From positions 1 to 63,739 of the IMG/VR virus record IMGVR_UViG_3300047560_001667: a stretch of DNA of 63,739 nucleotides; one strand, given 5' to 3'. The translations under genes were made by a program, and so were the position numbers. Under the pieces are notes generated by a model that was given only the letters and a program-made list of their open reading frames with translations, had not been told where the DNA came from and made no database searches. Below are positions 1 through 63,739 of the stretch, one piece after another (position 1 is the first letter of the stretch; each line of letters begins with the position of its first letter). This DNA is from a virus (taxonomy: Duplodnaviria > Caudoviricetes).

Positions 1-127
1 CTTGCGATATGTTGAACAGCGGAGAGGTGGAATTATGACTTCACATATACTTGATGCGCTATATGCGTTTTTATTATTTATCATGGCAGGTTTTTACGGA
101 TATAAACGTGATTTGTTTAAATTTTTA
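1..127. repeat. 127-bp terminal direct repeat (copy 1), probably a circular-assembly overlap
   Basis: Identical to 63613-63739; length equals a common assembler k-mer; it falls within a run of coding genes. Confidence 0.95.
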
Positions 128-193
128 ACAATGATGACCTTGGGATCAATACTTATGAATACAGTAGCGATAATGATGGAGATGAAGCTATGA
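35..193 (+). CDS. small membrane protein
   Basis: ATG at 35 after GAGGTGG; two hydrophobic stretches; overlaps the stop of ORF 63228-63650 across the circular junction. Confidence 0.6.
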   Translation: MTSHILDALYAFLLFIMAGFYGYKRDLFKFLTMMTLGSILMNTVAIMMEMKL

Positions 194-304
194 AAGGTAC
201 AGCAGTAATTCTTATGTTAATTATAGCAAACTGTCTTTTGTTTTTAGAGCAATCGACTTTCAAGAAAAATATGAAACTTTAAAAACACAATGTGGAGTAA
301 TTAA

Positions 305-475
305 ATGAGCCTTGAATCATATTTATATGAAGAAAAAATAAATAAATTAGTTGAGCTACTTGATGAAGTCTTAGACGCTTGGAGAATTGGTTCTTCAACA
401 TCAGAAGAAAACGACTTGTATGTGAAAGCAATCGATTATTTAAAAGGATTGAGAGATGAGCATTCCGAGATATGA
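305..475 (+). CDS. hypothetical protein (56 aa, MSLESYLYEE...)
   Basis: Read by eye; GGAG upstream; packed in the gene run. Confidence 0.55.
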   Translation: MSLESYLYEEKINKLVELLDEVLDAWRIGSSTSEENDLYVKAIDYLKGLRDEHSEI

Positions 476-611
476 AAAAACTAAAGTTAAAAATCGGCTA
501 AAAACTAGATTTCAAAGACAATTAGATAGTCCACTGTTCAAACTAGGTAATCGTCGTCCAGCTAATGTGGATTTTATTTTAAACAGATATGACTATAGAG
601 ATTACCAATGA
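456..611 (+). CDS. hypothetical basic protein (51 aa, MSIPRYEKTK...)
   Basis: Read by eye; AAGGA upstream; ATGA overlap with next ORF. Confidence 0.5.
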   Translation: MSIPRYEKTKVKNRLKTRFQRQLDSPLFKLGNRRPANVDFILNRYDYRDYQ

Positions 612-793
612 ATAAAAAACTAGCCCTACGGCTATTGAAACTATTGACAGCATTTGAATCGTATTCTTTTTCTATTTCTGAAAAGTTCATGCCTGATTAT
701 TTGCATGATGAACTCGTAACGCTTATGGATGATTTGGAAAGTATCGTACTCGATAAGCCAATTGAAAAAAATCCACACAAACATGATTTTTAA
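608..793 (+). CDS. hypothetical protein
   Basis: ORF track; operon-like packing. Confidence 0.6.
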   Translation: MNKKLALRLLKLLTAFESYSFSISEKFMPDYLHDELVTLMDDLESIVLDKPIEKNPHKHDF

Positions 794-809
794 TTAGAAG
801 GAAATCAAA

Positions 810-1247
810 ATGAAAATTGAAATTAAAAGATTAGATGACACAGCAGTTATCCCTGCTTACGCTACAGAAAAAAGCGCAGCGGTAGATTTGAGAGCTAACA
901 TCACCAAACCAATTAAACTTGATTTAGGTGAAACGGCAATGATCCCAACAGGTCTTGCTATCAATATCTATGACGGTGAAGTGGCGGCAATCATTCTCCC
1001 CCGCAGTGGACTTGGTCATAACTACGGGATTAAACTTGGAAATTCTGTAGGGTTAATTGACGCGGATTATCAATCCCAATTATTTGTGTCTATCAAGAAC
1101 ACGGGAAGTGGGTTATATCGTATTGAACCGCAAGACAGAATTGCTCAAATGATGTTTGTCCCAGTGATTATTGCAGAGTTTGTAGAAGTAGAAGAATTCG
1201 GAACGATAACTGGTCGTGGTGGCTTTGGCAGTACAGGTGTGAAATGA
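810..1247 (+). CDS. dut: trimeric dUTPase
   Basis: Motifs AAVDL, PRSGLG, GLIDADY, DRIAQ, GRGGFGSTG. Confidence 0.97.
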   Translation: MKIEIKRLDDTAVIPAYATEKSAAVDLRANITKPIKLDLGETAMIPTGLAINIYDGEVAAIILPRSGLGHNYGIKLGNSVGLIDADYQSQLFVSIKNTGSGLYRIEPQDRIAQMMFVPVIIAEFVEVEEFGTITGRGGFGSTGVK

Positions 1248-1678
1248 GTTTATTAACAAACGAACAAATTGCAGAATTGATTGGTATTGTTAGTAACCAA
1301 TCGACAAGTAAAGATTTATATGATGAGTTTCACGAATGGAACAAAAAGCAAACAGGTGTACAAGTTAATGTCGATTGGCAAAACGCACCAAAATTTGCAG
1401 ATAAAGCCGTTTTAAGGTTGCATTGGGTTACTGGAGGTAAAGGTTCTGAATTGTGGACTGCTTCAGAGGACGCGATAACATTTGAAAGACCAAAACCAGT
1501 TATTACACCGCACCCACACGCAGAAATATTGGCTAAATATGCTGAAGTGGCAGCAAGAAGGATTGATCCTTGGGAAGAATTTTCGTATAGAGGTAAGTTT
1601 AATAATTGGAAAAGTTTAGGCTCAAATCCAAATTTTCATGTTGATTTTGAATATTGCCACATCGGAGAAACAAAATGA
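1244..1678 (+). CDS. hypothetical phage protein
   Basis: ATGA overlap with dut; VDWQNAP and HPHAEIL...PWEEF segments resemble common phage unknowns. Confidence 0.7.
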   Translation: MSLLTNEQIAELIGIVSNQSTSKDLYDEFHEWNKKQTGVQVNVDWQNAPKFADKAVLRLHWVTGGKGSELWTASEDAITFERPKPVITPHPHAEILAKYAEVAARRIDPWEEFSYRGKFNNWKSLGSNPNFHVDFEYCHIGETK

Positions 1679-1881
1679 TAGCATCAACAGCTTATATACT
1701 AATTAGTACATTGACAATCAATTTTAAATCAACTGTTGTTCAATCAACAGCCACATTTGCAGACAAGGTATCATGTGAATCAGCGGCAACACGACAAGAT
1801 TTTGTTTATAAAGATATGCGCATCAATGGCAAATGGAATCTAACTTGCCACCCTTATCAGCTTAATGAGGTGAAGAAATGA
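1675..1881 (+). CDS. small, possibly exported protein with two Cys
   Basis: Hydrophobic N-terminus from the ATG at 1675; F..K.SC..A and terminal C pattern. Confidence 0.6.
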   Translation: MIASTAYILISTLTINFKSTVVQSTATFADKVSCESAATRQDFVYKDMRINGKWNLTCHPYQLNEVKK

Positions 1882-2168
1882 AAATTAAAGTAGATTCGGA
1901 TGAATTGTACCCCCTGTATCAACTATATGATTTCTGCGGTAAAGAAGTTGAGGTCACTGAAGAGTTTCATAAAGAATACACAGAGGTAATGGATAAGTTT
2001 TGGAATATGCAAAGAACACTAAGTGATTTATATCATGGAAAAGACGATGATAAATCTCCTTATGCTTTTTGTAATATGCCTGAGTCTACATACGATGAAG
2101 ACGAAAAAGGTACACTGACATTTAAAGTAAAAGACAGATATAACTTCTCGTGGGAGGACAAGGTATGA
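1878..2168 (+). CDS. hypothetical acidic protein
   Basis: ORF track; GAGGTG upstream; overlapping start/stop. Confidence 0.65.
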   Translation: MKIKVDSDELYPLYQLYDFCGKEVEVTEEFHKEYTEVMDKFWNMQRTLSDLYHGKDDDKSPYAFCNMPESTYDEDEKGTLTFKVKDRYNFSWEDKV

Positions 2169-2752
2169 AAGTAACCTTAGTGCAAAGCACACCCAACCCA
2201 GAAGAACATATCGGCTTACTTGCCGGTATCTGCTACGGTAAAACTGAATCATCCCCAGAGCAGTGTATCAAACGAGCTGAACACTGCGTGACTAAAGGGC
2301 ATTTATCTACACTGCGTTTTGCTCATGCGACATTTTTAGTTGAGGATATTAGCCGTATTTGTTCACACCAGTTTGTTCGCAGTAAGCATTTAGATTTCCT
2401 GCAACGTAGTCAACGGTATTGTAATGAAGGTGAAATTGAAAGTGTAATGCCAGACTCTATAATGAGTTCTAAATATCATATTGACGCATGGGAAATACAA
2501 AATCATTCTAAATGGTTATACGATAAGTTAATTGCTGATGGGTTTAAGAAAGAAGATGCACGATTCGTTTTACCACAAGGCACAATAACAGAGCTTCTTG
2601 TAGTGGGTAATTTCCAAGCGTGGTATGACTTTATCAAACTGCGTAGTGGCAAAGAAGCCCAATGGGAAATACGAGAAGTAGCACATGAAATAAATAAACA
2701 GCTACATGGTATTGCGCCAAATATTTTTAAGGAACTACCCGATGGAACTTAG
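2165..2752 (+). CDS. thyX: flavin-dependent thymidylate synthase
   Basis: ISRICSHQFVRS...SQRY, EDARFVLP, LRSGKEAQWEIR motifs; likely start at 2165 after GGAGG. Confidence 0.93.
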   Translation: MKVTLVQSTPNPEEHIGLLAGICYGKTESSPEQCIKRAEHCVTKGHLSTLRFAHATFLVEDISRICSHQFVRSKHLDFLQRSQRYCNEGEIESVMPDSIMSSKYHIDAWEIQNHSKWLYDKLIADGFKKEDARFVLPQGTITELLVVGNFQAWYDFIKLRSGKEAQWEIREVAHEINKQLHGIAPNIFKELPDGT

Positions 2753-2963
2753 AGCATGTGAGATTTGCGGTGTTGATAAGCCTACCATATTATTTGCTAA
2801 AAACAGTTTAACGTGCAAAGTATGTACGCATAATGCTGGGACACAAGAATACTTGCAAAGACGAAAACGCAAAGATGAAAGCACGATGGATAATAGATTG
2901 TGTAAAAAATTTCTAAAACAACACACAGTAAAACCTACAGGCTGGGAGATGACATTATGTTAA
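2742..2963 (+). CDS. small zinc-finger protein
   Basis: CEIC...CKVC; AAGGA upstream of ATG 2742. Confidence 0.65.
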   Translation: MELRACEICGVDKPTILFAKNSLTCKVCTHNAGTQEYLQRRKRKDESTMDNRLCKKFLKQHTVKPTGWEMTLC

Positions 2964-3208
2964 AAGGTGACAGTGTACATACAGTGCAAGAAGATTTAGT
3001 TAACTCACCTTCGCACTATGCAAATGGTACAATAGAGTGTATCGATGCAATGGAATCTATGCTGACACGCGAAGAGTTCATTGGGTATCTGCGAGGTAAT
3101 GCGTTTAAGTATATGTGGCGCTTTCGCAATAAGGGTAATGCCGAGCAAGACTTAGCCAAAGCCGCTTGGTACACTAATCGATTAAATGCACTATTCAGTT
3201 CAAAATGA
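2957..3208 (+). CDS. DUF3310 (SaV-like / T7 gp1.7-like) protein
   Basis: DLVNSPSHY...IECIDA...GYLRGNAFKY.WR...K...EQDL.KA.WY. Confidence 0.9.
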   Translation: MLKGDSVHTVQEDLVNSPSHYANGTIECIDAMESMLTREEFIGYLRGNAFKYMWRFRNKGNAEQDLAKAAWYTNRLNALFSSK

Positions 3209-3492
3209 TTACATGGTCTGACTTGGTGCTTCCACCAATTAATTTATGGTCGCTGCCAAGTCAGCCAACCTTAACGAGAAAGAGAAAGATGTCAACAGAA
3301 GAAGGGAATACAGACCTTGCAGCATTACATGAAGAGATGATTCGAGAAAAGTCCATAGCTGCAATTAGAAAAGAAGCTGCGAAAATAGACACTAGCAATC
3401 CTACTGGTCTTTGCTGGAACTGCGGTGAATACATAGGTTATACAAGGCGATGGTGCGATGCTGACTGTAGGGATGTATATGAAAACAACTAA
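3205..3492 (+). CDS. C4 zinc-finger protein (DksA/TraR-like or DUF2116-like)
   Basis: GLCWNCGE...RRWCDADCRD; real start may be the downstream ATG (MSTEEG). Confidence 0.65.
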   Translation: MITWSDLVLPPINLWSLPSQPTLTRKRKMSTEEGNTDLAALHEEMIREKSIAAIRKEAAKIDTSNPTGLCWNCGEYIGYTRRWCDADCRDVYENN

Positions 3493-3640
3493 AGAAATTA
3501 AACCTCATATTAAAAAGATAGGTGATTTTTGGGTGTGCTATAGTCTATGGGATACCGTTCCTTGCACGGCTAAAAAGCCAGAGAAAGCCTACTATCGATG
3601 GTTAACTAAAAACGCATTACATTTAGAGAAGGATAAATAA
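3479..3640 (+). CDS. hypothetical protein
   Basis: ORF track with in-frame ATG; KPHIKKIG.FW.C pattern. Confidence 0.55.
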   Translation: MKTTKEIKPHIKKIGDFWVCYSLWDTVPCTAKKPEKAYYRWLTKNALHLEKDK

Positions 3641-3641
3641 T

Positions 3642-3938
3642 ATGCCATATAAAGACCCAAATGATCGTGATTATAAACACGAGCATAAACTTGAAATGCA
3701 AAAACCTAAAGCTCGGTCACTACGCGCTGATCGTCAACGTGCAAGACGTGAGATGGATAAAGAAGGTATTGCTCGAAAAGGTAAAGACATTGACCACAAG
3801 AAACCACTTAGCAAAGGTGGGTCAAACAGTAAAAGTAATTTACGTTTAGTCGAACCTGAAACTAACCGTGCGTTCTCTCAAGCTAAAGGTAAAACTGTTA
3901 AAAACAAAAATCCAGGTAGTCGCAAAGTGAGTAAATAA
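3642..3938 (+). CDS. small HNH endonuclease
   Basis: KDIDHKKPLSKGGSN...NLR...NR. Confidence 0.85.
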   Translation: MPYKDPNDRDYKHEHKLEMQKPKARSLRADRQRARREMDKEGIARKGKDIDHKKPLSKGGSNSKSNLRLVEPETNRAFSQAKGKTVKNKNPGSRKVSK

Positions 3939-3939
3939 T

Positions 3940-4800
3940 ATGGCGAATAAATTATTCATAAGTGATGGGAAGTTTTATGTCGTAGCTGCATCACAGAAAA
4001 TAGTTAAACTCCCCCATGATAATACTTTAGAGGTCGTCATCATTGATGCCGCACTTGAGTTTGTGGAAAAGGAAGGTATTAAATCACAATCATTAGCTGT
4101 CGTCATGGCGAACAGAATTGATGGGGATGTGTTCTCATTCACGGTAACTGAAGAATCTATCTTTGGGGATATTGTTCACAATGAGCAAAAGCTCAAAACG
4201 TATCTTGATAAATGCTATGCACATTCTTTACCTTTCTTTGGGCTTGTAACGCGACTTAACATTGTAGGTGAAGACATATCACCCTACATTGCGTTCTCGG
4301 CTGTACGCGCCTTAGATGAGCTTGAGTATCAGGCTGTGCTAAAACAGCGTAAAACGCAAGAATGCGTAGACGCAGTGGGCACTAGTATCTCTTCTATTCC
4401 CATAGGGATTGAGCATTTAAAAGATGGTGTAACTGAAGTTGATCGAGCGTCGTCATTTTTAAATGAAAGTATTTTCAACTTTGTCAAAGCGAACAAACAG
4501 CTCATCCTTATTTCAAATAAAAATAAACGTCATACCGTACTTGAGCAAACAGTAGTTAATGATGTTCCCGTTGCACGTTACGCCAAAGATACAGGTGTGT
4601 TCTATATTGCTATAGCGCAGTTCGATGCGTGGTGTAGAGCTAACGATATAGACCCTTCAGACGTAATCGAAGCGGCTAAAAAAGAAGTGGATGGAGTCAT
4701 TCGATTAGTTAAGCTTGACATGACTTCCGCCAATGGCGTAAAATGCCTGCAAATTGATTTTGACAAACTCTCCCTCGATGAGTCCGCTTTGTTGATTTAA
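3940..4800 (+). CDS. hypothetical protein
   Basis: 286-aa ORF followed by a terminator; no confident family. Confidence 0.7.
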   Translation: MANKLFISDGKFYVVAASQKIVKLPHDNTLEVVIIDAALEFVEKEGIKSQSLAVVMANRIDGDVFSFTVTEESIFGDIVHNEQKLKTYLDKCYAHSLPFFGLVTRLNIVGEDISPYIAFSAVRALDELEYQAVLKQRKTQECVDAVGTSISSIPIGIEHLKDGVTEVDRASSFLNESIFNFVKANKQLILISNKNKRHTVLEQTVVNDVPVARYAKDTGVFYIAIAQFDAWCRANDIDPSDVIEAAKKEVDGVIRLVKLDMTSANGVKCLQIDFDKLSLDESALLI

Positions 4801-4836
4801 TTGTGCTTCATGTGTTACTCCTCTCTTAAAGACTTT

Positions 4837-4876
4837 AACCCCACAGAATTAAACTGCCTGTGGGGTCTTTTTTTTA
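4837..4876 (+). terminator. intrinsic terminator between convergent transcription units
   Basis: ACCCCACAG...CTGTGGGGT stem followed by a T-tract. Confidence 0.8.
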
Positions 4877-4877
4877 T

Positions 4878-7800
4878 CTACTGCCCTGTGGCTTTTCTGT
4901 AATACAAGTCACCTTTTCTAGCTAAATCATTAATCTCAGCTTTAATCACTTCGATTCTATCCGCACGTTGCTGAGCTGTATATCTGCTATTTGGCGCATT
5001 TTTAATAGAGTTGATAATTTTATTCTTTTCAGTTATTTGTTTTTTAATTCTATTCAACTCAGTGGACGCTCGATACAATGCTTTATTGTTGTCATCACTC
5101 ATTAAGTCGTTGTACTCAGCGCTCTTACCATCTTTCTTAAACTTCTCAGCTTGAGCGTGTATTTCATCAGCACGTTTAGTTTCATTGTAAAAATCATTGA
5201 GGAAAACACTTTTATTTGGATTAGGGAACATATTCCCAAATAAATAACTACTAGATGTAATATCTTTAGCAGGTTTTTCAATGAGGTCAGGATTAAGCTC
5301 TTGAGCAAACTCATCTATACCCCACAGCCCTATACCTGCCACTGTCCCACCAACAGAACTGAAAATATGATCTATTTTCACAGGTGATAAGTTCATAACT
5401 TCAGGTAAATTCTTAGCAATCATATTAGCCAATTGCGATGAGCGTTGTTCACCTCTGTATTTAACAGGTACGGCTTGTTCAGCTGGCGTTTCAATACCAC
5501 GTCCACTATGGAAATCCATGTTCAGTTTTTGTTGTAATGGTTCTTTAAGCACAGCTGGGATAGGTACATAGGTTTCACCGATACCCGCAGGGAGCATACC
5601 TTTACCTAATTCACCAGCAGCTTTAAGGAGTTGATCGCCAGTGCGTGTTTCAAAACTCGCTTGCATTACCATTTCAGGTAGCCATTTTAAGAACGACAAC
5701 TCTTTTGGTAATGGTAAATTAACAAAGTCATCATCACCTGTAGGGATTGAAATCGAATTGTAATCAGATTGGTTTTGATACGCCTTGTTGTCTAAATAAT
5801 AGAATGACAATGCCCCTGCAAAGAACGCAGCTTGCGCGGCTTTTACTGCAACCTTTTTCTTAAACGCTTTGCGTTGAGATTTAGGTACACCAACACCCAT
5901 AACCGCTCTACGCATTTGCTCAAGACCGAAGATTTGAGATGCTAAGAATGGAATGGTGTATTTCAACTGCTGGAAAGTTTCAGATGTTCCACGCATAGCT
6001 GGTAAGAACGATTCACGCGCTTTAGCTATTGCATAAGAGTCAGCTTGTGAATCTGACATCTTCAATTCTTTCTTCGCTTTAGAATACGCCATTTCATAAA
6101 CATTCACTTTAGTGGCTGCGTCAATCATGCTATGCGCATAGGCACTTGCATTTTCAGCTTTCGCCTGTGCTTTTTTAAGTTTGTTTTGCTCAGTTAAACC
6201 TTTGCCAATATTCTTAACAAAGCCCGCATGAGTAGATGCGTAATTAGGGTCATGTACAACACCGACAATTCCATTACGAATTAACTTCTCTGTAATTTCT
6301 TTTTTGCGACCTTTCATAGGCGTACTTAGAAATTTCATAGTATCTAACGGGGATACCCATCCTAAGTCATTTGTCAAAGACGCTTGAAGTGGATTTCGAA
6401 TTGCCTCCGCTTTAAAGAATCCTGGTGTATTCGTAAAGAACATAGAGTTTAATCGAGCAAAGCTACGAGGTATTTTATACAAATTACCAAGCTCGTTATG
6501 TATCATGGTATATGCCGGAATCAATGACGGGTCATCGAGTTTATAGAATACGCGTTTACCATTTTCCATCACAGCCACATTACCGCGTTCAAATTTCTTA
6601 GACGGATCAACTTTATGCCCAGCACCTAAATTTGAAATTTGCTCTGTTGCGGCTTTCTTCGCCTCATTATCCATAACAGCAGTTGCACAACTCGCAAGGT
6701 GGTTCTTCATATTCTCCCATGCGTTGATAGTATGCTCAGAGCCTGTTCTTTCTCTGAATACTTTTGTCATGGTATTGCCAATTTTGATACCACCTTTCTT
6801 CTCAACACCTGTGTGTTCAAAGATTTCCTCATTAATCATAAAGTTTGGGATATAAAAATCATTTGTTTTCCATTCTCTATGTTGTTGAGCAGAGATTAAC
6901 CCAGACTTGTACATCTGATCGACAACTGAATGATTGATAGCTGTCCATGAGTTAATTGCATCTCGAAGTGCTGGATACTTAGCACACAGCGCGTCCGCTT
7001 GCGCGACTTCTTTATGGAGAAGCGAAGGGTCTTTTCTGTATTTTTCAGGTAGCTTCTTAGGATCACGTTTAGAAAGCGATTCTTTATCATAAACGTACAT
7101 CATATCTTGCACGGCTTTACGACCCCAATCCCCTACAGAATCCGCCATCTCTACCATAGTTTTTAAAGACACATTGCGAGTTCGACCTGTACTCACCATT
7201 TTTAAAGGCACTTCAACTGCTGATACAGTTCCATCTTCATTAACTTTAAACGCACCTGTATCAATAATGGCGTTTGCAATGTTATGCCCTTGCAGTTTTT
7301 GCGCTTGAAGCATATCTGCTCGAAGTTTACCTAAATGGTGATAACCGGGTAGATTCTCATCAAGAAACTTAGTTAACTTGTGCGAACCGTTAACCCAAGT
7401 ATTCATGAAATCATCAAACCGATTTTCCCATGTTTTATTTTCTTTTTCTTCCTTCTCTGGTCTTTGCATTGTATTGCCAGTTTCAGATAAGGCTTTGGCT
7501 TCATCGGGAATGCGAGAATAGCGATTCTCAGCTTTAGGCGTAGTTACCCCTAAAATTATCGCATCTTCTTTAGCAACACCTTGAGAGGTATATGGCGCAG
7601 TTTCTTTACGTTGTTCTGGTGTAAAGTCTTTGCGAGCTTCAACGTCCCTAGATTCTACTTCACCTGAAATTAGTTGATACACGCGGTGCTTAATTCCATC
7701 AGGAATCAACTTATTTAACTTTCTACTATGTTCTCTAATGTCACTTTCAGTTTCATTTTTTAACGATCTAAGTCTAGTTAACTGATTTTTAAGAGTAGAT

Positions 7801-10800
7801 AATTCAGCCTCTTGTTTATTAACAGCCTTTTTAATTGCGGAATAAGTGTCTACATACTCCATAGCCTCGGAATGAAGTCTATCATTTTCTTCATATATGG
7901 TATCTACATCACGTTTTATTTTATCTCTATTTGGATCATCCCATCGGTAAAGATTACGTTGCTCATTCAAAGTCGCTATGCGTTCGTTATTTTTTGCAAT
8001 AGCATCTTTAACGTATTGATATTTTTTTTCATTTTCATTTCGAGTTTTAAATTCAATAGATTTTATTTCCGATTCAACAGATTTCATTTTTGAATCAATA
8101 TTTTCTTTAATTTTGGATAACCTATCGTCAATCTTTTCTAATCTACTTAGTTCTTTATGGATAGCGTTTATTTCAGAAATACTTTCACGAGTATCAGCTA
8201 TACCTTTTTTATCCAATGATTTTATGAATCCAATCTTTTCATTATCTATCTGTTTCTCTAATGTGTTAAGTAAATTTTCATCATAGTTTTTAATAGTATT
8301 ATAGTTACCTCCTAGTGCAAAACCTTCCTTAGTTTGAACCCAATGTTGCAACTCATGAATCATAGTGCTTCTTGGATTTTGAGCATAAGGAGTAACAACT
8401 ATTTTATTTTTGTCTTCATTAAACCACCCTTGCTGACTTTTAGACCAATCAAGGAAAGGTGCTCTTATTTCAAAAGATATATCCTTAGCGTCAGGGTACA
8501 ATTTAAATAATTCGACACTATCAAATACATCTCCTACTTTTAAATCAGTTGTTTTAGGAATAGATTTAAAATCATTTTTAAAATCAGCGTTTCTATCATC
8601 AATTTCAAATCGCCATTTATTATCGTGACCTAAAAACCATCCCGTATCTTTGCGAATAGATTCAGAATCAACACCTTCTTTCTCCATTTTTATAGCGCGG
8701 TCTAGTGCTGACTTATCTGCGCCTTTAGCTTTTTGACCAACATAAGAGTACGCATTTCCATTTCTAGTGTTACGTTTCGCTGATCTCACTTGATGACGCA
8801 CTGCTTTCTCAGCAAGATGACGTAAATCATGCTCAGTCACTTTAAGATTAGTACCTAAATGCTGACGAGCAAAGTTGCGAATAGCTGACGTAATACGTTT
8901 GACAATAGGTAGATTAGGACTATGCTCAACTAAATACGCAATAACTTCCTCAGCCTTTAAATGATCTGGTATATCACTAGGTACTTTTTTGCGAGCTTCT
9001 TCAAACGGTTTGCCCGCTTGCGTTAGAGCCTGAGATTTAATGTTCTTCCAAACTTTAGAGCCAAGCATTTTCTCCATACCCGCATGTACACCAACCTCAT
9101 GTAAGAACACACCATGTAGGTTTTCTGGTGTAAGCTTGTTTGCCACAAAGTGAGCAACACCTTCAGGAGTAACCATCCCTTTAACAGTTTCTGGTGAGAT
9201 GACATCAGCAGGGAGCGTTTCATGCGTATCATGTATTACCGCTTTTCCGCTATCCACCATCTTGCGCATCTCAGGTGTCATGTGCTCTTTCAAAGACTCT
9301 ACAGTATGACCTGTATCATGCTCTGTCGGTGCAGTTTCTTCATAGACATGATTGTTGTCTTCAGTAGGGGGTGTTTCTTCTGATGTTGCAGGTTCTTCAG
9401 GGATTGTTTCTTCTTTAGCTACAGGTTTCTCAGCTTTTGGGCGAATCTCTTGTTCAGTATAAGGTACGCGCTCACTAGGTGCTTCTGGATTCCAATCGGG
9501 ACTTTCTTTTGCGTGTGTATCTAAAATAGGACCCATATCAGCTTGAGTGATTTCTTGAGCACCTGTTTTTGCATTAGAGTATTGGTCATACACTGCTTTT
9601 CGACCTTCAACGCCTAAATCTCTAAATTTAGGCAACTCACTTTCTTTAGACTTTTTAACATACGCATCATACGCTTTAGCCGCTGGGACGAGTTCAGGTT
9701 TTAAATCCTCGTAAGGATGCTCAGGTTTAGTGGCTTTCTTGTATAACGCTTCAGCTTGTTTAGTAGGGACAGGTTCGCCCGTTGTTAAGTGTGGGAAAGT
9801 ATGTTCGTCTTTAGCGGTAAGGGTACGCCACTCTTTCTTAGCCTCTTCAGAAATGTTCTCATAAGGGTGAGCTTCTTCACCAAAGGTGCTATGCCACGCT
9901 TCTTTTTCAGCTTGCAAAGGTTTTTGAGAAGGTCCTGCGATTTCATCAAACGCTTTGATAACTTTCTTAGTGGGTACAAGTATCTCTGGATTCTTCTTAT
10001 CTGGTGTTGATATTTTATTTAATTCACCAATCTTTTCAGAGAAGGTGTCTTTAGCTTCATCGGGTAAATTCTCCCAACTAGGCGAGTCTTCATCTGCGCG
10101 ACCAGTGTGCGCACGCATATCTTCCCAAACCGCAGCAGGATCAGCAATTTTATTCGGATGAAAAGGTGTTGTGCGCTCAGCTTCAGCTTGTTTAGCCGCT
10201 TGCTCTTGAGCTAAGTTCTCTCTAGCAGCAGTGGCTTCAGGTGTTGCGCCAATATCAGATACTCTTTGCTCTGCTTGCTCTTTGGCTATTTTCTCTGGGT
10301 TATGACCTACTGCGTGTAGTGCGCCAAACACAGGGGCTAAAGGTAAATTCTCTTTAAACCCTTCTGCTATATCACCTAGTGATTGTTGATCTTCACCAGT
10401 ACCTAGACGCATAGCCGCTTCACGTCCCGCCATAAAGGTAGGGACAGTCACCGCATTTGACGCTGTACCAGCCGCAAAGTCACGAAGTAAGTTTAACTTA
10501 GTGCGTTCATCAGGTAACTTATCTAATGCTGCTCTTGCTGCATCTTGCTCGGCTTGGTGAATAGCCGCTTGACCTTCAGCGGTATTAATCGTCCCATCAG
10601 CTGTACGCTTTGCAATCTCAGCTTCTCTAGCTAACGCAGCTTCTTTAGCAACCATCTCTTCAGCTGCTTTAGCAGTAACGCGACCTGTTGCTTTTTCAAC
10701 TAACTTAGCCGCACCTTTGCCAAGTAAACCTGTTCCAGGTACACCTGCTACATCTAACGCAGCTGTACCTAAACCTGTCGCCACTGCTCTTTCTGGTGAT

Positions 10801-11384
10801 AACTCAGGGTTGCGCTCACGCGCTTCGCCTGTGTTAGCAAGTGCTTGGGTTGCAGCTAGACCTAGACCACCTAATGTACCTACTGTGCCCATCGTACCCG
10901 CTACAGGTAATGCCGCCATCGCTGGCGCATAACCAGCCATACTACCTAAAGGTTCAGCTACATTTTTAGATAACCATGTAGGAATTGCCCCAGCTACACC
11001 GTTCTCAGCTTTTTTCTTTTCATATTCTTCTTGAGTAATATCTTCAGCAAAATGCTTCTTATTTCTTTTTGCTTCTTCAGCTTTGGCTTTCATCTCCTCA
11101 GCTGTTTTCTTCATACCAAAAAGCTCTGCACCAGTAGCCACACCTTCTTCTACTTTAGGGATAATATCCTCTAAGGCTGATTTGGCATGAGGGAGGAAGC
11201 CTGTACGCTCTTCGTGTACTTTTTCATTAAATTTAGGTAAAAGAAATTTAAGAATTTGGTCATCTGTAGCACCAGCACTCATAGCGGCAGGGAGATCAAA
11301 CCCAACCTTGTCGCTTAGAAAGCCCATGATTTGTTCGTCAGTTGCCCCTGCGTTTCTAGCAGATTCTATATCAAATGTCGCCAT
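4878..11384 (-). CDS. large polyvalent internal virion/ejection protein (LPD23-like zincin module, LPD38-like C-terminus)
   Basis: 2168 aa; GWFLGHDNKWRFEIDD, HELQHWVQ.KEGF..GGN and GEVESR; second HEVGVH...EEVIAY motif; last gene of the structural block. Confidence 0.8.
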   Translation of the reverse strand: MATFDIESARNAGATDEQIMGFLSDKVGFDLPAAMSAGATDDQILKFLLPKFNEKVHEERTGFLPHAKSALEDIIPKVEEGVATGAELFGMKKTAEEMKAKAEEAKRNKKHFAEDITQEEYEKKKAENGVAGAIPTWLSKNVAEPLGSMAGYAPAMAALPVAGTMGTVGTLGGLGLAATQALANTGEARERNPELSPERAVATGLGTAALDVAGVPGTGLLGKGAAKLVEKATGRVTAKAAEEMVAKEAALAREAEIAKRTADGTINTAEGQAAIHQAEQDAARAALDKLPDERTKLNLLRDFAAGTASNAVTVPTFMAGREAAMRLGTGEDQQSLGDIAEGFKENLPLAPVFGALHAVGHNPEKIAKEQAEQRVSDIGATPEATAARENLAQEQAAKQAEAERTTPFHPNKIADPAAVWEDMRAHTGRADEDSPSWENLPDEAKDTFSEKIGELNKISTPDKKNPEILVPTKKVIKAFDEIAGPSQKPLQAEKEAWHSTFGEEAHPYENISEEAKKEWRTLTAKDEHTFPHLTTGEPVPTKQAEALYKKATKPEHPYEDLKPELVPAAKAYDAYVKKSKESELPKFRDLGVEGRKAVYDQYSNAKTGAQEITQADMGPILDTHAKESPDWNPEAPSERVPYTEQEIRPKAEKPVAKEETIPEEPATSEETPPTEDNNHVYEETAPTEHDTGHTVESLKEHMTPEMRKMVDSGKAVIHDTHETLPADVISPETVKGMVTPEGVAHFVANKLTPENLHGVFLHEVGVHAGMEKMLGSKVWKNIKSQALTQAGKPFEEARKKVPSDIPDHLKAEEVIAYLVEHSPNLPIVKRITSAIRNFARQHLGTNLKVTEHDLRHLAEKAVRHQVRSAKRNTRNGNAYSYVGQKAKGADKSALDRAIKMEKEGVDSESIRKDTGWFLGHDNKWRFEIDDRNADFKNDFKSIPKTTDLKVGDVFDSVELFKLYPDAKDISFEIRAPFLDWSKSQQGWFNEDKNKIVVTPYAQNPRSTMIHELQHWVQTKEGFALGGNYNTIKNYDENLLNTLEKQIDNEKIGFIKSLDKKGIADTRESISEINAIHKELSRLEKIDDRLSKIKENIDSKMKSVESEIKSIEFKTRNENEKKYQYVKDAIAKNNERIATLNEQRNLYRWDDPNRDKIKRDVDTIYEENDRLHSEAMEYVDTYSAIKKAVNKQEAELSTLKNQLTRLRSLKNETESDIREHSRKLNKLIPDGIKHRVYQLISGEVESRDVEARKDFTPEQRKETAPYTSQGVAKEDAIILGVTTPKAENRYSRIPDEAKALSETGNTMQRPEKEEKENKTWENRFDDFMNTWVNGSHKLTKFLDENLPGYHHLGKLRADMLQAQKLQGHNIANAIIDTGAFKVNEDGTVSAVEVPLKMVSTGRTRNVSLKTMVEMADSVGDWGRKAVQDMMYVYDKESLSKRDPKKLPEKYRKDPSLLHKEVAQADALCAKYPALRDAINSWTAINHSVVDQMYKSGLISAQQHREWKTNDFYIPNFMINEEIFEHTGVEKKGGIKIGNTMTKVFRERTGSEHTINAWENMKNHLASCATAVMDNEAKKAATEQISNLGAGHKVDPSKKFERGNVAVMENGKRVFYKLDDPSLIPAYTMIHNELGNLYKIPRSFARLNSMFFTNTPGFFKAEAIRNPLQASLTNDLGWVSPLDTMKFLSTPMKGRKKEITEKLIRNGIVGVVHDPNYASTHAGFVKNIGKGLTEQNKLKKAQAKAENASAYAHSMIDAATKVNVYEMAYSKAKKELKMSDSQADSYAIAKARESFLPAMRGTSETFQQLKYTIPFLASQIFGLEQMRRAVMGVGVPKSQRKAFKKKVAVKAAQAAFFAGALSFYYLDNKAYQNQSDYNSISIPTGDDDFVNLPLPKELSFLKWLPEMVMQASFETRTGDQLLKAAGELGKGMLPAGIGETYVPIPAVLKEPLQQKLNMDFHSGRGIETPAEQAVPVKYRGEQRSSQLANMIAKNLPEVMNLSPVKIDHIFSSVGGTVAGIGLWGIDEFAQELNPDLIEKPAKDITSSSYLFGNMFPNPNKSVFLNDFYNETKRADEIHAQAEKFKKDGKSAEYNDLMSDDNNKALYRASTELNRIKKQITEKNKIINSIKNAPNSRYTAQQRADRIEVIKAEINDLARKGDLYYRKATGQ

Positions 11385-11397
11385 GAGTAATCCTTAG

Positions 11398-13062
11398 TTA
11401 TTTAATGAATTGTTCCATTGGTCCGTTAAAACCAGTGCGCGGGGTGGTAGTTGGCATAGGCATCACAGGTAAATTATGATATTTTAGATATTCGTTTCTT
11501 CGATTAAAAGCCCATTGAGCAATTTGCTCTTCTGTTGGTTGCTCATCAGGCATTTTTTTCTCAAAAGATTTTCGATAATCCCGAAGATCTTTTTCAACAG
11601 CATTATCAATATTTTTTAATTTAACTTCATCAGCTTGTTGTTTTCTTAAAGCTAAAGCATTTTCAGCATTTGTTTGCTTAGCTCCACCATAATAATCAGC
11701 TTCAGCACCTTGTAACGCACCTTTATTCTTAGCTTCATATTTTTTCAATTCAAATTCAGCTGCATCTTTTTTATTTTCGTACTTGGCTTTTTGATTCTCT
11801 TTAGCTGTTAACAAATTCTCTTTCTTGTTAGCTTGAGCACTATCGTAGCCGTATTTCTTAATAGCCATTTGATGAGCATACTGAGCATCTTCGACTTCAT
11901 TGCGAAGATCAATGAGCTTATCTTCACTTTTACTAAGGTCTTTTTTAGCATCCATGTAACTCGCAAGTCCAGCCGTAGCCCCTGCACCAATGTTAGCTAA
12001 CGCATAAGGCGATGTGCCAGCCATCGTAGCCAAACCAGCTTGCATCAATGCCAGCCAAGGGGCTTTATCTTTCTCTTCAGATAATGACTTCTCTTTCGCA
12101 TTAAGTCGAGCTTCACGTCTAGCTGCATTAGGGTCTTCACCGAAATACTTTTGGAATCGTTCACCTTCATACTCTGGTGTAGTTTCTTCTGGTGTATTTG
12201 GCATTGGTGAGTCTTCTGGCGCAGCAGGGTACGCTAAGTTTGCAATACCACCTGTAGGAATAGGATCATCTTGCTGTGGGGCTGATTGGTTTGTAGATGA
12301 CCCTGCGCCAGATAACATGCTTTGTATTTTATCAGGTGAGTAATTTTGATTTTTCTCAACTTTAGTAATAACAGATAGAATCTTACTTCTTTCAGCAGGG
12401 TCACTTAAGTCAAAAATTTGATTGGGTTTTGTACCAAGCATTTTATGACCAATAGCCGCGTAAGCCTCTGGGTCATTATCCCCATCACCTTTAGGTGCCC
12501 ATCTATTAACAACACCTTCTAATGTATTAATACCATGTTTACGACCATATATTTCTAAGTTTTTATCCGCTGCATTAAGAGCATCAAGATGTGATCTGAA
12601 TTTTTGAAAACCTGTGTTTGCGCCAATTGGTCTAAGTCCTACTATGTTGTTATCAGTAGAAGGCGTTACTCCTGGTACATCTGAACCATCTTCATCATCT
12701 TCCCCTTTTTTAGATGAACCACCATTAGCAAACGCAATAATCCCACCATGCGCATAGTCACCTTCATCAATACCACTAGGGAGAGCATCAATCCCTTTAG
12801 CTTCTTCACGAGAAGGCACTAATATCTCTTCTCTGCTTTTGCGAGCAAGATGGTCAGACATGACTGCATGCTGCGCAGCGTTTAGAATTTGCTCAGCGAC
12901 AGGAGGTTTAGCTGCACCTTGTTGCATAGCGGCTTGTCGCTGCGCAGCTTGCTTCTGCACCATTGCTTTTTGCAACATTGGTACTACAACATAGTCAGGT
13001 ACACCATCTTGGCGAGCTTTAAGTAGCTGCTCAACTGAAAACATAGAAGGTGAATTCATCAT
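11398..13062 (-). CDS. internal virion/ejection protein with a putative lysozyme-like domain
   Basis: NNIVGLR...FQKF...YG..HGINTLEGVVNRWAP..D.DNDPEAY; hydrophobic segment LMQAGLATMAG; coiled coil. Confidence 0.65.
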   Translation of the reverse strand: MMNSPSMFSVEQLLKARQDGVPDYVVVPMLQKAMVQKQAAQRQAAMQQGAAKPPVAEQILNAAQHAVMSDHLARKSREEILVPSREEAKGIDALPSGIDEGDYAHGGIIAFANGGSSKKGEDDEDGSDVPGVTPSTDNNIVGLRPIGANTGFQKFRSHLDALNAADKNLEIYGRKHGINTLEGVVNRWAPKGDGDNDPEAYAAIGHKMLGTKPNQIFDLSDPAERSKILSVITKVEKNQNYSPDKIQSMLSGAGSSTNQSAPQQDDPIPTGGIANLAYPAAPEDSPMPNTPEETTPEYEGERFQKYFGEDPNAARREARLNAKEKSLSEEKDKAPWLALMQAGLATMAGTSPYALANIGAGATAGLASYMDAKKDLSKSEDKLIDLRNEVEDAQYAHQMAIKKYGYDSAQANKKENLLTAKENQKAKYENKKDAAEFELKKYEAKNKGALQGAEADYYGGAKQTNAENALALRKQQADEVKLKNIDNAVEKDLRDYRKSFEKKMPDEQPTEEQIAQWAFNRRNEYLKYHNLPVMPMPTTTPRTGFNGPMEQFIK

Positions 13063-13063
13063 C

Positions 13064-14593
13064 TTATTTCTCTCCTTTCATCGCGTTATACACAGCTAAG
13101 TCACCAATACCACCACTTTTCACTTTAGGCTCTTTAATAACACCACCTTTCTTTTTGTTAGCCATATATGCACCAACGCCTGTAGCAAGAGCACCGGTAA
13201 CCCCTGAAAGCGGACTAGGTGCTGGTGTAAACTGAGTCATATTACCTGTTTGCACCCCGTTAAGGATATTGGCGTAGTTACCTATAACTTGCCAAGGATA
13301 AGTCTGCTGATATGAGTTTGCTTGAATAGCGTTGTTAATAGCTTGTTGCCCCATCGCTTGCTGCTGTGTACCTAATTGATTTTGTGTGCTGATAATACCT
13401 TGTTGGTTCGCAAGCTCTTGTGTGCCTAAATTACCAAGTGTCCCTGCAGCTGTGTTAGCTAAGCCGTATCCACTTTGAGCCGTATTGACCCCTTGAAGTC
13501 CAGTATTCGCCCCTTGAATACCCGTAGCTTGACCTTGAATGCCCGTTTGAGCACCTTGCAACCCTAAGTTAGCACCAAACTGCATATTGGCATTAGCGTT
13601 ATTAAACGCCTCGGTATATCCTTTGCCAATAATATTAGCTTCATTCAATGCAAGACCTTGGTCAGTCAAGGCCTTTTGCACGGCTTGACGACTACCACCA
13701 TACGCGCCAGCTTGTGCAGCTTGTGAGTTATTTCTTTGCGTGGTGATGTCAGCTTCTTGGCGAGCTAAATCAAGCTGTGGTTGCAATGATTGATTTAGGA
13801 AAGGATTCATGTACGCGGCAACGGTATTGGGATTAGTCGCTGCGTTAGCGTATTCCTCTCCCGCACCAGCCGCTTTCGTTCCAATATCAGCGGCGGTATT
13901 ACCAAAACCTAATCCTGTAGCACCATAATTCAATCCTTGAGCCGCTGTGCCGATTGCACCTGTCCCTGCAATATTAGCTAAGTCAGATGCCGCTACCCCC
14001 TGCTCAGGCATTTGCAGTTGACTTGCGTAAGTGTTTGCTTGATTTTGAAGTTCTGTTTGTGGCGCAACATACTGATTAAAATCTACGTTACCCGATGCAT
14101 CAACACCATAGGGCTTCCAAGGTTGAATACCTGTAATATCAACTGTTTTCCCTGCGGCATTAGTCAAACTAGAAGGCATTCCTGTTGTGGTATTGTAGGT
14201 TGATGGGTCAGCAAAACCTGTTGCGTTTGCAAAGGTAGGTGCTTTGTATGTAGGATCAGCATAACCACCATCAGCGAAACCTTTAACTTCACCCCCTTCA
14301 GCATAACCTAAACCCATATTCGAGTTATCTTCCCCAACTCTATAAGGATTAGCATTATAATCCCTTGCTTTGGTTGTGAATGGGTTTATGGTGATAGGTG
14401 GGTTACGTTTGTCGTCAGCGGTTGTAAACGCTTGTTTAGTTGCTGCCCCTAATAACATTTGGTAATAAGGTGCAAGCTCTTTAGGGATATTGCGTTGCTG
14501 AACCGTTGTGTTCTGACCGCCTCCGCTTCCACCACCATAGAACGTAGGTACAATAAACGTAGAAAAGTATTTTTTAAAGCCTTTGATAATCAT
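13064..14593 (-). CDS. DNA ejection/pilot protein
   Basis: Q/G/A-rich; AYMNPF and AGAYGGSRQA motifs typical of podoviral pilot proteins. Confidence 0.65.
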   Translation of the reverse strand: MIIKGFKKYFSTFIVPTFYGGGSGGGQNTTVQQRNIPKELAPYYQMLLGAATKQAFTTADDKRNPPITINPFTTKARDYNANPYRVGEDNSNMGLGYAEGGEVKGFADGGYADPTYKAPTFANATGFADPSTYNTTTGMPSSLTNAAGKTVDITGIQPWKPYGVDASGNVDFNQYVAPQTELQNQANTYASQLQMPEQGVAASDLANIAGTGAIGTAAQGLNYGATGLGFGNTAADIGTKAAGAGEEYANAATNPNTVAAYMNPFLNQSLQPQLDLARQEADITTQRNNSQAAQAGAYGGSRQAVQKALTDQGLALNEANIIGKGYTEAFNNANANMQFGANLGLQGAQTGIQGQATGIQGANTGLQGVNTAQSGYGLANTAAGTLGNLGTQELANQQGIISTQNQLGTQQQAMGQQAINNAIQANSYQQTYPWQVIGNYANILNGVQTGNMTQFTPAPSPLSGVTGALATGVGAYMANKKKGGVIKEPKVKSGGIGDLAVYNAMKGEK

Positions 14594-15018
14594 ATTAGTG
14601 TTTCCAATAAAGTACTGCGAGGTTGAAAATTAAAGCGTTTCCAAAGGCGGATAATAGCTGGTCTACCGTAACCTTGTACCATAGTCGCGCCACGCATCTT
14701 AAATAATGTTGTTAGTTGGTCAAAGCTCTCTTGCGTAGCAATTAATCTACCCCCTATTGCGGTAATAAACGCCACTCGATGCAAAGGGTAGTTAATGTAG
14801 GTCACCGTAGCAGCACCTATCATCGTGTTGTTTTCATCCATCGCAACAAAAAGCTCCCACTCACCATTTGCTAGGTAGCTTTGCACATGATGCTGATTAT
14901 ACGTCATGTTGGGGGAATTCTCACCACTCCCTTCTTGCAAGCCATCAACAATAAACTTCCCAGCTAAAAGCCATGTTTGCTGCACGAATTCAATGGGCAC
15001 TGCATGGACGGTTATCAT
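14590..15018 (-). CDS. GNAT-like head/tail assembly protein
   Basis: IGAATV.YINYP..RVAFITAIGG...QGYGR...RLW; position among ejection genes. Confidence 0.55.
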   Translation of the reverse strand: MITVHAVPIEFVQQTWLLAGKFIVDGLQEGSGENSPNMTYNQHHVQSYLANGEWELFVAMDENNTMIGAATVTYINYPLHRVAFITAIGGRLIATQESFDQLTTLFKMRGATMVQGYGRPAIIRLWKRFNFQPRSTLLETLI

Positions 15019-17378
15019 TGTTTACTAGAATCTTGTGATGCCGACCACGCAATTTGGTCCGCTAAAGAAGGGTTACTTGCGGCTAATGAGTTATACCAAC
15101 TAGTATTAGACGTAATAGCGTTTCGAGTTTCAGGGGTGATATAATCGTTTGCTGTAAACGAAGGCGTAACAGGAGTAGTTGATAAACTCACTTGATTAGG
15201 ATTACTTAAATTAATAGGGGTAGACGTCTCTTGTGGAGGAGGTGTTGGCGCTCCCATTGATAAAGTAACATAATTAGGCTGAGCATTAATAGGTGAAGTT
15301 TGCACAGGTGGGCTATATGCACTTGCTATATTTAAAGGCTCATTAGCCATTGATAAATTAACATAATTAGGCTGAGCATTAATAGGTGTGGACGTTTCTT
15401 GCTGTATTGCATTAGGGATATTTAAAGGCTCATTAGCCATTGATAAATTAACATAATTAGGCTGAGCATTAATAGGTGTGGACGTTTCTTGCTGTATTGC
15501 ATTAGGGATATTTAACAAACTTACAATAGAAGGTGCTCCATTAGCCCCAGTTGCAGCAGTGTTCATATTATCCGTAGAGGTAAAATTTCCTATATTCGTA
15601 GCAATACCAGTATTAGGGGTATATGTTTTTACACTATTAGGATCTGTACGAGCCAAATCTGTATTAAGTGAATCTAAATAAGATTTGGCATTGGTCACAT
15701 TAGAACTCATAGCTGAATTATTAGCATTGGCATTTAAAAACGCTATTGTTCTGTCTTGTTCTGATTTAAGCCAGTTCACTCGATCAGCGGTATTAGCGTT
15801 ATATTGCCCTGCAACACTACTCGCATTTTGCAAACTAGACGCTGTAGTAGTAGGACTAGTATTCCCTGCAAGTGAATCAATTAAAGTAGAGTATTTTATC
15901 TGGTCTGCTAACCCAGGCGTGGTCGTTGCAACAGAATTGTAAAAACTTGGATTAGATGCAAGTGCTGCGCGTGTTTCAGGGGTAACGTAATTGTTAAAGT
16001 TGTATTTAGATAAAAGTGCTTTATTAGCCGCATCTGCTTGCTGTTTTGCTAACGCATCTGCTTGCTGTTTTGCTAACGCATCTGCTTGCTGTTTTGCTAA
16101 CGCATCTGCTTGCTGTTTTGCTAACGCATCTGCTTGCTGTTTTGCTAACGCATCTGCTTGCTGTTTTGCTAGCGCATCTACCGTCGCTTTATTAGCGATT
16201 TGATTTTGGTTATATGTAGGGGAAGAAGTAACCTGTGTATTTAAAGGTTGCAAGGTTCCACTTACATTCCCAAGCCCTAAAATACCCGCAGGGTTGCTCG
16301 TATCATACGTTAGCTTTGGTTTAGCTAAAGAATCTAGCCCCATACCTTGAGTCAAAGGGTCAGTTAAGTTTTTATACACTGCATTGTTTTCAGGTGTACC
16401 GTAGTTAGCACCAGTCACTTTATTGAGCATTGCATCAAGTAACCCCGAATAAGGTGAATTAGCTGTCGCAATACCTTGCTTTGGTGTGTGCCATGTTTTT
16501 AAAGACTTTATACCCCCTGTAGAGGTATTTCCAGTACCCCCTGATGACGTATCAGCAGAGGTACTTGTCGTTGTAGTTGTAGGTTTGTTTAACGCGTTAA
16601 CTTTCGCTACAAATCCAGCAGGGTTTGCTAAAAGGTCTTTTTTAGCCGCAGCAATAGTAGTGGGGTCAGCTGTCACATACGTAGACGCTGTGCTATTTAC
16701 TACTTTGTTTGCCAAACTATCTAATTTATTATTGAATTTAGTTATCGCCCCTAATGTTTTTGCATTAGCTACTTCTTGAAAATCAGCGTCTGAGAACAAT
16801 GGGGTGCCATCCGCATTTTTTAATCCTCCATAATTTGTTTTTAGCGTATCAACTGAGGTACCAGGTTGAACGTAAGCACTACTTCTTATCGAGTTAACTG
16901 CTGTAGCTAATTTAGTAGGGTTATATGGGTCAGCAATTGTACCTTGCGTAATCTTAGCGATTTCCGCTGCTTTTTGGGCGGTACCTAAATTTTTATCAGC
17001 ATTGAGGACACTGTCAATGTACTGAGTTGCATTTGTATTTCTAATTTTATTTAACGTATCATTAGCGGATTTTTGAGTTGCATTATCACCACTGATAATG
17101 TCAACATAAAAGCCATTGCCAAACGGATTGCCAGTCTCATCAAGAATACCTGGGTTATTGGCTTTAAGCCACTCTACCCCTAAGTCAATCGCTAGTTGTC
17201 TTGTTTGAGGTGTTTTAGCCTCTGTGTAATAAGATTGAATTTCTTTTAGTTTATCAGCATAACTATACAATTTAGGTAGTGTAGTACCCCATTTAGCATA
17301 AGATGTACCTGCTGTTTGCGTCCGCCATGCGTTAATAAATGCTTGGTCTTCTGGAGTTAAGTATGATGTTGTCGCCAT
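15015..17378 (-). CDS. T/N/A-rich repeat-containing putative virion protein
   Basis: 787 aa; AGGAG RBS; internal tandem repeats. Confidence 0.7.
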   Translation of the reverse strand: MATTSYLTPEDQAFINAWRTQTAGTSYAKWGTTLPKLYSYADKLKEIQSYYTEAKTPQTRQLAIDLGVEWLKANNPGILDETGNPFGNGFYVDIISGDNATQKSANDTLNKIRNTNATQYIDSVLNADKNLGTAQKAAEIAKITQGTIADPYNPTKLATAVNSIRSSAYVQPGTSVDTLKTNYGGLKNADGTPLFSDADFQEVANAKTLGAITKFNNKLDSLANKVVNSTASTYVTADPTTIAAAKKDLLANPAGFVAKVNALNKPTTTTTSTSADTSSGGTGNTSTGGIKSLKTWHTPKQGIATANSPYSGLLDAMLNKVTGANYGTPENNAVYKNLTDPLTQGMGLDSLAKPKLTYDTSNPAGILGLGNVSGTLQPLNTQVTSSPTYNQNQIANKATVDALAKQQADALAKQQADALAKQQADALAKQQADALAKQQADALAKQQADAANKALLSKYNFNNYVTPETRAALASNPSFYNSVATTTPGLADQIKYSTLIDSLAGNTSPTTTASSLQNASSVAGQYNANTADRVNWLKSEQDRTIAFLNANANNSAMSSNVTNAKSYLDSLNTDLARTDPNSVKTYTPNTGIATNIGNFTSTDNMNTAATGANGAPSIVSLLNIPNAIQQETSTPINAQPNYVNLSMANEPLNIPNAIQQETSTPINAQPNYVNLSMANEPLNIASAYSPPVQTSPINAQPNYVTLSMGAPTPPPQETSTPINLSNPNQVSLSTTPVTPSFTANDYITPETRNAITSNTSWYNSLAASNPSLADQIAWSASQDSSKQ
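15328..15515. repeat. 90-bp perfect tandem duplication (30-aa unit)
   Basis: 15328-15417 equals 15418-15507; encodes LNIPNAIQQETSTPINAQPNYVNLSMANEP twice. Confidence 0.9.
16030..16179. repeat. 24-bp tandem repeat x6 (DALAKQQA)
   Basis: GCATCTGCTTGCTGTTTTGCTAAC repeated six times, last copy with one change. Confidence 0.95.
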
Positions 17379-17458
17379 GTTTGTCTCCTAAGCTGGCAGG
17401 TGTTTGTTAGCCTTGCGGAGATTTTCCGTGGCTGGAATTACTTGAAGATTTAATAGTT

Positions 17459-18952
17459 TCATAGCGCATCCAAATGTCTAGCCGCTTTTGAATCCACTGC
17501 AAACTTACCTTTACCCATAGATTTTTTACGGTCATTTTGTACTCTGTCCATCATAGCATATAGCGCTTTAGCCCCTGCATCAGTAGACCCGTTACCAATT
17601 TCAGATACAATTCTTGCGGGCACCACAAATTCATTTGCCGCAAGTCGTGCGGGTTGTTTTCCTTCAATGGTTGCCGGTATGTCATCACTAACACCCGTAC
17701 CAGGACCTTTAAGCAGTCGTCCGCCATCAGAGTACCCTCCTAAATCAGAGATACCACCATGTGCCATCAGTTGCACAGAGTCGCCCATATACCCTTGGTT
17801 GTTTGCCACTTCGTTGCGGTTAGGGATATCAAGCGTTCCTGGACTCTGCATCTGTGGAGTTTGGTCGTAGTTATCTAAATCAGTGATCCCACCCGCTGCA
17901 AAAGAACCAAATGAATTGCCACGAGGGAGATAAGCGTTATAGGTATCAGGATTCCATCTGTATTTGGATTTGATTGGTGAAGATTCGGGCATACCATTAT
18001 TTGATGAGTCAGGTATCATATTACCTAGAGCCATATTAGCGCCCATACCAATAGCACCAGAAGTAATATTAGGATGCGCAGTAGCAAACTCACCAATACT
18101 GCCGCCCATTTCACCTAAACCACCAGCTGCAGCTCCGCCGATACCTCCAGATATAACACCTCTACCCATAGCTTTACCAACATCTTGACCTTGAGCACCA
18201 GCAAGTAGACCATTAATACCTGCACCATATACTGCGTTCTCAAGAGCTTGCCCACCGATTTTACTACCGACTTGACTCTCTATGCCTGCTTTATTTAAGA
18301 GCTGTTGCCCCCATCCAGCTGTGCTTTCTGGGGCTGTGTGTACGGTGGTAACACCTGCTTCTTTACCAGGAGCATTATATAATACATTACTGTTTACTGG
18401 AGCTTCAGATGTAACTTGTCCAGCCATCCCAGATGTCACTTCCCCTTGAGCAACTGGCGTATTTGCACCTAAACCTTGGGTAACCACCCCATTACCTTGA
18501 GATATAGGTTGAGGTAAAGCGGCGATACCTTGATTTGCTGTTTGTTGAGCACCTTCTTGAGCCAACTGCTCTGCGCTTTTTTGAGCTACTTGTTGGGTAG
18601 TTTGTTGGACCCCTTCTTGAGCTAATTGTTGAGTACCTTGTTGAGCTAATTGTTGAGCGCCTTCTTGCGCTAATTGTTGAGTACCTTGTTGAGCTGTCTG
18701 TTCAGCTGCTTTTTCCCCAACTTGTGCTGCTACATCACCACCTTCAAATGCAGGGCCTAATGCACCGATAGCCCCAGAAGCTAACCCAGAAATACCGCCA
18801 ATCATAGCCCCTTCACCTACGTCACCCCCAGTGATAGCAGACGTAGCGGCACCTAAACCAGCCCCAGCGGCGGCGGTAGCACCAGCCCCAGCAGCGGCAC
18901 CTAACAACCCTCCGCCCGCCGCAGCGGCAACCATACTTGCAATAAAACTCAT
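17459..18952 (-). CDS. DNA ejection/internal virion protein
   Basis: G/A-rich membrane-like N-terminus; C-terminal LLKGPGTGVSDDIPA...ARLA.NEFVVPA...GNGSTDAGA motif. Confidence 0.7.
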   Translation of the reverse strand: MSFIASMVAAAAGGGLLGAAAGAGATAAAGAGLGAATSAITGGDVGEGAMIGGISGLASGAIGALGPAFEGGDVAAQVGEKAAEQTAQQGTQQLAQEGAQQLAQQGTQQLAQEGVQQTTQQVAQKSAEQLAQEGAQQTANQGIAALPQPISQGNGVVTQGLGANTPVAQGEVTSGMAGQVTSEAPVNSNVLYNAPGKEAGVTTVHTAPESTAGWGQQLLNKAGIESQVGSKIGGQALENAVYGAGINGLLAGAQGQDVGKAMGRGVISGGIGGAAAGGLGEMGGSIGEFATAHPNITSGAIGMGANMALGNMIPDSSNNGMPESSPIKSKYRWNPDTYNAYLPRGNSFGSFAAGGITDLDNYDQTPQMQSPGTLDIPNRNEVANNQGYMGDSVQLMAHGGISDLGGYSDGGRLLKGPGTGVSDDIPATIEGKQPARLAANEFVVPARIVSEIGNGSTDAGAKALYAMMDRVQNDRKKSMGKGKFAVDSKAARHLDAL

Positions 18953-19377
18953 AAACCTTCCCCAATTAACTGTTGTGATTTTAGCTCGTACTCTTCAAAA
19001 GAATCCGATACAAGCTCGTCTTCGATAGCCTCAATGCTATCAAGGTCAGTTCGATGAACTGTAATAAATGTGCAATCTGTTTCAGCGTAGCCTAAGCGTT
19101 TGATGCCAGGTTTATCGACTGTGATGTAAGGTGCGGTAACGACTGTAGACGTTTCGCCGTTTGTGATGCGAAGTGTACCCTGAGCTAGAATACCGATGCT
19201 TTCGTGGTTATGAATCTTACCTGTAAGCAAACAACCTTTAGGTATAAAAAGAGACCGACAATAAACACCGCTGAGATGATAATGCTGAGCGGGAGACTCT
19301 ACCTGTGGCATAGCCTTCATAAGGGCTTCTAATTCTAAGATTTTTGGCATATTGCCAAGGGTTGCTAAATCGCTCAC
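18949..19377 (-). CDS. cupin-fold protein
   Basis: HY...GVYCRSLFIPKG.LLTGKIH...PGIKR.GYA.TDC.F.TVH. Confidence 0.75.
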   Translation of the reverse strand: MSDLATLGNMPKILELEALMKAMPQVESPAQHYHLSGVYCRSLFIPKGCLLTGKIHNHESIGILAQGTLRITNGETSTVVTAPYITVDKPGIKRLGYAETDCTFITVHRTDLDSIEAIEDELVSDSFEEYELKSQQLIGEGL

Positions 19378-19404
19378 GATACCTCCAAAGTTTAGCTAAT
19401 AATA

Positions 19405-20034
19405 TCATGAGTATAGTGCTGAAACAAACGTAGCTGTAAGGATGACAGGAGGTATTGCAGGGGAGAATGAATTAGCTGCTTCTGCTTTTAATATAACGTC
19501 CACATGGTCAGCTGCCCAGTAAAGCTCAAAGTAATCTCCAGCGTTCATTGGAAGTACAAAATTCCATGCTGCCACTAGCTCAGACGACCCTGAGCCTGTT
19601 AACTGAAGCTTAGTATTAGAGTCAGCAATATCCACTCCATTTACTCTAGGCCATACCCATGCAGTCATCGTACTACCAGCCGTCTTAGCCAGTTGCGCTG
19701 AGAATTGAAAGTTATAATACCCCGCCACACTTGTTACGATGTGAGATGTCGTTGTTCCAATAGCAACTTGGTTTGATACGGCTGTATTGTTAAACGGTAT
19801 AGCGTAAGCTGTATTTATAACAGGTATCGTCTGCTGCGTAGTTAAATAAAAACTACCGTTAGGAAAACGTAGCACAGCACCGCCAGCGGGACCAAGTAAA
19901 GACGCGAGTGTATTATCGAGTTGATTGAAATATAAACGTAGCACGTTATTTAATTGGTCAAGGTAGTTACGACTATACTGCACTTCAGCAAAAGGCAAAC
20001 TCGGCGCTTTAGGTGTCTGGGGTACATTACTCAT
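19405..20034 (-). CDS. tail-associated protein with a C1q/TNF-like beta-sandwich C-terminus
   Basis: LRLYFNQLD N-terminus; AGYYNFQFSAQL...AGDYFELYW; start at 20034 overlaps the upstream stop. Confidence 0.55.
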   Translation of the reverse strand: MSNVPQTPKAPSLPFAEVQYSRNYLDQLNNVLRLYFNQLDNTLASLLGPAGGAVLRFPNGSFYLTTQQTIPVINTAYAIPFNNTAVSNQVAIGTTTSHIVTSVAGYYNFQFSAQLAKTAGSTMTAWVWPRVNGVDIADSNTKLQLTGSGSSELVAAWNFVLPMNAGDYFELYWAADHVDVILKAEAANSFSPAIPPVILTATFVSALYS

Positions 20035-22130
20035 GATTTCTGCCCGTCCAGCTTGAAATCGAGCCTCATGGCACCCATCTGCCATGTATTACCTAACTGA
20101 TTACTCTCCATCTTAAACGCAAACTGTCTACCGCGTACTCGAATAAAGACTTGTCCTGTAAATTCTTCAATAGGTACCACAGCTGTTCTTGTAATCACTG
20201 CATTATCACTACCACCAACAGACGCTGGGTTTGTATAACCACTACCTGCGTTAACCAAAGGGTAAACCGTTAATGTGGCTGCTGGACTACTTGTTGTAGA
20301 GCCTCTGAAAGTTAAGTCCGGTAATATTCTACGAATAAATACAAAGTTATGCCCGTCATCAATATCAAACTCAGAGCTTGTAATATAAGCATGAATAGCA
20401 GTAGATACTGAAGTCTCATTATCGTCCAAACCATTTTCATGATTAACTAAGTTATTTGAGTAAGTAGCTGCAAGAGGATAATCTAAAATCCCAGAGTCAA
20501 GCCAAGCGGTGCGACCCATCGTACCGTAATACCATATATCTTCAGCGTAATTATAGATTGCGTATTTATCCACCACAGTGCTATCAGCAGAGCAGTAGAA
20601 CCACCAAACTTCGTTAAATCCTTCGTTGGTGCTAGCAAAGACTTGTTCTGATTGCTGCGCATTAAAGTCATTGAATATGTACTCTCGTAGGTCGCAATTT
20701 TGTGTTTGTACACGACCATCGTATTTGTAAAATTTATCTCGGCCCATCCAATAAGTAACGCCCGACGCGAGCGCTGCTGCGTTTTCCCCTACGATAGAGA
20801 TGTTATCGCCTAAAAGCTCCGCTTTCCATACTAGCGGGTAACCTAAATACTGCATAGAGTAGAGCGTAGAATCTGTCCAAACTAGAATCTCTTGACGTGA
20901 TTGAAGCGCAGTAATAATTTGAGACCCGCGAGTAAGAGGAAGTGACCCAGCCTGATTAGTAGTGGATGGTGTCCAATCAGCGGCATTTTCTTGGTCAGAC
21001 CAGCGTACTAACAGTGGGCTTTGAGTAGACACACCGTAATCATTACAACCAAAAGCAAATACAAAACGGAAAGTATCTGATACGGTAATATAGTTCTGAA
21101 TAGTAGGGACATCTGATGCACCATTAATAGTCGTTAAATTCACGGCTCGGCATGAGATAGACTGCGTGCCTGACTGCGTACCTGATGTGTTGATTAACGC
21201 TCCTGAAGGTGTGGTGGAAACATTAAACACGCCCGCAACATAATTGCGAACATAGTATGTTGTACCTGCATCGATGTTTGTAGGGAGTGAACCTGTCGTT
21301 TCAAAGACTATCGGTGCTCCCTCAGTGTAATGGTCTGTAGTAGCTATTTGTGCAGGGGATGCTATTGTGATGGTAGCTGCGGTACTATTAAGACCCCTAT
21401 CCGCATAGTAGTAATACATCGCACCTGTGCGAGGACCGAATACTAAATCCTGCCCGTAGTTACTCTGTGACCATACACGGAGCGAATCAGACGATGACTG
21501 ACCTGTACCCCAAGACCCACTACTCCAAGACCCTGCACCCCATCCGCTAGTAGGCGTTTGGTATTCTGGACCTGCTGATATTTGATAAACAGCACGGACC
21601 GTCCCACCATTTCCAATATCTAAACCACTTGCTGTCGCACTTGCTACAAAACTATATGAGTTAGCACTAATGTAAGTAATTTTATGTTCAGTGTTGAGAA
21701 CCGCAGCTGTGATGTTCCCGCCTAGGGACGTTGCGCCATTATAAGTAACATAATCCCCATTAGCACAACCGTGCGACGGGGCAGTTACGGTAATAACATT
21801 TGAACCATTAGTCGCTGCAAAAGGTGTTGTTAGATTATCCGCTGTACGAATAGGCGTAATATCATAATAATTACCCCCGCGAGAGATATAAAACTTAGAA
21901 TTCGTCCCAATACCTATAAGCGTTACTTGCCCTAGTGTTTCCCAAGCCCATAGTGAACGGCATACTCCTTCAAAAGTTGCATTAGAAATTCTATTCCAAC
22001 CACCTATTTTCTGAGGTGTACCCTGACGAAAACGAATTTTATCACAGTCATACCATCCGCCTTCTGTAAAATATCTCGAATTTTCGCGGTTAACACCTGA
22101 TTTCACTACGAGCTTTTTTAACGTCATCAC
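20031..22130 (-). CDS. tail tubular/stabilisation (nozzle-like) protein
   Basis: 699 aa; GWYDCDKIRFR.G.PQKIGGW, VRWSDQE, NEVWWFYCS; beta-rich; position. Confidence 0.7.
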   Translation of the reverse strand: MMTLKKLVVKSGVNRENSRYFTEGGWYDCDKIRFRQGTPQKIGGWNRISNATFEGVCRSLWAWETLGQVTLIGIGTNSKFYISRGGNYYDITPIRTADNLTTPFAATNGSNVITVTAPSHGCANGDYVTYNGATSLGGNITAAVLNTEHKITYISANSYSFVASATASGLDIGNGGTVRAVYQISAGPEYQTPTSGWGAGSWSSGSWGTGQSSSDSLRVWSQSNYGQDLVFGPRTGAMYYYYADRGLNSTAATITIASPAQIATTDHYTEGAPIVFETTGSLPTNIDAGTTYYVRNYVAGVFNVSTTPSGALINTSGTQSGTQSISCRAVNLTTINGASDVPTIQNYITVSDTFRFVFAFGCNDYGVSTQSPLLVRWSDQENAADWTPSTTNQAGSLPLTRGSQIITALQSRQEILVWTDSTLYSMQYLGYPLVWKAELLGDNISIVGENAAALASGVTYWMGRDKFYKYDGRVQTQNCDLREYIFNDFNAQQSEQVFASTNEGFNEVWWFYCSADSTVVDKYAIYNYAEDIWYYGTMGRTAWLDSGILDYPLAATYSNNLVNHENGLDDNETSVSTAIHAYITSSEFDIDDGHNFVFIRRILPDLTFRGSTTSSPAATLTVYPLVNAGSGYTNPASVGGSDNAVITRTAVVPIEEFTGQVFIRVRGRQFAFKMESNQLGNTWQMGAMRLDFKLDGQKS

Positions 22131-22143
22131 TTAGTCCTGATTA

Positions 22144-22506
22144 TTATCCGTTCCAGCGTGCGATTTTACCATCACGAACATCAATATGTGTAAATGTTTT
22201 ATAGCGGCCAAGACCTTTGCAGTCATCATCAAAATGCTTCATAAGATACTCTTGCACGGCTACAGGGAGCATACCGTCTATTTGAATATCCGCTGCGTTG
22301 CCAAGCAGGTGCTGACTGTCTTTTGCACCTTTGACCTTGATATTGTAAGTTTTACATCTGTGACCGCTGACAATTTTAATAGGCCGCCCTGTAGCCGTGC
22401 GAATGCGCTCTAAGAGTTCAATGAGTTTTGGATTAACGTGCTTCTCACCACACCCGCAGTGGCACATGAATTCTTCTTCGCTAAAGTGCTCAGATAACTT
22501 AGCCAT
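22144..22506 (-). CDS. endolysin, peptidase M15A family
   Basis: LSEHF..EEF.C.CG, SGHRC..YN..V.GAKDSQH..G.AADI, FTHIDVR. Confidence 0.92.
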   Translation of the reverse strand: MAKLSEHFSEEEFMCHCGCGEKHVNPKLIELLERIRTATGRPIKIVSGHRCKTYNIKVKGAKDSQHLLGNAADIQIDGMLPVAVQEYLMKHFDDDCKGLGRYKTFTHIDVRDGKIARWNG

Positions 22507-22507
22507 C

Positions 22508-22696
22508 CTAATTACCTTCAGACGTAAACAACCCTACTATACCAAAAAGTACACCAGCCGCGGTCAACCCATCATGCACAGGACCTGCGTCAATATTCAT
22601 TCCCGCCATTGTTGCCAATGCCGCCACACTTGCGTGCGTTGACGGTTCTTTTAATCTTGCGTTTAAATAGTTCCACGCTTTAAAGATTTTGTTCAT
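22508..22696 (-). CDS. putative holin
   Basis: RLKEPST motif, two hydrophobic helices, directly upstream of the endolysin. Confidence 0.7.
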   Translation of the reverse strand: MNKIFKAWNYLNARLKEPSTHASVAALATMAGMNIDAGPVHDGLTAAGVLFGIVGLFTSEGN

Positions 22697-23067
22697 TTAT
22701 CAATCCTCTTAATGTTTTCCCAATACCCTTCATTTCTACCACTGGCTGATTCTGGGTCGTGTTGTTCACCATAAGTATCTTCTATTACTTCACCATCTAA
22801 GTTTCTTAAAGCATAAACACAGTAATACACTGTGCCATCTTCAACTGCTGTAATTTTGTGTTGATGTTCTTTGCGAATAACAATAAAGGTTGGCGCAGTA
22901 AATTCTTTAGGCGCATGACCTTCAATTTCAACAGATACTTTGCCCGATACAAGCAGTGTCACATGGTCAAATTTATGCTCATGCCCACCGTGTGTTTCAC
23001 CGGCAAGCTCTAGGACGTTCTGCTTAACCCAGATATTGCCAAAGTAACCGAGCTCAAAAGTTTTCAT
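22693..23067 (-). CDS. cupin-fold protein
   Basis: GHEHKFDHVTLLVSGKV...FTAPTFIVI.K...HKITA. Confidence 0.75.
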   Translation of the reverse strand: MKTFELGYFGNIWVKQNVLELAGETHGGHEHKFDHVTLLVSGKVSVEIEGHAPKEFTAPTFIVIRKEHQHKITAVEDGTVYYCVYALRNLDGEVIEDTYGEQHDPESASGRNEGYWENIKRIDK

Positions 23068-23489
23068 GGTAATTGCACCACAGGCGTTTGCTCTTTCCAA
23101 GATACAGTTGGTTCGTCCCAGTAATAATGTTTATCATCTTGTGGATAAGGTACAGGTGGTTGCCATGACATAGTATCAATATCACCAACCCATGAAGAAT
23201 AAGGTTTTCTTAGATTAAATTCTTGTAGCTTATCTGCATTAAACTCAACTTCTGAAAGCACTTTTAAAACGCCAACAAGGTTTGTATCTGCATCATCATC
23301 ACACGTTCCCCAAATTAATGGCGGCTTACTGAGTGAGCCGTCAGGGTTCGATGCAATAGGAAAATCAGATTCATTTTGAAAGATAAACTGAAAACCTTTC
23401 ACGTTTGGGAGTGCCGGTCCTGTGCGCATTGGAGCTTCTGTGCAAAGAATACCCGTGTCTGCGTCGATGTTTGTTAGTTGTATGTACAT
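23064..23489 (-). CDS. tail fibre assembly/chaperone-like protein
   Basis: KPYSSW...WQPPVPYP.D...YYWDE...W; follows a receptor-binding gene. Confidence 0.55.
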   Translation of the reverse strand: MYIQLTNIDADTGILCTEAPMRTGPALPNVKGFQFIFQNESDFPIASNPDGSLSKPPLIWGTCDDDADTNLVGVLKVLSEVEFNADKLQEFNLRKPYSSWVGDIDTMSWQPPVPYPQDDKHYYWDEPTVSWKEQTPVVQLP

Positions 23490-23531
23490 AAAAGCCTTTT
23501 AAATGATTAAATTATTAAAGGTTTAACGCTG

Positions 23532-24176
23532 TTACACAGCGATTCTCCGAACAGCTCTGACGCAGTAACTAGCGCTCTTAATGGTGTTGCCGTTCTGACC
23601 TCCAGTGCTGAAGGCCTGAAGCCATGCGTAGTAAGCACCGTTCTCAGTAGAAGACCAATAGAAGTTAGAGTCAAACGCATTTGTTTCCCCAGTTCTAAAG
23701 CCAATACCCGCACTCGTTTGAGCGGGTGAACCTGTAGTGTAATTAGTGCTAATCGGCTCTGGTGATACCGCATTGGCATTTGAACCCGATGTAGTAGCGT
23801 TAGCATTAGTAGTCGGTTTTAAGAAATAATACAGCACTTCTAGCTCGTTTTTAGCAGGTAGATACCAATCGCTATAACCCCCTATTGTTAAGCCTTCAGC
23901 AAATACAGCCGCCTGATATGATGCACCGAGTGCAGCTAATGACGCAGAGTTTGTTGGTCCATCAATAACAGACGTTATCCCCGTTGTTGCTCCGTAAACG
24001 CCCCATGTTCTACTTGAATTTTCACCAGATGCTTTAGGGGCGACAATTAAATAATACTGCGTACCAGAAACGTTAATCTTACCAGCGTAAAATCCGCCAC
24101 CAAACGCTTGCCCAATGGTCGTTGGGCCTGCGGGTGCATAAGTCCCGCCCGTTAACATTTGTTGAATCCCACTCAT
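23532..24176 (-). CDS. DUF1566/Lcl-type C-type-lectin-fold tail tip protein
   Basis: IGQAFGGGFYAG, GGYSDWYLPAKNEL, YWSSTE...AW...F..G...VRAVRR; likely start at 24176. Confidence 0.8.
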   Translation of the reverse strand: MSGIQQMLTGGTYAPAGPTTIGQAFGGGFYAGKINVSGTQYYLIVAPKASGENSSRTWGVYGATTGITSVIDGPTNSASLAALGASYQAAVFAEGLTIGGYSDWYLPAKNELEVLYYFLKPTTNANATTSGSNANAVSPEPISTNYTTGSPAQTSAGIGFRTGETNAFDSNFYWSSTENGAYYAWLQAFSTGGQNGNTIKSASYCVRAVRRIAV

Positions 24177-25303
24177 TAGGTCAACCCCGCACCAGAAATA
24201 ATCCAAGTTGTTGATGTTATCTTAAGTGCTGTCGCTGTGCCGTACTGCGCGAGTGAGCGTGTACCGGTTGTGCCTGTACCAGCTAAATACATCGTGTCAG
24301 TTGTGATTGCAATACTGACAACTTGAGATGTCATATTAACAAACGAAATTGCTGTGCCTATTGGGTATGCCACTGAGCTATTGGCAGGGATAGTAAATGT
24401 CCGAGCGTTAGCGTCAGTTGACGGATGAAAAATACATTTACCAGAATCAGCTAACACGGCTGTGTATGCTGTGCTTTGACTGTTTATAGGTATATTTCTA
24501 AAACCAATGGCATCAGTCCCATCAACCGTACAAGATGACAGCGTACCGCTTGATGGTGCACCTAAAGGTTGTCCAGTATTAAACGTAATATCACCCGTCA
24601 TCGTACCGCCAGTGGTAGACAGCTTACCATTAAAGGTATTCCAATCGGTACTAGTTAAATACCCACTAACCGAAGTTGTAGCAGCAGGCATACTGATTAC
24701 AGGAGTAGTACCCCCAGTTGATGCTACGGGGGAAGTGGCAGTTACTGAAGTTACACCAGACGCACTAGGTGTTTGCCAAGTTGCCGCTGTACCGCTAGTT
24801 GCTGTTAGAACTTGACCTATGGTTGGCGCTGTTGCGCTATTAACAACAACTGTTGTTGTTGCAGAATTAATCCCATTAGTGGTTGTGGACAATGTAGGTA
24901 CAATCTCAACAAAGTCTGAACCATCCCAAGCAACTATGGTTGTTTTACCAGCAGCAATTGTTACACCCGTAGTTGGGCCAGTAACGCCTTTAACAACAAC
25001 TGAGCCTGTAGCTTGGTTAATAACAACATAAACTTTACTTTGATTAGGCGCGAGAATTGAGCGAGTTGTAGCGCCGTTAGTTCCTGTAGGAATTAGCACA
25101 GCCGCTCTCGCTGTCCCAGAATCTGAACCGTCAATGGCCGTTAAAGTCCAGTCACTGGAAGTAACATCTGCTGTTTTAGAGCCTGCAATAGCCGTATCAA
25201 GAAGCGAGGTAATACTGTCATTAACTGTATCTCCCCAAGTACCTGTAAGCTCTCCTGTGACGGGAAGAGCCAATCCTAAAAGTGATGTATAAGCTGTTGT
25301 CAT
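24176..25303 (-). CDS. tail fibre protein
   Basis: LGLALP.TGEL.GTWG N-terminus; GYLTSTDWNTFNGK, GGTMTG; C-terminal FTIPANSSVAYPIGTAI...WIISG. Confidence 0.75.
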   Translation of the reverse strand: MTTAYTSLLGLALPVTGELTGTWGDTVNDSITSLLDTAIAGSKTADVTSSDWTLTAIDGSDSGTARAAVLIPTGTNGATTRSILAPNQSKVYVVINQATGSVVVKGVTGPTTGVTIAAGKTTIVAWDGSDFVEIVPTLSTTTNGINSATTTVVVNSATAPTIGQVLTATSGTAATWQTPSASGVTSVTATSPVASTGGTTPVISMPAATTSVSGYLTSTDWNTFNGKLSTTGGTMTGDITFNTGQPLGAPSSGTLSSCTVDGTDAIGFRNIPINSQSTAYTAVLADSGKCIFHPSTDANARTFTIPANSSVAYPIGTAISFVNMTSQVVSIAITTDTMYLAGTGTTGTRSLAQYGTATALKITSTTWIISGAGLT

Positions 25304-25307
25304 GTTT

Positions 25308-26234
25308 TTAACCTGATGTGATTATGGGTGTCCAATTTGGGTCTTGTGTTGTGGTAATTGTAGTCCAATTTGCTGTTTGTGTATCATCTATTTGCTCCCA
25401 TAAGTATCGCCCAGTAACAGAATCAATTGCATAAACAGTCTCATTTATTGTAATTGAAAATGTTCCGATTGAAGTTATTGCGTCAGATACACTGCCACTT
25501 TCATTTATAGACGCTAACAGCGATGCTAAGTTTGTTTGGGAATCACTTGCAAGTACACTTTCTAGTAAGGTAACAGATAAAGCTAATCCACCAATTTGTG
25601 CATCAGTAGCTGTAGCTGATTCTGTTAGGTTGCATCCAATGCCTACCGTAGTTGTTTGTGTATCAGTAGCTGTAGCAGATTCAATTAAAGCCCCTAAAAC
25701 TAACAACTCAGCGATTACGGATGAATTTGTAGTTACTGATTCTAACGCTTCTACGCTTATTGACAGTGTTGCAGTTTGAGCATCTAATAATGTAGCTGAC
25801 TCTGTTAAACTACTTGGTATTGATAAGGTACATAAAACGCTATCTACTAAAGTAATTGTCTCTGTAATTTGAGCTAAAGTAGATGAACTATTTACCTGAC
25901 TATCAATTGCAGTGACGCTTTCTGATATTACTGCTGAGTAAATTACGTACGCATTTTGACTGTCTAAAGCTGACGCGGTCTCTACAATTACGCTATAAGG
26001 TGTACCACCCCACGCATCTTGGCCCCAACCACCATACCCCCATGAACCAGGGTCAAGATTAATATATACTGATGCGTCTACACTTACACTCTCAGTTAAA
26101 CTGACTGAATAGCCAACACCAACTAATTGAACCTCTGTGGCTGAGGCATTCTCAGTTAAACTGACTGAATAGCTTTGCCCTGCTGTAGGTAGTGCAGCAA
26201 ACGGTGTATCAGCAAATGTAGAGAAGCCAAACAT
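25308..26234 (-). CDS. repetitive tail-associated protein
   Basis: MFGFSTFADTPFAAL N-terminus; many approx. 19-aa LTESATATD repeats; W..I C-terminus. Confidence 0.65.
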   Translation of the reverse strand: MFGFSTFADTPFAALPTAGQSYSVSLTENASATEVQLVGVGYSVSLTESVSVDASVYINLDPGSWGYGGWGQDAWGGTPYSVIVETASALDSQNAYVIYSAVISESVTAIDSQVNSSSTLAQITETITLVDSVLCTLSIPSSLTESATLLDAQTATLSISVEALESVTTNSSVIAELLVLGALIESATATDTQTTTVGIGCNLTESATATDAQIGGLALSVTLLESVLASDSQTNLASLLASINESGSVSDAITSIGTFSITINETVYAIDSVTGRYLWEQIDDTQTANWTTITTTQDPNWTPIITSG

Positions 26235-26241
26235 ATTTTAA

Positions 26242-26655
26242 TTATGCAGTAGTAGATTGAGCGTTAACAATCACCAACGCTTCTGCAACTAAAGCATCTA
26301 GTTGGTCGGCAGGGATTTGAGCTTTTAAAGCATTTAAAACCGCTTTAGCTTTATTTTGCTCGGCTTTTTCAGTTCGTAACCTTAACGTTAAATCAACTCT
26401 ATATTGATACTTACTAATTAAATCAATTTGTTCGTCACTAAAAGATAAAGGTAAATCGTCTATTTTTGTATGATTATCTGGTTTTGTACCTACATACGGT
26501 GCAATATCGGAAGGAACATCACCTTGTGGGAGTGCCGTTAACATTTGAGTAAAGTTATCAATATTAATTTGATACCCATTTACTTCTCTTTCTCTATGCA
26601 CTACGTTATACGCGAGCATATTAATTTTGTCTTGGTCTGTTATTGTTAAATACAT
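26242..26655 (-). CDS. hypothetical protein (possible fibre chaperone)
   Basis: ORF track; follows the propeller gene. Confidence 0.6.
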   Translation of the reverse strand: MYLTITDQDKINMLAYNVVHREREVNGYQINIDNFTQMLTALPQGDVPSDIAPYVGTKPDNHTKIDDLPLSFSDEQIDLISKYQYRVDLTLRLRTEKAEQNKAKAVLNALKAQIPADQLDALVAEALVIVNAQSTTA

Positions 26656-26668
26656 TTTATACCCCTAA

Positions 26669-27733
26669 TTATTTTGATGAAAAACTTACTTTAGATGTGT
26701 TGCTGCCTGTGGGAAGTGTAGTTGGGTTAGCATATTTAGTTCCATACCCTGCGCTCCAAGGATATACCGTTAAAGCAGTTGTCCCATCTGAAGCTACTGC
26801 TATGTCTGACCCTGTTGAATTAAAACTTACACCTGTTGCTGCTGTACTAACTACTGGTAGTACACTAGGGTTAGTATATTTTGTACCGTAACCAGAACTC
26901 CAAGGGTACGATATTACATATGGAGACGCAGTTGATGCGTAAGAAACTACCGTCCCTGTAGGATTAAATGCTGCGGAATTGATATTTCCTGTAGGTAATG
27001 TTGGAGGGTCAGCGTATTTAGTTCCAAACCCTACTCCACTTGTCCAAATATAAGCATTAACATAGGGTGTGCCATTTGTACCAACTGTTAATACATCACC
27101 TGCTGTGTTAATAGCTATCGCAAGACCTCTTGCGGAAAGCGCAGATGCGGGGTTAGCGTATTTTGTACCAAACCCAGAACTCCAAGCATAAGCAGCCATA
27201 TTTGGAGTAGTAGTATGACCAAGAAATATATCATTTCCATTGGGAGAAAAAGTAATGGCGTTCCCTGCACCGGCTGGCAATATAGAAGGGTCAGCATATT
27301 TTGTACCATATCCTGTAGTATTATTCCAAGGGAATGCACCGATAAAAGGTGTTGCTGTTTGCCCTATAGCAATGGTATTCCCTGCAGGGTTAAATACAGG
27401 TCCAGAAGAACTTGACCCTCCAGTAAACGATGGGTCAGTATATTTTGTTCCATACCCTAAAGAACTCCACTTATAACTGGTTATAAAAGGAGAACCATTC
27501 ATAGCAAACGAAACAACAGATGAGATAGGGTTAAATGAAACCCCTTTAGTACCTATAGTCATTGCGGTTGTTGGATTTGTAAACCTTACACCAAAACCTA
27601 CACCTGTTACCCAAGGATAAATATCTTGATATGGAGACGCAGCAGAACTCATTGCTATTGATGGTGGGTATTTTAAAGCACTAAACCCAAATCCTAGAGC
27701 ATTCATTAAACCTAAACTTGAAATTAAAGGCAT
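26669..27733 (-). CDS. seven-bladed beta-propeller, putative receptor-binding protein
   Basis: Seven approx. 45-aa repeats with consensus YPWSSG(F/Y)GTKY(A/T)(N/D)P. Confidence 0.75.
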   Translation of the reverse strand: MPLISSLGLMNALGFGFSALKYPPSIAMSSAASPYQDIYPWVTGVGFGVRFTNPTTAMTIGTKGVSFNPISSVVSFAMNGSPFITSYKWSSLGYGTKYTDPSFTGGSSSSGPVFNPAGNTIAIGQTATPFIGAFPWNNTTGYGTKYADPSILPAGAGNAITFSPNGNDIFLGHTTTPNMAAYAWSSGFGTKYANPASALSARGLAIAINTAGDVLTVGTNGTPYVNAYIWTSGVGFGTKYADPPTLPTGNINSAAFNPTGTVVSYASTASPYVISYPWSSGYGTKYTNPSVLPVVSTAATGVSFNSTGSDIAVASDGTTALTVYPWSAGYGTKYANPTTLPTGSNTSKVSFSSK

Positions 27734-27742
27734 AGATAATCT

Positions 27743-28717
27743 TTAAGCAAATTTAGTAACAGCAGCTAAGACAGTAAATGTCGCAGCAGCAGTTTTTATA
27801 ATAGCATAAGTATAAACATCAATAGCAGAAGTGTTACCGCTTGTCGGAGCTGTTCCACCTTGCCACTTAGTTGTTACGCCAGTTGTTGTTCCATCTACCT
27901 GTACTGCACTATTATAAAATGCTGTTGTTGCACCATTAGTTACCATGTGAGTGACTGTAATCGTTTGACCTACCGCCAATGCGGTATTAAGCGTTGTGCC
28001 TACTGAATGTCTTATGTTTAAAGTCCAGTTAGCGGAAGCATTAGACGTGTAATATAAAACGGATTGGGAGCTTGTATAGTATGCAATCGTTCCAGCGGCA
28101 GCAGTAGCTGATACAGTAGTTGTTTCAGCAGCATTAGCAAAAACAGCAGCTAATGCACTTGAAGTCCCATTAAAAGTTTGAGTGCCTGTAAAGGTGTTTG
28201 CTACGTTTGTTACTGGTAAGTTTGCGCCAGCTAAAGTTGTTGCTCCTGTACCACCAGATGCAATTGCCAATGTAGCACTTAAACCAGCCGCAGTCCCAGT
28301 CGTGTTTTGATTCCATGTGGGTACTGTGCCGCTTAAATTAGCATAGGTGTACCCAGTCGCATTTGTCAAAGTCCCACTAGACGGCGTCCCTAAAGGTCCA
28401 CCAGTGTACATCGCTCGCTCAGCAGGGTAAGTGACAAACACATCTTTAGTACCAGCAGTGAACGTAACTAGACTCCCTGCATTGCTAGATGCTAAAACAG
28501 TATCTCGGCTTAGTGTGTTTCCAGAGGTTGTGTAGGTACCAATTCCTACTTCCCAGTTAGCTCCTGTTTGGTCAGCGATGGTGTAATAAGTAGTATTTGT
28601 ATTACCGATTGCTGAAGAAAACGTCTGATACCCTGCCGCAGCACCAGCTAAAGTAATAGCGGTAGTGCCTGTGGATGTTGTAGTTTCCTTAACTCTATCC
28701 GCTAAAACTAAAGCCAT
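27743..28717 (-). CDS. tail fibre protein
   Basis: MALVLADRVKETT...WEVGIGT...KDVFVTYPA N-terminus; GGTGAT; KWQGGTAP...DVYTY C-terminus. Confidence 0.75.
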   Translation of the reverse strand: MALVLADRVKETTTSTGTTAITLAGAAAGYQTFSSAIGNTNTTYYTIADQTGANWEVGIGTYTTSGNTLSRDTVLASSNAGSLVTFTAGTKDVFVTYPAERAMYTGGPLGTPSSGTLTNATGYTYANLSGTVPTWNQNTTGTAAGLSATLAIASGGTGATTLAGANLPVTNVANTFTGTQTFNGTSSALAAVFANAAETTTVSATAAAGTIAYYTSSQSVLYYTSNASANWTLNIRHSVGTTLNTALAVGQTITVTHMVTNGATTAFYNSAVQVDGTTTGVTTKWQGGTAPTSGNTSAIDVYTYAIIKTAAATFTVLAAVTKFA

Positions 28718-28726
28718 ACATCACCC

Positions 28727-29305
28727 CTAAACTGACGCTGTGTAAGTAACAAGTAATGAATCACCAGATACCACTGCACGGCTACCACCTGTAAAACTAC
28801 CAGCAGAATAAAGAATACCTGCACCACCATCAGTAGCACTGTTTCTTGCTTGAGTTGTACACATAAGCGCACCTAACACTGTACCTGAACCACTGATGGT
28901 AAACGTAGTAGCTGTTGTTGCTTTTGAGCCAGCCGATGCCGCACTCCAAGTTGGTGTTGCTCGGTTAGTAGAACTGCCTGAAATAGTGTAGTCTAAGTAT
29001 TCTAGCCAACCAGCGTGAGAAGCTAAAGTGTCTCCAGCTGCGTAAGCGCTAAACGAAGCGTTGTCAACAAGACCCATATACCAAGCCGCTGTATAAGCAG
29101 AACCAGCAAAATATTTATCTAGTAAATCATTTTTGCCAACAGTCACTACTAAGTTTTTAATAGTATCTTCCCACTTCACATTACCGTCAGCGTCAAGGCA
29201 TTTAACATCATAGTGACCTGTAATTTGAATTTGTTCGTCAGCTTCTCCACCTCTAATGAGGGTTACGCCTGTTGAGTCTTGCGCATCTACTTTTTCTGAG
29301 TGCAT
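28727..29305 (-). CDS. tail-associated structural protein
   Basis: NLVVTVGKN.LL...GILYSAGSF...GDSLLVTY. Confidence 0.65.
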   Translation of the reverse strand: MHSEKVDAQDSTGVTLIRGGEADEQIQITGHYDVKCLDADGNVKWEDTIKNLVVTVGKNDLLDKYFAGSAYTAAWYMGLVDNASFSAYAAGDTLASHAGWLEYLDYTISGSSTNRATPTWSAASAGSKATTATTFTISGSGTVLGALMCTTQARNSATDGGAGILYSAGSFTGGSRAVVSGDSLLVTYTASV

Positions 29306-29314
29306 ATTGTTTAC

Positions 29315-29731
29315 CTAATTAGAAGAGCGAATAATAGCTGAAGTGCTTGTGTTCGCTGGAAAAGTTATTGTAAAAGTTGAGGTTGTTATCTTATCGCTAC
29401 CAAAGTCCAGTACCGCAACAGAGCGATTAGCTTTAGAGCTATTATATATCAACGCGCCACGTACTGTGAAACTTGCTGAAGTCCACGAGATATTATCAAA
29501 GCTAATATACGCAACACCACTCGCTGAGCTAACTATAGGGTTAACTAAAGACTTACCGCCCGCTGTATAACCCGTACCTGAAATCTCACCTACATCTGTA
29601 TAAGCAGTGGTGTCTTGATTAAGCGTAGCGTTAGCTGTGTACAAAGCAATTTTAAACGTATCCGTAGTAAAGTCATGGATAGCTTCATAGAGCTCTTTTT
29701 TAAAGCTAGTTGTTTGGCCTTGTACTATCAT
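29315..29731 (-). CDS. tail-associated structural protein
   Basis: SFK.EL....HDF..DTFKIALY...GYTAGG...LDFG.DK. Confidence 0.7.
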   Translation of the reverse strand: MIVQGQTTSFKKELYEAIHDFTTDTFKIALYTANATLNQDTTAYTDVGEISGTGYTAGGKSLVNPIVSSASGVAYISFDNISWTSASFTVRGALIYNSSKANRSVAVLDFGSDKITTSTFTITFPANTSTSAIIRSSN

Positions 29732-30387
29732 CTAACAGGTATCCTTGCTTGACCGTTACGATACGCATCCCCTCTATCTTTACCTGTCGCAAGTGTATTG
29801 AGTAGATTCATTGCTTCTTCGTAGCGTTGACGATATTGAGTCATAATTTCGGTGTCCCCTTTGAGGAAAACGTAAGCTTCTAATATAGAGCCGTACAGCA
29901 ACGCGGAATCAAAATTATCGCCGAGCCATGTTACACCACCAGACTCTTCACTTGTAATAGATGGCGGATAGTAAAAGTAATGGAGCTCTGTGTTGTAATC
30001 TTGGTCTGGCGTAGGCCCTAAAATAAATGTCAGTTCATCGATATTATCTGAACGAGGACCAAATATTGCATAATACTTAGGTATGGCTGTGTCGCCGGGA
30101 TTTGGGTACGCTTCACGAATGAAGTTTACATCTTTATTTAAAAGATATGTGTAGTTATCATCTGCATCAATAACAGCTATAGAGTAAGCAGATAAAAAAT
30201 CTAAAGGGCATTGCAAGTATTTATTATTAGCGGTAATTACACCCGTGACGTTTTTGCGTAAATCTGGAAGCTGTATTGAATTGTAAATTCTTTGTTCAGA
30301 TTGTTCTATGAAGGTATTTAACTGCGCTGTTGTAAATGAATTTTCAACGTAATCGGAAATTGCAGTGCAAAGTTCTAAGTATGTCAT
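29728..30387 (-). CDS. head-tail adaptor / tail tubular protein A-like
   Basis: MTY.EL..AI.DY...P.YYA...GPTPD...LLYGS..EA. Confidence 0.7.
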   Translation of the reverse strand: MTYLELCTAISDYVENSFTTAQLNTFIEQSEQRIYNSIQLPDLRKNVTGVITANNKYLQCPLDFLSAYSIAVIDADDNYTYLLNKDVNFIREAYPNPGDTAIPKYYAIFGPRSDNIDELTFILGPTPDQDYNTELHYFYYPPSITSEESGGVTWLGDNFDSALLYGSILEAYVFLKGDTEIMTQYRQRYEEAMNLLNTLATGKDRGDAYRNGQARIPVR

Positions 30388-31181
30388 ACCTTACCTCTAG
30401 CTCGATACAATGTTTTTATCTGTTTTGAATTAATATTAAGTATATCACACGCATCGTTGAATGAGAGGCCTTCAGCTATCAAAGCATCTACTTTTATAAT
30501 TACATCATTAATAGCTTTCTTTTTAACAGGAATTAACCCTACTTTAAGGCAGTATTTATAAAACGTAGTTGTTGTAATTTGTAAAGGTTTAACAACTTCA
30601 GATAATTTATCTCCGTATTTAAACGCATGATATGCATTTAAAATAGCAGTTAAAGTTTTATCAGATGTTTCCGCATGGTGTTTTATTAAAGCTTCGCTCA
30701 ATCTATTTCTAGTTAATTCAGAAGGTGTAACACCTAGTTGTCTATTTCTAGCTTTTAATTTAAAACTATCATCGTATTTTCTACCTGTACTACTTACAGA
30801 CAACTTTTCTCTATGCTCAGCGGATAAGGCTTTACCTTTATGTGTTTTAGACATCTTAGCTTTAAACTCATCAGAATGTTTCCACCCACCTCTAACTAAA
30901 CATTCATTAACGGTTCTAAGTATGTTATAAGACTGTAGTTTCATCAAAGACTGTTCATAAAAATATCTAGTATCTTTAGAACATATCAAAAGTAATTTAA
31001 ATACAAATGATGATTCTCCATACTTTTCCCATGCTTTTTGTAACACAAAAGAATGGTGGACACCTTTACGTAAAGTAGTTTTATGGGCTCGCCAACGATA
31101 AACATAGTTTTTTGTACTACCTATATACATTTTTCCATTATGTATATTTTCTATGGCGTATATATAAGCTAACTCGCTCAT
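30384..31181 (-). CDS. free-standing GIY-YIG homing endonuclease with NUMOD3-like repeats
   Basis: YIYAIEN..NGKMYIGST...RW..H...L; HSDEFKAKMS, LSAEHREKLS; AT-richer than flanks. Confidence 0.9.
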   Translation of the reverse strand: MSELAYIYAIENIHNGKMYIGSTKNYVYRWRAHKTTLRKGVHHSFVLQKAWEKYGESSFVFKLLLICSKDTRYFYEQSLMKLQSYNILRTVNECLVRGGWKHSDEFKAKMSKTHKGKALSAEHREKLSVSSTGRKYDDSFKLKARNRQLGVTPSELTRNRLSEALIKHHAETSDKTLTAILNAYHAFKYGDKLSEVVKPLQITTTTFYKYCLKVGLIPVKKKAINDVIIKVDALIAEGLSFNDACDILNINSKQIKTLYRARGKV

Positions 31182-31186
31182 AATAA

Positions 31187-31324
31187 TTATGCCATCGGTC
31201 CGCGTGCGATTTTCCCTTTCGTAGCAGCACCATTACCACGAGTTTTAATACCAGATGTTTTAATACCTGTCTGTGGATAGCCTACTACTTTAGGAGTAGG
31301 TTCTGTTTTAATTTTACCTGTCAT
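31187..31324 (-). CDS. small basic protein (45 aa), below the ORF-track cutoff
   Basis: MTGKIKTEPTPKVVGYPQTGIKTSGIKTRGNGAATKGKIARGPMA; shares the RGxGxATKG motif with neighbours. Confidence 0.75.
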   Translation of the reverse strand: MTGKIKTEPTPKVVGYPQTGIKTSGIKTRGNGAATKGKIARGPMA

Positions 31325-31333
31325 GATGATTCT

Positions 31334-31741
31334 CTAAGTTGTGATTGTAACAGTGCCAACAGAAGCGATGGCAACAAGGTAATTAGGTGTAAGTACTGCA
31401 TCAAACTGTGAAGCGCCACCAACTGGTGCCCAACCCCACTGAAATACACGACTACCATCTGTGGGTACGCCGTTATCCGTTAAAGTTAATTGTAACCCAT
31501 TTAACCCTGCTTGGTAATAGCTTGTATCTGGTCTGGGGTTACGTAAAGCCTGTGGGTCAAAAATTGGATACATACCAACAAGTAACTGTGGTTGATCGTA
31601 ATCCCAACAAGACGGACAACATAAAATATTGGTTACTTTAGTCTTAATCGTTAGCTTTTTAAGTTCTTTAAGCTGATAGCGTTGTCCGCAACGATCGCAA
31701 AACGCATGACTCCACTTACCTGATGAGTATTTAACTGACAT
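31334..31741 (-). CDS. zinc-binding conserved phage protein
   Basis: CDRCG.RY...CCPSCWD.DQPQL...DPQALRNPRPD. Confidence 0.75.
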   Translation of the reverse strand: MSVKYSSGKWSHAFCDRCGQRYQLKELKKLTIKTKVTNILCCPSCWDYDQPQLLVGMYPIFDPQALRNPRPDTSYYQAGLNGLQLTLTDNGVPTDGSRVFQWGWAPVGGASQFDAVLTPNYLVAIASVGTVTITT

Positions 31742-31743
31742 AA

Positions 31744-32478
31744 CTAAACGTGCATAATCCGTGGAACAAAACGATTACTCGCTTTCTCCCTATCTTCAGA
31801 AAGAGCTAAGTCTAATTGCTGTTCGTAATCACCTTTTAGCATTTGAATGCGATTAGGGTCTACGCCAGGTAATTTCATACTAAGATAAAAGGCTAACCCT
31901 GCAACAAGTGCGTTGAGTAATCTGAACGGAATGTCTTGTGTATTAACCGCATTACCAGCGTCTTGGATTCTGCGCAATCGCCAGTAAATAAAATAGTAAT
32001 ACGGTGATTCTACTGTACCTTGATCGGGTGTAGGCCAGATATTAATCTGCGGATATTTAATTGTTGTGGACGTGCCGTCAGGATATGTTGCGCCTGTTTG
32101 ACGATTTACCCATACTTGAATCGGTCTACCATGTGCATTCTTATTTGGAATGGTTGAGTAGGTCGATTCAGAAATACGAGATATGTTAATGTCTACTTGA
32201 TTTTGACCTGTGCCTGTACGCACTACATGGTCAAGTAAATCAATTGTATCAACAGGTAAGTCATAAGCAATTTGATCGGGTACAAGTGGGATGACACCTT
32301 GCTCAATTGTCCATAAATTAATCCCCCTATTTGCCAATTCAATCGTTAGCAAATTGAGTGACCGTCTAGCCGTGCGTAAATCATATCCGCTGCGAAGCTC
32401 TTGACCACAGCGCTCATATGCTTCTTCCACCAGATCAGCTAAATCAAGGTTGAATGTACTTGTACCCGATGTCGTCAT
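31744..32478 (-). CDS. head-tail adaptor protein
   Basis: TSGT.TFNLD...EEAYERCG...GYDLRTARRSLNLL..E.ANRG.NLWT; DIPFR. Confidence 0.7.
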   Translation of the reverse strand: MTTSGTSTFNLDLADLVEEAYERCGQELRSGYDLRTARRSLNLLTIELANRGINLWTIEQGVIPLVPDQIAYDLPVDTIDLLDHVVRTGTGQNQVDINISRISESTYSTIPNKNAHGRPIQVWVNRQTGATYPDGTSTTIKYPQINIWPTPDQGTVESPYYYFIYWRLRRIQDAGNAVNTQDIPFRLLNALVAGLAFYLSMKLPGVDPNRIQMLKGDYEQQLDLALSEDREKASNRFVPRIMHV

Positions 32479-32546
32479 TTCTTTTTACCTTTTCGTCCAG
32501 GTATCTTTTTAGGGTTAATACATCCCATTCCGCGTGAAAACCTCAT
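32475..32546 (-). CDS. 23-aa basic microprotein
   Basis: MRFSRGMGCINPKKIPGRKGKKK; ATGA overlaps at both ends. Confidence 0.6.
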   Translation of the reverse strand: MRFSRGMGCINPKKIPGRKGKKK

Positions 32547-33400
32547 AGGTATTTCCCACGCGTATGACCTTTAGTTGCACAACCATCCCCACGTTTAGAA
32601 GCTGATGTACGTGATACATTTCCGCCTGATGCAAACTTTCTAGCAGGTACTTTCTTAGCAGGTTTAGGTGGTCTACGTTTAGTCATACCGCCTTTTTTCA
32701 TACCGTCTACATTTTCAACAGCATCAAGCTTACCTTGCGTATTCATGTCTTCTGCTGTAGTAGCGTCTGAATCTAACGGCGCACGAGAAGCATTCCAATC
32801 TCTAAACTCTTTTAACGCCGATCTAGCACGGTCACCTTCAGTAGGACCTTTAGGTTTTGAAACCACTGTGGTTTGTTTTTTAACTACTGCAACAGGTTCA
32901 TCTTTTTTAGCAGGTTTAGATACCTCAGGTGTTTTTTGCGTACCATACATATCTTCTCTATTTGCTGCACGGGATTTAGCTGTGTCGATAGAACTATCTT
33001 GGCCTTGTTTAAATGCACCACGTTTAACCATCTCTGCAGATTCTTTATTAGATAAAGATGAATCTCCCAACTCTGAAGGTTCTAATGCACCTGTGACAAT
33101 TGGAAACGCTCTACCAGCCAACCTTGCTGCTCTACCTACTGTTTTTCCAATATCAACACCAGACTTCCCAGCTTTTACAGCTAATTCAGATGCGGGACGT
33201 TTAATAATATTATTACCGCCAGCAGTATCAACTTTAGGAGTATTAACTTTAACTGGATAATTCCCCCCTGCTTCAGCTGTTTCTACAGTACGAGTAAAGG
33301 GTCTAGGTTTAGATTTAAGCCGTCTGCTAGGTTCTCTATCTTCTGGTGCTGCAGCTGCTACTGAACTACCGCCACCTCTAAAACGTTTTACTTTTGCCAT
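32543..33400 (-). CDS. basic, low-complexity putative internal head protein
   Basis: xxGG motifs; C-terminal RGDGCATKGHTRGKYL. Confidence 0.65.
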   Translation of the reverse strand: MAKVKRFRGGGSSVAAAAPEDREPSRRLKSKPRPFTRTVETAEAGGNYPVKVNTPKVDTAGGNNIIKRPASELAVKAGKSGVDIGKTVGRAARLAGRAFPIVTGALEPSELGDSSLSNKESAEMVKRGAFKQGQDSSIDTAKSRAANREDMYGTQKTPEVSKPAKKDEPVAVVKKQTTVVSKPKGPTEGDRARSALKEFRDWNASRAPLDSDATTAEDMNTQGKLDAVENVDGMKKGGMTKRRPPKPAKKVPARKFASGGNVSRTSASKRGDGCATKGHTRGKYL

Positions 33401-33409
33401 GACAATCCC

Positions 33410-33955
33410 CTAAACAAATTTACCTTTAGTGTGACCTTTAGTTGCTACGCCGTCCGCACGGGTAACACCACCTTTAGCATAACGCTTAGCACCAGATTGA
33501 ATACCTTCAGATTTACCGCTATCACCTAAGTTTTTACCTTTAGATAAACCTGATTTCTGAATAGCGTGTTCACCAAACTTCTTATTACCTTGAGGAATTT
33601 TTTCCATTTTAGAAGGTTCCATGCGGGCTTCTTTAACGCTACCGCCTTTAGCCATACAGCATTTACCACCTTTCTTCATTTTCTTTTCCATCTCTTCACC
33701 TTTAGCGTATTCTTTAGGAGTGATTTTCCCAGACTTAATAGCTTTACCTTCTTTAAGCTCTTCGCTATAGGTTTCTTTACCTTTAAATAACTTTTTTAGA
33801 TTAGCCACATTACCACCTTCTTTAAATTTTTTACCTTTATCGGCTTGATTAAACTCTTTAGCCACACTAACTGGAATACCTACTTTCTTTGCAAAGCTGG
33901 GATTGTGAGCAGCGGCTGCCATGAAATTTCGTTGTTTCTTACTTACACTAGGCAT
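33410..33955 (-). CDS. Lys-rich putative internal head protein
   Basis: MPSVSKKQRNFMAAAAHNP.FAKK; repeated KGG; C-terminal RADGVATKGHTKGKFV. Confidence 0.7.
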   Translation of the reverse strand: MPSVSKKQRNFMAAAAHNPSFAKKVGIPVSVAKEFNQADKGKKFKEGGNVANLKKLFKGKETYSEELKEGKAIKSGKITPKEYAKGEEMEKKMKKGGKCCMAKGGSVKEARMEPSKMEKIPQGNKKFGEHAIQKSGLSKGKNLGDSGKSEGIQSGAKRYAKGGVTRADGVATKGHTKGKFV

Positions 33956-34223
33956 GACAATTCCATCTTTTCAAAGAAGCTGCTTTGCGAGTTGGTTTAC
34001 CATTCTCATCCTTCATAGGACCTGGAACACCTGCCATACGCGCACAGAACGATTTACGTCTAGCTGCATCTTTTTTGGTTTTAGGATTTGGCGCTGGTGC
34101 TTTTAAATTAGAGCCCGTAGCCGCATTGTACTTTGCGCGACCTTTGGCTGTAAGACCTGCGCCTTTAGAGACTGGGAGTTTCTCACCCCTACCCACTGCT
34201 AATACTGGAGCTTTTTTCGCCAT
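33948..34223 (-). CDS. DUF6321-like small basic protein
   Basis: GLTAKGRAKYN..TGSNLKAP...RRKSFCARM...SL.RW.C. Confidence 0.75.
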   Translation of the reverse strand: MAKKAPVLAVGRGEKLPVSKGAGLTAKGRAKYNAATGSNLKAPAPNPKTKKDAARRKSFCARMAGVPGPMKDENGKPTRKAASLKRWNCHA

Positions 34224-34224
34224 C

Positions 34225-34458
34225 TCACTTACCTGAAAAATGTTCAAATGCCCAGCCTAATACCGAGCCAATCGCTGCACCTAAACCGCCCATAACCATT
34301 AAAACTTGCCACCCCCCTTTAGCTTCCGCGAGGGTCTTGCTTATTTCGGCAATAGAGGTTTTAAGCTCCTCCATATCCTTAACCAACTTATCCATATCAG
34401 TCTGCAAGTGTTTAATCTCATTTTCATGAACCGCAAGTTTAATTTGGTCGTCCATCAT
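34225..34458 (-). CDS. coiled-coil protein with C-terminal transmembrane helix
   Basis: Heptad N-terminus, then KGGW and a hydrophobic segment. Confidence 0.7.
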   Translation of the reverse strand: MMDDQIKLAVHENEIKHLQTDMDKLVKDMEELKTSIAEISKTLAEAKGGWQVLMVMGGLGAAIGSVLGWAFEHFSGK

Positions 34459-34461
34459 GGC

Positions 34462-34758
34462 TTACCCGTAGAAAATAGTGATTCCAGAAACAGACCCAAC
34501 ACTGAGTGTTAAATATATGCCGTTTTGGAATAAGATACCTTCATGCGGGATAGCCACATAAAACGAGTTAGGGTTTGAGTTAGACGGAATGTCCATCTGA
34601 CAAAGGATGTCACCTGTCGCACTGCCATCTCTAAACTCATAGGTAGCTGCTGTGCTAACAGCTGGAGCTACTGAAAACCCTTTTAGACGTACTCGACTAC
34701 CATAAAAACTACCAGCAGTGCTTCTATGCGCACTCTTGACATCATACTGCATTGCCAT
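34462..34758 (-). CDS. small structural protein
   Basis: MQYDVK...IP.EGILF..G...T.FYG; AGGAG RBS before ATG 34758. Confidence 0.7.
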   Translation of the reverse strand: MAMQYDVKSAHRSTAGSFYGSRVRLKGFSVAPAVSTAATYEFRDGSATGDILCQMDIPSNSNPNSFYVAIPHEGILFQNGIYLTLSVGSVSGITIFYG

Positions 34759-34774
34759 AACTAATCTCCTATTT

Positions 34775-34799
34775 AAAAAGGGGGAGATAAACTCCCCCA
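34775..34799 (-). terminator. intrinsic terminator
   Basis: Minus strand GGGGGAG-TTTAT-CTCCCCC-TTTTT. Confidence 0.7.
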
Positions 34800-34807
34800 C
34801 AGACTAA

Positions 34808-35281
34808 TTACGCAGTTTGCGATGTTGGGTTGTAAGTACCGTCTGATAAATTCACCATGTACGATACAACAAGAATACCCGTCCCAGTAGTAAGCGAAGT
34901 ACCACCTACAGTGTAAGTAACAATCGCGTCAGTAGAACCTACGTTAGCTGCAAGTGCCGCTGCACCAGTAGTTGCAGCAAAAGATACTGCACCAGAACCT
35001 GCGGTGGTAATCGTAGACGCTGTTGAAATAGCTGTACCGCCAATAGACAATGTGATTGTCGCAGCTGATGAAAACGCCGCTGTAGTAATGAACTGCATAG
35101 CTGTAATCGTTGCGCCGGCTGGTAGAACAAACGCTTGTGAAGATGACGCGTCACCGTAAGCTACAGCTTTCTTTTGGGCAACAATAGTTGCGCCCATATT
35201 GTTGATAGTACCAGCAGTTGTGCCAGTAGTGTTAGGTACGGTCCCAAGTCTCCAAGGACCAAAGTGTGATGCTAAACCCAT
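34808..35281 (-). CDS. capsid decoration/spike-like protein
   Basis: SHF.GP N-terminus, LPAGA.I, beta-rich; GGAG RBS before ATG 35281. Confidence 0.6.
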   Translation of the reverse strand: MGLASHFGPWRLGTVPNTTGTTAGTINNMGATIVAQKKAVAYGDASSSQAFVLPAGATITAMQFITTAAFSSAATITLSIGGTAISTASTITTAGSGAVSFAATTGAAALAANVGSTDAIVTYTVGGTSLTTGTGILVVSYMVNLSDGTYNPTSQTA

Positions 35282-35371
35282 TTTAATCTCCAAATACACG
35301 TAAGATACGCAGTCTTGTGTAAAGCTTGCTAGGTCAATCTGCGCAAATAAAAAGTTCCTAGATATGGGCTG

Positions 35372-35401
35372 ATATTACACCCTAATTGGTTGATTAGGCA
35401 A
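35372..35401 (-). promoter_or_regulatory. possible sigma70-type promoter
   Basis: Minus strand TTGCCT-18 bp-TAATAT upstream of the structured leader. Confidence 0.35.
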
Positions 35402-36203
35402 CTATTTTATTAGCTCCTCTACCCATCTTTTTACGACCATCTTCAGTTGACCATTTCAGCTTCATCTCAATACTTTTCTTCTCGTTCCTAATAAGCGCTC
35501 CGCACTCTGCACAACCTGACCCTTTTCTAAATTGAGCCGCATATTGAGAGAACTCTCCGTGCGTAGGACATACACATCCTGTAATTCTATTTAACGCCCC
35601 CGTGTAAATGGCATTAGTAAAATCATACTTACTACGCACTTCTTCTGGAAACTTAGCTAGTACCTCATTTAAAGGGGTATGTTCTTGTGACCTGGCGTTA
35701 CGCTTCATAGTCTCTTGAGCTTTGCGTAATCCTTCTTCTGTATATACTCTAGGTGCTTTCTTAACACCTTTTTGAGTTTCACTTATTTTTTTACGAGTTT
35801 CATTACTTCTAGGGACATTATATAAACTAGAATGTTCCCCTTTAGGTACTTTTTGCGCGGCTTCTTTTAGTTTTATTAGCGCCTCAGCTGTGTGTTTTTT
35901 CCCTCGCATAGGTGCACTTGCATCGGTTGCCCAATTGTAACAGTACGGTTTTCCTGCGTGTTCGTCTAACCATTTTTGCTCTGTGATTAGTAAATCTTCT
36001 GAGCATTCAATAATCTCTACTACTTCAAATTTAAAACAATCTTCCCCATATTTATTCCATGCAGCTTGCATATGAGGACTTTGGTGTTTCCCTTTTTTTA
36101 AATTACGACGGTGCGTTTGAAACCTAACTCTACTATCTACGGTACTACCCACATAAAACTTACCATTAACTACATTTCTTATTTTGTAAATTACATTTTT
36201 CAT
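35394..36203 (-). CDS. free-standing GIY-YIG homing endonuclease (NUMOD3 repeats, C-terminal Cys/His module)
   Basis: VIYKIRN..NGKFYVGST...RF..H; GKKHTAE, SNETRKKIS; CPTHGEF...GSGCAEC. Confidence 0.9.
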   Translation of the reverse strand: MKNVIYKIRNVVNGKFYVGSTVDSRVRFQTHRRNLKKGKHQSPHMQAAWNKYGEDCFKFEVVEIIECSEDLLITEQKWLDEHAGKPYCYNWATDASAPMRGKKHTAEALIKLKEAAQKVPKGEHSSLYNVPRSNETRKKISETQKGVKKAPRVYTEEGLRKAQETMKRNARSQEHTPLNEVLAKFPEEVRSKYDFTNAIYTGALNRITGCVCPTHGEFSQYAAQFRKGSGCAECGALIRNEKKSIEMKLKWSTEDGRKKMGRGANKIVA

Positions 36204-36235
36204 TAGTATTATCTCCGATATAAATGTTAAGAGAG

Positions 36236-36263
36236 ATTATACATTATTTTGTGACGGTGTCAC
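36236..36263 (-). promoter_or_regulatory. putative sigma70 promoter for the GIY-YIG gene, overlapped by the palindrome GTGAC-N3-GTCAC
   Basis: Minus strand GTGACA-16 bp-TATAAT. Confidence 0.45.
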
Positions 36264-36280
36264 GGTAATTTTATTTAAAT

Positions 36281-36309
36281 AATAAAAAAGGGTCTCCGAA
36301 GAGACCCTT
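36281..36309 (-). terminator. intrinsic terminator after the major capsid gene
   Basis: Minus strand AAGGGTCTC-TTCG-GAGACCCTT-TTTT, UUCG tetraloop. Confidence 0.9.
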
Positions 36310-36334
36310 AATGTACCTAAGTAGTTGATTTTAC

Positions 36335-37246
36335 TTAGTTTGAACCAGATGAACCGAAGACACCTAAGGGATCAGACCAGCCGAAGCTGTAGCGTTCTCT
36401 CGCTTTGTATCTCATGTTACCAGTATCAAAGTCCGAATCTGATGATGTCGCTAACGGCTGACGAACAAAATGCTTCATACCATTTGGTACATCAGTGGTT
36501 AAGAACCATGCGTTAGTGTCGGTCAAGAAGTGGTTAACCGAATAACCTTCAGGAATCGAACCGTTGTTTTTCAACGCATTGATGTCGTTATCGGTTGTAC
36601 CTACACGTTGTTCAGTTTCGAGCAAACGAGTTGCAACGAATTGAAGTGCAGGGGGAACAATCAATTTACGAGGTTTAGCAGCAATCAATAATCCACGTTC
36701 GTCAGTCCATGCAGCGATTTGGATAACAGCCGCTTCCAAAGAAGTTTCGTTCAAATCAGCAGGGGTTGAAGGGATATTTGAGTTTGTACCGCCAGATACC
36801 AATGAGTGTGATGCTGAGAACAATGATGAACCGTCACCACCAGTATAAGCTGCGTTGAAGCCGTTGTTTAAAACAGCCGCTGCTTTTACTTGTTTGGTGT
36901 ACGCCATTGCACGAGCCAATGCTTTTGTGTAACGAGCAGACAATGAGTCATACAAGTTATCTTCTACAGCTTCTTCAGTTAATGAGAAGCCAAGAGCGAT
37001 TGTTTCGTGATTGTAGCGTGCAGTCCATGCTTCTTGACCCGCTTCATATTGAATAGCAGAACCCTCTGGTTTAACAGCCGCTGCTGCAAATCCTGAAAGT
37101 TTTGTTTCTTCTTCAAATGAACGCTCAGATGATTCAATTTCATAAATCTCTTTGTGTTCTTCACCGTAGCGTGCGTACTCTAAACCGAATAACGCGTTAA
37201 GACCCGGTAATAACTCTTTTAATAGCTGTGCTCTTGAAATTGCCAT
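36335..37246 (-). CDS. major capsid protein
   Basis: MAISRAQLLKELLPGLNALFG...DFDTGN.RYKARERYSFGWSDP; strong RBS, biased codons, terminator downstream. Confidence 0.88.
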   Translation of the reverse strand: MAISRAQLLKELLPGLNALFGLEYARYGEEHKEIYEIESSERSFEEETKLSGFAAAAVKPEGSAIQYEAGQEAWTARYNHETIALGFSLTEEAVEDNLYDSLSARYTKALARAMAYTKQVKAAAVLNNGFNAAYTGGDGSSLFSASHSLVSGGTNSNIPSTPADLNETSLEAAVIQIAAWTDERGLLIAAKPRKLIVPPALQFVATRLLETEQRVGTTDNDINALKNNGSIPEGYSVNHFLTDTNAWFLTTDVPNGMKHFVRQPLATSSDSDFDTGNMRYKARERYSFGWSDPLGVFGSSGSN

Positions 37247-37258
37247 ATTCTAATCTCC

Positions 37259-38104
37259 TTATGCAGTAGCGGCAGCAGAGTAATAAGAGTGAATACCGAA
37301 ATCGATTTTCACTAATACTTCTGGGAATTGAGTAAATACAATCGTTGAACCAGATGGAATTTCAGATACGCTATTGGTAGCTAAAATCGCTTGGTTGATT
37401 GTAACTGAAGTAGTGCTAGATACAGACGCTACAAATGATCCTGTTTGTACCAATTGACCGTTAGGTGCAATGTACGCTACGTTCCAACCCGGACCGATAG
37501 CAGTTGTACTTGCTAACGCTGTTGTCAATGTAATGGTTGTTGTAGAAGAAGAACCAATTGCAGATACGCTAACAGATGTTTCGTCAACCACGTCAAGCAC
37601 ACGAAGTGCAGACGCTGTTGTTGCTGGAGTCGCTGCTTTTTGGACTACGCCATTTGCAGAGTTACCTGTGTTCACGCTACCAGCTAAGTTAGATGCGTCT
37701 ACATTTTGACCAATCAATGCAATGTTTGCACTGCCGATTGTAGAACCACCTTGCGAGGTTACAACAGCAGTTCTAAATACAGTATCAGGATCATCAGCAA
37801 CAATCGCCACTGCATCACCAGCTAAAGTACCTGCTGGCCAGTATTGGCTAAACAATTTTTGTTTAGTTGTTGGATTAGTGTAAGAACAACCGAGGAAAAT
37901 ACCACTAGTTGCACTTGTTGTCGCTGTAGTCACTGCACCGCGAGTTGCTAAACCACGCACGATAGTAACGAAATCACCGTAAAAGATGTTTGTGCCATAA
38001 CCATATTGGATTGGGAATTCACGAGTAGAACCCGCAAAGACTTGACCACCGATCAAATTGACCGGTTTTAATCCGTATGGGGCTTGTACTGTAGGATAAG
38101 CCAT
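37259..38104 (-). CDS. capsid-associated (minor capsid/cement) protein
   Basis: APYGLKPV...IFYGD...GIFLGCSY...DDPD; directly upstream of the capsid gene. Confidence 0.65.
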   Translation of the reverse strand: MAYPTVQAPYGLKPVNLIGGQVFAGSTREFPIQYGYGTNIFYGDFVTIVRGLATRGAVTTATTSATSGIFLGCSYTNPTTKQKLFSQYWPAGTLAGDAVAIVADDPDTVFRTAVVTSQGGSTIGSANIALIGQNVDASNLAGSVNTGNSANGVVQKAATPATTASALRVLDVVDETSVSVSAIGSSSTTTITLTTALASTTAIGPGWNVAYIAPNGQLVQTGSFVASVSSTTSVTINQAILATNSVSEIPSGSTIVFTQFPEVLVKIDFGIHSYYSAAATA

Positions 38105-38126
38105 TTAAAACTCCTAGATTAAAAAA

Positions 38127-38585
38127 TTAAGATTGTTTCCCAAAGGTCACTTTAGAACTCCGTTCTTTAAAGATTGGCATTCTTGAATCGCTTTGGCGCA
38201 TCAAATTATTATCTACAGCTTCAGCTTGTTGGTTTGTGATATTAGCGTAGTACTGCGCACGCTGATCCATAAACTCAGCTGGAATCTTACAGAGTAATAA
38301 TCCGCCTACTTCAATATTGTCTTTATATCGACTATTGGGGTCGGCTAACAGTCTAAACTTTGGTTGTTCGCTAAGCGTAACAGGTTCCCATCCTTCTCTG
38401 AGTTTGCCGGCTAGGTTACTTGGGTCACTATTATTTAATGTTGCTATACGAATCCAACGGTATGCGAACCCAGCCTCTTTGTCAGGCTCTGGGAGCAGCT
38501 CTGGTGCCATCCACTGCTTGGGACGCTCAGTAAGCGCTCTGGTTTCTAGTTCACGAGTAGTTCTTGCATTTGTGTTATCTGCCAT
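38127..38585 (-). CDS. conserved head-module protein
   Basis: W.AP..LP...G..YRWIR...REGWEPV...VGGLLLCKIP. Confidence 0.7.
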   Translation of the reverse strand: MADNTNARTTRELETRALTERPKQWMAPELLPEPDKEAGFAYRWIRIATLNNSDPSNLAGKLREGWEPVTLSEQPKFRLLADPNSRYKDNIEVGGLLLCKIPAEFMDQRAQYYANITNQQAEAVDNNLMRQSDSRMPIFKERSSKVTFGKQS

Positions 38586-39525
38586 TTTGGTTCTCCAATT
38601 CTAAAGCTGCTTTCGCATATTGTTCAGGTGTTAAGCCAAATTTCTTTGCTAAGTTGACTTGACTTTGAGTTAACTTTATCTTTTTAGGTGATGTGCTTCT
38701 CGAAGCGGGTGCGACGACATTTGATGGTCTACCCCGATTGGATTGCCTACTACCCGAATCCCCAAAATATTCACTATCGCTAAATCTTTTACGCATCGTT
38801 TTGTCCAACGCGTTGTAATATTCTTTTGAGCCTACAGGGACACCTTCATCCACCAATTTGGCATGTAATCCTAAAGCTGCACTGGTCATTTCTTTGTCTT
38901 TACCAAACCAAGGATTTCTATCTTGCCAATCCAACGCCTTTTCGTCAGGCTGCGGAACTTGTTGGGCTACAGGTCGTTGTAGTCTCTCTTGCGCCTGTTG
39001 TACCTCATATTCAGGTGTTTGTAAAGACCCTGTACGCATATTGTGTGCTTGCACCAATTTTAAATTGGCAATCTGCATTTGCTCTTGCGCTTCTACAATA
39101 CCGTCAGCGTCACCCATTTCATAAGCTTCTTTATAGGCTCGCTTGGCTTCTTGTAGTTCTTTTTGTGCTAATTGCTGTACATTAGTAATGTATTCTTTCT
39201 CACCATTACCCAGTACTTGATTCACACGTTGGTTTTCTTGAAGTAGTCTTTGAGCTACTGCAACAGCTTCTCGGTGTTCACGTTGAGCCGCTTCTTTTTC
39301 TCTACGCTCATCATGATAAACCTTACGCATTTGTTTTAAGCGTTGCTTGGCTTTCTCATCATACGAATCTAGCTCGTCTTCTTCTAGCTCATCCACAATG
39401 TGTTTGGGCATAGGTTGACGACCACGATCTTCTTCTGGCGTATCGTCTTCAATTTCGATTTCAATATCATTATCGAAATCATCTTGTTCATCTGGGAATT
39501 TATATTCTGCTTGTTCAAATGTCAT
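38575..39525 (-). CDS. scaffolding protein
   Basis: Acidic N-terminus, coiled coil, W..RNPWFG, C-terminal LT.SQV.LAKK.GL..EQYAK. Confidence 0.75.
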   Translation of the reverse strand: MTFEQAEYKFPDEQDDFDNDIEIEIEDDTPEEDRGRQPMPKHIVDELEEDELDSYDEKAKQRLKQMRKVYHDERREKEAAQREHREAVAVAQRLLQENQRVNQVLGNGEKEYITNVQQLAQKELQEAKRAYKEAYEMGDADGIVEAQEQMQIANLKLVQAHNMRTGSLQTPEYEVQQAQERLQRPVAQQVPQPDEKALDWQDRNPWFGKDKEMTSAALGLHAKLVDEGVPVGSKEYYNALDKTMRKRFSDSEYFGDSGSRQSNRGRPSNVVAPASRSTSPKKIKLTQSQVNLAKKFGLTPEQYAKAALELENQNGR

Positions 39526-39537
39526 AGTCTTGTCCTA

Positions 39538-39819
39538 TTAGTTGTTGTCTAATATACACCAATCATGAGCCAATAAATCGGAATGAGTTGGTACCCAAGG
39601 TTCAAAACCATCTTCAGTCACTACAGCTATAAAGCCATTTGAACAAAGGCGATCTTCATCCTCATGATTACTTGTCACACCCCATTGATTTGGTGCAATT
39701 TGTTTTAACCATTTTTCATTATTCCAAGATGCTCTTGAAACTTTATTAGCTTTTACATCAAGCCATGATATTGCAAGTGCAAAGCTACAATTAGTATTTA
39801 AGCCTGTTATTTTTATCAT
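39538..39819 (-). CDS. DUF2829 / Tad2-like protein (putative anti-defence nucleotide sponge)
   Basis: F..A...L...KV.R.SWN and PW.PT.SDLLA.DW motifs. Confidence 0.75.
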   Translation of the reverse strand: MIKITGLNTNCSFALAISWLDVKANKVSRASWNNEKWLKQIAPNQWGVTSNHEDEDRLCSNGFIAVVTEDGFEPWVPTHSDLLAHDWCILDNN

Positions 39820-39821
39820 AA

Positions 39822-40238
39822 TTATTTCCGACTAATTCCGCGAGGATCGAGTACAACCGCTTCTACCGAATCGTCATTAATTAATCGGAATTCTTTACCG
39901 TGAATGAGTAGACGTGAACCTGAGTTGGGTCGTACTAAAATAAAGTCACCTTGTTTACACCAAGGCCCACTTGGGAATTTATTTTCATCTTTATACGCTT
40001 CTGGACCTAATGCGATAACAAAAAGTACGGTTGTAAGCACTTCTTCATTACGCAAGGTTATATCCGCTTTCGCAATACCACTTTCGTATTCTTTATCAGC
40101 TTCGGGAATAGCGCATAGGAGTCTGTATCCTGATGGTATTGGGAGTTGAGTTGCTTTCTCTTCATTAGTAGCGTCTGTTTCGTAGCTACCAACAACTTGA
40201 GGGTTTTTTGGATTTGAACCAATTAAAATCTTTGACAT
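39822..40238 (-). CDS. groES: phage co-chaperonin GroES
   Basis: P.GYRLL...ESGI...VIALGPEAY...PWCK.GDF...FRLINDD.V.AV; no groEL in the window. Confidence 0.85.
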   Translation of the reverse strand: MSKILIGSNPKNPQVVGSYETDATNEEKATQLPIPSGYRLLCAIPEADKEYESGIAKADITLRNEEVLTTVLFVIALGPEAYKDENKFPSGPWCKQGDFILVRPNSGSRLLIHGKEFRLINDDSVEAVVLDPRGISRK

Positions 40239-40265
40239 TTTGTTTCCTGTTTGTGGGAAGTTAAG

Positions 40266-40286
40266 TGCCGTCTTTCCGTGCTGTCA
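40266..40286 (-). ncRNA. solitary TGACAGC-n-GGAAAGAC hairpin motif in the groES leader
   Basis: Minus strand TGACAGCACGGAAAGACGGCA, a variant of the repeats at 55390, 55609 and 55730. Confidence 0.55.
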
Positions 40287-40312
40287 TCGGGGTTTTTAGC
40301 TCCCCTCCCAAG

Positions 40313-40492
40313 CTAATCTTCTAATCTGTCTTTTGCATCAAGTAAATATCCGCGAGCCGTTTGAAGACCGCGAATCTCACCGCATAACTGCTTATAATCA
40401 TCAAATGATTCAAGACGCTCAGAACACACATGATCTTTCAATTGCTCGATTTTCTCATCAATATGCTTAATCACTACATCAAACGCGTCCAT
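40313..40492 (-). CDS. small conserved protein (59 aa), below the ORF-track cutoff
   Basis: MDAFDVVIKHIDEKIEQLK...DYKQLCGEIRGL; start overlaps the portal stop codon. Confidence 0.75.
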   Translation of the reverse strand: MDAFDVVIKHIDEKIEQLKDHVCSERLESFDDYKQLCGEIRGLQTARGYLLDAKDRLED

Positions 40493-43293
40493 TATTCTTC
40501 ACCTTCTTGCGATTGAACCTCAGCCTGTCGTGCTTGCTTTTTCTGTTGAGCACGGGTAAGTTCAGCTTGATGGCCTTGATGCGCTACATCAAGTACTTTA
40601 TGATGAGTTTGATGTTGACGGTCTAACGCATTTTGATACGCTTGATGTGCAATTTCTTCTGCTTTTTCTGTCTGAGCGCGTTCACGCTCAAGCATACCTT
40701 GATAGGCTTGATGCGCAATATCCATTTCCGTCTCAGTCTTCTTAGCAGTAATCTGCGCAGCATCCTTTAGAGCTTGCACGGTCGTTTTACGTTGCTGATC
40801 TTGTTTCTTCATTGTCATATCAGCAGCATTTTTAAGCGCTTCTACTTGAAGTTTCTTATCATCATGCGCTTGTTTAGCTTTATCAAGAGACTGTTTAACA
40901 CCCAATTGCGCTGCATTTTTAAGTACATCAATTTGCGTATTCTTATCAGCCATTGCTGCTTGAGACGCTATGCGTTCACGCTCAACCTGTATCTGTTGCA
41001 TTTTTAGCTGTGCATCAGTTTGATCTTTTTGCGCTTTGCGTTGTTGCTCTTGCGCTTTAAGCTGAAGCTCTTGCATCTGCATTTGAATCAGAGGGTCTTG
41101 CGCTTGCTGCTGCGCTTTTTGCTGAGCTGCTTGCGCTGTGTTTTGCTGTAGTAGTTGCGTAGCTGCTTGCGCAAGCAATGGTGCTAACGCGGCTTCCACT
41201 TCTGGATTTTGCTTAATATCCTCACCATCTTGATCTTCTTGAGGTGGCATTTGCATACCTAGCTGTTGCTCAACATCTTTTCTATACTGGAATCCTAAAT
41301 GCTCAGCGACATGCGACATCACTGTTGCTTGAATTTGAGGTAGCAATGGATTTCCTTGTAGCGTAGCCATAATCTTAGGATCATGAATCATCGCCATGTG
41401 AACAGCAATATGCGCGTTGTGGTCTTGATTAAGAAATGCTTTGACAGGTTTGAGTCTTAGCATATTCTGATTCTCAGACACAGGATCAACAGGGAATTTA
41501 TCTTCCTCTAATGGAACAAGCTTTTGCGCATCCTTAATCCCCAAAGCGTCAAGCATCTGGCGGTGAAGAACGGGCAAGTTGTAAAGTTGAGGTGCCCCTT
41601 GCGCAAGTTGTAATACCGCTTGGTACTGTACGATTTTCTGAGCCATCGTAGACGCATTCGGGTCAGATACAGGGATAACATCTGTGGTCTCGTAATCAGA
41701 CTTTTTGGCTTTTCGACTTCCTTCTTCAGGCTCATAATTATAATCCTCCGGTGCGTAAGCGGCAATAATCCCTTTTAGGAGACCAAGCTCTTGCTTCATC
41801 GAATAATGCACACGAGCTTGCACGGCTGTGATGACTTTGAGTGTACGCTCTAAAATAGCAAGTGTTGTTCCTACAGGTGCTTGACCTGACATATCTGATA
41901 CTTGCAAATCAGCTGCGTTAGCAAAACGTCTACCTTCTTCTACAATTTGATTTAAAAGCGCCATCAATACTTGACTAGGCTCTTTATAAGGAAGAGGTAT
42001 CAAGTTATCTTTAATTGTACCGCTTGGTACATCAACATCGCGCCACTCTCCAGGGGAAATAGGTGTGTCATCACCTTTAATGCGCAAACCACGCGATTTA
42101 AAACCACCAGGTAGATTACTTAGTGTTCCCGCATCAACCAGTTGTCGAATAAGAGAAGTGCCGGACTTAGCAAATGCACCAATAAGATGAATAAGGCCAA
42201 AGCAATAAAAGCCAAACCCAGGGACATACCCATAATGAACAAAATGTTGTCGTTTGGTGTAGGTTTCATCATCTGGCTCCCAGTTACGTCTAATCGATAA
42301 AATCGCTTGGCTACCTTTTTCAATAGTCACTACATAAGGTAATGCAATACCTGTTTCTTCACCATCCTCATCTGTGTGCTCAAAACCAGGTAAGTCTAAA
42401 TCAACGTGCATCTCAAGAATTTTGTAGCGATCATCGGATGTCGCTCGAAAACCCATTTTCTCAGCAATCTTTTTCTCAACTTCATCAAGTGCGCCATCTG
42501 GTTCACCCAAATCAATATCACGATAAAATCCTGCTACTTGAAGTCTGCGCATTTCATTTTCAGTTTTACGCATTACATGTGTGACGCGCTCAGCTGTTTC
42601 TAAATTAGACGCACCATAAGGCACGACCATATCTTCAGCAGGGACAAATACAGATACTTGGCGGTTAAGACGTGGATCAAAATACACCTTTTTAAACGCA
42701 TTACCTGATAAGCCAAGACCCCAAAGCATACGCTCATGTTCTGGTCGATACTCTGTCATCACATCAAGAAGTTGATAGTTCATGTCTTCTTGTACGCGCT
42801 GAGCCGCATCTTTTTTGCTTTGTGTTTCTTTACCAATAATGCGTGTTTTCACCGGACCGGCTGATGGGAAAGTTGCCATCATCGTTTCAGCTTGGAACTT
42901 AACTAACGCTTCGCTAAGCAGTGGATGATGTACACCACACGCCCCATCCCAAGGTTCAGTACGCTCTTCAAGTTTCATTCCTAGAAGGTCTAAACCATCC
43001 GTATAGGTCATTATCCAATCTTTTCTTGACCCAATGTCATCATCAAAGTCTGACAAAAGCTCTGAAGCAATAGATGACAATTCACCATCATCTAAAAGTT
43101 CAGCTAAATTTTCGTCAAAGTCTTCGTCATCGGTAGCTTTTGGATTGAAGTCAATTTCGAGTCCGCCCATAGCGATATGAAGTGCATCTGGATCATCAAT
43201 TTCAATCTCAATATCTGGCGACTCATCTGACATTGCTCCAAGTAGTGAATCAAGACCCATCGGTGCTTGATATAAACTTTTATCTATACTCAT
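40492..43293 (-). CDS. portal protein (P22-like, long C-terminal coiled coil)
   Basis: Follows TerL; SRKDW...G, PWDGACGVHHP, GNAFKKVY, RQLVDAGTLSNLPGG; Q-rich tail. Confidence 0.88.
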   Translation of the reverse strand: MSIDKSLYQAPMGLDSLLGAMSDESPDIEIEIDDPDALHIAMGGLEIDFNPKATDDEDFDENLAELLDDGELSSIASELLSDFDDDIGSRKDWIMTYTDGLDLLGMKLEERTEPWDGACGVHHPLLSEALVKFQAETMMATFPSAGPVKTRIIGKETQSKKDAAQRVQEDMNYQLLDVMTEYRPEHERMLWGLGLSGNAFKKVYFDPRLNRQVSVFVPAEDMVVPYGASNLETAERVTHVMRKTENEMRRLQVAGFYRDIDLGEPDGALDEVEKKIAEKMGFRATSDDRYKILEMHVDLDLPGFEHTDEDGEETGIALPYVVTIEKGSQAILSIRRNWEPDDETYTKRQHFVHYGYVPGFGFYCFGLIHLIGAFAKSGTSLIRQLVDAGTLSNLPGGFKSRGLRIKGDDTPISPGEWRDVDVPSGTIKDNLIPLPYKEPSQVLMALLNQIVEEGRRFANAADLQVSDMSGQAPVGTTLAILERTLKVITAVQARVHYSMKQELGLLKGIIAAYAPEDYNYEPEEGSRKAKKSDYETTDVIPVSDPNASTMAQKIVQYQAVLQLAQGAPQLYNLPVLHRQMLDALGIKDAQKLVPLEEDKFPVDPVSENQNMLRLKPVKAFLNQDHNAHIAVHMAMIHDPKIMATLQGNPLLPQIQATVMSHVAEHLGFQYRKDVEQQLGMQMPPQEDQDGEDIKQNPEVEAALAPLLAQAATQLLQQNTAQAAQQKAQQQAQDPLIQMQMQELQLKAQEQQRKAQKDQTDAQLKMQQIQVERERIASQAAMADKNTQIDVLKNAAQLGVKQSLDKAKQAHDDKKLQVEALKNAADMTMKKQDQQRKTTVQALKDAAQITAKKTETEMDIAHQAYQGMLERERAQTEKAEEIAHQAYQNALDRQHQTHHKVLDVAHQGHQAELTRAQQKKQARQAEVQSQEGEE

Positions 43294-43319
43294 TTAGTTG
43301 TCTCTTAATAATGTGGTAA

Positions 43320-44828
43320 TCAATAATACTCTCGTTTGCGTCGATAGAATTTTTCTTCTTCAGGCTCATCGAGTATTGTACGCACAAAGTTACCATTTCG
43401 AAAGAAGATGAGTGCTTGACTCACAGTATCCACCAAGTCGTCGTGCATACCGGATGGAAACGCAGCAACATCATCCACAAGCTCATCAGCCCATCGGTAT
43501 TCTGGTGCCCAAACAAAACCGGATGAGAACACATCGGCAATACTATGTAGTCGTGAAATCTTATCGTTACCGCGTGCAGGGGTAAACTCATGCACAGGAA
43601 TACCCATTCGTCTAAGCTCTTGTATTAGCGACATCCCCGATGCACGTTTTTCCACAATCATCGTGTCTGGTGCCCACTCATCATAGGCTTCTTTCACCCA
43701 TTCTTTAAGCTCTGGAAACTCTACACGCTTTTTCACCGCATCAAGGAGCATAATATTAGGCTGACGTGTACCATCATCGTTGTCTGCATCGAACACACCC
43801 CATACAGTCAATGCTGAAAAGTCTGCTCGATTATGTTTTTCAAACGCGGTATCCCACGACATTAAAAGGTAATCCATCGGTGGTGGATTGGGTTTTTCCC
43901 ATCGCTTCCACCATTCACGTTTAATTATCGCCCCTTCTTCAGAAGTTGGATTTTGTAAATACTGAGCATTCCAAAAACGTGGGTCAACAGATAGGCGTGT
44001 TTTCTCTAATTCTTCAAGTGGCCAAAACTCTGGCCATAGGGGTTTGCCTGATGGGAGAATTGCCGGAAACTCGATAACTTCCCATTGGTCGCCATCTGGG
44101 GAGCTAATCATGTTATCAACGAGTCTACCTGTTAAATCTCGGCGCGACCACCGTGTCATAACCAAAATTATGGCGCCCCCCGGCTGAAGGCGTTGACGAG
44201 GACCGGTCATATAATAATCATATACCACATTGTGCGGCTCAGGATTTTGACTTTTCCCTTCTTGTTCACTTATTAGGTCATCGAGGATACATAAATCCGC
44301 TCCTTTCCCGGCAACGGCGCCACCAACACCCATAGCGATATACGTCCCATTCTTATCTGTATTCCATCTAGCCGCAGCGGTAGAGTCCCTGCGCAGGCGA
44401 GTTTCTGGAAAAATAGTATGATAATTATCTGAGTCAACTAAATTTCTAACTTTACGTCCAAACCCTTCAGCCATATCAGCAGTATGGGAGATTTGCATGA
44501 TTTGCTTATTTGGATACAGTCCTAAAAACCATGCTGGTAGTAAATACGATGCAAACTCAGATTTAGTATGACGAGGTGGCATATTGATAATTAACCGCTT
44601 GAGTTTACCTTGTGCTACGCGCTCAAAGGCTCGTGCCATTTTTGCATGGTGACGACCGGGAATAAACTCAGGCCACATACGTTCTACAAATTTAATAAAA
44701 TCTTTTTGAGCAGCGGCTCGTGTGTTGCGATGGTCAAGTTCAGTCAGTAATTCGAGCGCACGGATACGATCCGTTTCACTCATTTGATTGAGAATTTCAG
44801 CGGGAATAGGATTAGGCATTGATGACAT
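43320..44828 (-). CDS. terL: terminase large subunit
   Basis: RLIINMPPRHTKS (Walker A), LCILDD (Walker B), VMTRW, SWDTA, HDDLVD nuclease motif. Confidence 0.95.
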   Translation of the reverse strand: MSSMPNPIPAEILNQMSETDRIRALELLTELDHRNTRAAAQKDFIKFVERMWPEFIPGRHHAKMARAFERVAQGKLKRLIINMPPRHTKSEFASYLLPAWFLGLYPNKQIMQISHTADMAEGFGRKVRNLVDSDNYHTIFPETRLRRDSTAAARWNTDKNGTYIAMGVGGAVAGKGADLCILDDLISEQEGKSQNPEPHNVVYDYYMTGPRQRLQPGGAIILVMTRWSRRDLTGRLVDNMISSPDGDQWEVIEFPAILPSGKPLWPEFWPLEELEKTRLSVDPRFWNAQYLQNPTSEEGAIIKREWWKRWEKPNPPPMDYLLMSWDTAFEKHNRADFSALTVWGVFDADNDDGTRQPNIMLLDAVKKRVEFPELKEWVKEAYDEWAPDTMIVEKRASGMSLIQELRRMGIPVHEFTPARGNDKISRLHSIADVFSSGFVWAPEYRWADELVDDVAAFPSGMHDDLVDTVSQALIFFRNGNFVRTILDEPEEEKFYRRKREYY

Positions 44829-45294
44829 TAAGCGAACTCATATATTTGTTCATCAACCCTTGCAGGTCTTTTTCAAGTTCATCCGTTGTTTTATTACCAA
44901 TATCAATACTGATTTTAGTTTCAAACAAGCCAACTTCAGCAATTTTACCAATCTTCTCTATTGCCCCTAAAGCCACACTCTCTTTTTCACTTTCTGCTAA
45001 ATCGAGCAGGCGTGAGATAGCATAGGTTCGCAGGCGTGCTGACTCATCAGCCATAGAAAAATCATATTGCGCTAATAAGCGTCTTGCTGCAATGGCCGCG
45101 CCAGGTGTAGTGGGTTTGCTTGGGGCAGACGGTGTTTGGAAGACAAACGCTCTAGCTTCTTTCTCATCTTCTTTTGTTGGGTTGATTTGAATTTTATTTG
45201 CATCAACAAATGACGGATCGCAGCAGGCGTTATTCCATAATTGTGGCAGAGGGAGTTTTGGTTCCCAGATAAAATTTAGGATGTTTGTGTCCAT
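44812..45294 (-). CDS. putative terminase small subunit
   Basis: Immediately upstream of terL; ALGAIEKIGK..EVGLF pattern; start taken at ATG 45294. Confidence 0.6.
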   Translation of the reverse strand: MDTNILNFIWEPKLPLPQLWNNACCDPSFVDANKIQINPTKEDEKEARAFVFQTPSAPSKPTTPGAAIAARRLLAQYDFSMADESARLRTYAISRLLDLAESEKESVALGAIEKIGKIAEVGLFETKISIDIGNKTTDELEKDLQGLMNKYMSSLNVINA

Positions 45295-45379
45295 AGTTTT
45301 TATGTGTGAAGAATAAGTTAGGCAGATGTTAACACATTTGCTTTTAAAAATTATATAAAAAATTTTTAGAGGGTAAAAG

Positions 45380-45438
45380 TTATGCACAGGGGGTAGGTGT
45401 TTTAAAAAGTTATGCACAGGGTAAAAAAGTTATGCGTA
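45380..45438 (+). promoter_or_regulatory. two consensus DnaA boxes plus one degenerate copy
   Basis: TTATGCACA at 45380 and 45410; TTATGCGTA at 45430. Confidence 0.6.
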
Positions 45439-45766
45439 GGGGGTATGGGTGTTGTTTTGAGTGTTAGGTATAAACTGACAACCTATAGGGATTTTTTATA
45501 AAAATTTTAGAAAATGGCAAATTTTAGTTGTCGAATGAGGAAAATCGATAGTAAGAGCGCGACACGGAAGCTGAGGAAAAAGTGGGGGTGGGGGTCGATA
45601 TGTCGACATTTTTAGGATTGAAAGCCGTATGCCCGACACGAAAAAAGCCTAATAGAATCATAGGCTTACAGGATTTTAGCATTAAAGCGATTCGATATAA
45701 CGACACGCTATAGAGTGGCAATGCTGCAAGGCTTACATGCTTACAGTCTTATAGATTGAGCTGTAG

Positions 45767-45912
45767 AGTTATGCACAGGCAAGTTATGCACAGGCAAGTT
45801 ATGCACAGGCAAGTTATGCACAGGCAAGTTATGCACAGGCAAGTTATGCACAGGCAAGTTATGCACAGGCAAGTTATGCACAGGCAAGTTATGCACAGGC
45901 AAGTTATGCACA
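45767..45912 (+). repeat. 15-bp tandem repeat x10, each unit containing a consensus DnaA box
   Basis: (AAGTTATGCACAGGC)n; TTATGCACA matches TTWTNCACA. Confidence 0.9.
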
Positions 45913-46025
45913 ATCTGCAACCATTGCGACCATGTTAAAAGATTTTAGCGTGTCAGTAAGTACTTGACATTATTAGCTTTTTAGCTTTTTAGCCATGTTA
46001 TTTTGTTTAAAATGTTAGGTATTAG

Positions 46026-46053
46026 TTGACATGCGTTTAATTTGCTGTAAACT
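46026..46053 (+). promoter_or_regulatory. putative early sigma70 promoter
   Basis: TTGACA-16 bp-TAAACT upstream of the early gene cluster. Confidence 0.55.
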
Positions 46054-46098
46054 TTGCCGCGTGGTTACGAATTTATAGAACGGTTAATTTTATGTTAA

Positions 46099-46170
46099 TG
46101 CACCAAAATGGTGCAAAGATTGTCGGATGTTAGTATTTTTCGTAATTACCCAACGCACCATTTTGGTGCA
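46099..46170. promoter_or_regulatory. pair of NtrC-consensus palindromes
   Basis: TGCACCAAAATGGTGCA (46099-46115) and CGCACCATTTTGGTGCA (46154-46170). Confidence 0.6.
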
Positions 46171-46206
46171 TAAAAATATAAACTATTGAACTAAAAGGAT
46201 AAAACA

Positions 46207-46413
46207 ATGAATAAAATCAAAACTTATCTAATCAACGATGATGAACTATTCAATTATAAAATACAAGCGACAAGCTATAGACAAGCAATTGCAATTTTTA
46301 AAGACTTATTTAGTTTTTCAGGTCGTTTGCGATTGACTGCGCATTATGCGAACGTAAAAGAATATAAACTTGTATATTCCACTTACAAGTTTTCAATCAC
46401 TGAAATTTTATAA
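46207..46413 (+). CDS. early hypothetical protein
   Basis: TAAAAGGATAAAACAATG leader. Confidence 0.7.
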   Translation: MNKIKTYLINDDELFNYKIQATSYRQAIAIFKDLFSFSGRLRLTAHYANVKEYKLVYSTYKFSITEIL

Positions 46414-46425
46414 AAGGTTAAAATC

Positions 46426-46641
46426 ATGAACAAAACAGAAAAAGCGGCAATTCTAAAAATCGCAAAATTCCATTTATCGGAATTATCGAAACTAGTCAGT
46501 AACAAAGAACCGGAACAATACAAAACGCGACAAGCTCACCGCGACATTTTGCAAGGTTTTAAATTTTACGGTTTTATTCAGGATTTTAATATCGATAAAG
46601 GCGTATTGATTAACACTGTATGGCACCGCAACAATTACTGA
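46426..46641 (+). CDS. early hypothetical protein
   Basis: TAAAAGGTTAAAATCATG leader. Confidence 0.7.
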   Translation: MNKTEKAAILKIAKFHLSELSKLVSNKEPEQYKTRQAHRDILQGFKFYGFIQDFNIDKGVLINTVWHRNNY

Positions 46642-46687
46642 AATTTTATAAAAACACTATAACTCTATAATTTAAAAGGATAAAATC

Positions 46688-46960
46688 ATGATAGCAATAC
46701 ACACTAAATATTTGCCCGCTTCCAACGTACGCGGATCACGCATTAAAGCCTATACAGCGGGCGCAATGGGTTTTAAAGGTTTTGAAGCAACTATCCCATA
46801 CCCACATGAATTCGACGGCGTTGACTGCCATTTCGAAGCTGTGAAGGCATTGGTAATTAAGCACAAATTAGATTGGGATCTAACCGATATGCGATATGGT
46901 AACAGTGCTGACGGGCGCGGCTTTTCTTTCTGTTTTGACGCGTCGAAGGTGGCAAAATGA
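46688..46960 (+). CDS. early conserved phage protein
   Basis: AI.TKYLP..N.RGSRIKA N-terminus; TAAAAGGATAAAATCATG leader. Confidence 0.75.
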   Translation: MIAIHTKYLPASNVRGSRIKAYTAGAMGFKGFEATIPYPHEFDGVDCHFEAVKALVIKHKLDWDLTDMRYGNSADGRGFSFCFDASKVAK

Positions 46961-47115
46961 TTTACATACAGCGTAAAAGCGGTAAGTACTTAGAAACAGT
47001 GGACGCGTTTAGCACTATAAAAGAAGCGCGTACAATGATTAAAGAATACAGATTATCAGATAAAACCGCCGAATATTATCTAAGCCGTCGCGCTTGCAAG
47101 GCGTGGACAATGTAA
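46957..47115 (+). CDS. early hypothetical protein (52 aa), below the ORF-track cutoff
   Basis: MIYIQRKSGKYLETVDAF...; ATGA overlap with the upstream gene. Confidence 0.7.
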   Translation: MIYIQRKSGKYLETVDAFSTIKEARTMIKEYRLSDKTAEYYLSRRACKAWTM

Positions 47116-47194
47116 AAATTCCAACGTGTAACGCCTTATTGATAGGGCGTTATGCGGTGTAATTTTGCACCGTTTAAAATAAAAGGTTAAAACA

Positions 47195-47413
47195 ATGAAA
47201 ACTATATATTTAGAATTTATCGACGCCCCTATGTGGTATCACACGCGCGGGCTAATGCAAACTGCAACGGGTTATGGTAAAAAACTAAACACTGGAAAAA
47301 AAGCAATTGTTGGCAATAAAACATATCGAGTTTATGCGTCGTGTTTCTCTAATGTAGCGTCGCTCTATATCATTATTAAAGGTGTAAAAATTTACGTTGA
47401 TCGTTGGGATTAA
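47195..47413 (+). CDS. early conserved phage protein
   Basis: QTATGYGKKL.T...RVY..CFSN; shared leader. Confidence 0.7.
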   Translation: MKTIYLEFIDAPMWYHTRGLMQTATGYGKKLNTGKKAIVGNKTYRVYASCFSNVASLYIIIKGVKIYVDRWD

Positions 47414-47425
47414 AAGGTTAAAACA

Positions 47426-47671
47426 ATGAAAAAAATCACATTAAGCCGCGCATATCAAAACAATTTGCGTAATATTCGATTTAATACAAATTTAATTGCC
47501 GCGTCATGGTCAATATTTTATAAAGGTGAATACGCATGTGGCGCATCTTATAACGGTATGGGTATTATTAGCGTATGCTTTCCATGTGGCTTGCAAGTCT
47601 ATAGTAAGTCACTCACAAATATTAAAAGGTATATTCGTGCATACAAACAAAATAAATTAGAGGTGCTGTAA
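47426..47671 (+). CDS. early hypothetical protein
   Basis: Shared TAAAAGGTTAAAACAATG leader. Confidence 0.65.
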   Translation: MKKITLSRAYQNNLRNIRFNTNLIAASWSIFYKGEYACGASYNGMGIISVCFPCGLQVYSKSLTNIKRYIRAYKQNKLEVL

Positions 47672-47703
47672 TGATCGTACTCTTTCAATAACTAAATAGC
47701 CCT

Positions 47704-47734
47704 AAAGCCCTGTAGCAATATAGGGCTTTTTATT
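47704..47734 (+). terminator. intrinsic terminator closing the early cluster
   Basis: AAAGCCCTGTA-GCAA-TATAGGGCTTT followed by TTATT. Confidence 0.8.
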
Positions 47735-47751
47735 GTCTAAAATAAATCACT

Positions 47752-47837
47752 TTTAAACACGTTTTAAGCCTTGTTTACACGTTAACCGATACCAACGTAT
47801 TACCCAAACATCAAACAAGGCTTAAAAGGCGTTTAAA
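47752..47837. repeat. 25-bp inverted repeat with a 36-bp spacer
   Basis: TTTAAACACGTTTTAAGCCTTGTTT / AAACAAGGCTTAAAAGGCGTTTAAA, 23 of 25 positions matching. Confidence 0.8.
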
Positions 47838-47985
47838 TGCAATCTAACGCTATAAAACATGACATCATCAAACTATAAAAAACAAGGTAAACCTATAGGA
47901 TCATTTTAAAACTACATATTTTACTCACTTATCGAGTTTGCTATAGTATAGCGTTCACATTCACGCTAACTAACACGGACAAAAT

Positions 47986-48819
47986 ATGGCAAAGAAAATA
48001 GACATGGGACTCAACGCGCTTAACGCAGCTCAACCCTACAAGTACAAGCACACGCGATTAGCACGCGAACCATCGCAGTGGTTAACACCTACGCAATTGC
48101 GAAAATTACTTATTTACGATCCTGACACGGGCGTTTTTGAGTATAGAGAAAAAACACGCGGGCGATATAGAACCCCATTCAAAGGCACGCCTGTAGTAAA
48201 GAAAGCGTATAAACAAGAGCTTGCACGGGATGGAACGACCGTCATTGTCGATGACTTAGACAAGTCCGTCATTGAAGGCCTGCGCTTTAAGTATAAAAAT
48301 CACAATTACTTATGCCATCAAATGGCGTGGGCAATAGTGAAGGGGGAGTGGCGGCCAATCTATCACATCAACGGCAACAAGCTAGACAATCGATGGTGTA
48401 ATCTAACAGACGATAAACGCCTAGTGGATACCATTAAATCGAACCTACACGCCCACCACATCAAGCGATCACTTGAGATTACACGCGAGCACATCAAAGA
48501 AGATATGCGTTTGCGCCAAGAGAAGTACACCAACTACATCACAGACGGTGATAAGCTCATGTACAACCCTGACACGGGCGAATTCGCTTGGAAGCCTAAA
48601 CCCCCACACCATATCCCCAGATGGTCACACGGCACGTTTAATAAAACGGACGGATCACGCTACGTCACATTCAAAGATGAAGAGAACAAAGCCTGCATCG
48701 TTCCATGTCATTATGCTGCATGGATATGTATGACAGGGAGATATCCTGTTGGTCGTATTTATCACGCAGATAAAAACAAATCCAATAACGCGTGGGAAAA
48801 TTTAATTCTACGCACGTAA
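47986..48819 (+). CDS. tandem-duplicated HNH endonuclease-like protein
   Basis: Two units of Y(D/N)PDTG.F...H..AW....G..P...H...NK..N.W.NL. Confidence 0.8.
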   Translation: MAKKIDMGLNALNAAQPYKYKHTRLAREPSQWLTPTQLRKLLIYDPDTGVFEYREKTRGRYRTPFKGTPVVKKAYKQELARDGTTVIVDDLDKSVIEGLRFKYKNHNYLCHQMAWAIVKGEWRPIYHINGNKLDNRWCNLTDDKRLVDTIKSNLHAHHIKRSLEITREHIKEDMRLRQEKYTNYITDGDKLMYNPDTGEFAWKPKPPHHIPRWSHGTFNKTDGSRYVTFKDEENKACIVPCHYAAWICMTGRYPVGRIYHADKNKSNNAWENLILRT

Positions 48820-48904
48820 AATAAAATCCTAACTTCCGCACTCACTGCGGTCATTTACGGCAGTGAGTGATGCGGCAGTGGTTGCACGGCTAAAATGATA
48901 CAAA

Positions 48905-49220
48905 GAAAATTTGCTCACTACATTTACTCTTACTCACTAAAAACCCTTGTATTGCTCACTTAAGTAAACGTTTTTTTTTTTTCCTATATTTACCCTCTTT
49001 TTACCTATTTTTATCTATTTATACTATTTCTTATTTTTTATTATTTATTGTGAGATTAAGAGTAAATAATAGTATAAATATATAAAAATCAATAACTTAT
49101 AGATTACTCATAATAATTACTCACTATAAATGAGTAAAGAGTAATTTTTGATTTGTGAGTAAAGACCTTAAAAATGAAATGGTCTTTACTCACATTAGCA
49201 AAAAGCCCTTGTGAGTAAAA
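48905..49220. other. putative replication origin (AT-rich, (T/G)CTCAC/TACTCAC iterons, IHF site)
   Basis: Multiple TACTCAC/TGCTCAC and GTGAGTA copies; T-rich tract; AATCAATAACTTA at 49087-49099; lies next to the end of the primase-helicase gene. Confidence 0.6.
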
Positions 49221-49222
49221 AA

Positions 49223-51727
49223 CTAGAAGGGAATGTCCATTTTTTCGACATACATTTTTTCAAATCTGTCAAGTATTTCTGCCTCATCAACCTCAGACTT
49301 GTGCCATATGACACTCTGAATGCGAACACCATTTATCATTTTACTGATGCGATTAGGGAATTTTTGATAACCAAGCTCAAGCATAATTCGTTTCAAAGTA
49401 TTGGTCATAGGTAATTTATCCCCTGCACCACCCCCTGCACCAAAAAGATCATCTTCATGCTTTTTACGCAGTAAACTCACATCAACGACACGATCATTGA
49501 TTAGATGACAGGAATGATGTGCAATAGCGTCACGCACCACTTCAAGATCATGCGATACACCATAATCAATCATCATGCCGCGTGATGCTGTCACAGGCGC
49601 ACGACCCCTGCAATTAAAACGCTCACTAATCTTACGACCACTGTTTAAATACCATGCGATAGCGTCAATGCGACGAAGTGTCTCGCTAAACAGCTCAGCG
49701 AAATACGCCTCAACCCCATGCGCTCCACCAAAATGCTTAAACAACTGCGCTTCAGTTTGAAAACGCGAATACAAGATACCGTACCTGCGATCATTACCCG
49801 TAATCGGTATCGCATCTTGGTGATTAGTTAAAAGAAAATAGGAACAGAAATTAGGAACAGTTCGATGATCCCTCCCCTTCTGCTCTATCTGTACAGTGTC
49901 GTTAGTGATAAACGGTTTCATCTTATCCATCACTTCCCATCTATTCGACCCTGCTACGCGTATCTCTTCAACCACATTGACTGTCGAGCCGTAAGCCCAA
50001 CCCGTGAAGCGTTCTTGAATAGTAGATGCGTCAACCTTGTTAACATTACTACCAAGACATTCCTCAAGTACCTTTACAAAATACGATTTACCACAACCGT
50101 CCACACCTTGCAAAAGTAACGCCCACTGCACACGCTCACCTTCATTTCTAACCACATGACAAAGCCAATCAAGCAATATCTCTTGCTCACTTTCATCGAC
50201 CAGTATGTGCTTGACGTGAGCCACAAATAAATCAATGACGCGTGCACCGTCTTCATCAATGCCCACTTCACCCGCCTCAACATCAGGTTCATACGGTGCA
50301 ACACCTTGACGTGTGTACGTATTCGCCATGGATTTACCATTCATTACAAATATAGACTCACCGCGAGGCCAATACATCATGTCAACCACTGTCTGCAAAC
50401 GCCAGTCTGTGAGAGCCATTGATGCAGCGGTACGCTCCGCCACCAAGCATTCACCCTCTCTATCATACTTGGCATTGAACGCCTCTTTGCGTATAGCATA
50501 TCCCAAATCTAAATTAGCAAACTCACAAGTACTTTCAACATACACCCAACCATCAAGCCAACTCGGAGCTTCAACGCAAGTAGTCAGCTCACGCTTACGA
50601 GGCATCAGCTCACGAGCAATGGCAGCCTTGGTAACACCAACAGCTTTCCCCCATGTATTGAATATCTCTTGCGCTATCTGCTGACGCTTAGTCTGAGGAA
50701 CAACGTGCAAAGGTAACTTAACAAGCTTTGACTTCAACTCTTCAAATTGAACATCCGTGTAAACACCACCTCCCGCATCGAGATCCGACATCACAGACTC
50801 AACCATCGCTGAGCCAATGTCAGCGCCACTGTCCTTGACCATTTTAATAACAGATGCGAAGGTAACGGGATTGCGCACCTGACGAATGGTGTTGTACTTA
50901 TACTTAATCTCACGTAACTGAGCATCAGTTTGTGTGGGGTTGAGCGCTGTCCAGTCGTAGACTTTGTGATAACCTTTATCACTACCTCGATACTGATGAC
51001 GCAGCCCCTGTAGCACTCGAAACCACTCATCATAGTCGAGCCCCTCTGCTGGGAAAGCAGCGAGATACGCATCAACCTCAGCATCGCTGATATCAAGTGG
51101 CTCATGAGCAACCGCCATCTCAAGTGCGTTATCAACGCTATCCTCAATAGCCATCAATCCCTGTGAGATTTCCTCAGCAGTAAAGAAGCTATCATCAGTC
51201 ACTTGAAAATCACCCAGTGAACTCTCGCTGAACGTGAACGCACCATCAAGCGTCTTAACACAAGGCTTGTACATGAACTGAGAAGGCGTGGAAGAGCAAT
51301 CATCAAAACCATATTGTGGATAACTCGCTATGAACTTCTCAGCTAACTTCTCATACTCATCACCGCTAATATCACGCGACAAAGGAATGACAATACGAAA
51401 GCGCATCACATCAGCTGTGCTACGCCATGTAGAGTACACAACGTAATTAAAATTAAAGAGTGACAAGTCAAACTCAAGGTCAGTTAAATCACCCTCATAC
51501 TCATCAACGTCAACAGTAAGTAAACTGCGAAACATAAGGTTATCATCATTGCGATAATCATTTTTAAACTGACCACCAACGAGCCACCCAAACTGCTCCT
51601 TATCACTGCCAACTTTAAGCGTGCTGAGTGTGTTAACAATAGTCTTCCATGAGACTGATTTATGAGCACACTCAGCAATACTTAAAATCCCTGCACTAAT
51701 GGTGTACTTACGCATTATCACCCCCAC
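49223..51727 (-). CDS. primase-helicase (AEP-like N-terminus, PriCT-2, SF3/DUF5906-like helicase)
   Basis: LTVDVD...YST...RFRIVIPLSR; LDYDEWF.V; LQGVDGCGKS Walker A; VVEEI Walker B; LLTNH; DRRY. Confidence 0.85.
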   Translation of the reverse strand: MGVIMRKYTISAGILSIAECAHKSVSWKTIVNTLSTLKVGSDKEQFGWLVGGQFKNDYRNDDNLMFRSLLTVDVDEYEGDLTDLEFDLSLFNFNYVVYSTWRSTADVMRFRIVIPLSRDISGDEYEKLAEKFIASYPQYGFDDCSSTPSQFMYKPCVKTLDGAFTFSESSLGDFQVTDDSFFTAEEISQGLMAIEDSVDNALEMAVAHEPLDISDAEVDAYLAAFPAEGLDYDEWFRVLQGLRHQYRGSDKGYHKVYDWTALNPTQTDAQLREIKYKYNTIRQVRNPVTFASVIKMVKDSGADIGSAMVESVMSDLDAGGGVYTDVQFEELKSKLVKLPLHVVPQTKRQQIAQEIFNTWGKAVGVTKAAIARELMPRKRELTTCVEAPSWLDGWVYVESTCEFANLDLGYAIRKEAFNAKYDREGECLVAERTAASMALTDWRLQTVVDMMYWPRGESIFVMNGKSMANTYTRQGVAPYEPDVEAGEVGIDEDGARVIDLFVAHVKHILVDESEQEILLDWLCHVVRNEGERVQWALLLQGVDGCGKSYFVKVLEECLGSNVNKVDASTIQERFTGWAYGSTVNVVEEIRVAGSNRWEVMDKMKPFITNDTVQIEQKGRDHRTVPNFCSYFLLTNHQDAIPITGNDRRYGILYSRFQTEAQLFKHFGGAHGVEAYFAELFSETLRRIDAIAWYLNSGRKISERFNCRGRAPVTASRGMMIDYGVSHDLEVVRDAIAHHSCHLINDRVVDVSLLRKKHEDDLFGAGGGAGDKLPMTNTLKRIMLELGYQKFPNRISKMINGVRIQSVIWHKSEVDEAEILDRFEKMYVEKMDIPF

Positions 51728-51899
51728 TCAATCCTTGTTTAATCTTATTATATGTACCCACAGTGAGATTCGTCGCCCTACCGTGCTTAACATTCCAGAT
51801 GGTGACATAACTCACATCACACTGCTCACCTATCTGTCTAAGCGACTTATCATCGTAGGTCTTCAAGAGTTCTTGTAGCTCTTGCAAAAAATCATTCAT
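51708..51899 (-). CDS. HTH DNA-binding protein
   Basis: SLRQIGEQCDVSYVTIWNVKHG. Confidence 0.75.
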   Translation of the reverse strand: MNDFLQELQELLKTYDDKSLRQIGEQCDVSYVTIWNVKHGRATNLTVGTYNKIKQGLSGGDNA

Positions 51900-51991
51900 A
51901 AAAAAAAATCCTTGCGTTTATTGTTAAATGAGATTAACATCATATCGCAGTTTAATTTTTAGTCAAACAATTTATTTTTAGGAGTTACAAA

Positions 51992-52237
51992 ATGAAATAT
52001 ATACAAATACTGACATTGGATAATGAATACTTCAGTATAAACTTAGACCAACAAAGCTACATTAAGATTTCAGGCGATGATGAAGTGTTGTTTTTTAGTA
52101 ACAACTATCAATTAGTATTTACAAGTACTGAAAAGATAAGAGATATAACTGCCATCCGTATTAGTCAAGATACGATGGATATGCTTCAAGACGCAATAAT
52201 AGATGCGGTAGATATAATCACTGATCCTGATTGTTAA
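51992..52237 (+). CDS. hypothetical acidic protein
   Basis: AGGAG RBS; AT-rich; lies opposite and between two HTH genes. Confidence 0.65.
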   Translation: MKYIQILTLDNEYFSINLDQQSYIKISGDDEVLFFSNNYQLVFTSTEKIRDITAIRISQDTMDMLQDAIIDAVDIITDPDC

Positions 52238-52422
52238 CAAAGCTCAGTCGCTTTGAACTCCCCTGCTGTGATTTTCTCAATCTGTATAGCACGAGCAGGG
52301 GGGACAATGCCGCTGAGTATCCACGAGCTAACGGAGGCTCGTGTAACACCAAGCTCACGCGCCATAGCAGATTGATTCCCAAAGTAAGCGATAACAGCGG
52401 TGAGTTTGTTTTTATTTTTCAT
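52234..52422 (-). CDS. Cro/YdaS-like HTH regulator
   Basis: IAYFGNQSAMARELGVTRASVSSW...VPP.RAIQIE..T.G. Confidence 0.85.
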   Translation of the reverse strand: MKNKNKLTAVIAYFGNQSAMARELGVTRASVSSWILSGIVPPARAIQIEKITAGEFKATELC

Positions 52423-52498
52423 TAATATTTATCCTTGTCATTCAAAGTAAGTTAGGCTATGATTGACATTCTACTATAACAAAATTAAAAGGCAACAC

Positions 52499-52870
52499 AT
52501 GGCACGTACAATAATAAGCAAATACCTTGATCATAGTTTAACCAGAAAGCTATGCTTGAGTGGTACTCATCTTGATAAAGTATTAAACGAGTTAAACAAG
52601 TTAAAAACTGAGATGCTCATTGAGCATCAAAAATGTACAGCAGGGGCTGATCAAATACATATTAGGATTAGAATTCGACAAGGTGATGGTACTAGAAGTA
52701 CTGACGATCAAGATTGTTCATTGGCAAGTTTCTCATCACCTATTAAATCGGCTGACATAGAAGAAGTCACAGACTGGTATGCAATAATTGAATTGTATTC
52801 GATATGTCATATGGAAGGTGAAGATAACTATATAAGCTTAAAAGAAATAATTGAAATGGGTAAATCATGA
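52499..52870 (+). CDS. hypothetical protein
   Basis: AAAAGG before ATG 52499. Confidence 0.55.
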   Translation: MARTIISKYLDHSLTRKLCLSGTHLDKVLNELNKLKTEMLIEHQKCTAGADQIHIRIRIRQGDGTRSTDDQDCSLASFSSPIKSADIEEVTDWYAIIELYSICHMEGEDNYISLKEIIEMGKS

Positions 52871-53091
52871 AAACATATGAGCAGTGGCTTGACAACAAAC
52901 CCGATGACGAGGTGATGCGTAGTGCTTACGCTAACTACGTCAATGAAACAGTACGTAGTGGGTCAACGCGAACAGCGCCCATCATTAAACCACCACTCGA
53001 AGACCGAGTGGCATATTTAGAAAAAGAATTAAGAAAAACAATTGTCCAACTTGAAATACTTAAATTAAAATTTGCTGGAGAACTAAAATGA
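52867..53091 (+). CDS. hypothetical protein
   Basis: ATGA overlaps on both sides. Confidence 0.65.
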   Translation: MKTYEQWLDNKPDDEVMRSAYANYVNETVRSGSTRTAPIIKPPLEDRVAYLEKELRKTIVQLEILKLKFAGELK

Positions 53092-53486
53092 AACTAGAAA
53101 ATATGACCAACAAAGAACTTGCAAACTTCTTGCGAGCAATCTCAGCGTACACATCGAGCACTAGCTTTACAAAAGAAACCATTGACCTCATGGCTGATCT
53201 CCTTGATGCACTGGCTACCCCTGCTACCTCTACATCAGAAGTAACACCAGAAGCGCAAGAGTGCATCGACGCTAAAGAAGACCCAGCGCCTGAGCAACCA
53301 GCTGTGGAGCAAACACAAGTTATCAATAGACAAGATTTAAAAGACTTGTGCATGTCACTTGTGCGTGCTAACCCCGATATGAGACCCATCATTAAGAACA
53401 TCATTAGCGGGTATGGCGCAACGACTATTGATAAAGTCGTTGAAGCAGATTTACCTGCACTTAAATCTAAACTGGAGTCACTCTAA
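53088..53486 (+). CDS. conserved protein upstream of DUF2800
   Basis: Acidic Pro-rich linker and small helical C-terminus; typical position. Confidence 0.65.
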   Translation: MKLENMTNKELANFLRAISAYTSSTSFTKETIDLMADLLDALATPATSTSEVTPEAQECIDAKEDPAPEQPAVEQTQVINRQDLKDLCMSLVRANPDMRPIIKNIISGYGATTIDKVVEADLPALKSKLESL

Positions 53487-54592
53487 TGGCTGCCCATGCT
53501 GAGCTATCCGCGAGCGGTAGTGCAACGTGGCTCAACTGCGCAGGCTCAGTTGAAGCGCAGCGCCAGTATGCACGCACCAGCTCTCGCTTCGCTGATGAGG
53601 GTACAGCTGCACACTCTCTAGCCGATATTTGTTTAACTAAAGGCGTATCACCATTTGATTATGAGAATGTCTTAGATCCTGAGACAGGGATTACCATCAC
53701 ACATGAGATGTGCCTGCATGTGCAAACTTACTTAGACTACATCGCTGAGTTTTCTGGTGAGAAGTTTTTTGAGCAACGCGTAGACTACAGTGATTATGCA
53801 CCTGAAGGTTTTGGTACCGCTGACTGCATCATCATTGACGATACGACGCTGCATATCATTGATCTCAAGTACGGCAAAGGTATCAAGGTCTATGCTGATA
53901 GCACACAGTTATCTATCTATGCGCTCGGTGCTGTACATGAGTTCGGTTTTATCTACGATATTAAGACAATCAAAAAGCATATCGTGCAACCGCGTCTCGA
54001 TAACATCGATGAACACGAGATGACTATCGATGAACTATATCAATTCGGTGAAGAGGTGAAAGCAAAAGCTAAGCTCGCTATGCTACCCGATGCGCCGCGT
54101 ACACCTGGGGAGAAGCAATGCCAATGGTGTAGTCACAAAGCACGCTGCCCTGAGTTACTCAAACTAACGCAAGACACCTTGCTTGGTGACTTTGATAACT
54201 TGTCTCAGGTGAACACCTTATCCGATGAGCAGCTAAGCAATGCCCTCAGTAATGCAGCACTCATCAAGTCATGGCTCTCTGCTGTAGAAGATACCGTCAG
54301 AGCTAAGCTTGAGAACGGTGAAGCCTTTGATGGTTTTAAAATAGTTGAAGGTCGCAGCAGTCGTGAGTGGGCTGACCAGTCTATCGCTGAAGCGGTACTC
54401 TCTAAAGACTACGCTAACTACGAGCTGTATGAAACATCATTCATCTCTGTAGCTAAAGCTGAGAAGCTAGTGGGTAAGAAGAATATGGAAGAGCTTAATG
54501 CGATCATCATTAAAAAGTCTGGTAAGCCGACACTTGTACCGGCTTCAGATAAACGTCCTTCACTGGGTATCTGTGCAAACGACTTTGATTAA
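53486..54592 (+). CDS. DUF2800 PD-(D/E)xK (Cas4-like) nuclease
   Basis: HAELSAS...W.NC, EGTAAH, FGTAD.I...IIDLKYGKG, QL..YALG, CQWC....CP. Confidence 0.9.
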   Translation: MAAHAELSASGSATWLNCAGSVEAQRQYARTSSRFADEGTAAHSLADICLTKGVSPFDYENVLDPETGITITHEMCLHVQTYLDYIAEFSGEKFFEQRVDYSDYAPEGFGTADCIIIDDTTLHIIDLKYGKGIKVYADSTQLSIYALGAVHEFGFIYDIKTIKKHIVQPRLDNIDEHEMTIDELYQFGEEVKAKAKLAMLPDAPRTPGEKQCQWCSHKARCPELLKLTQDTLLGDFDNLSQVNTLSDEQLSNALSNAALIKSWLSAVEDTVRAKLENGEAFDGFKIVEGRSSREWADQSIAEAVLSKDYANYELYETSFISVAKAEKLVGKKNMEELNAIIIKKSGKPTLVPASDKRPSLGICANDFD

Positions 54593-54601
54593 AAATAAAA
54601 G

Positions 54602-54630
54602 TTGACACCTCAAAAGTGTCAGCGTACAAT
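54602..54630 (+). promoter_or_regulatory. sigma70 promoter with overlapping palindromic operator
   Basis: TTGACA-17 bp-TACAAT; TGACAC-N7-GTGTCA overlaps the -35. Confidence 0.7.
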
Positions 54631-54678
54631 TGACATCGGCAACTTAGCCAATACAACTTAATTTAAAAGGATACAATC

Positions 54679-55194
54679 ATGAGTTCTAAATTAAAATTAC
54701 AAAATGTACGTTTGTCTTTTCCATCTTTGTTTAACAAAGCTGTGTTCAACGGCAACGTAACAAAATATGAAGCCACATTTTTAATGCCTAAAGGTTCACC
54801 TCAGCACAAACAAACGCAAGCAGCCATCGATGCGTTCATTGCTGAGAAGTTCCAAGGCAAAGCCCCTAAAGGTTTGAAGATCACCGCTTTTACTGACGGT
54901 GATGAAAAAGATTATGATGGTTATGAAAACCAAATGGCGTTAAAAGGTGGTAGCACTAAGCGTGTACTGCTTATCGACAAAGACAAAACACCATTGACCG
55001 AAGAAGATGGCCGCCTCTATGCAGGTTGTTATGTCAACGCTATCGTGGAGTTTTGGTATAGTGACCATCCATTAGGTGGTAAACAGATTCTAGGCAACTT
55101 ACTTGGCGTTCAGTTCGCTAAAGATGGCGAACCGTTTGGTGATAACACCGGAGCAAGTATCGATGACTTTGATGAGATCGATGACGAGTTCTAA
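54679..55194 (+). CDS. DUF2815 single-stranded DNA-binding protein
   Basis: NVRLSFP.LF, DGD, YAGCYVNA, LLGVQFAKDGEPFG, acidic tail ending in F. Confidence 0.9.
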   Translation: MSSKLKLQNVRLSFPSLFNKAVFNGNVTKYEATFLMPKGSPQHKQTQAAIDAFIAEKFQGKAPKGLKITAFTDGDEKDYDGYENQMALKGGSTKRVLLIDKDKTPLTEEDGRLYAGCYVNAIVEFWYSDHPLGGKQILGNLLGVQFAKDGEPFGDNTGASIDDFDEIDDEF

Positions 55195-55204
55195 GTAATA
55201 CCTA

Positions 55205-55885
55205 TCTGCACCTCAGTAATGGGGTGCAGAGCTATCAGTGAAACATCCTGTATTTACTCTAGGGGCGTTTCTTGCTACAGACACACACTCAACCGCAGGG
55301 TGTTTCACTGATGGTTAACACCATAAAAGAGCAAACAGCATAGAAATATGCTCAATGGTTGTGCGGACGATGGGTGATATAGGACGCACTGACAGCTTGG
55401 AAAGACAAGCATTATCAAATACTATTTAATTGGGTGTAAAGCTCAGGGTTAATCGAAATGTCACTCGACGGAGTGAAAACTAGATTGCGATAATTTTAAT
55501 TAAACACCTAGATAGTGCGCATAACTAGGCAGTAATTAAAAGAATGCTAGAGCGTCCCATGTGATTGGGAAGGTCACCCGTGTGGGTCACCCAATTAAAT
55601 AGTATTTATGACAGCTTGGAAAGACAAGCACTATCAATGAGTAGGTTTGTGGGTGTCCTCACAGACCCAAAAAAGGTGTGAGCAGTCGTGTAATGATGTA
55701 GTTTCACGTTAAGTAACAGACTTACTCATTGATAGCTTGGAAAGACAAGCACTATGAATAAAAGCCGTTAGAAAAGGTGCATAAATACAAACAATTATGC
55801 TGGGCGTGAAGCGGCTTTTCTTGATAGTTCTAAGTAACATCTTTCTTTTAACCAAGACGATATATCAAGCGACTTAGTTCTATCA
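55205..55885 (+). ncRNA. putative array of structured ncRNA cassettes delimited by a conserved hairpin repeat
   Basis: Four approx. 20-bp closing stems with G-U pairs on the + strand; three 28-nt repeats; no ORF of 60 aa or more in about 750 bp. Confidence 0.65.
55390..55757 (+). repeat. three copies of TGAYAGCTTGGAAAGACAAGCAYTATSA
   Basis: 55390-55417, 55609-55636, 55730-55757. Confidence 0.92.
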
Positions 55886-55889
55886 TCAC

Positions 55890-55927
55890 AACCTCTATGC
55901 TTTCCTCTATGAGCATAGAGGTTTTTT
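55890..55927 (+). terminator. intrinsic terminator closing the ncRNA region
   Basis: AACCTCTATGCT...AGCATAGAGGTT followed by TTTT. Confidence 0.8.
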
Positions 55928-55952
55928 CACATCTATTATAAGGATACCCCTT

Positions 55953-57755
55953 ATGGCTATTATCATTGATACAGAATGCTACAAAAACTACTGGTTATTC
56001 GCCGCGCTCAACACAGAGACTAAACGTGTACGCCAAGTAGAAATTTACGACAACGCGTCTCTATCTGAAGACGATATTAAACTCATACGCGATACGATGA
56101 AGCGAGAAACAGTTAGCTTCAATGGTATCAAGTATGACCTACCTATGATTACCGCTGCGCTATCTGGCTATACGACCAAAGCACTACACAAACTCAGCAA
56201 TGAACTCATCTTATCTAATCTCCCTTCTTGGCACATTGTCCGTCAGCACGAGCTAAACGTAGCGGACTACACTCACATAGACTTAATTGAAATCGCTATC
56301 GGTCAAGGGAGTCTTAAAGTGTATGGGAGTAGACTGCATTGCAAAACCCTGCAAGATTTACCTATTGAACCCGATGAGATTATCTCCCCTGCTCAACGTG
56401 AGCAACTTAAAGTGTACTGTCGCAATGACCTTGAGTTAACGCAGCTGCTCTACACTACCCTGCTACCTCAAATTGAACTGCGCAAATCGATGAGTAAGCA
56501 ATACGGTATTGATCTTAATTCTAAGTCTGATGCGCAAATTGCTGAAGCACTCATCAAATCTGAGATGCAATCACTCTATAAGATACCTTTAGCTAAGTTC
56601 AAAGCGAAAAGCTACGATGCGCGGCACAGCTTCAACTATCGTGATCCAAAGATTATCAAGTTCAAATCAGCTGAGCTAAACGCTGTGTTTAAAAGATTAC
56701 TCACTGAGAAGTTCACCATTGCAGATAGCGGTACACTTGAATGTCCTAAATGGTTGAGTGAGCGTATCACTATAGGAACAACCGAGTATCAAATGGGTAT
56801 CGGTGGTATTCACTCCTGTGAAAAAGCACAGTACATCACAAGCAATGACGAGTACGCACTATCTGATTTTGATGTTGGCTCATTCTATCCGAGCATCATT
56901 ATGCAGCAACAGCTTTACCCAGATACATTAGGTAAAGACTTCTTAACTCTCTATAAGTCTATTATCAATCGCCGTATTGAAGCTAAACGCAATGGGGATA
57001 AAGTCACAGCGGACACACTTAAAATTTGTTTGAACGGGAGCTACGGCAAGTTCGGCAGTAAGTACAGTTTCCTATATTCACCTGAGCTGTTATTGCAGAC
57101 TACGATTACAGGTCAACTATCTTTGCTCATGCTAATCGAAACGCTTGAAGGTAATGGCATTAAAGTGGTGAGTGCGAATACCGATGGGATTGTTGTTTAT
57201 TATAAGTACACCGAGTTAGACAAAGTACATGATTTGCTTTGGGATTGGGAGCTTCAGACATCTTATCAACTTGAGCAAACAGATTACCAAGAAATAGCAT
57301 CAAGAGATGTGAACTCATACCTTGCCATTAAAACGGATGGTAGCTACAAAGGTAAAGGTATCTTCACCGCTGAGTCTATTGGTAAGAATCCTGATGGTCG
57401 CATTGTGTATGACGCAGTAACGCAGCGGGTTATCAATGGTACACCAATCCAGCAAACTATTTCCGAGTGTAAAGACATCACTAAGTTCATTAGCTGTCGA
57501 AGAGTTACAGGTGGTGCTGTGTTTGATGGTGAGTACTTAGGTAAAGCCATTCGTTTCTATCACAGCAATGACCCTGCTTTGCAAGATAAACAATTAGAGT
57601 ACAAGAAGAACGGAAACAAAGTCCCACTCTCACAAGCGTGTCGCCCTTGCATGGTACTGCCTGATACATTCCCTGTGGACGTGGATTTAAATTACTACAT
57701 TACAAAAGCAAACGAATTACTAGAGGATATTGGTTATGTTAGAAAAGCAAGTTGA
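55953..57755 (+). CDS. DNA polymerase, family B-like, with 3'-5' exonuclease
   Basis: IIIDTECY (ExoI), FNG..YD (ExoII), YC.ND (ExoIII); DVGSFYPSII (A), K..LNGSYGK (B), SANTDG (C). Confidence 0.88.
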   Translation: MAIIIDTECYKNYWLFAALNTETKRVRQVEIYDNASLSEDDIKLIRDTMKRETVSFNGIKYDLPMITAALSGYTTKALHKLSNELILSNLPSWHIVRQHELNVADYTHIDLIEIAIGQGSLKVYGSRLHCKTLQDLPIEPDEIISPAQREQLKVYCRNDLELTQLLYTTLLPQIELRKSMSKQYGIDLNSKSDAQIAEALIKSEMQSLYKIPLAKFKAKSYDARHSFNYRDPKIIKFKSAELNAVFKRLLTEKFTIADSGTLECPKWLSERITIGTTEYQMGIGGIHSCEKAQYITSNDEYALSDFDVGSFYPSIIMQQQLYPDTLGKDFLTLYKSIINRRIEAKRNGDKVTADTLKICLNGSYGKFGSKYSFLYSPELLLQTTITGQLSLLMLIETLEGNGIKVVSANTDGIVVYYKYTELDKVHDLLWDWELQTSYQLEQTDYQEIASRDVNSYLAIKTDGSYKGKGIFTAESIGKNPDGRIVYDAVTQRVINGTPIQQTISECKDITKFISCRRVTGGAVFDGEYLGKAIRFYHSNDPALQDKQLEYKKNGNKVPLSQACRPCMVLPDTFPVDVDLNYYITKANELLEDIGYVRKAS

Positions 57756-58020
57756 GAAATACTTATGTGACAAAGTCAAAGAGATTGGTGGTCTATGTGA
57801 AAAGTTCACATCACCAGGGAGACGAGCGGTACCTGACCGCCTCATCACTCTACCAGAAAATAACATTAGTTTTGTAGAACTCAAAGCACCAGGGAGAAAA
57901 GCAACCGCAGCTCAAGAGCGAGATCATGAGAAGCGCAGAGCTTTAGGGGTTAAAGTCTATGTGCTCAATTCAATCAAGCAAGTGGACGATTGGATTGAAG
58001 ACGTGACGAGGATTTACTGA
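57736..58020 (+). CDS. VRR-NUC domain nuclease
   Basis: E..VE..L, SPGRR.VPDRL, FVELKAPG...Q. Confidence 0.92.
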   Translation: MLEKQVEKYLCDKVKEIGGLCEKFTSPGRRAVPDRLITLPENNISFVELKAPGRKATAAQERDHEKRRALGVKVYVLNSIKQVDDWIEDVTRIY

Positions 58021-59351
58021 TGCTACATAAACATGATATGCATAAGTATCAGTTTCACACTGTTGACTTTATCAAAGAAAAGAAACGCGCCATGCTACTA
58101 CTAAGTATGGGTATGGGTAAGACGGTGTCTACCCTCACAGCAATTAGTGATTTGATAGATAGCTTCTGTGTAAACAAAGTTCTTATTGTCGCACCCCTGC
58201 GCGTAGCTAATAGTGTATGGAAACAAGAGGCTGCGCTGTGGTCACATCTTAAAGGTCTACGCTTTCAAATCGTGACTGGATCGCAGCAAACAAGACTCAA
58301 AGCCTTGCAGTTTGACGCGGATGTGTACGTCATCAATAGAGAAAACATCGAGTGGATTGTCACGCACTACGGTAAGAACTTTCCTTTCGATATGGTGGTA
58401 GTGGATGAGTCGAGTTCCCTAAAAAACGCAGGGAGTAAACGATTCAAAGCTATGAAGAAAGTACTTCCATTCGTTAACTACATGGTGCTGTTAACAGGTA
58501 CACCTTCACCTAATGGACTACTCGACTTATGGCCGCAGTGTTATCTCGTAGACTACGGTGTATCGCTGGGTAAAACCATGACAGTATTCAAGCATCGCTT
58601 CTTTGAAACAGATTATATGGGCTATAAGTTTACGCCTAGAGCTGGTGCACAGGAACAGATTGAAAAGTTAATGAGTAGCTACACGCTGTCTATGCAAGCG
58701 GAAGATTATCTTGAACTCCCTGAGCGTATCTATTTGTACGAAACAGTGTCGCTTAGCAAACCAGTCTTAACTGCATATAAAGAGTTTGAGAAGAATTTGT
58801 TCACTGAGATTGAAGGTCATGAGATTGAAGCGCTGAGCGCTGGGGTGCTTGCAAATAAACTTTTGCAATATGCTAACGGATCACAGTACACCGATGAGTT
58901 TCATAACTACGTTGTGACGCATGATGAAAAGCTGGATGCACTTGCTGAGTTAATTGAAACCAATGAGGGTGATAATATCCTTGTGGCATACAACTATAAG
59001 GCTGATCTTGAAAGGCTTCAGAAAAGGTTCGGCACTGGTATCCTTTTAGATGGTAAACAATCCACCATCGATAATTGGAACGCGAAAAAAATTAAATTGC
59101 TTTTTGCCCACCCCCAATCATTTGGTCATGGCATAAACATTCAACATGGAGGCTCAATGATTGTATGGTTTTCTTTAGTGTGGTCGCTTGAATATTATCA
59201 GCAGTTCAATGCTCGACTCCATCGGCAAGGGCAGACGATGCCGGTTAGGATTATTCATTTAGTGGCAGAGGGTACCATCGATGAGCGTGTAGTTAACGTG
59301 TTGAAAGATAAAGACATTTCGCAATCATCGCTTTTAAAAGCATTGCGGTAA
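58020..59351 (+). CDS. SNF2-family helicase
   Basis: MGMGKT, VVVDESS, LTGTP, GHGINIQ, Q.NARLHRQGQ. Confidence 0.93.
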   Translation: MLHKHDMHKYQFHTVDFIKEKKRAMLLLSMGMGKTVSTLTAISDLIDSFCVNKVLIVAPLRVANSVWKQEAALWSHLKGLRFQIVTGSQQTRLKALQFDADVYVINRENIEWIVTHYGKNFPFDMVVVDESSSLKNAGSKRFKAMKKVLPFVNYMVLLTGTPSPNGLLDLWPQCYLVDYGVSLGKTMTVFKHRFFETDYMGYKFTPRAGAQEQIEKLMSSYTLSMQAEDYLELPERIYLYETVSLSKPVLTAYKEFEKNLFTEIEGHEIEALSAGVLANKLLQYANGSQYTDEFHNYVVTHDEKLDALAELIETNEGDNILVAYNYKADLERLQKRFGTGILLDGKQSTIDNWNAKKIKLLFAHPQSFGHGINIQHGGSMIVWFSLVWSLEYYQQFNARLHRQGQTMPVRIIHLVAEGTIDERVVNVLKDKDISQSSLLKALR

Positions 59352-59373
59352 TGAAAATAGTGTCAGCCTATGG

Positions 59374-59402
59374 TTGACAATCATTGAATTTGATTTTAAA
59401 GT
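59374..59402 (+). promoter_or_regulatory. putative sigma70 promoter
   Basis: TTGACA-17 bp-TAAAGT; TGTCAGC-N5-GTTGACA dyad over the -35. Confidence 0.5.
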
Positions 59403-59830
59403 ATGCGCCAAGTTACACAAAAAGCTCTTTAACAATTTAGATACACAAAAGACAGTAAACATTAACCGCGCTGATACGTCAGCGCAATTTAACCTAAAAG
59501 GATGAAACAATGAAAGATTTCGATTATGACAATGACGCAAGCTGGGATGCAGACTATGACCCAGAAGACTATCCTACAGCACGTAGACCATATCACTGGT
59601 TAACACCAGAGCAAACACAATCACTAGTAGAAGAATCAAAATTAAAAAGCTATTTGGAGAAACATAAATGAACGACGTAATTCAATTATTAACATGGCTC
59701 GATGAGTCAAATGTAGCCTACATTGTGATGATATTGTGTTTTCTTGTGATGGCATGGCTACAAAACAAACTGCATAAGGAGAACATTCGTCTCCGTAAAG
59801 TATTATCTAAAGCTGTATTGGGAGACTAAC

Positions 59831-60037
59831 ATGAGCGCAACACTTAGTGAAAAATATAGAAACAAAAAAATAATAAAAGGCATCCTATCTTCGTACGAAA
59901 AGCAACAAATGATTGAGGCTTTAGATAGCATGAATAAAGCAGTAGATACCATAGCCGATAAAGATGCTAGATGGGCATTAGATGAATTTAAAACGTGTAT
60001 GTGGATACTGACTAACAGATTTAAGGTGGAGAACTAA
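59831..60037 (+). CDS. hypothetical protein
   Basis: GGAG RBS. Confidence 0.65.
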   Translation: MSATLSEKYRNKKIIKGILSSYEKQQMIEALDSMNKAVDTIADKDARWALDEFKTCMWILTNRFKVEN

Positions 60038-60038
60038 C

Positions 60039-60287
60039 ATGAGCGCAACATTAGTATTAACACTTAGCTTTTTAACTATCGACACTAACATCGACAAGAA
60101 AGGGCGCACAACATCTCACGAAACGATTGCATACACCACGAGTGTAATTCCCTACGACAACATGACTGCTTGCACTAACGCTAAGGAGGAGTGGAACTTA
60201 GCGATAGGGGCTTATCAAATGAGCAAACGCCCAACAAGAATTATCACAGCAGTATGTAACGACTCAGCTATGGGGACAGTACAATGA
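60039..60287 (+). CDS. small, possibly exported protein with two Cys
   Basis: Hydrophobic N-terminus; ACTNA...AVC. Confidence 0.65.
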   Translation: MSATLVLTLSFLTIDTNIDKKGRTTSHETIAYTTSVIPYDNMTACTNAKEEWNLAIGAYQMSKRPTRIITAVCNDSAMGTVQ

Positions 60288-60595
60288 TTAAAAAAGAAAC
60301 GATAGGAGCTAAACCTTTTTACCTCCCAGGGGACATAGTTACAAGTATTCACGGAGACAAAGGTGTAATAGTAGAGGCACACGTTATTGTTAATGGTATG
60401 GAGTTTGAATGGAATGGTGATGAAGAAATCCCTGCTTTTGAGCACGGATCGAGACCTGCGTACGCTATAACATGGTTTGCCAATTCACAAGGTGGTACAG
60501 ATTGCACTGAGAATAAATGCGCATGGTGGGAATCCCATGAGTGGGCGGACGTAGAGCTTGGACTAGTGCATAAAATACAGAGGGGTGAGCAATGA
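60284..60595 (+). CDS. hypothetical protein (SH3/KOW-like)
   Basis: PGDIV.S..G.KGVI pattern; ATGA overlaps. Confidence 0.6.
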   Translation: MIKKETIGAKPFYLPGDIVTSIHGDKGVIVEAHVIVNGMEFEWNGDEEIPAFEHGSRPAYAITWFANSQGGTDCTENKCAWWESHEWADVELGLVHKIQRGEQ

Positions 60596-60801
60596 CAGCC
60601 GTGACAATTAAGCAGTTCATAGAAAAGACAGGTATATCGCAACGTACTTTAAATCGTAGGCTCGGTATGCTTAACGCACATCCTGTTGGGACAACGATGC
60701 AACAGAGAACTTCCTTCCTGTGGTCGCTGGAGGATTTAGAAAAAGCCTTGTCACTTGTTGGTGTGTACACAGCCCCTCGTGGTAGACGTAGAAAGGGGTA
60801 G
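60592..60801 (+). CDS. excisionase/MerR-like winged-HTH protein
   Basis: TIKQF.EKTGISQRTL.R...W..EDL; basic PRGRRRK tail. Confidence 0.6.
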   Translation: MTAVTIKQFIEKTGISQRTLNRRLGMLNAHPVGTTMQQRTSFLWSLEDLEKALSLVGVYTAPRGRRRKG

Positions 60802-60803
60802 CT

Positions 60804-61007
60804 ATGAAAGACGAATATAAAGGCTGGGTAGTAGCCGCTATTATGACGGTGTGTTTTATCATAGGGCAAGTAACAAGCTATGTGGACAACAAGCATAAGC
60901 ACACCATCATCAAGACTAACATCGGTGAGTTTATTCTACGGGACGGCAAACTATATGGGGTATATGAGATGAGTCGTGACACTCAAGGTAATATGGTGGT
61001 GAGATGA
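60804..61007 (+). CDS. small membrane-anchored protein
   Basis: N-terminal hydrophobic helix. Confidence 0.6.
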   Translation: MKDEYKGWVVAAIMTVCFIIGQVTSYVDNKHKHTIIKTNIGEFILRDGKLYGVYEMSRDTQGNMVVR

Positions 61008-61355
61008 ACGATGATAAAGAAGAAAGCATAGCTGACTTTGTTGAACATTCAGTGATGTGGATGGCTCTAGTTTTTAAAATCTTAATGTACCAATTATTTA
61101 AGTGGAAAATATGAACATATAAAGCATATGGGAGATGAAAATGACAAAAACTGAAGTGTATAAACGCCTAGAGATGGCACAAAAGAATAAAAAGGAATTG
61201 AAGAAAGTTAAACTTAAAATCCTCGCAGAAATACAGCAGCTCAAGCTTATGCTGCGAGCGATGGAGGAGCAGGAGGTATTAGATGGCTGAGTTGATTTAC
61301 TGGACGGGTATTGTGGTGATGGTCGTCTGCTTTACGATTGAATACTATTCGAGAA

Positions 61356-61529
61356 ATGATGACGATGACTATAGATAAAGTGAGTAAGGTAGAACCAGTA
61401 AATTCTCTACCCAGTGCAACAAACTGCAAACATGAGCACTGGCGAGTCTATCAGTCACATGGTTATCGTGAGTGTGATAGATGCAAAGAGAAGCGACCTA
61501 TTTTTAATGTAGTGAAGCACCAGCGATGA
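61356..61529 (+). CDS. small zinc-binding protein
   Basis: CKHEHW...ECDRC; start uncertain. Confidence 0.55.
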   Translation: MMTMTIDKVSKVEPVNSLPSATNCKHEHWRVYQSHGYRECDRCKEKRPIFNVVKHQR

Positions 61530-61771
61530 ACATAAGTCAGATATTTATAGGGCTTAGCCCCTTTTTAAAAGACAGATTCACCAGCGAAGTATTTACACTT
61601 GGACTCATTCATGAGTTTAGTGAAGAGCGATTTCAAGCGCGATGTAGACAGCTTATACGCCAGCATAATGGTGAGAGTCGAAAGTTATATAAAGCACTAG
61701 TCAATCTAAATGCAAAAGAGCGGGCTAGATTTTTTGATGTGGTGAGTGGAGTGAGTGATGGAAGAACTTAA
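61526..61771 (+). CDS. hypothetical protein
   Basis: ATGA overlap. Confidence 0.6.
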   Translation: MNISQIFIGLSPFLKDRFTSEVFTLGLIHEFSEERFQARCRQLIRQHNGESRKLYKALVNLNAKERARFFDVVSGVSDGRT

Positions 61772-61997
61772 TGAGTTTCAACAGGTGCTTAAAACAATAT
61801 TAGAAAAGCAAAGATCTCCTTGGATAACACCACTGCTTCCTCATGAAAGGCAGATATATAAAATGATTTACCCTGACTTACTAAAAGCAGCTAAGGAACA
61901 ATTTAAAATAAATAGCGAAGCGTACATGAAAACACATTTAGAGGAGTTTAAAAATGACGGCACTTCCGATATGGTTGATGGGCGTACGGTTAACTGA
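61758..61997 (+). CDS. hypothetical protein
   Basis: GGAG RBS; operon packing. Confidence 0.6.
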   Translation: MEELNEFQQVLKTILEKQRSPWITPLLPHERQIYKMIYPDLLKAAKEQFKINSEAYMKTHLEEFKNDGTSDMVDGRTVN

Positions 61998-62136
61998 CGA
62001 AGAAGTTAAAGAGATATGTGAGTCCATACCAAAATACACGCCTTTAGCAGAAGGTAAAAAACTATTTGCGTCTAGGATTCAAGATGTAATGTATGAAAAA
62101 GTTACTAAGGGGATAAAGAATGCCACACAAGATTGA
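61954..62136 (+). CDS. hypothetical protein
   Basis: GAGGAG RBS. Confidence 0.55.
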   Translation: MTALPIWLMGVRLTDEEVKEICESIPKYTPLAEGKKLFASRIQDVMYEKVTKGIKNATQD

Positions 62137-62755
62137 ACAAAAGATTACAGGGTATAAAGTAGTAGACAAGGAATCCTTGACAGTTGAACTGCAACCACAA
62201 GAGGTCATGCACGAGCTACTACCAAGACCAGAGCACCTACAAGGGACAACGTATAAAATTAAGACACCTCAGTCTGAACACGCGCTGTATATCACGATTA
62301 ACGATATGGTTTTAAATGGTAATGAGCGTCATCCCTATGAGATGTTTATTAACAGTAAGAACATGGAGCACTTTCAGTGGGTGCTTGCATTGACTCGTTT
62401 AGTGTCTGCTGTGTGGCGCAAAGGTGGTGACTCTACTTTCCTTGTAGAAGAACTTAAAAATGTCTTTGACCCGAAGGGTGGCTACTATAAACGTGGTGGT
62501 GTCTATATGCCTTCGCTGGTGGCTGAGATAGGAACAGTTATCGAGCAGCATTTAATAGCAACTGGAGTTATTAAAGTTGAGGTGGATGAACACATGGAGA
62601 AATTCATCAAAGCAAAGCGCGAAGAAGTGATGGGAAGTGAAGAAACTGGATACCCTGCTAATGCCACCATGTGCGGTGAGTGTAATACGAAAGCTACAGT
62701 AATGATGGATAACTGCAAAGTATGCTTATGTTGCGGCAGCTCTAAATGCAATTGA
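62120..62755 (+). CDS. stand-alone NrdJb/TSCPD-domain protein (C-terminal part of class II ribonucleotide reductase)
   Basis: RPE.L.GTTYKIKTP.SEHALYITIND...P.E.FINSKNMEHFQW..ALTR..SAV.RKGGD; terminal C..C...C.CCG.SKC. Confidence 0.85.
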   Translation: MPHKIEQKITGYKVVDKESLTVELQPQEVMHELLPRPEHLQGTTYKIKTPQSEHALYITINDMVLNGNERHPYEMFINSKNMEHFQWVLALTRLVSAVWRKGGDSTFLVEELKNVFDPKGGYYKRGGVYMPSLVAEIGTVIEQHLIATGVIKVEVDEHMEKFIKAKREEVMGSEETGYPANATMCGECNTKATVMMDNCKVCLCCGSSKCN

Positions 62756-62847
62756 GAGGTGACTATGGCTGATTTTATATTAGGTATGATAGTTGGGATA
62801 GTTATTTTCTTCACTGGGCTTATGCTAGGTAAAAACTGGGGTGATTT

Positions 62848-63060
62848 ATGATTAGAGTAGCAACAGCGATTGTTTCAAAAACTATCTATGCTGGTAAATT
62901 GAATAAAAAAGGTACTGCTTTTCTTGCCAATAAAACTGACGTTACTAGTGATGTGCTAAAAGCAATTATAGAGTACGTTGGGACAGACAATACCCATATC
63001 GTTAAAGTTGGTGGTAAACCAATATATGAAATAGATGTAACTAAGATAGGTGATTTATGA
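62848..63060 (+). CDS. conserved small phage protein
   Basis: IYAG.L...K.DVT.D pattern. Confidence 0.65.
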   Translation: MIRVATAIVSKTIYAGKLNKKGTAFLANKTDVTSDVLKAIIEYVGTDNTHIVKVGGKPIYEIDVTKIGDL

Positions 63061-63227
63061 AAGATAGCAATAATTTTTTAATATTCTTAGCAGTATCGTT
63101 TTTTGTAATTTTGTTTATAGAGATGGGGATGATTGAATTTACTCACATAAAAGTAGATTGCATTAAAAACACGTCAAAAGAATGCTATTCCGTAGACCAA
63201 ATTTATAAACTATGTGGGGTGTGAGTT

Positions 63228-63650
63228 ATGAAAGACATTAAAAAAGAAATTGAAAATTTAAAAACACGCATTCAAGAGTTAGAAAATAAAATTGCTGAAC
63301 CTGTTAAGTGGTCGCCAGTTGGCGGGGATTGGTTTATTGACGATGAAGGAATTGTTTTTCACTCCCCTTCAACACAAGGTATGAAAGAATTTGGACATGA
63401 ACGCCCAATCAACGAACAAGCTGAACGCGCAGCAGTTGAGATGCGTAGGTTTAACAGATTGCTGGCATTGCGTGATGAGTTATGTGGGGATGCTGTAAGA
63501 CACGTTTATGAACTTAGCTTTGATACGGAAGATAAAAAATGGGTGGTATCGGATATTGGATGTTTTAAAGGTGTGTCAGTTGGTTTTGAATATGAAAATC
63601 ATGCCCAACGCGCTTGCGATATGTTGAACAGCGGAGAGGTGGAATTATGA
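63228..63650 (+). CDS. hypothetical protein
   Basis: N-terminal coiled coil; its stop overlaps the start of the gene at 35 across the junction. Confidence 0.7.
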   Translation: MKDIKKEIENLKTRIQELENKIAEPVKWSPVGGDWFIDDEGIVFHSPSTQGMKEFGHERPINEQAERAAVEMRRFNRLLALRDELCGDAVRHVYELSFDTEDKKWVVSDIGCFKGVSVGFEYENHAQRACDMLNSGEVEL

Positions 63651-63739
63651 CTTCACATATACTTGATGCGCTATATGCGTTTTTATTATTTATCATGGCA
63701 GGTTTTTACGGATATAAACGTGATTTGTTTAAATTTTTA
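63613..63739. repeat. 127-bp terminal direct repeat (copy 2)
   Basis: Identical to 1-127. Confidence 0.95.

What the first reader, a model, noticed from the sequence alone, without database searches (positions are those of the whole stretch)
55205..55927. Repeat-delimited array of structured ncRNA cassettes between the SSB and DNA polymerase genes
Seen: about 750 bp with no long ORF in an otherwise tightly packed replication module. A 28-nt unit TGAYAG-CTTG-GAAAGA-CAAG-CA-YTATSA occurs at 55390, 55609 and 55730 (spacing 219 and 121). Sequence-unrelated cassettes are each closed by an approx. 20-bp stem: A 55231-55250/55296-55315 (3 G-U), B 55417-55436/55588-55607 (perfect), C 55631-55650/55716-55735 (2 G-U), D 55751-55769/55810-55828 (imperfect). 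Mismatches in A and C are G-U only on the + strand, which argues for selection on RNA. Cassette B has internal hairpins. The region opens with a GUAA-tetraloop hairpin (55205-55230), closes with a terminator, and lies downstream of a strong promoter at 54602. Inference: a polycistronic precursor cut into several small RNAs (the stems are RNase III-substrate sized), each with a different cargo such as an antisense guide, protein decoy or antitoxin/anti-defence RNA, with the constant hairpin as a protein-binding or processing handle. I cannot assign it to a named RNA family.
Basis: partly seen in the sequence, partly recalled or inferred. Interest (0 to 1): 0.88.

Follow-up and report, generated by a model that had tools for sequence, protein, structure and literature searches.

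The report
Swappable phage RNA cassettes, shared hairpin
The gene-free stretch is a real string of separately folded small RNAs, each clamped by a long stem and headed by a small hairpin that many unrelated phages also place just ahead of tRNAs; the hairpin matches none of the catalogued RNA families searched, and its job is untested.

Summary
Observation confirmed at the stated coordinates. Three copies of TGAYAGCTTGGAAAGACAAGCA (55390, 55609, 55730, + strand) occur nowhere else in this complete 63.7-kb phage. Each precedes a unit closed by a 16-20-bp stem whose non-Watson-Crick pairs are G-U on the + strand only.

New here:
- The repeat is not private. It is a copy of a widespread phage RNA hairpin (UGRCA, 5-bp covarying stem, GARAGA loop). 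It usually sits 4-12 nt before tRNA 5' ends.
- Cargoes B and C, and weakly A, are conserved with compensatory changes. C holds a covarying pseudoknot. In relatives the same clamps enclose tRNA-like RNAs.
- Contigs of near-identical phages from two other studies lack cassette B, or B and D. The breakpoints lie exactly in the 22-nt repeat or in the 7-nt clamp end.

Best reading: an untranslated tail of the SSB transcript carrying exchangeable structured RNAs. The hairpin would act as RNA-level punctuation or a factor-binding handle, and the clamps as processing stems.

There is no Rfam match, no paper found and no RNA data, so transcription, cleavage and cargo function remain inferred. Earlier follow-ups of this scan reported the same hairpin on other DNA.

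The parts
54602..54630 (+). Sigma-70-like promoter (TTGACA-17-TACAAT) upstream of the SSB gene. It is the presumed start of the transcript that runs into the array.
   Evidence: 11 of 12 consensus positions. It is the only strong + strand site in 54300-56200. Its function is inferred.
54679..55194 (+). ssDNA-binding protein gene (Enc34-type OB fold).
   Evidence: Pfam PF10991, E 3.9e-29; the homologue in Vibrio phage LP.1 is annotated as a nucleic acid-binding OB-fold protein.
55205..55230 (+). Opening hairpin (11-bp stem, GUAA loop) that abuts cassette A. It occupies the same leader position as the GAAAGA hairpin.
   Evidence: (I8). It is conserved in L123 and L124 with a different loop.
55231..55315 (+). 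Cassette A: an 85-nt RNA closed by a 20-bp stem.
   Evidence: 17 WC + 3 G-U.: -34.9 kcal/mol, z -5.79; homologues in L123 and L124, with 1 compensatory pair.
55316..55389 (+). Linker without a closing stem. It is replaced by unrelated sequence in L123 and absent in L124.
55390..55411 (+). Leader hairpin copy 1: TGACA, GCTTG stem, GAAAGA loop, CAAGC stem, A.
55412..55608 (+). Cassette B: a 197-nt multi-hairpin RNA closed by a perfect 20-bp stem. It is absent from near-identical relatives.
   Evidence: 85% identical over 191 nt to L160, where it also lies between two hairpin copies; 6 of 58 predicted pairs keep pairing through changes on both sides; contigs in X3 and X4 skip 55390-55608.
55609..55630 (+). 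Leader hairpin copy 2.
55631..55735 (+). Cassette C: a 105-nt RNA closed by a 20-bp stem. It holds an H-type pseudoknot core (P1 55651-55654/55665-55668, P2 55658-55663/55677-55682, A-rich linker).
   Evidence: 12 distinct homologues, 99.7% of 335 cells paired, 9 of 30 pairs changed on both sides (0 of 500 shuffles reach this); the core is in 33 viral contigs.
55730..55751 (+). Leader hairpin copy 3 (TGATAG variant). Its first 6 nt are the 3' end of clamp C.
55752..55829 (+). Cassette D: a 78-nt RNA closed by an imperfect stem. It is absent from one near-identical relative.
   Evidence: (z -3.13); 99% identical over 80 nt in L123, where a different hairpin precedes it; the X4 contig skips 55729-55820.
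55822..55885 (+). Hairpin E (TGATAGTTCTAAGT.../...ACTTAGTTCTATCA). Its 5' arm reuses the TGATAG that ends clamp D.
   Evidence: 12 WC of 15.; conserved in L123 and L124.
55888..55925 (+). Intrinsic terminator that closes the array, 27 nt before the next gene.
   Evidence: (I6: 12-bp perfect arms); conserved in L123 and L124.
55953..57755 (+). Only weak family-B polymerase matches were found.
   Evidence: PF03175 E 4.3e-4, below the cut-off; the LP.1 homologue is annotated as a ribonuclease H-like domain protein; 58 related loci.

Best explanation
The 758-nt spacer is the untranslated tail of the SSB transcription unit. It carries a string of independently folding small RNAs.

Each module has three parts:
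- a small leader hairpin;
- a long clamp helix whose outer base pairs are the same in every module (5' CTATCA... / ...TGATAG 3');
- a module-specific cargo RNA.

The leader hairpin used three times here (UGAYA, GCUUG stem, GAAAGA loop, CAAGC stem, A) is a copy of an RNA motif shared by very different phages. In it the stem only has to pair, but the loop and the single-stranded 5' flank are fixed.

I infer that the hairpin acts at the RNA level as punctuation: a binding or positioning site for a conserved host factor at the 5' boundary of stable-RNA units. In other phages RNase P must cut 4-12 nt downstream of it. I infer that the clamps are double-stranded processing stems that release the cargoes, as RNase III does with ribosomal RNA stalks.

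The constant sequences (22-nt hairpin unit, 7-8-nt clamp ends) also give short homologies at which whole modules are gained, lost and swapped between phages.

Shown: the repeat, the stems, strand-specific G-U pairing, covariation, the motif's distribution and position, and cassette indels.

Inferred: transcription from 54602, cleavage, the identity of the partner and the cargo functions.
For: (1) RNA, + strand.
- All non-WC pairs in stems A and C are G-U on the + strand.
- The + strand folds 33 kcal/mol better than the - strand.
- A scan that left the stem free gave 68 distinct 22-mers. Of these, 21 pair fully (my arithmetic expects about 1.5 by chance), 9 have 4 WC + G-U and 0 have 4 WC + A-C.
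- Among relatives, CTTG/CAAG changes to ATTG/CAAT and to CCG/CGG at the same locus.

(2) Fixed loop and flank.
- Of 110 distinct contexts with the stem fixed, 94 have loop GAAAGA and 10 have GAGAGA.
- With the flanks left free, the five bases before the stem are T 54, G 73, A 55, C 68, A 61 of 103.
- The flank has no general pairing partner: 8 downstream and 9 upstream of 192, against controls of 3-22.

(3) Distribution.
- It is in 12 bacterial contigs labelled Flavobacterium, Clostridia, Neisseriaceae, Thiothrix, Aureispira, Limnobacter, Parabacteroides and Methylococcaceae.

(4) Position and orientation.
- Of 28 aragorn tRNAs that start within 60 nt downstream, 25 start 4-12 nt after the stem. 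tRNA ends upstream show no fixed distance.
- The hairpin is co-oriented with coding sequence in 110 of 134 instances.

(5) Cargoes are real RNAs.
- C. B. A.
- Relatives' clamps enclose Rfam-scoring tRNAs at 31.9-35.5 bits, with leader and trailer paired into an 11-12-bp extension.

(6) Modularity.
- 35 clamp-closed cassettes were found in 24 distinct spacers of 52-1954 nt.
- The same 184-nt cargo lies behind four different leaders.
- The X3 and X4 contigs skip 55390-55608 with a 22-nt overlap. X4 also skips 55729-55820 with a 7-nt overlap.
- L124 joins A directly to E. L123 has A, unrelated sequence, then D.
- The isolate Vibrio phage LP.1 has only 78 nt between the two genes.
Against: - There is no RNA evidence of any kind for this phage, so transcription, ends and cleavage are untested.
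- A 5-bp hairpin is a weak structure by itself: -7.1 kcal/mol, with 10 of 200 shuffles folding as well.
- The hairpin also precedes ordinary genes by 20-45 nt (19 of 197 contexts). There, tRNA-type processing makes little sense.
- 90 of those 197 contexts could not be classified.
- Leaders are interchangeable with other hairpins and even with a terminator, so the cargo does not strictly need this hairpin.
- The closest relatives L123 and L124 have no GAAAGA hairpin yet keep cassette A, hairpin E and the terminator.
- No partner protein is identified, and the phage encodes no RNase III.
- My motif sample is biased by the exact patterns used to fetch it.
Confidence: 0.45

Rival explanations
1. 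The hairpin is a nut- or put-like antitermination or anti-Rho element. As nascent RNA it modifies the transcribing host RNA polymerase, directly or through Nus factors. The polymerase can then run through untranslated, highly structured cassettes and the terminator at 55888-55925 to reach the next gene.
For: - The shape resembles lambda boxB: a 5-bp stem with a purine-rich GNRA-like loop (recalled, not tested).
- The only strong promoter is upstream of SSB, and a terminator stands 27 nt before the 600-aa gene with no promoter between them.
- The hairpin precedes untranslated RNAs. It also precedes recombination or replication genes: Gp2.5-like SSB, Sak4-like annealing protein and Cas4-domain exonuclease make up 3 of the 9 ORFs scanned.
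- A universal partner such as RNA polymerase would explain conservation across phyla.
Against: - L123 and L124 keep the same terminator and gene order without any GAAAGA hairpin.
- No boxA-like element is conserved beside it. Upstream positions beyond TGACA are near-random.
- Known N-boxB pairs diverge fast even among lambdoid phages (recalled), unlike this fixed loop.
- The fixed 4-12-nt distance to tRNA starts is not expected of an antiterminator.
Confidence: 0.2
2. The repeats are primarily DNA-level recombination sites of a cassette-exchange system, like integron attC sites or PeSL-type shuffling motifs. The RNA structure would be secondary.
For: - Cassette gain and loss have breakpoints exactly inside the 22-nt unit or the 7-nt TTGATAG.
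- Left and right flanks of the motif combine mosaically in other contigs.
- Cargo and leader assort independently.
- PeSL motifs are reported to mediate such indels in T4-like phages (PMC4122927, passages read).
Against: - The genome has no tyrosine recombinase (the control rang in 14 of 14 genomes).
- Strand-specific G-U pairing with no A-C, co-orientation with genes and the fixed distance to tRNA 5' ends all point to a transcript-level constraint.
- Short-homology recombination would produce the observed joints without any dedicated site function.
Confidence: 0.12
3. The unit is a promoter, with TGACA as the -35 element and the hairpin in the spacer. Each cassette would then be its own transcription unit, as in PeSL promoter-terminator composites.
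For: - In this phage family nTGACA-N18-TATCAA/TATGAA can be read.
- Some copies follow terminator-like hairpins.
Against: - TATCAA lacks the final T of a -10 element.
- Outside this family the six bases after the motif are unrelated.
- No -10-like peak lies at a usable distance, and the base before TGACA is not T-biased.
- The motif occurs in hosts with different promoter types.
- Stem covariation with G-U is not expected of a spacer.
- No match to the T7-type RNA polymerase family was found, but that search's control rang nowhere, so it is uninformative.
Confidence: 0.05
4. It is a CRISPR-like mini-array, or a set of solitary-repeat decoys against a host CRISPR-Cas system.
For: There are three direct repeats of about 28 nt, each with a hairpin, separated by unique sequence.
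Against: - The 'spacers' are 197 and 99 nt, highly structured, and conserved as RNAs in other phages.
- The repeat stem sequence varies with compensatory changes, while the loop stays fixed in phages of many hosts.
- Single copies precede tRNAs.
Confidence: 0.03

Closest known systems
RNase III processing stalks (pre-16S/23S rRNA stems; phage T7 inter-gene RNase III sites). Recalled knowledge.
   Same: Long helices of about 20 bp, formed by the sequences flanking a stable RNA, sit inside a polycistronic transcript. Relatives even enclose tRNAs in such helices.
   Different: Here the outer clamp sequence is constant between unrelated cargoes, each clamp is headed by a small conserved hairpin, and modules are exchanged between phages. 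Cleavage is untested.
PeSL / PmSL promoter-stem-loop motifs of T4-like phages (PMC4122927, passages read; PMC2839356, search listing only).
   Same: Short conserved regulatory motifs at module boundaries in hyperplastic regions are associated with indels between close relatives.
   Different: PeSLs are a terminator stem-loop plus a sigma-70 promoter (TTGACA-N17-TATAAT) and flank protein ORFs. This motif has no -10 element, has a covarying RNA stem, frames RNAs, and is shared across phages of many phyla.
Lambda-type nut-site boxB hairpin. Recalled knowledge; earlier scan notes also named it.
   Same: A 5-bp stem with a purine-rich GAAA-type loop lies on nascent phage RNA upstream of early genes.
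   Different: The loop here is a hexaloop, the fixed 5' flank is UGRCA rather than boxA, no N-like partner is known, the motif sits 4-12 nt before tRNAs, and it is conserved far beyond lambdoid phages.
Phage T4 tRNA operon with co-processed stable RNAs (species 1 and 2), and mitochondrial 'tRNA punctuation'. Recalled knowledge.
   Same: Non-tRNA stable RNAs sit in tRNA positions of one precursor and are released by tRNA-processing enzymes.
   Different: The window has no tRNA at all. Units are clamped and headed by a shared hairpin.
Integron gene-cassette arrays (attC). Recalled knowledge.
   Same: Both are ordered arrays of exchangeable cassettes bounded by imperfect inverted repeats, with cassette-level presence or absence between relatives.
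   Different: There is no integrase, the cargo is RNA rather than ORFs, the inverted repeats flank the whole cargo, and the signals point to RNA-level selection.
Theta (minimal HDV-like) ribozymes at phage tRNA 3' ends (PMC10879173; searched by terms, two passages read).
   Same: Both are small conserved RNA elements that phages attach to tRNA units for end formation.
   Different: Theta ribozymes lie 3' of tRNAs and self-cleave. This hairpin lies 5', is too small for a ribozyme, and the paper has 0 occurrences of 'hairpin', 'upstream' or 'leader'.

Membership tests
Any Rfam 15 family | Covariance-model match at or near the gathering score. | tested here: not met
   0 matches at gathering score in the whole window; the best sub-threshold E-values are 0.34-6.7, all far below gathering; relatives give only tRNA hits.
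tRNA / tRNA operon | Cloverleaf genes detectable by ARAGORN or RF00005. | tested here: not met
   0 tRNAs in the window; no RF00005 hit at E up to 10. Relatives L126, L160 and L172 do carry tRNA-like cargo in the same clamps.
CRISPR array | Regular short repeats with short unique spacers of about 26-72 nt, a leader, and usually cas genes. | tested here: not met
   The spacers are 197 and 99 nt, structured, and conserved in other phages. The repeat occurs singly before tRNAs elsewhere. cas genes were not searched.
MITE / transposon with terminal inverted repeats | Several copies of one element with the same terminal repeats and target-site duplications. | tested here: not met
   Each cassette has a different sequence, and none recurs elsewhere in the genome (longest repeats 11-12 nt, within the shuffle range). 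The 7-nt TTGATAG at the cassette D junction is the constant clamp end of every cassette, not a new duplication.
Integron cassette array | An IntI tyrosine recombinase and attC sites. | tested here: not met
   no PF00589 match in the complete genome, and the control rang in 14 of 14 genomes. The attC core sequence was not tested.
PeSL (promoter-early stem-loop) | A stem-loop terminator followed by a sigma-70 promoter with -35 and -10 hexamers. | tested here: not met
   No conserved -10 follows the motif. The associated property, indels at the motif, is met.
Lambda-type nut site | boxA plus a boxB hairpin, bound by a phage N protein and Nus factors. | tested here: inconclusive
   A boxB-like hairpin shape is present. 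No conserved boxA-like sequence lies beside it. An N-like protein was not searched for. Binding is not testable here.
RNase III processing stalk | A double-stranded helix of about two turns flanking a stable RNA, cleaved by RNase III. | tested here: inconclusive
   Helices of 16-20 or more pairs are present and covary. Cleavage is not testable with these tools. The phage has no RNase III of its own.
Widespread phage GARAGA-loop leader hairpin (uncatalogued; defined by this scan) | UGRCA flank, 5-bp stem closed by G-C at the loop, GARAGA loop, 3' A, co-oriented with the downstream unit. | tested here: met
   All three window copies fit, with copy 3 carrying TGATA. The family features were derived.

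The most novel reading that the evidence does not exclude
The GARAGA hairpin is a universal adaptor. By binding one host RNA-processing or transcription component conserved across bacterial phyla (RNase P holoenzyme or RNA polymerase are the candidates), it lets phages plug any structured RNA into the host's stable-RNA maturation pathway. The clamp-bounded cargoes (tRNAs, tRNA mimics, pseudoknots) would form a horizontally traded library of small RNAs, for example decoys or substitutes that counter tRNA- or RNA-targeting host defences.
Probability: 0.2. Interest if true: 0.9.

Novelty: new variant of a known kind. Interest (0 to 1): 0.68.

Why it matters
If the reading holds, phages of many bacterial phyla share one small RNA signal that marks the start of stable-RNA units. 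They also trade structured RNAs as cassettes much as they trade genes.

That would add an RNA layer to phage genome mosaicism. It would point to an unrecognised interaction with a conserved host factor. It would also yield a catalogue of conserved phage small RNAs of unknown function.

This window is a clean test bed:
- a complete 63.7-kb genome;
- three hairpin copies, found only in this spacer;
- five stem-closed units (cassettes A-D and hairpin E);
- natural variants that lack single cassettes.

Tried and rejected
- Known RNA families: nothing usable.
- tRNA or tmRNA in the window: none.
- Antisense targets of the cassettes in this phage's own genome: the longest complementary run is 13 nt, and shuffles give 11-16. 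Rejected for the own genome. Host genomes were not tested because the host is unknown.
- Sigma-70 promoter reading of the unit: rejected.
- Sigma-54 and MotA-box readings were considered by eye only and dropped because the spacing does not fit. No call tested them.
- General pairing partner for the 5' flank: none.
- Small ORFs in the spacer: the longest + strand ATG ORF is 30 aa. A 48-aa TTG ORF on the - strand (55709-55855) overlaps hairpin 3 and cassette D. It was not tested for coding conservation.
- Claim in an earlier scan note that RNA phages carry the hairpin: not reproduced in my small sample. The 8 large ORFs from 6 small contigs gave DNA ligase, tail, terminase and portal matches and no RNA replicase. 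That is no test of the claim at large.
- T7-type RNA polymerase family in the genome: no match, but the control rang in no genome, so this is uninformative.
- BLAST of the 35-nt unit against 50,697 phage records: no match at E up to 1. The query is very short and BLAST's low-complexity filter is on.
- A GC-rich two-hairpin unit matched only Stenotrophomonas phages BUCT708 and BUCT709, in unannotated or 'hypothetical' sequence.
- Literature: the strings gave one irrelevant onion paper and nothing. Term searches gave 0 papers. The searched library lacks most subscription journals, and supplements were closed, so a description elsewhere is possible.
- Expression: no RNA holder listed for this stretch. 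In one search some parts had no contig cover in single runs, and I draw nothing from that.
- I did not build a covariance model, run R-scape, or search for a co-occurring protein gene.
Full report
**What is there.**
- The window is a complete 63,739-nt virus record with direct terminal repeats.
- It is related by its SSB gene to Vibrio phages.
- A 758-nt stretch lies between the Enc34-type SSB gene (54679-55194) and a 600-aa replication protein (55953-57755). That protein has weak family-B polymerase matches and is annotated 'ribonuclease H-like' in Vibrio phage LP.1.
- The longest + strand ATG ORF in the stretch is 30 aa.
- The repeat occurs nowhere else in the genome at up to 3 mismatches, against a chance mean of 0.10. 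No other 5-pair GARAGA hairpin exists in it.
- As RNA, the + strand folds to -255.1 kcal/mol (z -9.05) and the - strand to -221.7 kcal/mol.
- The mismatches in A and C are G-U on the + strand only.
- I add one more unit. Hairpin E (55822-55885) has a 5' arm that reuses the TGATAG ending clamp D.

**The repeat is a copy of a widespread phage RNA hairpin.**
- The 18-nt core occurs in at least 119 IMG/VR contigs of 4 to 322 kb.
- The 20-mer occurs in 12 contigs of bacterial genomes or MAGs. They are labelled Flavobacterium, Clostridia, Neisseriaceae, Thiothrix, Aureispira, Limnobacter, Parabacteroides, Methylococcaceae and others. My own arithmetic expects about one chance match in that collection.
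- The flanks show what follows the motif: tRNAs, tRNA-like sequences that ARAGORN misses, stem-closed units beginning CTATCA, or an AT-rich leader with a ribosome-binding site and start codon.
- I classified 197 distinct contexts. Of these, 23 have an ARAGORN tRNA starting within 15 nt, 24 have a tRNA-like 5' half (crude pattern only), 38 have a CYRTSA clamp, 22 have an ORF and 90 are unclassified.
- Of 28 tRNAs starting within 60 nt downstream, 25 start 4-12 nt after the stem, with a mode of 4-6 nt. Distances from upstream tRNA ends are scattered.
- The hairpin is co-oriented with long ORFs in 110 of 134 instances.

**It is selected as RNA.**
- A scan fixed the flank and loop but left four stem pairs free and excluded the consensus base at one position. 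It gave 68 distinct 22-mers.
- Of these, 21 pair fully, including every variant seen in 5 or more contexts. About 1.5 would be expected by chance.
- Twelve have 5 WC pairs, nine have 4 WC plus G-U, none has 4 WC plus A-C, and three have another mismatch.
- With the stem fixed and the loop free, 94 of 110 contexts have GAAAGA and 10 have GAGAGA.
- With a GC-rich stem and loop fixed and the flanks free, TGACA is enriched directly 5' of the stem (54, 73, 55, 68 and 61 of 103). A is the commonest base 3' of the stem, at 45 of 103.
- The 5' flank has no general pairing partner. No -10-like element or other upstream signal is conserved.
- So the defining features are a single-stranded UGRCA, any 5-bp stem closed by G-C, and a GARAGA loop. 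That is the signature of a site read by a protein or RNA partner, not of a promoter.

**The cargoes are separate conserved RNAs.**
- Cassette C: its core recurs about 190 nt upstream of the same gene in the phage family, in 33 viral contigs.
- On 12 distinct sequences, the closing stem plus an H-type pseudoknot (GGGU/ACCC and CUCAYA/URUGAG joined by an A-rich linker) is paired in 99.7% of 335 cells.
- Nine of its 30 pairs changed on both sides. 0 of 500 shuffles reach this, and versions with the partner slid by 1-3 columns give 0.
- Cassette B is 85% identical over 191 nt to a unit in L160 that also lies between two hairpin copies. Six of 58 predicted pairs are kept through double changes.
- Cassette A is shared with L123 and L124, with one compensatory pair. 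Cassette D is shared with L123.
- None matches Rfam.
- In relatives the same clamps hold tRNA-like RNAs that pass the Rfam tRNA threshold (L126, L160, L172).
- In those, the leader and trailer pair into an 11-12-bp extension of the acceptor stem, and no CCA is encoded.

**The array is modular and in flux.**
- Among 24 distinct SSB-to-next-gene spacers of relatives, the length runs from 52 to 1954 nt and the hairpin count from 0 to 3. The window has the most. The isolate LP.1 has 78 nt.
- I found 35 clamp-closed cassettes in these spacers. All start CTATCA/CTATGA and end TGATAG (TGATGG in the window's cassette A), with differing cargoes.
- One 184-nt cargo lies behind the GAAAGA hairpin, a 4-bp GC version of it, a different hairpin, or a terminator.
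- L124 (87% protein identity) joins A directly to E. L123 (94%) has A, unrelated sequence and then D.
- Contigs from two other studies are most telling. One in X3 and one in X4 match the window with 0 other letters on both sides but skip 55390-55608, with a 22-nt ambiguity equal to the repeat.
- The X4 contig also skips 55729-55820 with a 7-nt ambiguity (TTGATAG). It is therefore A, linker, hairpin, C, E.
- By my recollection Logan assemblies use 31-letter words. If so, a 22-nt repeat is shorter than that word, and I take these joints as real molecules rather than graph artefacts.

**Mechanism.**
- I commit to an RNA-level reading. The SSB transcript from 54602 continues into the array and ends at 55888-55925.
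- The clamps act as double-stranded processing stems. The hairpin is a punctuation or handle element for a host factor conserved across phyla.
- The constant sequences double as short homologies for cassette exchange.
- This rests on position, covariation and analogy. No RNA run holds the stretch, so nothing about expression is known.
- Points against:
  - the hairpin alone is weak;
  - it also precedes ordinary genes, several of them recombination genes;
  - leaders are interchangeable;
  - L123 and L124 do without it.
- The main rival is a nut/put-like antitermination or anti-Rho role. This would fit the terminator standing before the next gene without an intervening promoter. However, relatives with the same terminator and no hairpin argue against it.
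- Readings as a DNA-level site, a promoter or a CRISPR-like array fail defining tests.

**Relation to what is known.**
- The nearest analogues are RNase III stalks of rRNA and T7 (recalled), PeSL shuffling motifs (PMC4122927, passages read), lambda boxB (recalled), the T4 tRNA operon with extra stable RNAs (recalled) and integron cassettes (recalled).
- The finding is a member of none of these.
- Searches of papers for the motif strings and for descriptive terms found nothing relevant.
- The theta-ribozyme paper does not mention an upstream hairpin.

**Earlier notes of this scan.**
- Earlier follow-ups describe the same hairpin on other genomes, as a 'pan-phage GAAAGA-loop leader hairpin' and as 'swappable RNA cassettes'.
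- I reached the distribution independently before reading them.
- I re-derived its features and could not reproduce one claim, about RNA phages, in my small sample.

**Verdict.** This is a real, strongly structured, modular RNA locus built around an uncatalogued but widespread phage hairpin. The architecture and evolutionary behaviour are well supported, and the molecular function is open.

Noticed in passing
L123:3598-3616 (before cassette D); also L125, L128, L134, L160 and many other loci: A second small hairpin (GCCGG stem, AGATCAGYR loop, CCGGC stem) takes the place of the GAAAGA hairpin in front of CTATCA clamps. It is usually followed by CACCA(A/C) or CATC..., then a terminator, a tRNA or a gene start. 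It is often preceded by AATGCGCAGGCTGATGCGC, whose GCTGAT is complementary to the loop. There was no Rfam or paper match.
   Followed up: partly
L365:11780-12025 (- strand): One unit of about 250 nt starts with a GC-rich GAAAGA hairpin, contains the AATGTGCAGGCTGATGCGC element, and ends with the second hairpin plus an intrinsic terminator. It may be a complete small-RNA gene built from both motifs.
   Followed up: no
L145-L160 and L169-L172, inside the homologue of window 55953-57755: In about 20 relatives the protein match is split at residue ~350 by 780-860 nt of extra DNA (for example L145 4001-5062 and 5899-6636). This may be an intron, intein or inserted gene.
   Followed up: no
L124:1945-2241: The 87%-identical relative has an extra 92-aa ORF between the array's terminator and the next gene. 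The ribosome-binding sequence TATAAGGACAC is duplicated on both sides.
   Followed up: no
L045:9431-9520 and L188 (same sequence): Directly after a hairpin copy lies a tRNA-like RNA with acceptor, D and T arms but, read by eye, no anticodon arm. ARAGORN does not call it.
   Followed up: no
L200, L247, L301, L207, L063, L088: ORFs that start 20-65 nt after a hairpin copy are often recombination or replication genes: Gp2.5-like SSB/annealing protein, Sak4-like annealing protein, Cas4-domain exonuclease and a DNA repair protein. These account for 4 of the 9 ORFs scanned.
   Followed up: partly
L226:5272-5401 (- strand); Stenotrophomonas phages BUCT708 and BUCT709: Two GC-rich hairpin copies 50 nt apart, followed by a terminator, with a third copy about 220 nt further on. 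The unit is 96.7% identical in two isolated Stenotrophomonas phages, where it is unannotated or under a 'hypothetical protein'.
   Followed up: partly
window 55822-55827: The same TGATAG can pair either with 55752-55757 (outer end of clamp D) or with 55880-55885 (hairpin E just before the terminator). The two pairings exclude each other. In L124 the same competition exists between clamp A and E.
   Followed up: no
window 4878-11384 (- strand): A 2168-aa ORF carries large-polyvalent-protein domains LPD23 and LPD38, plus weak metallopeptidase and helicase matches.
   Followed up: no
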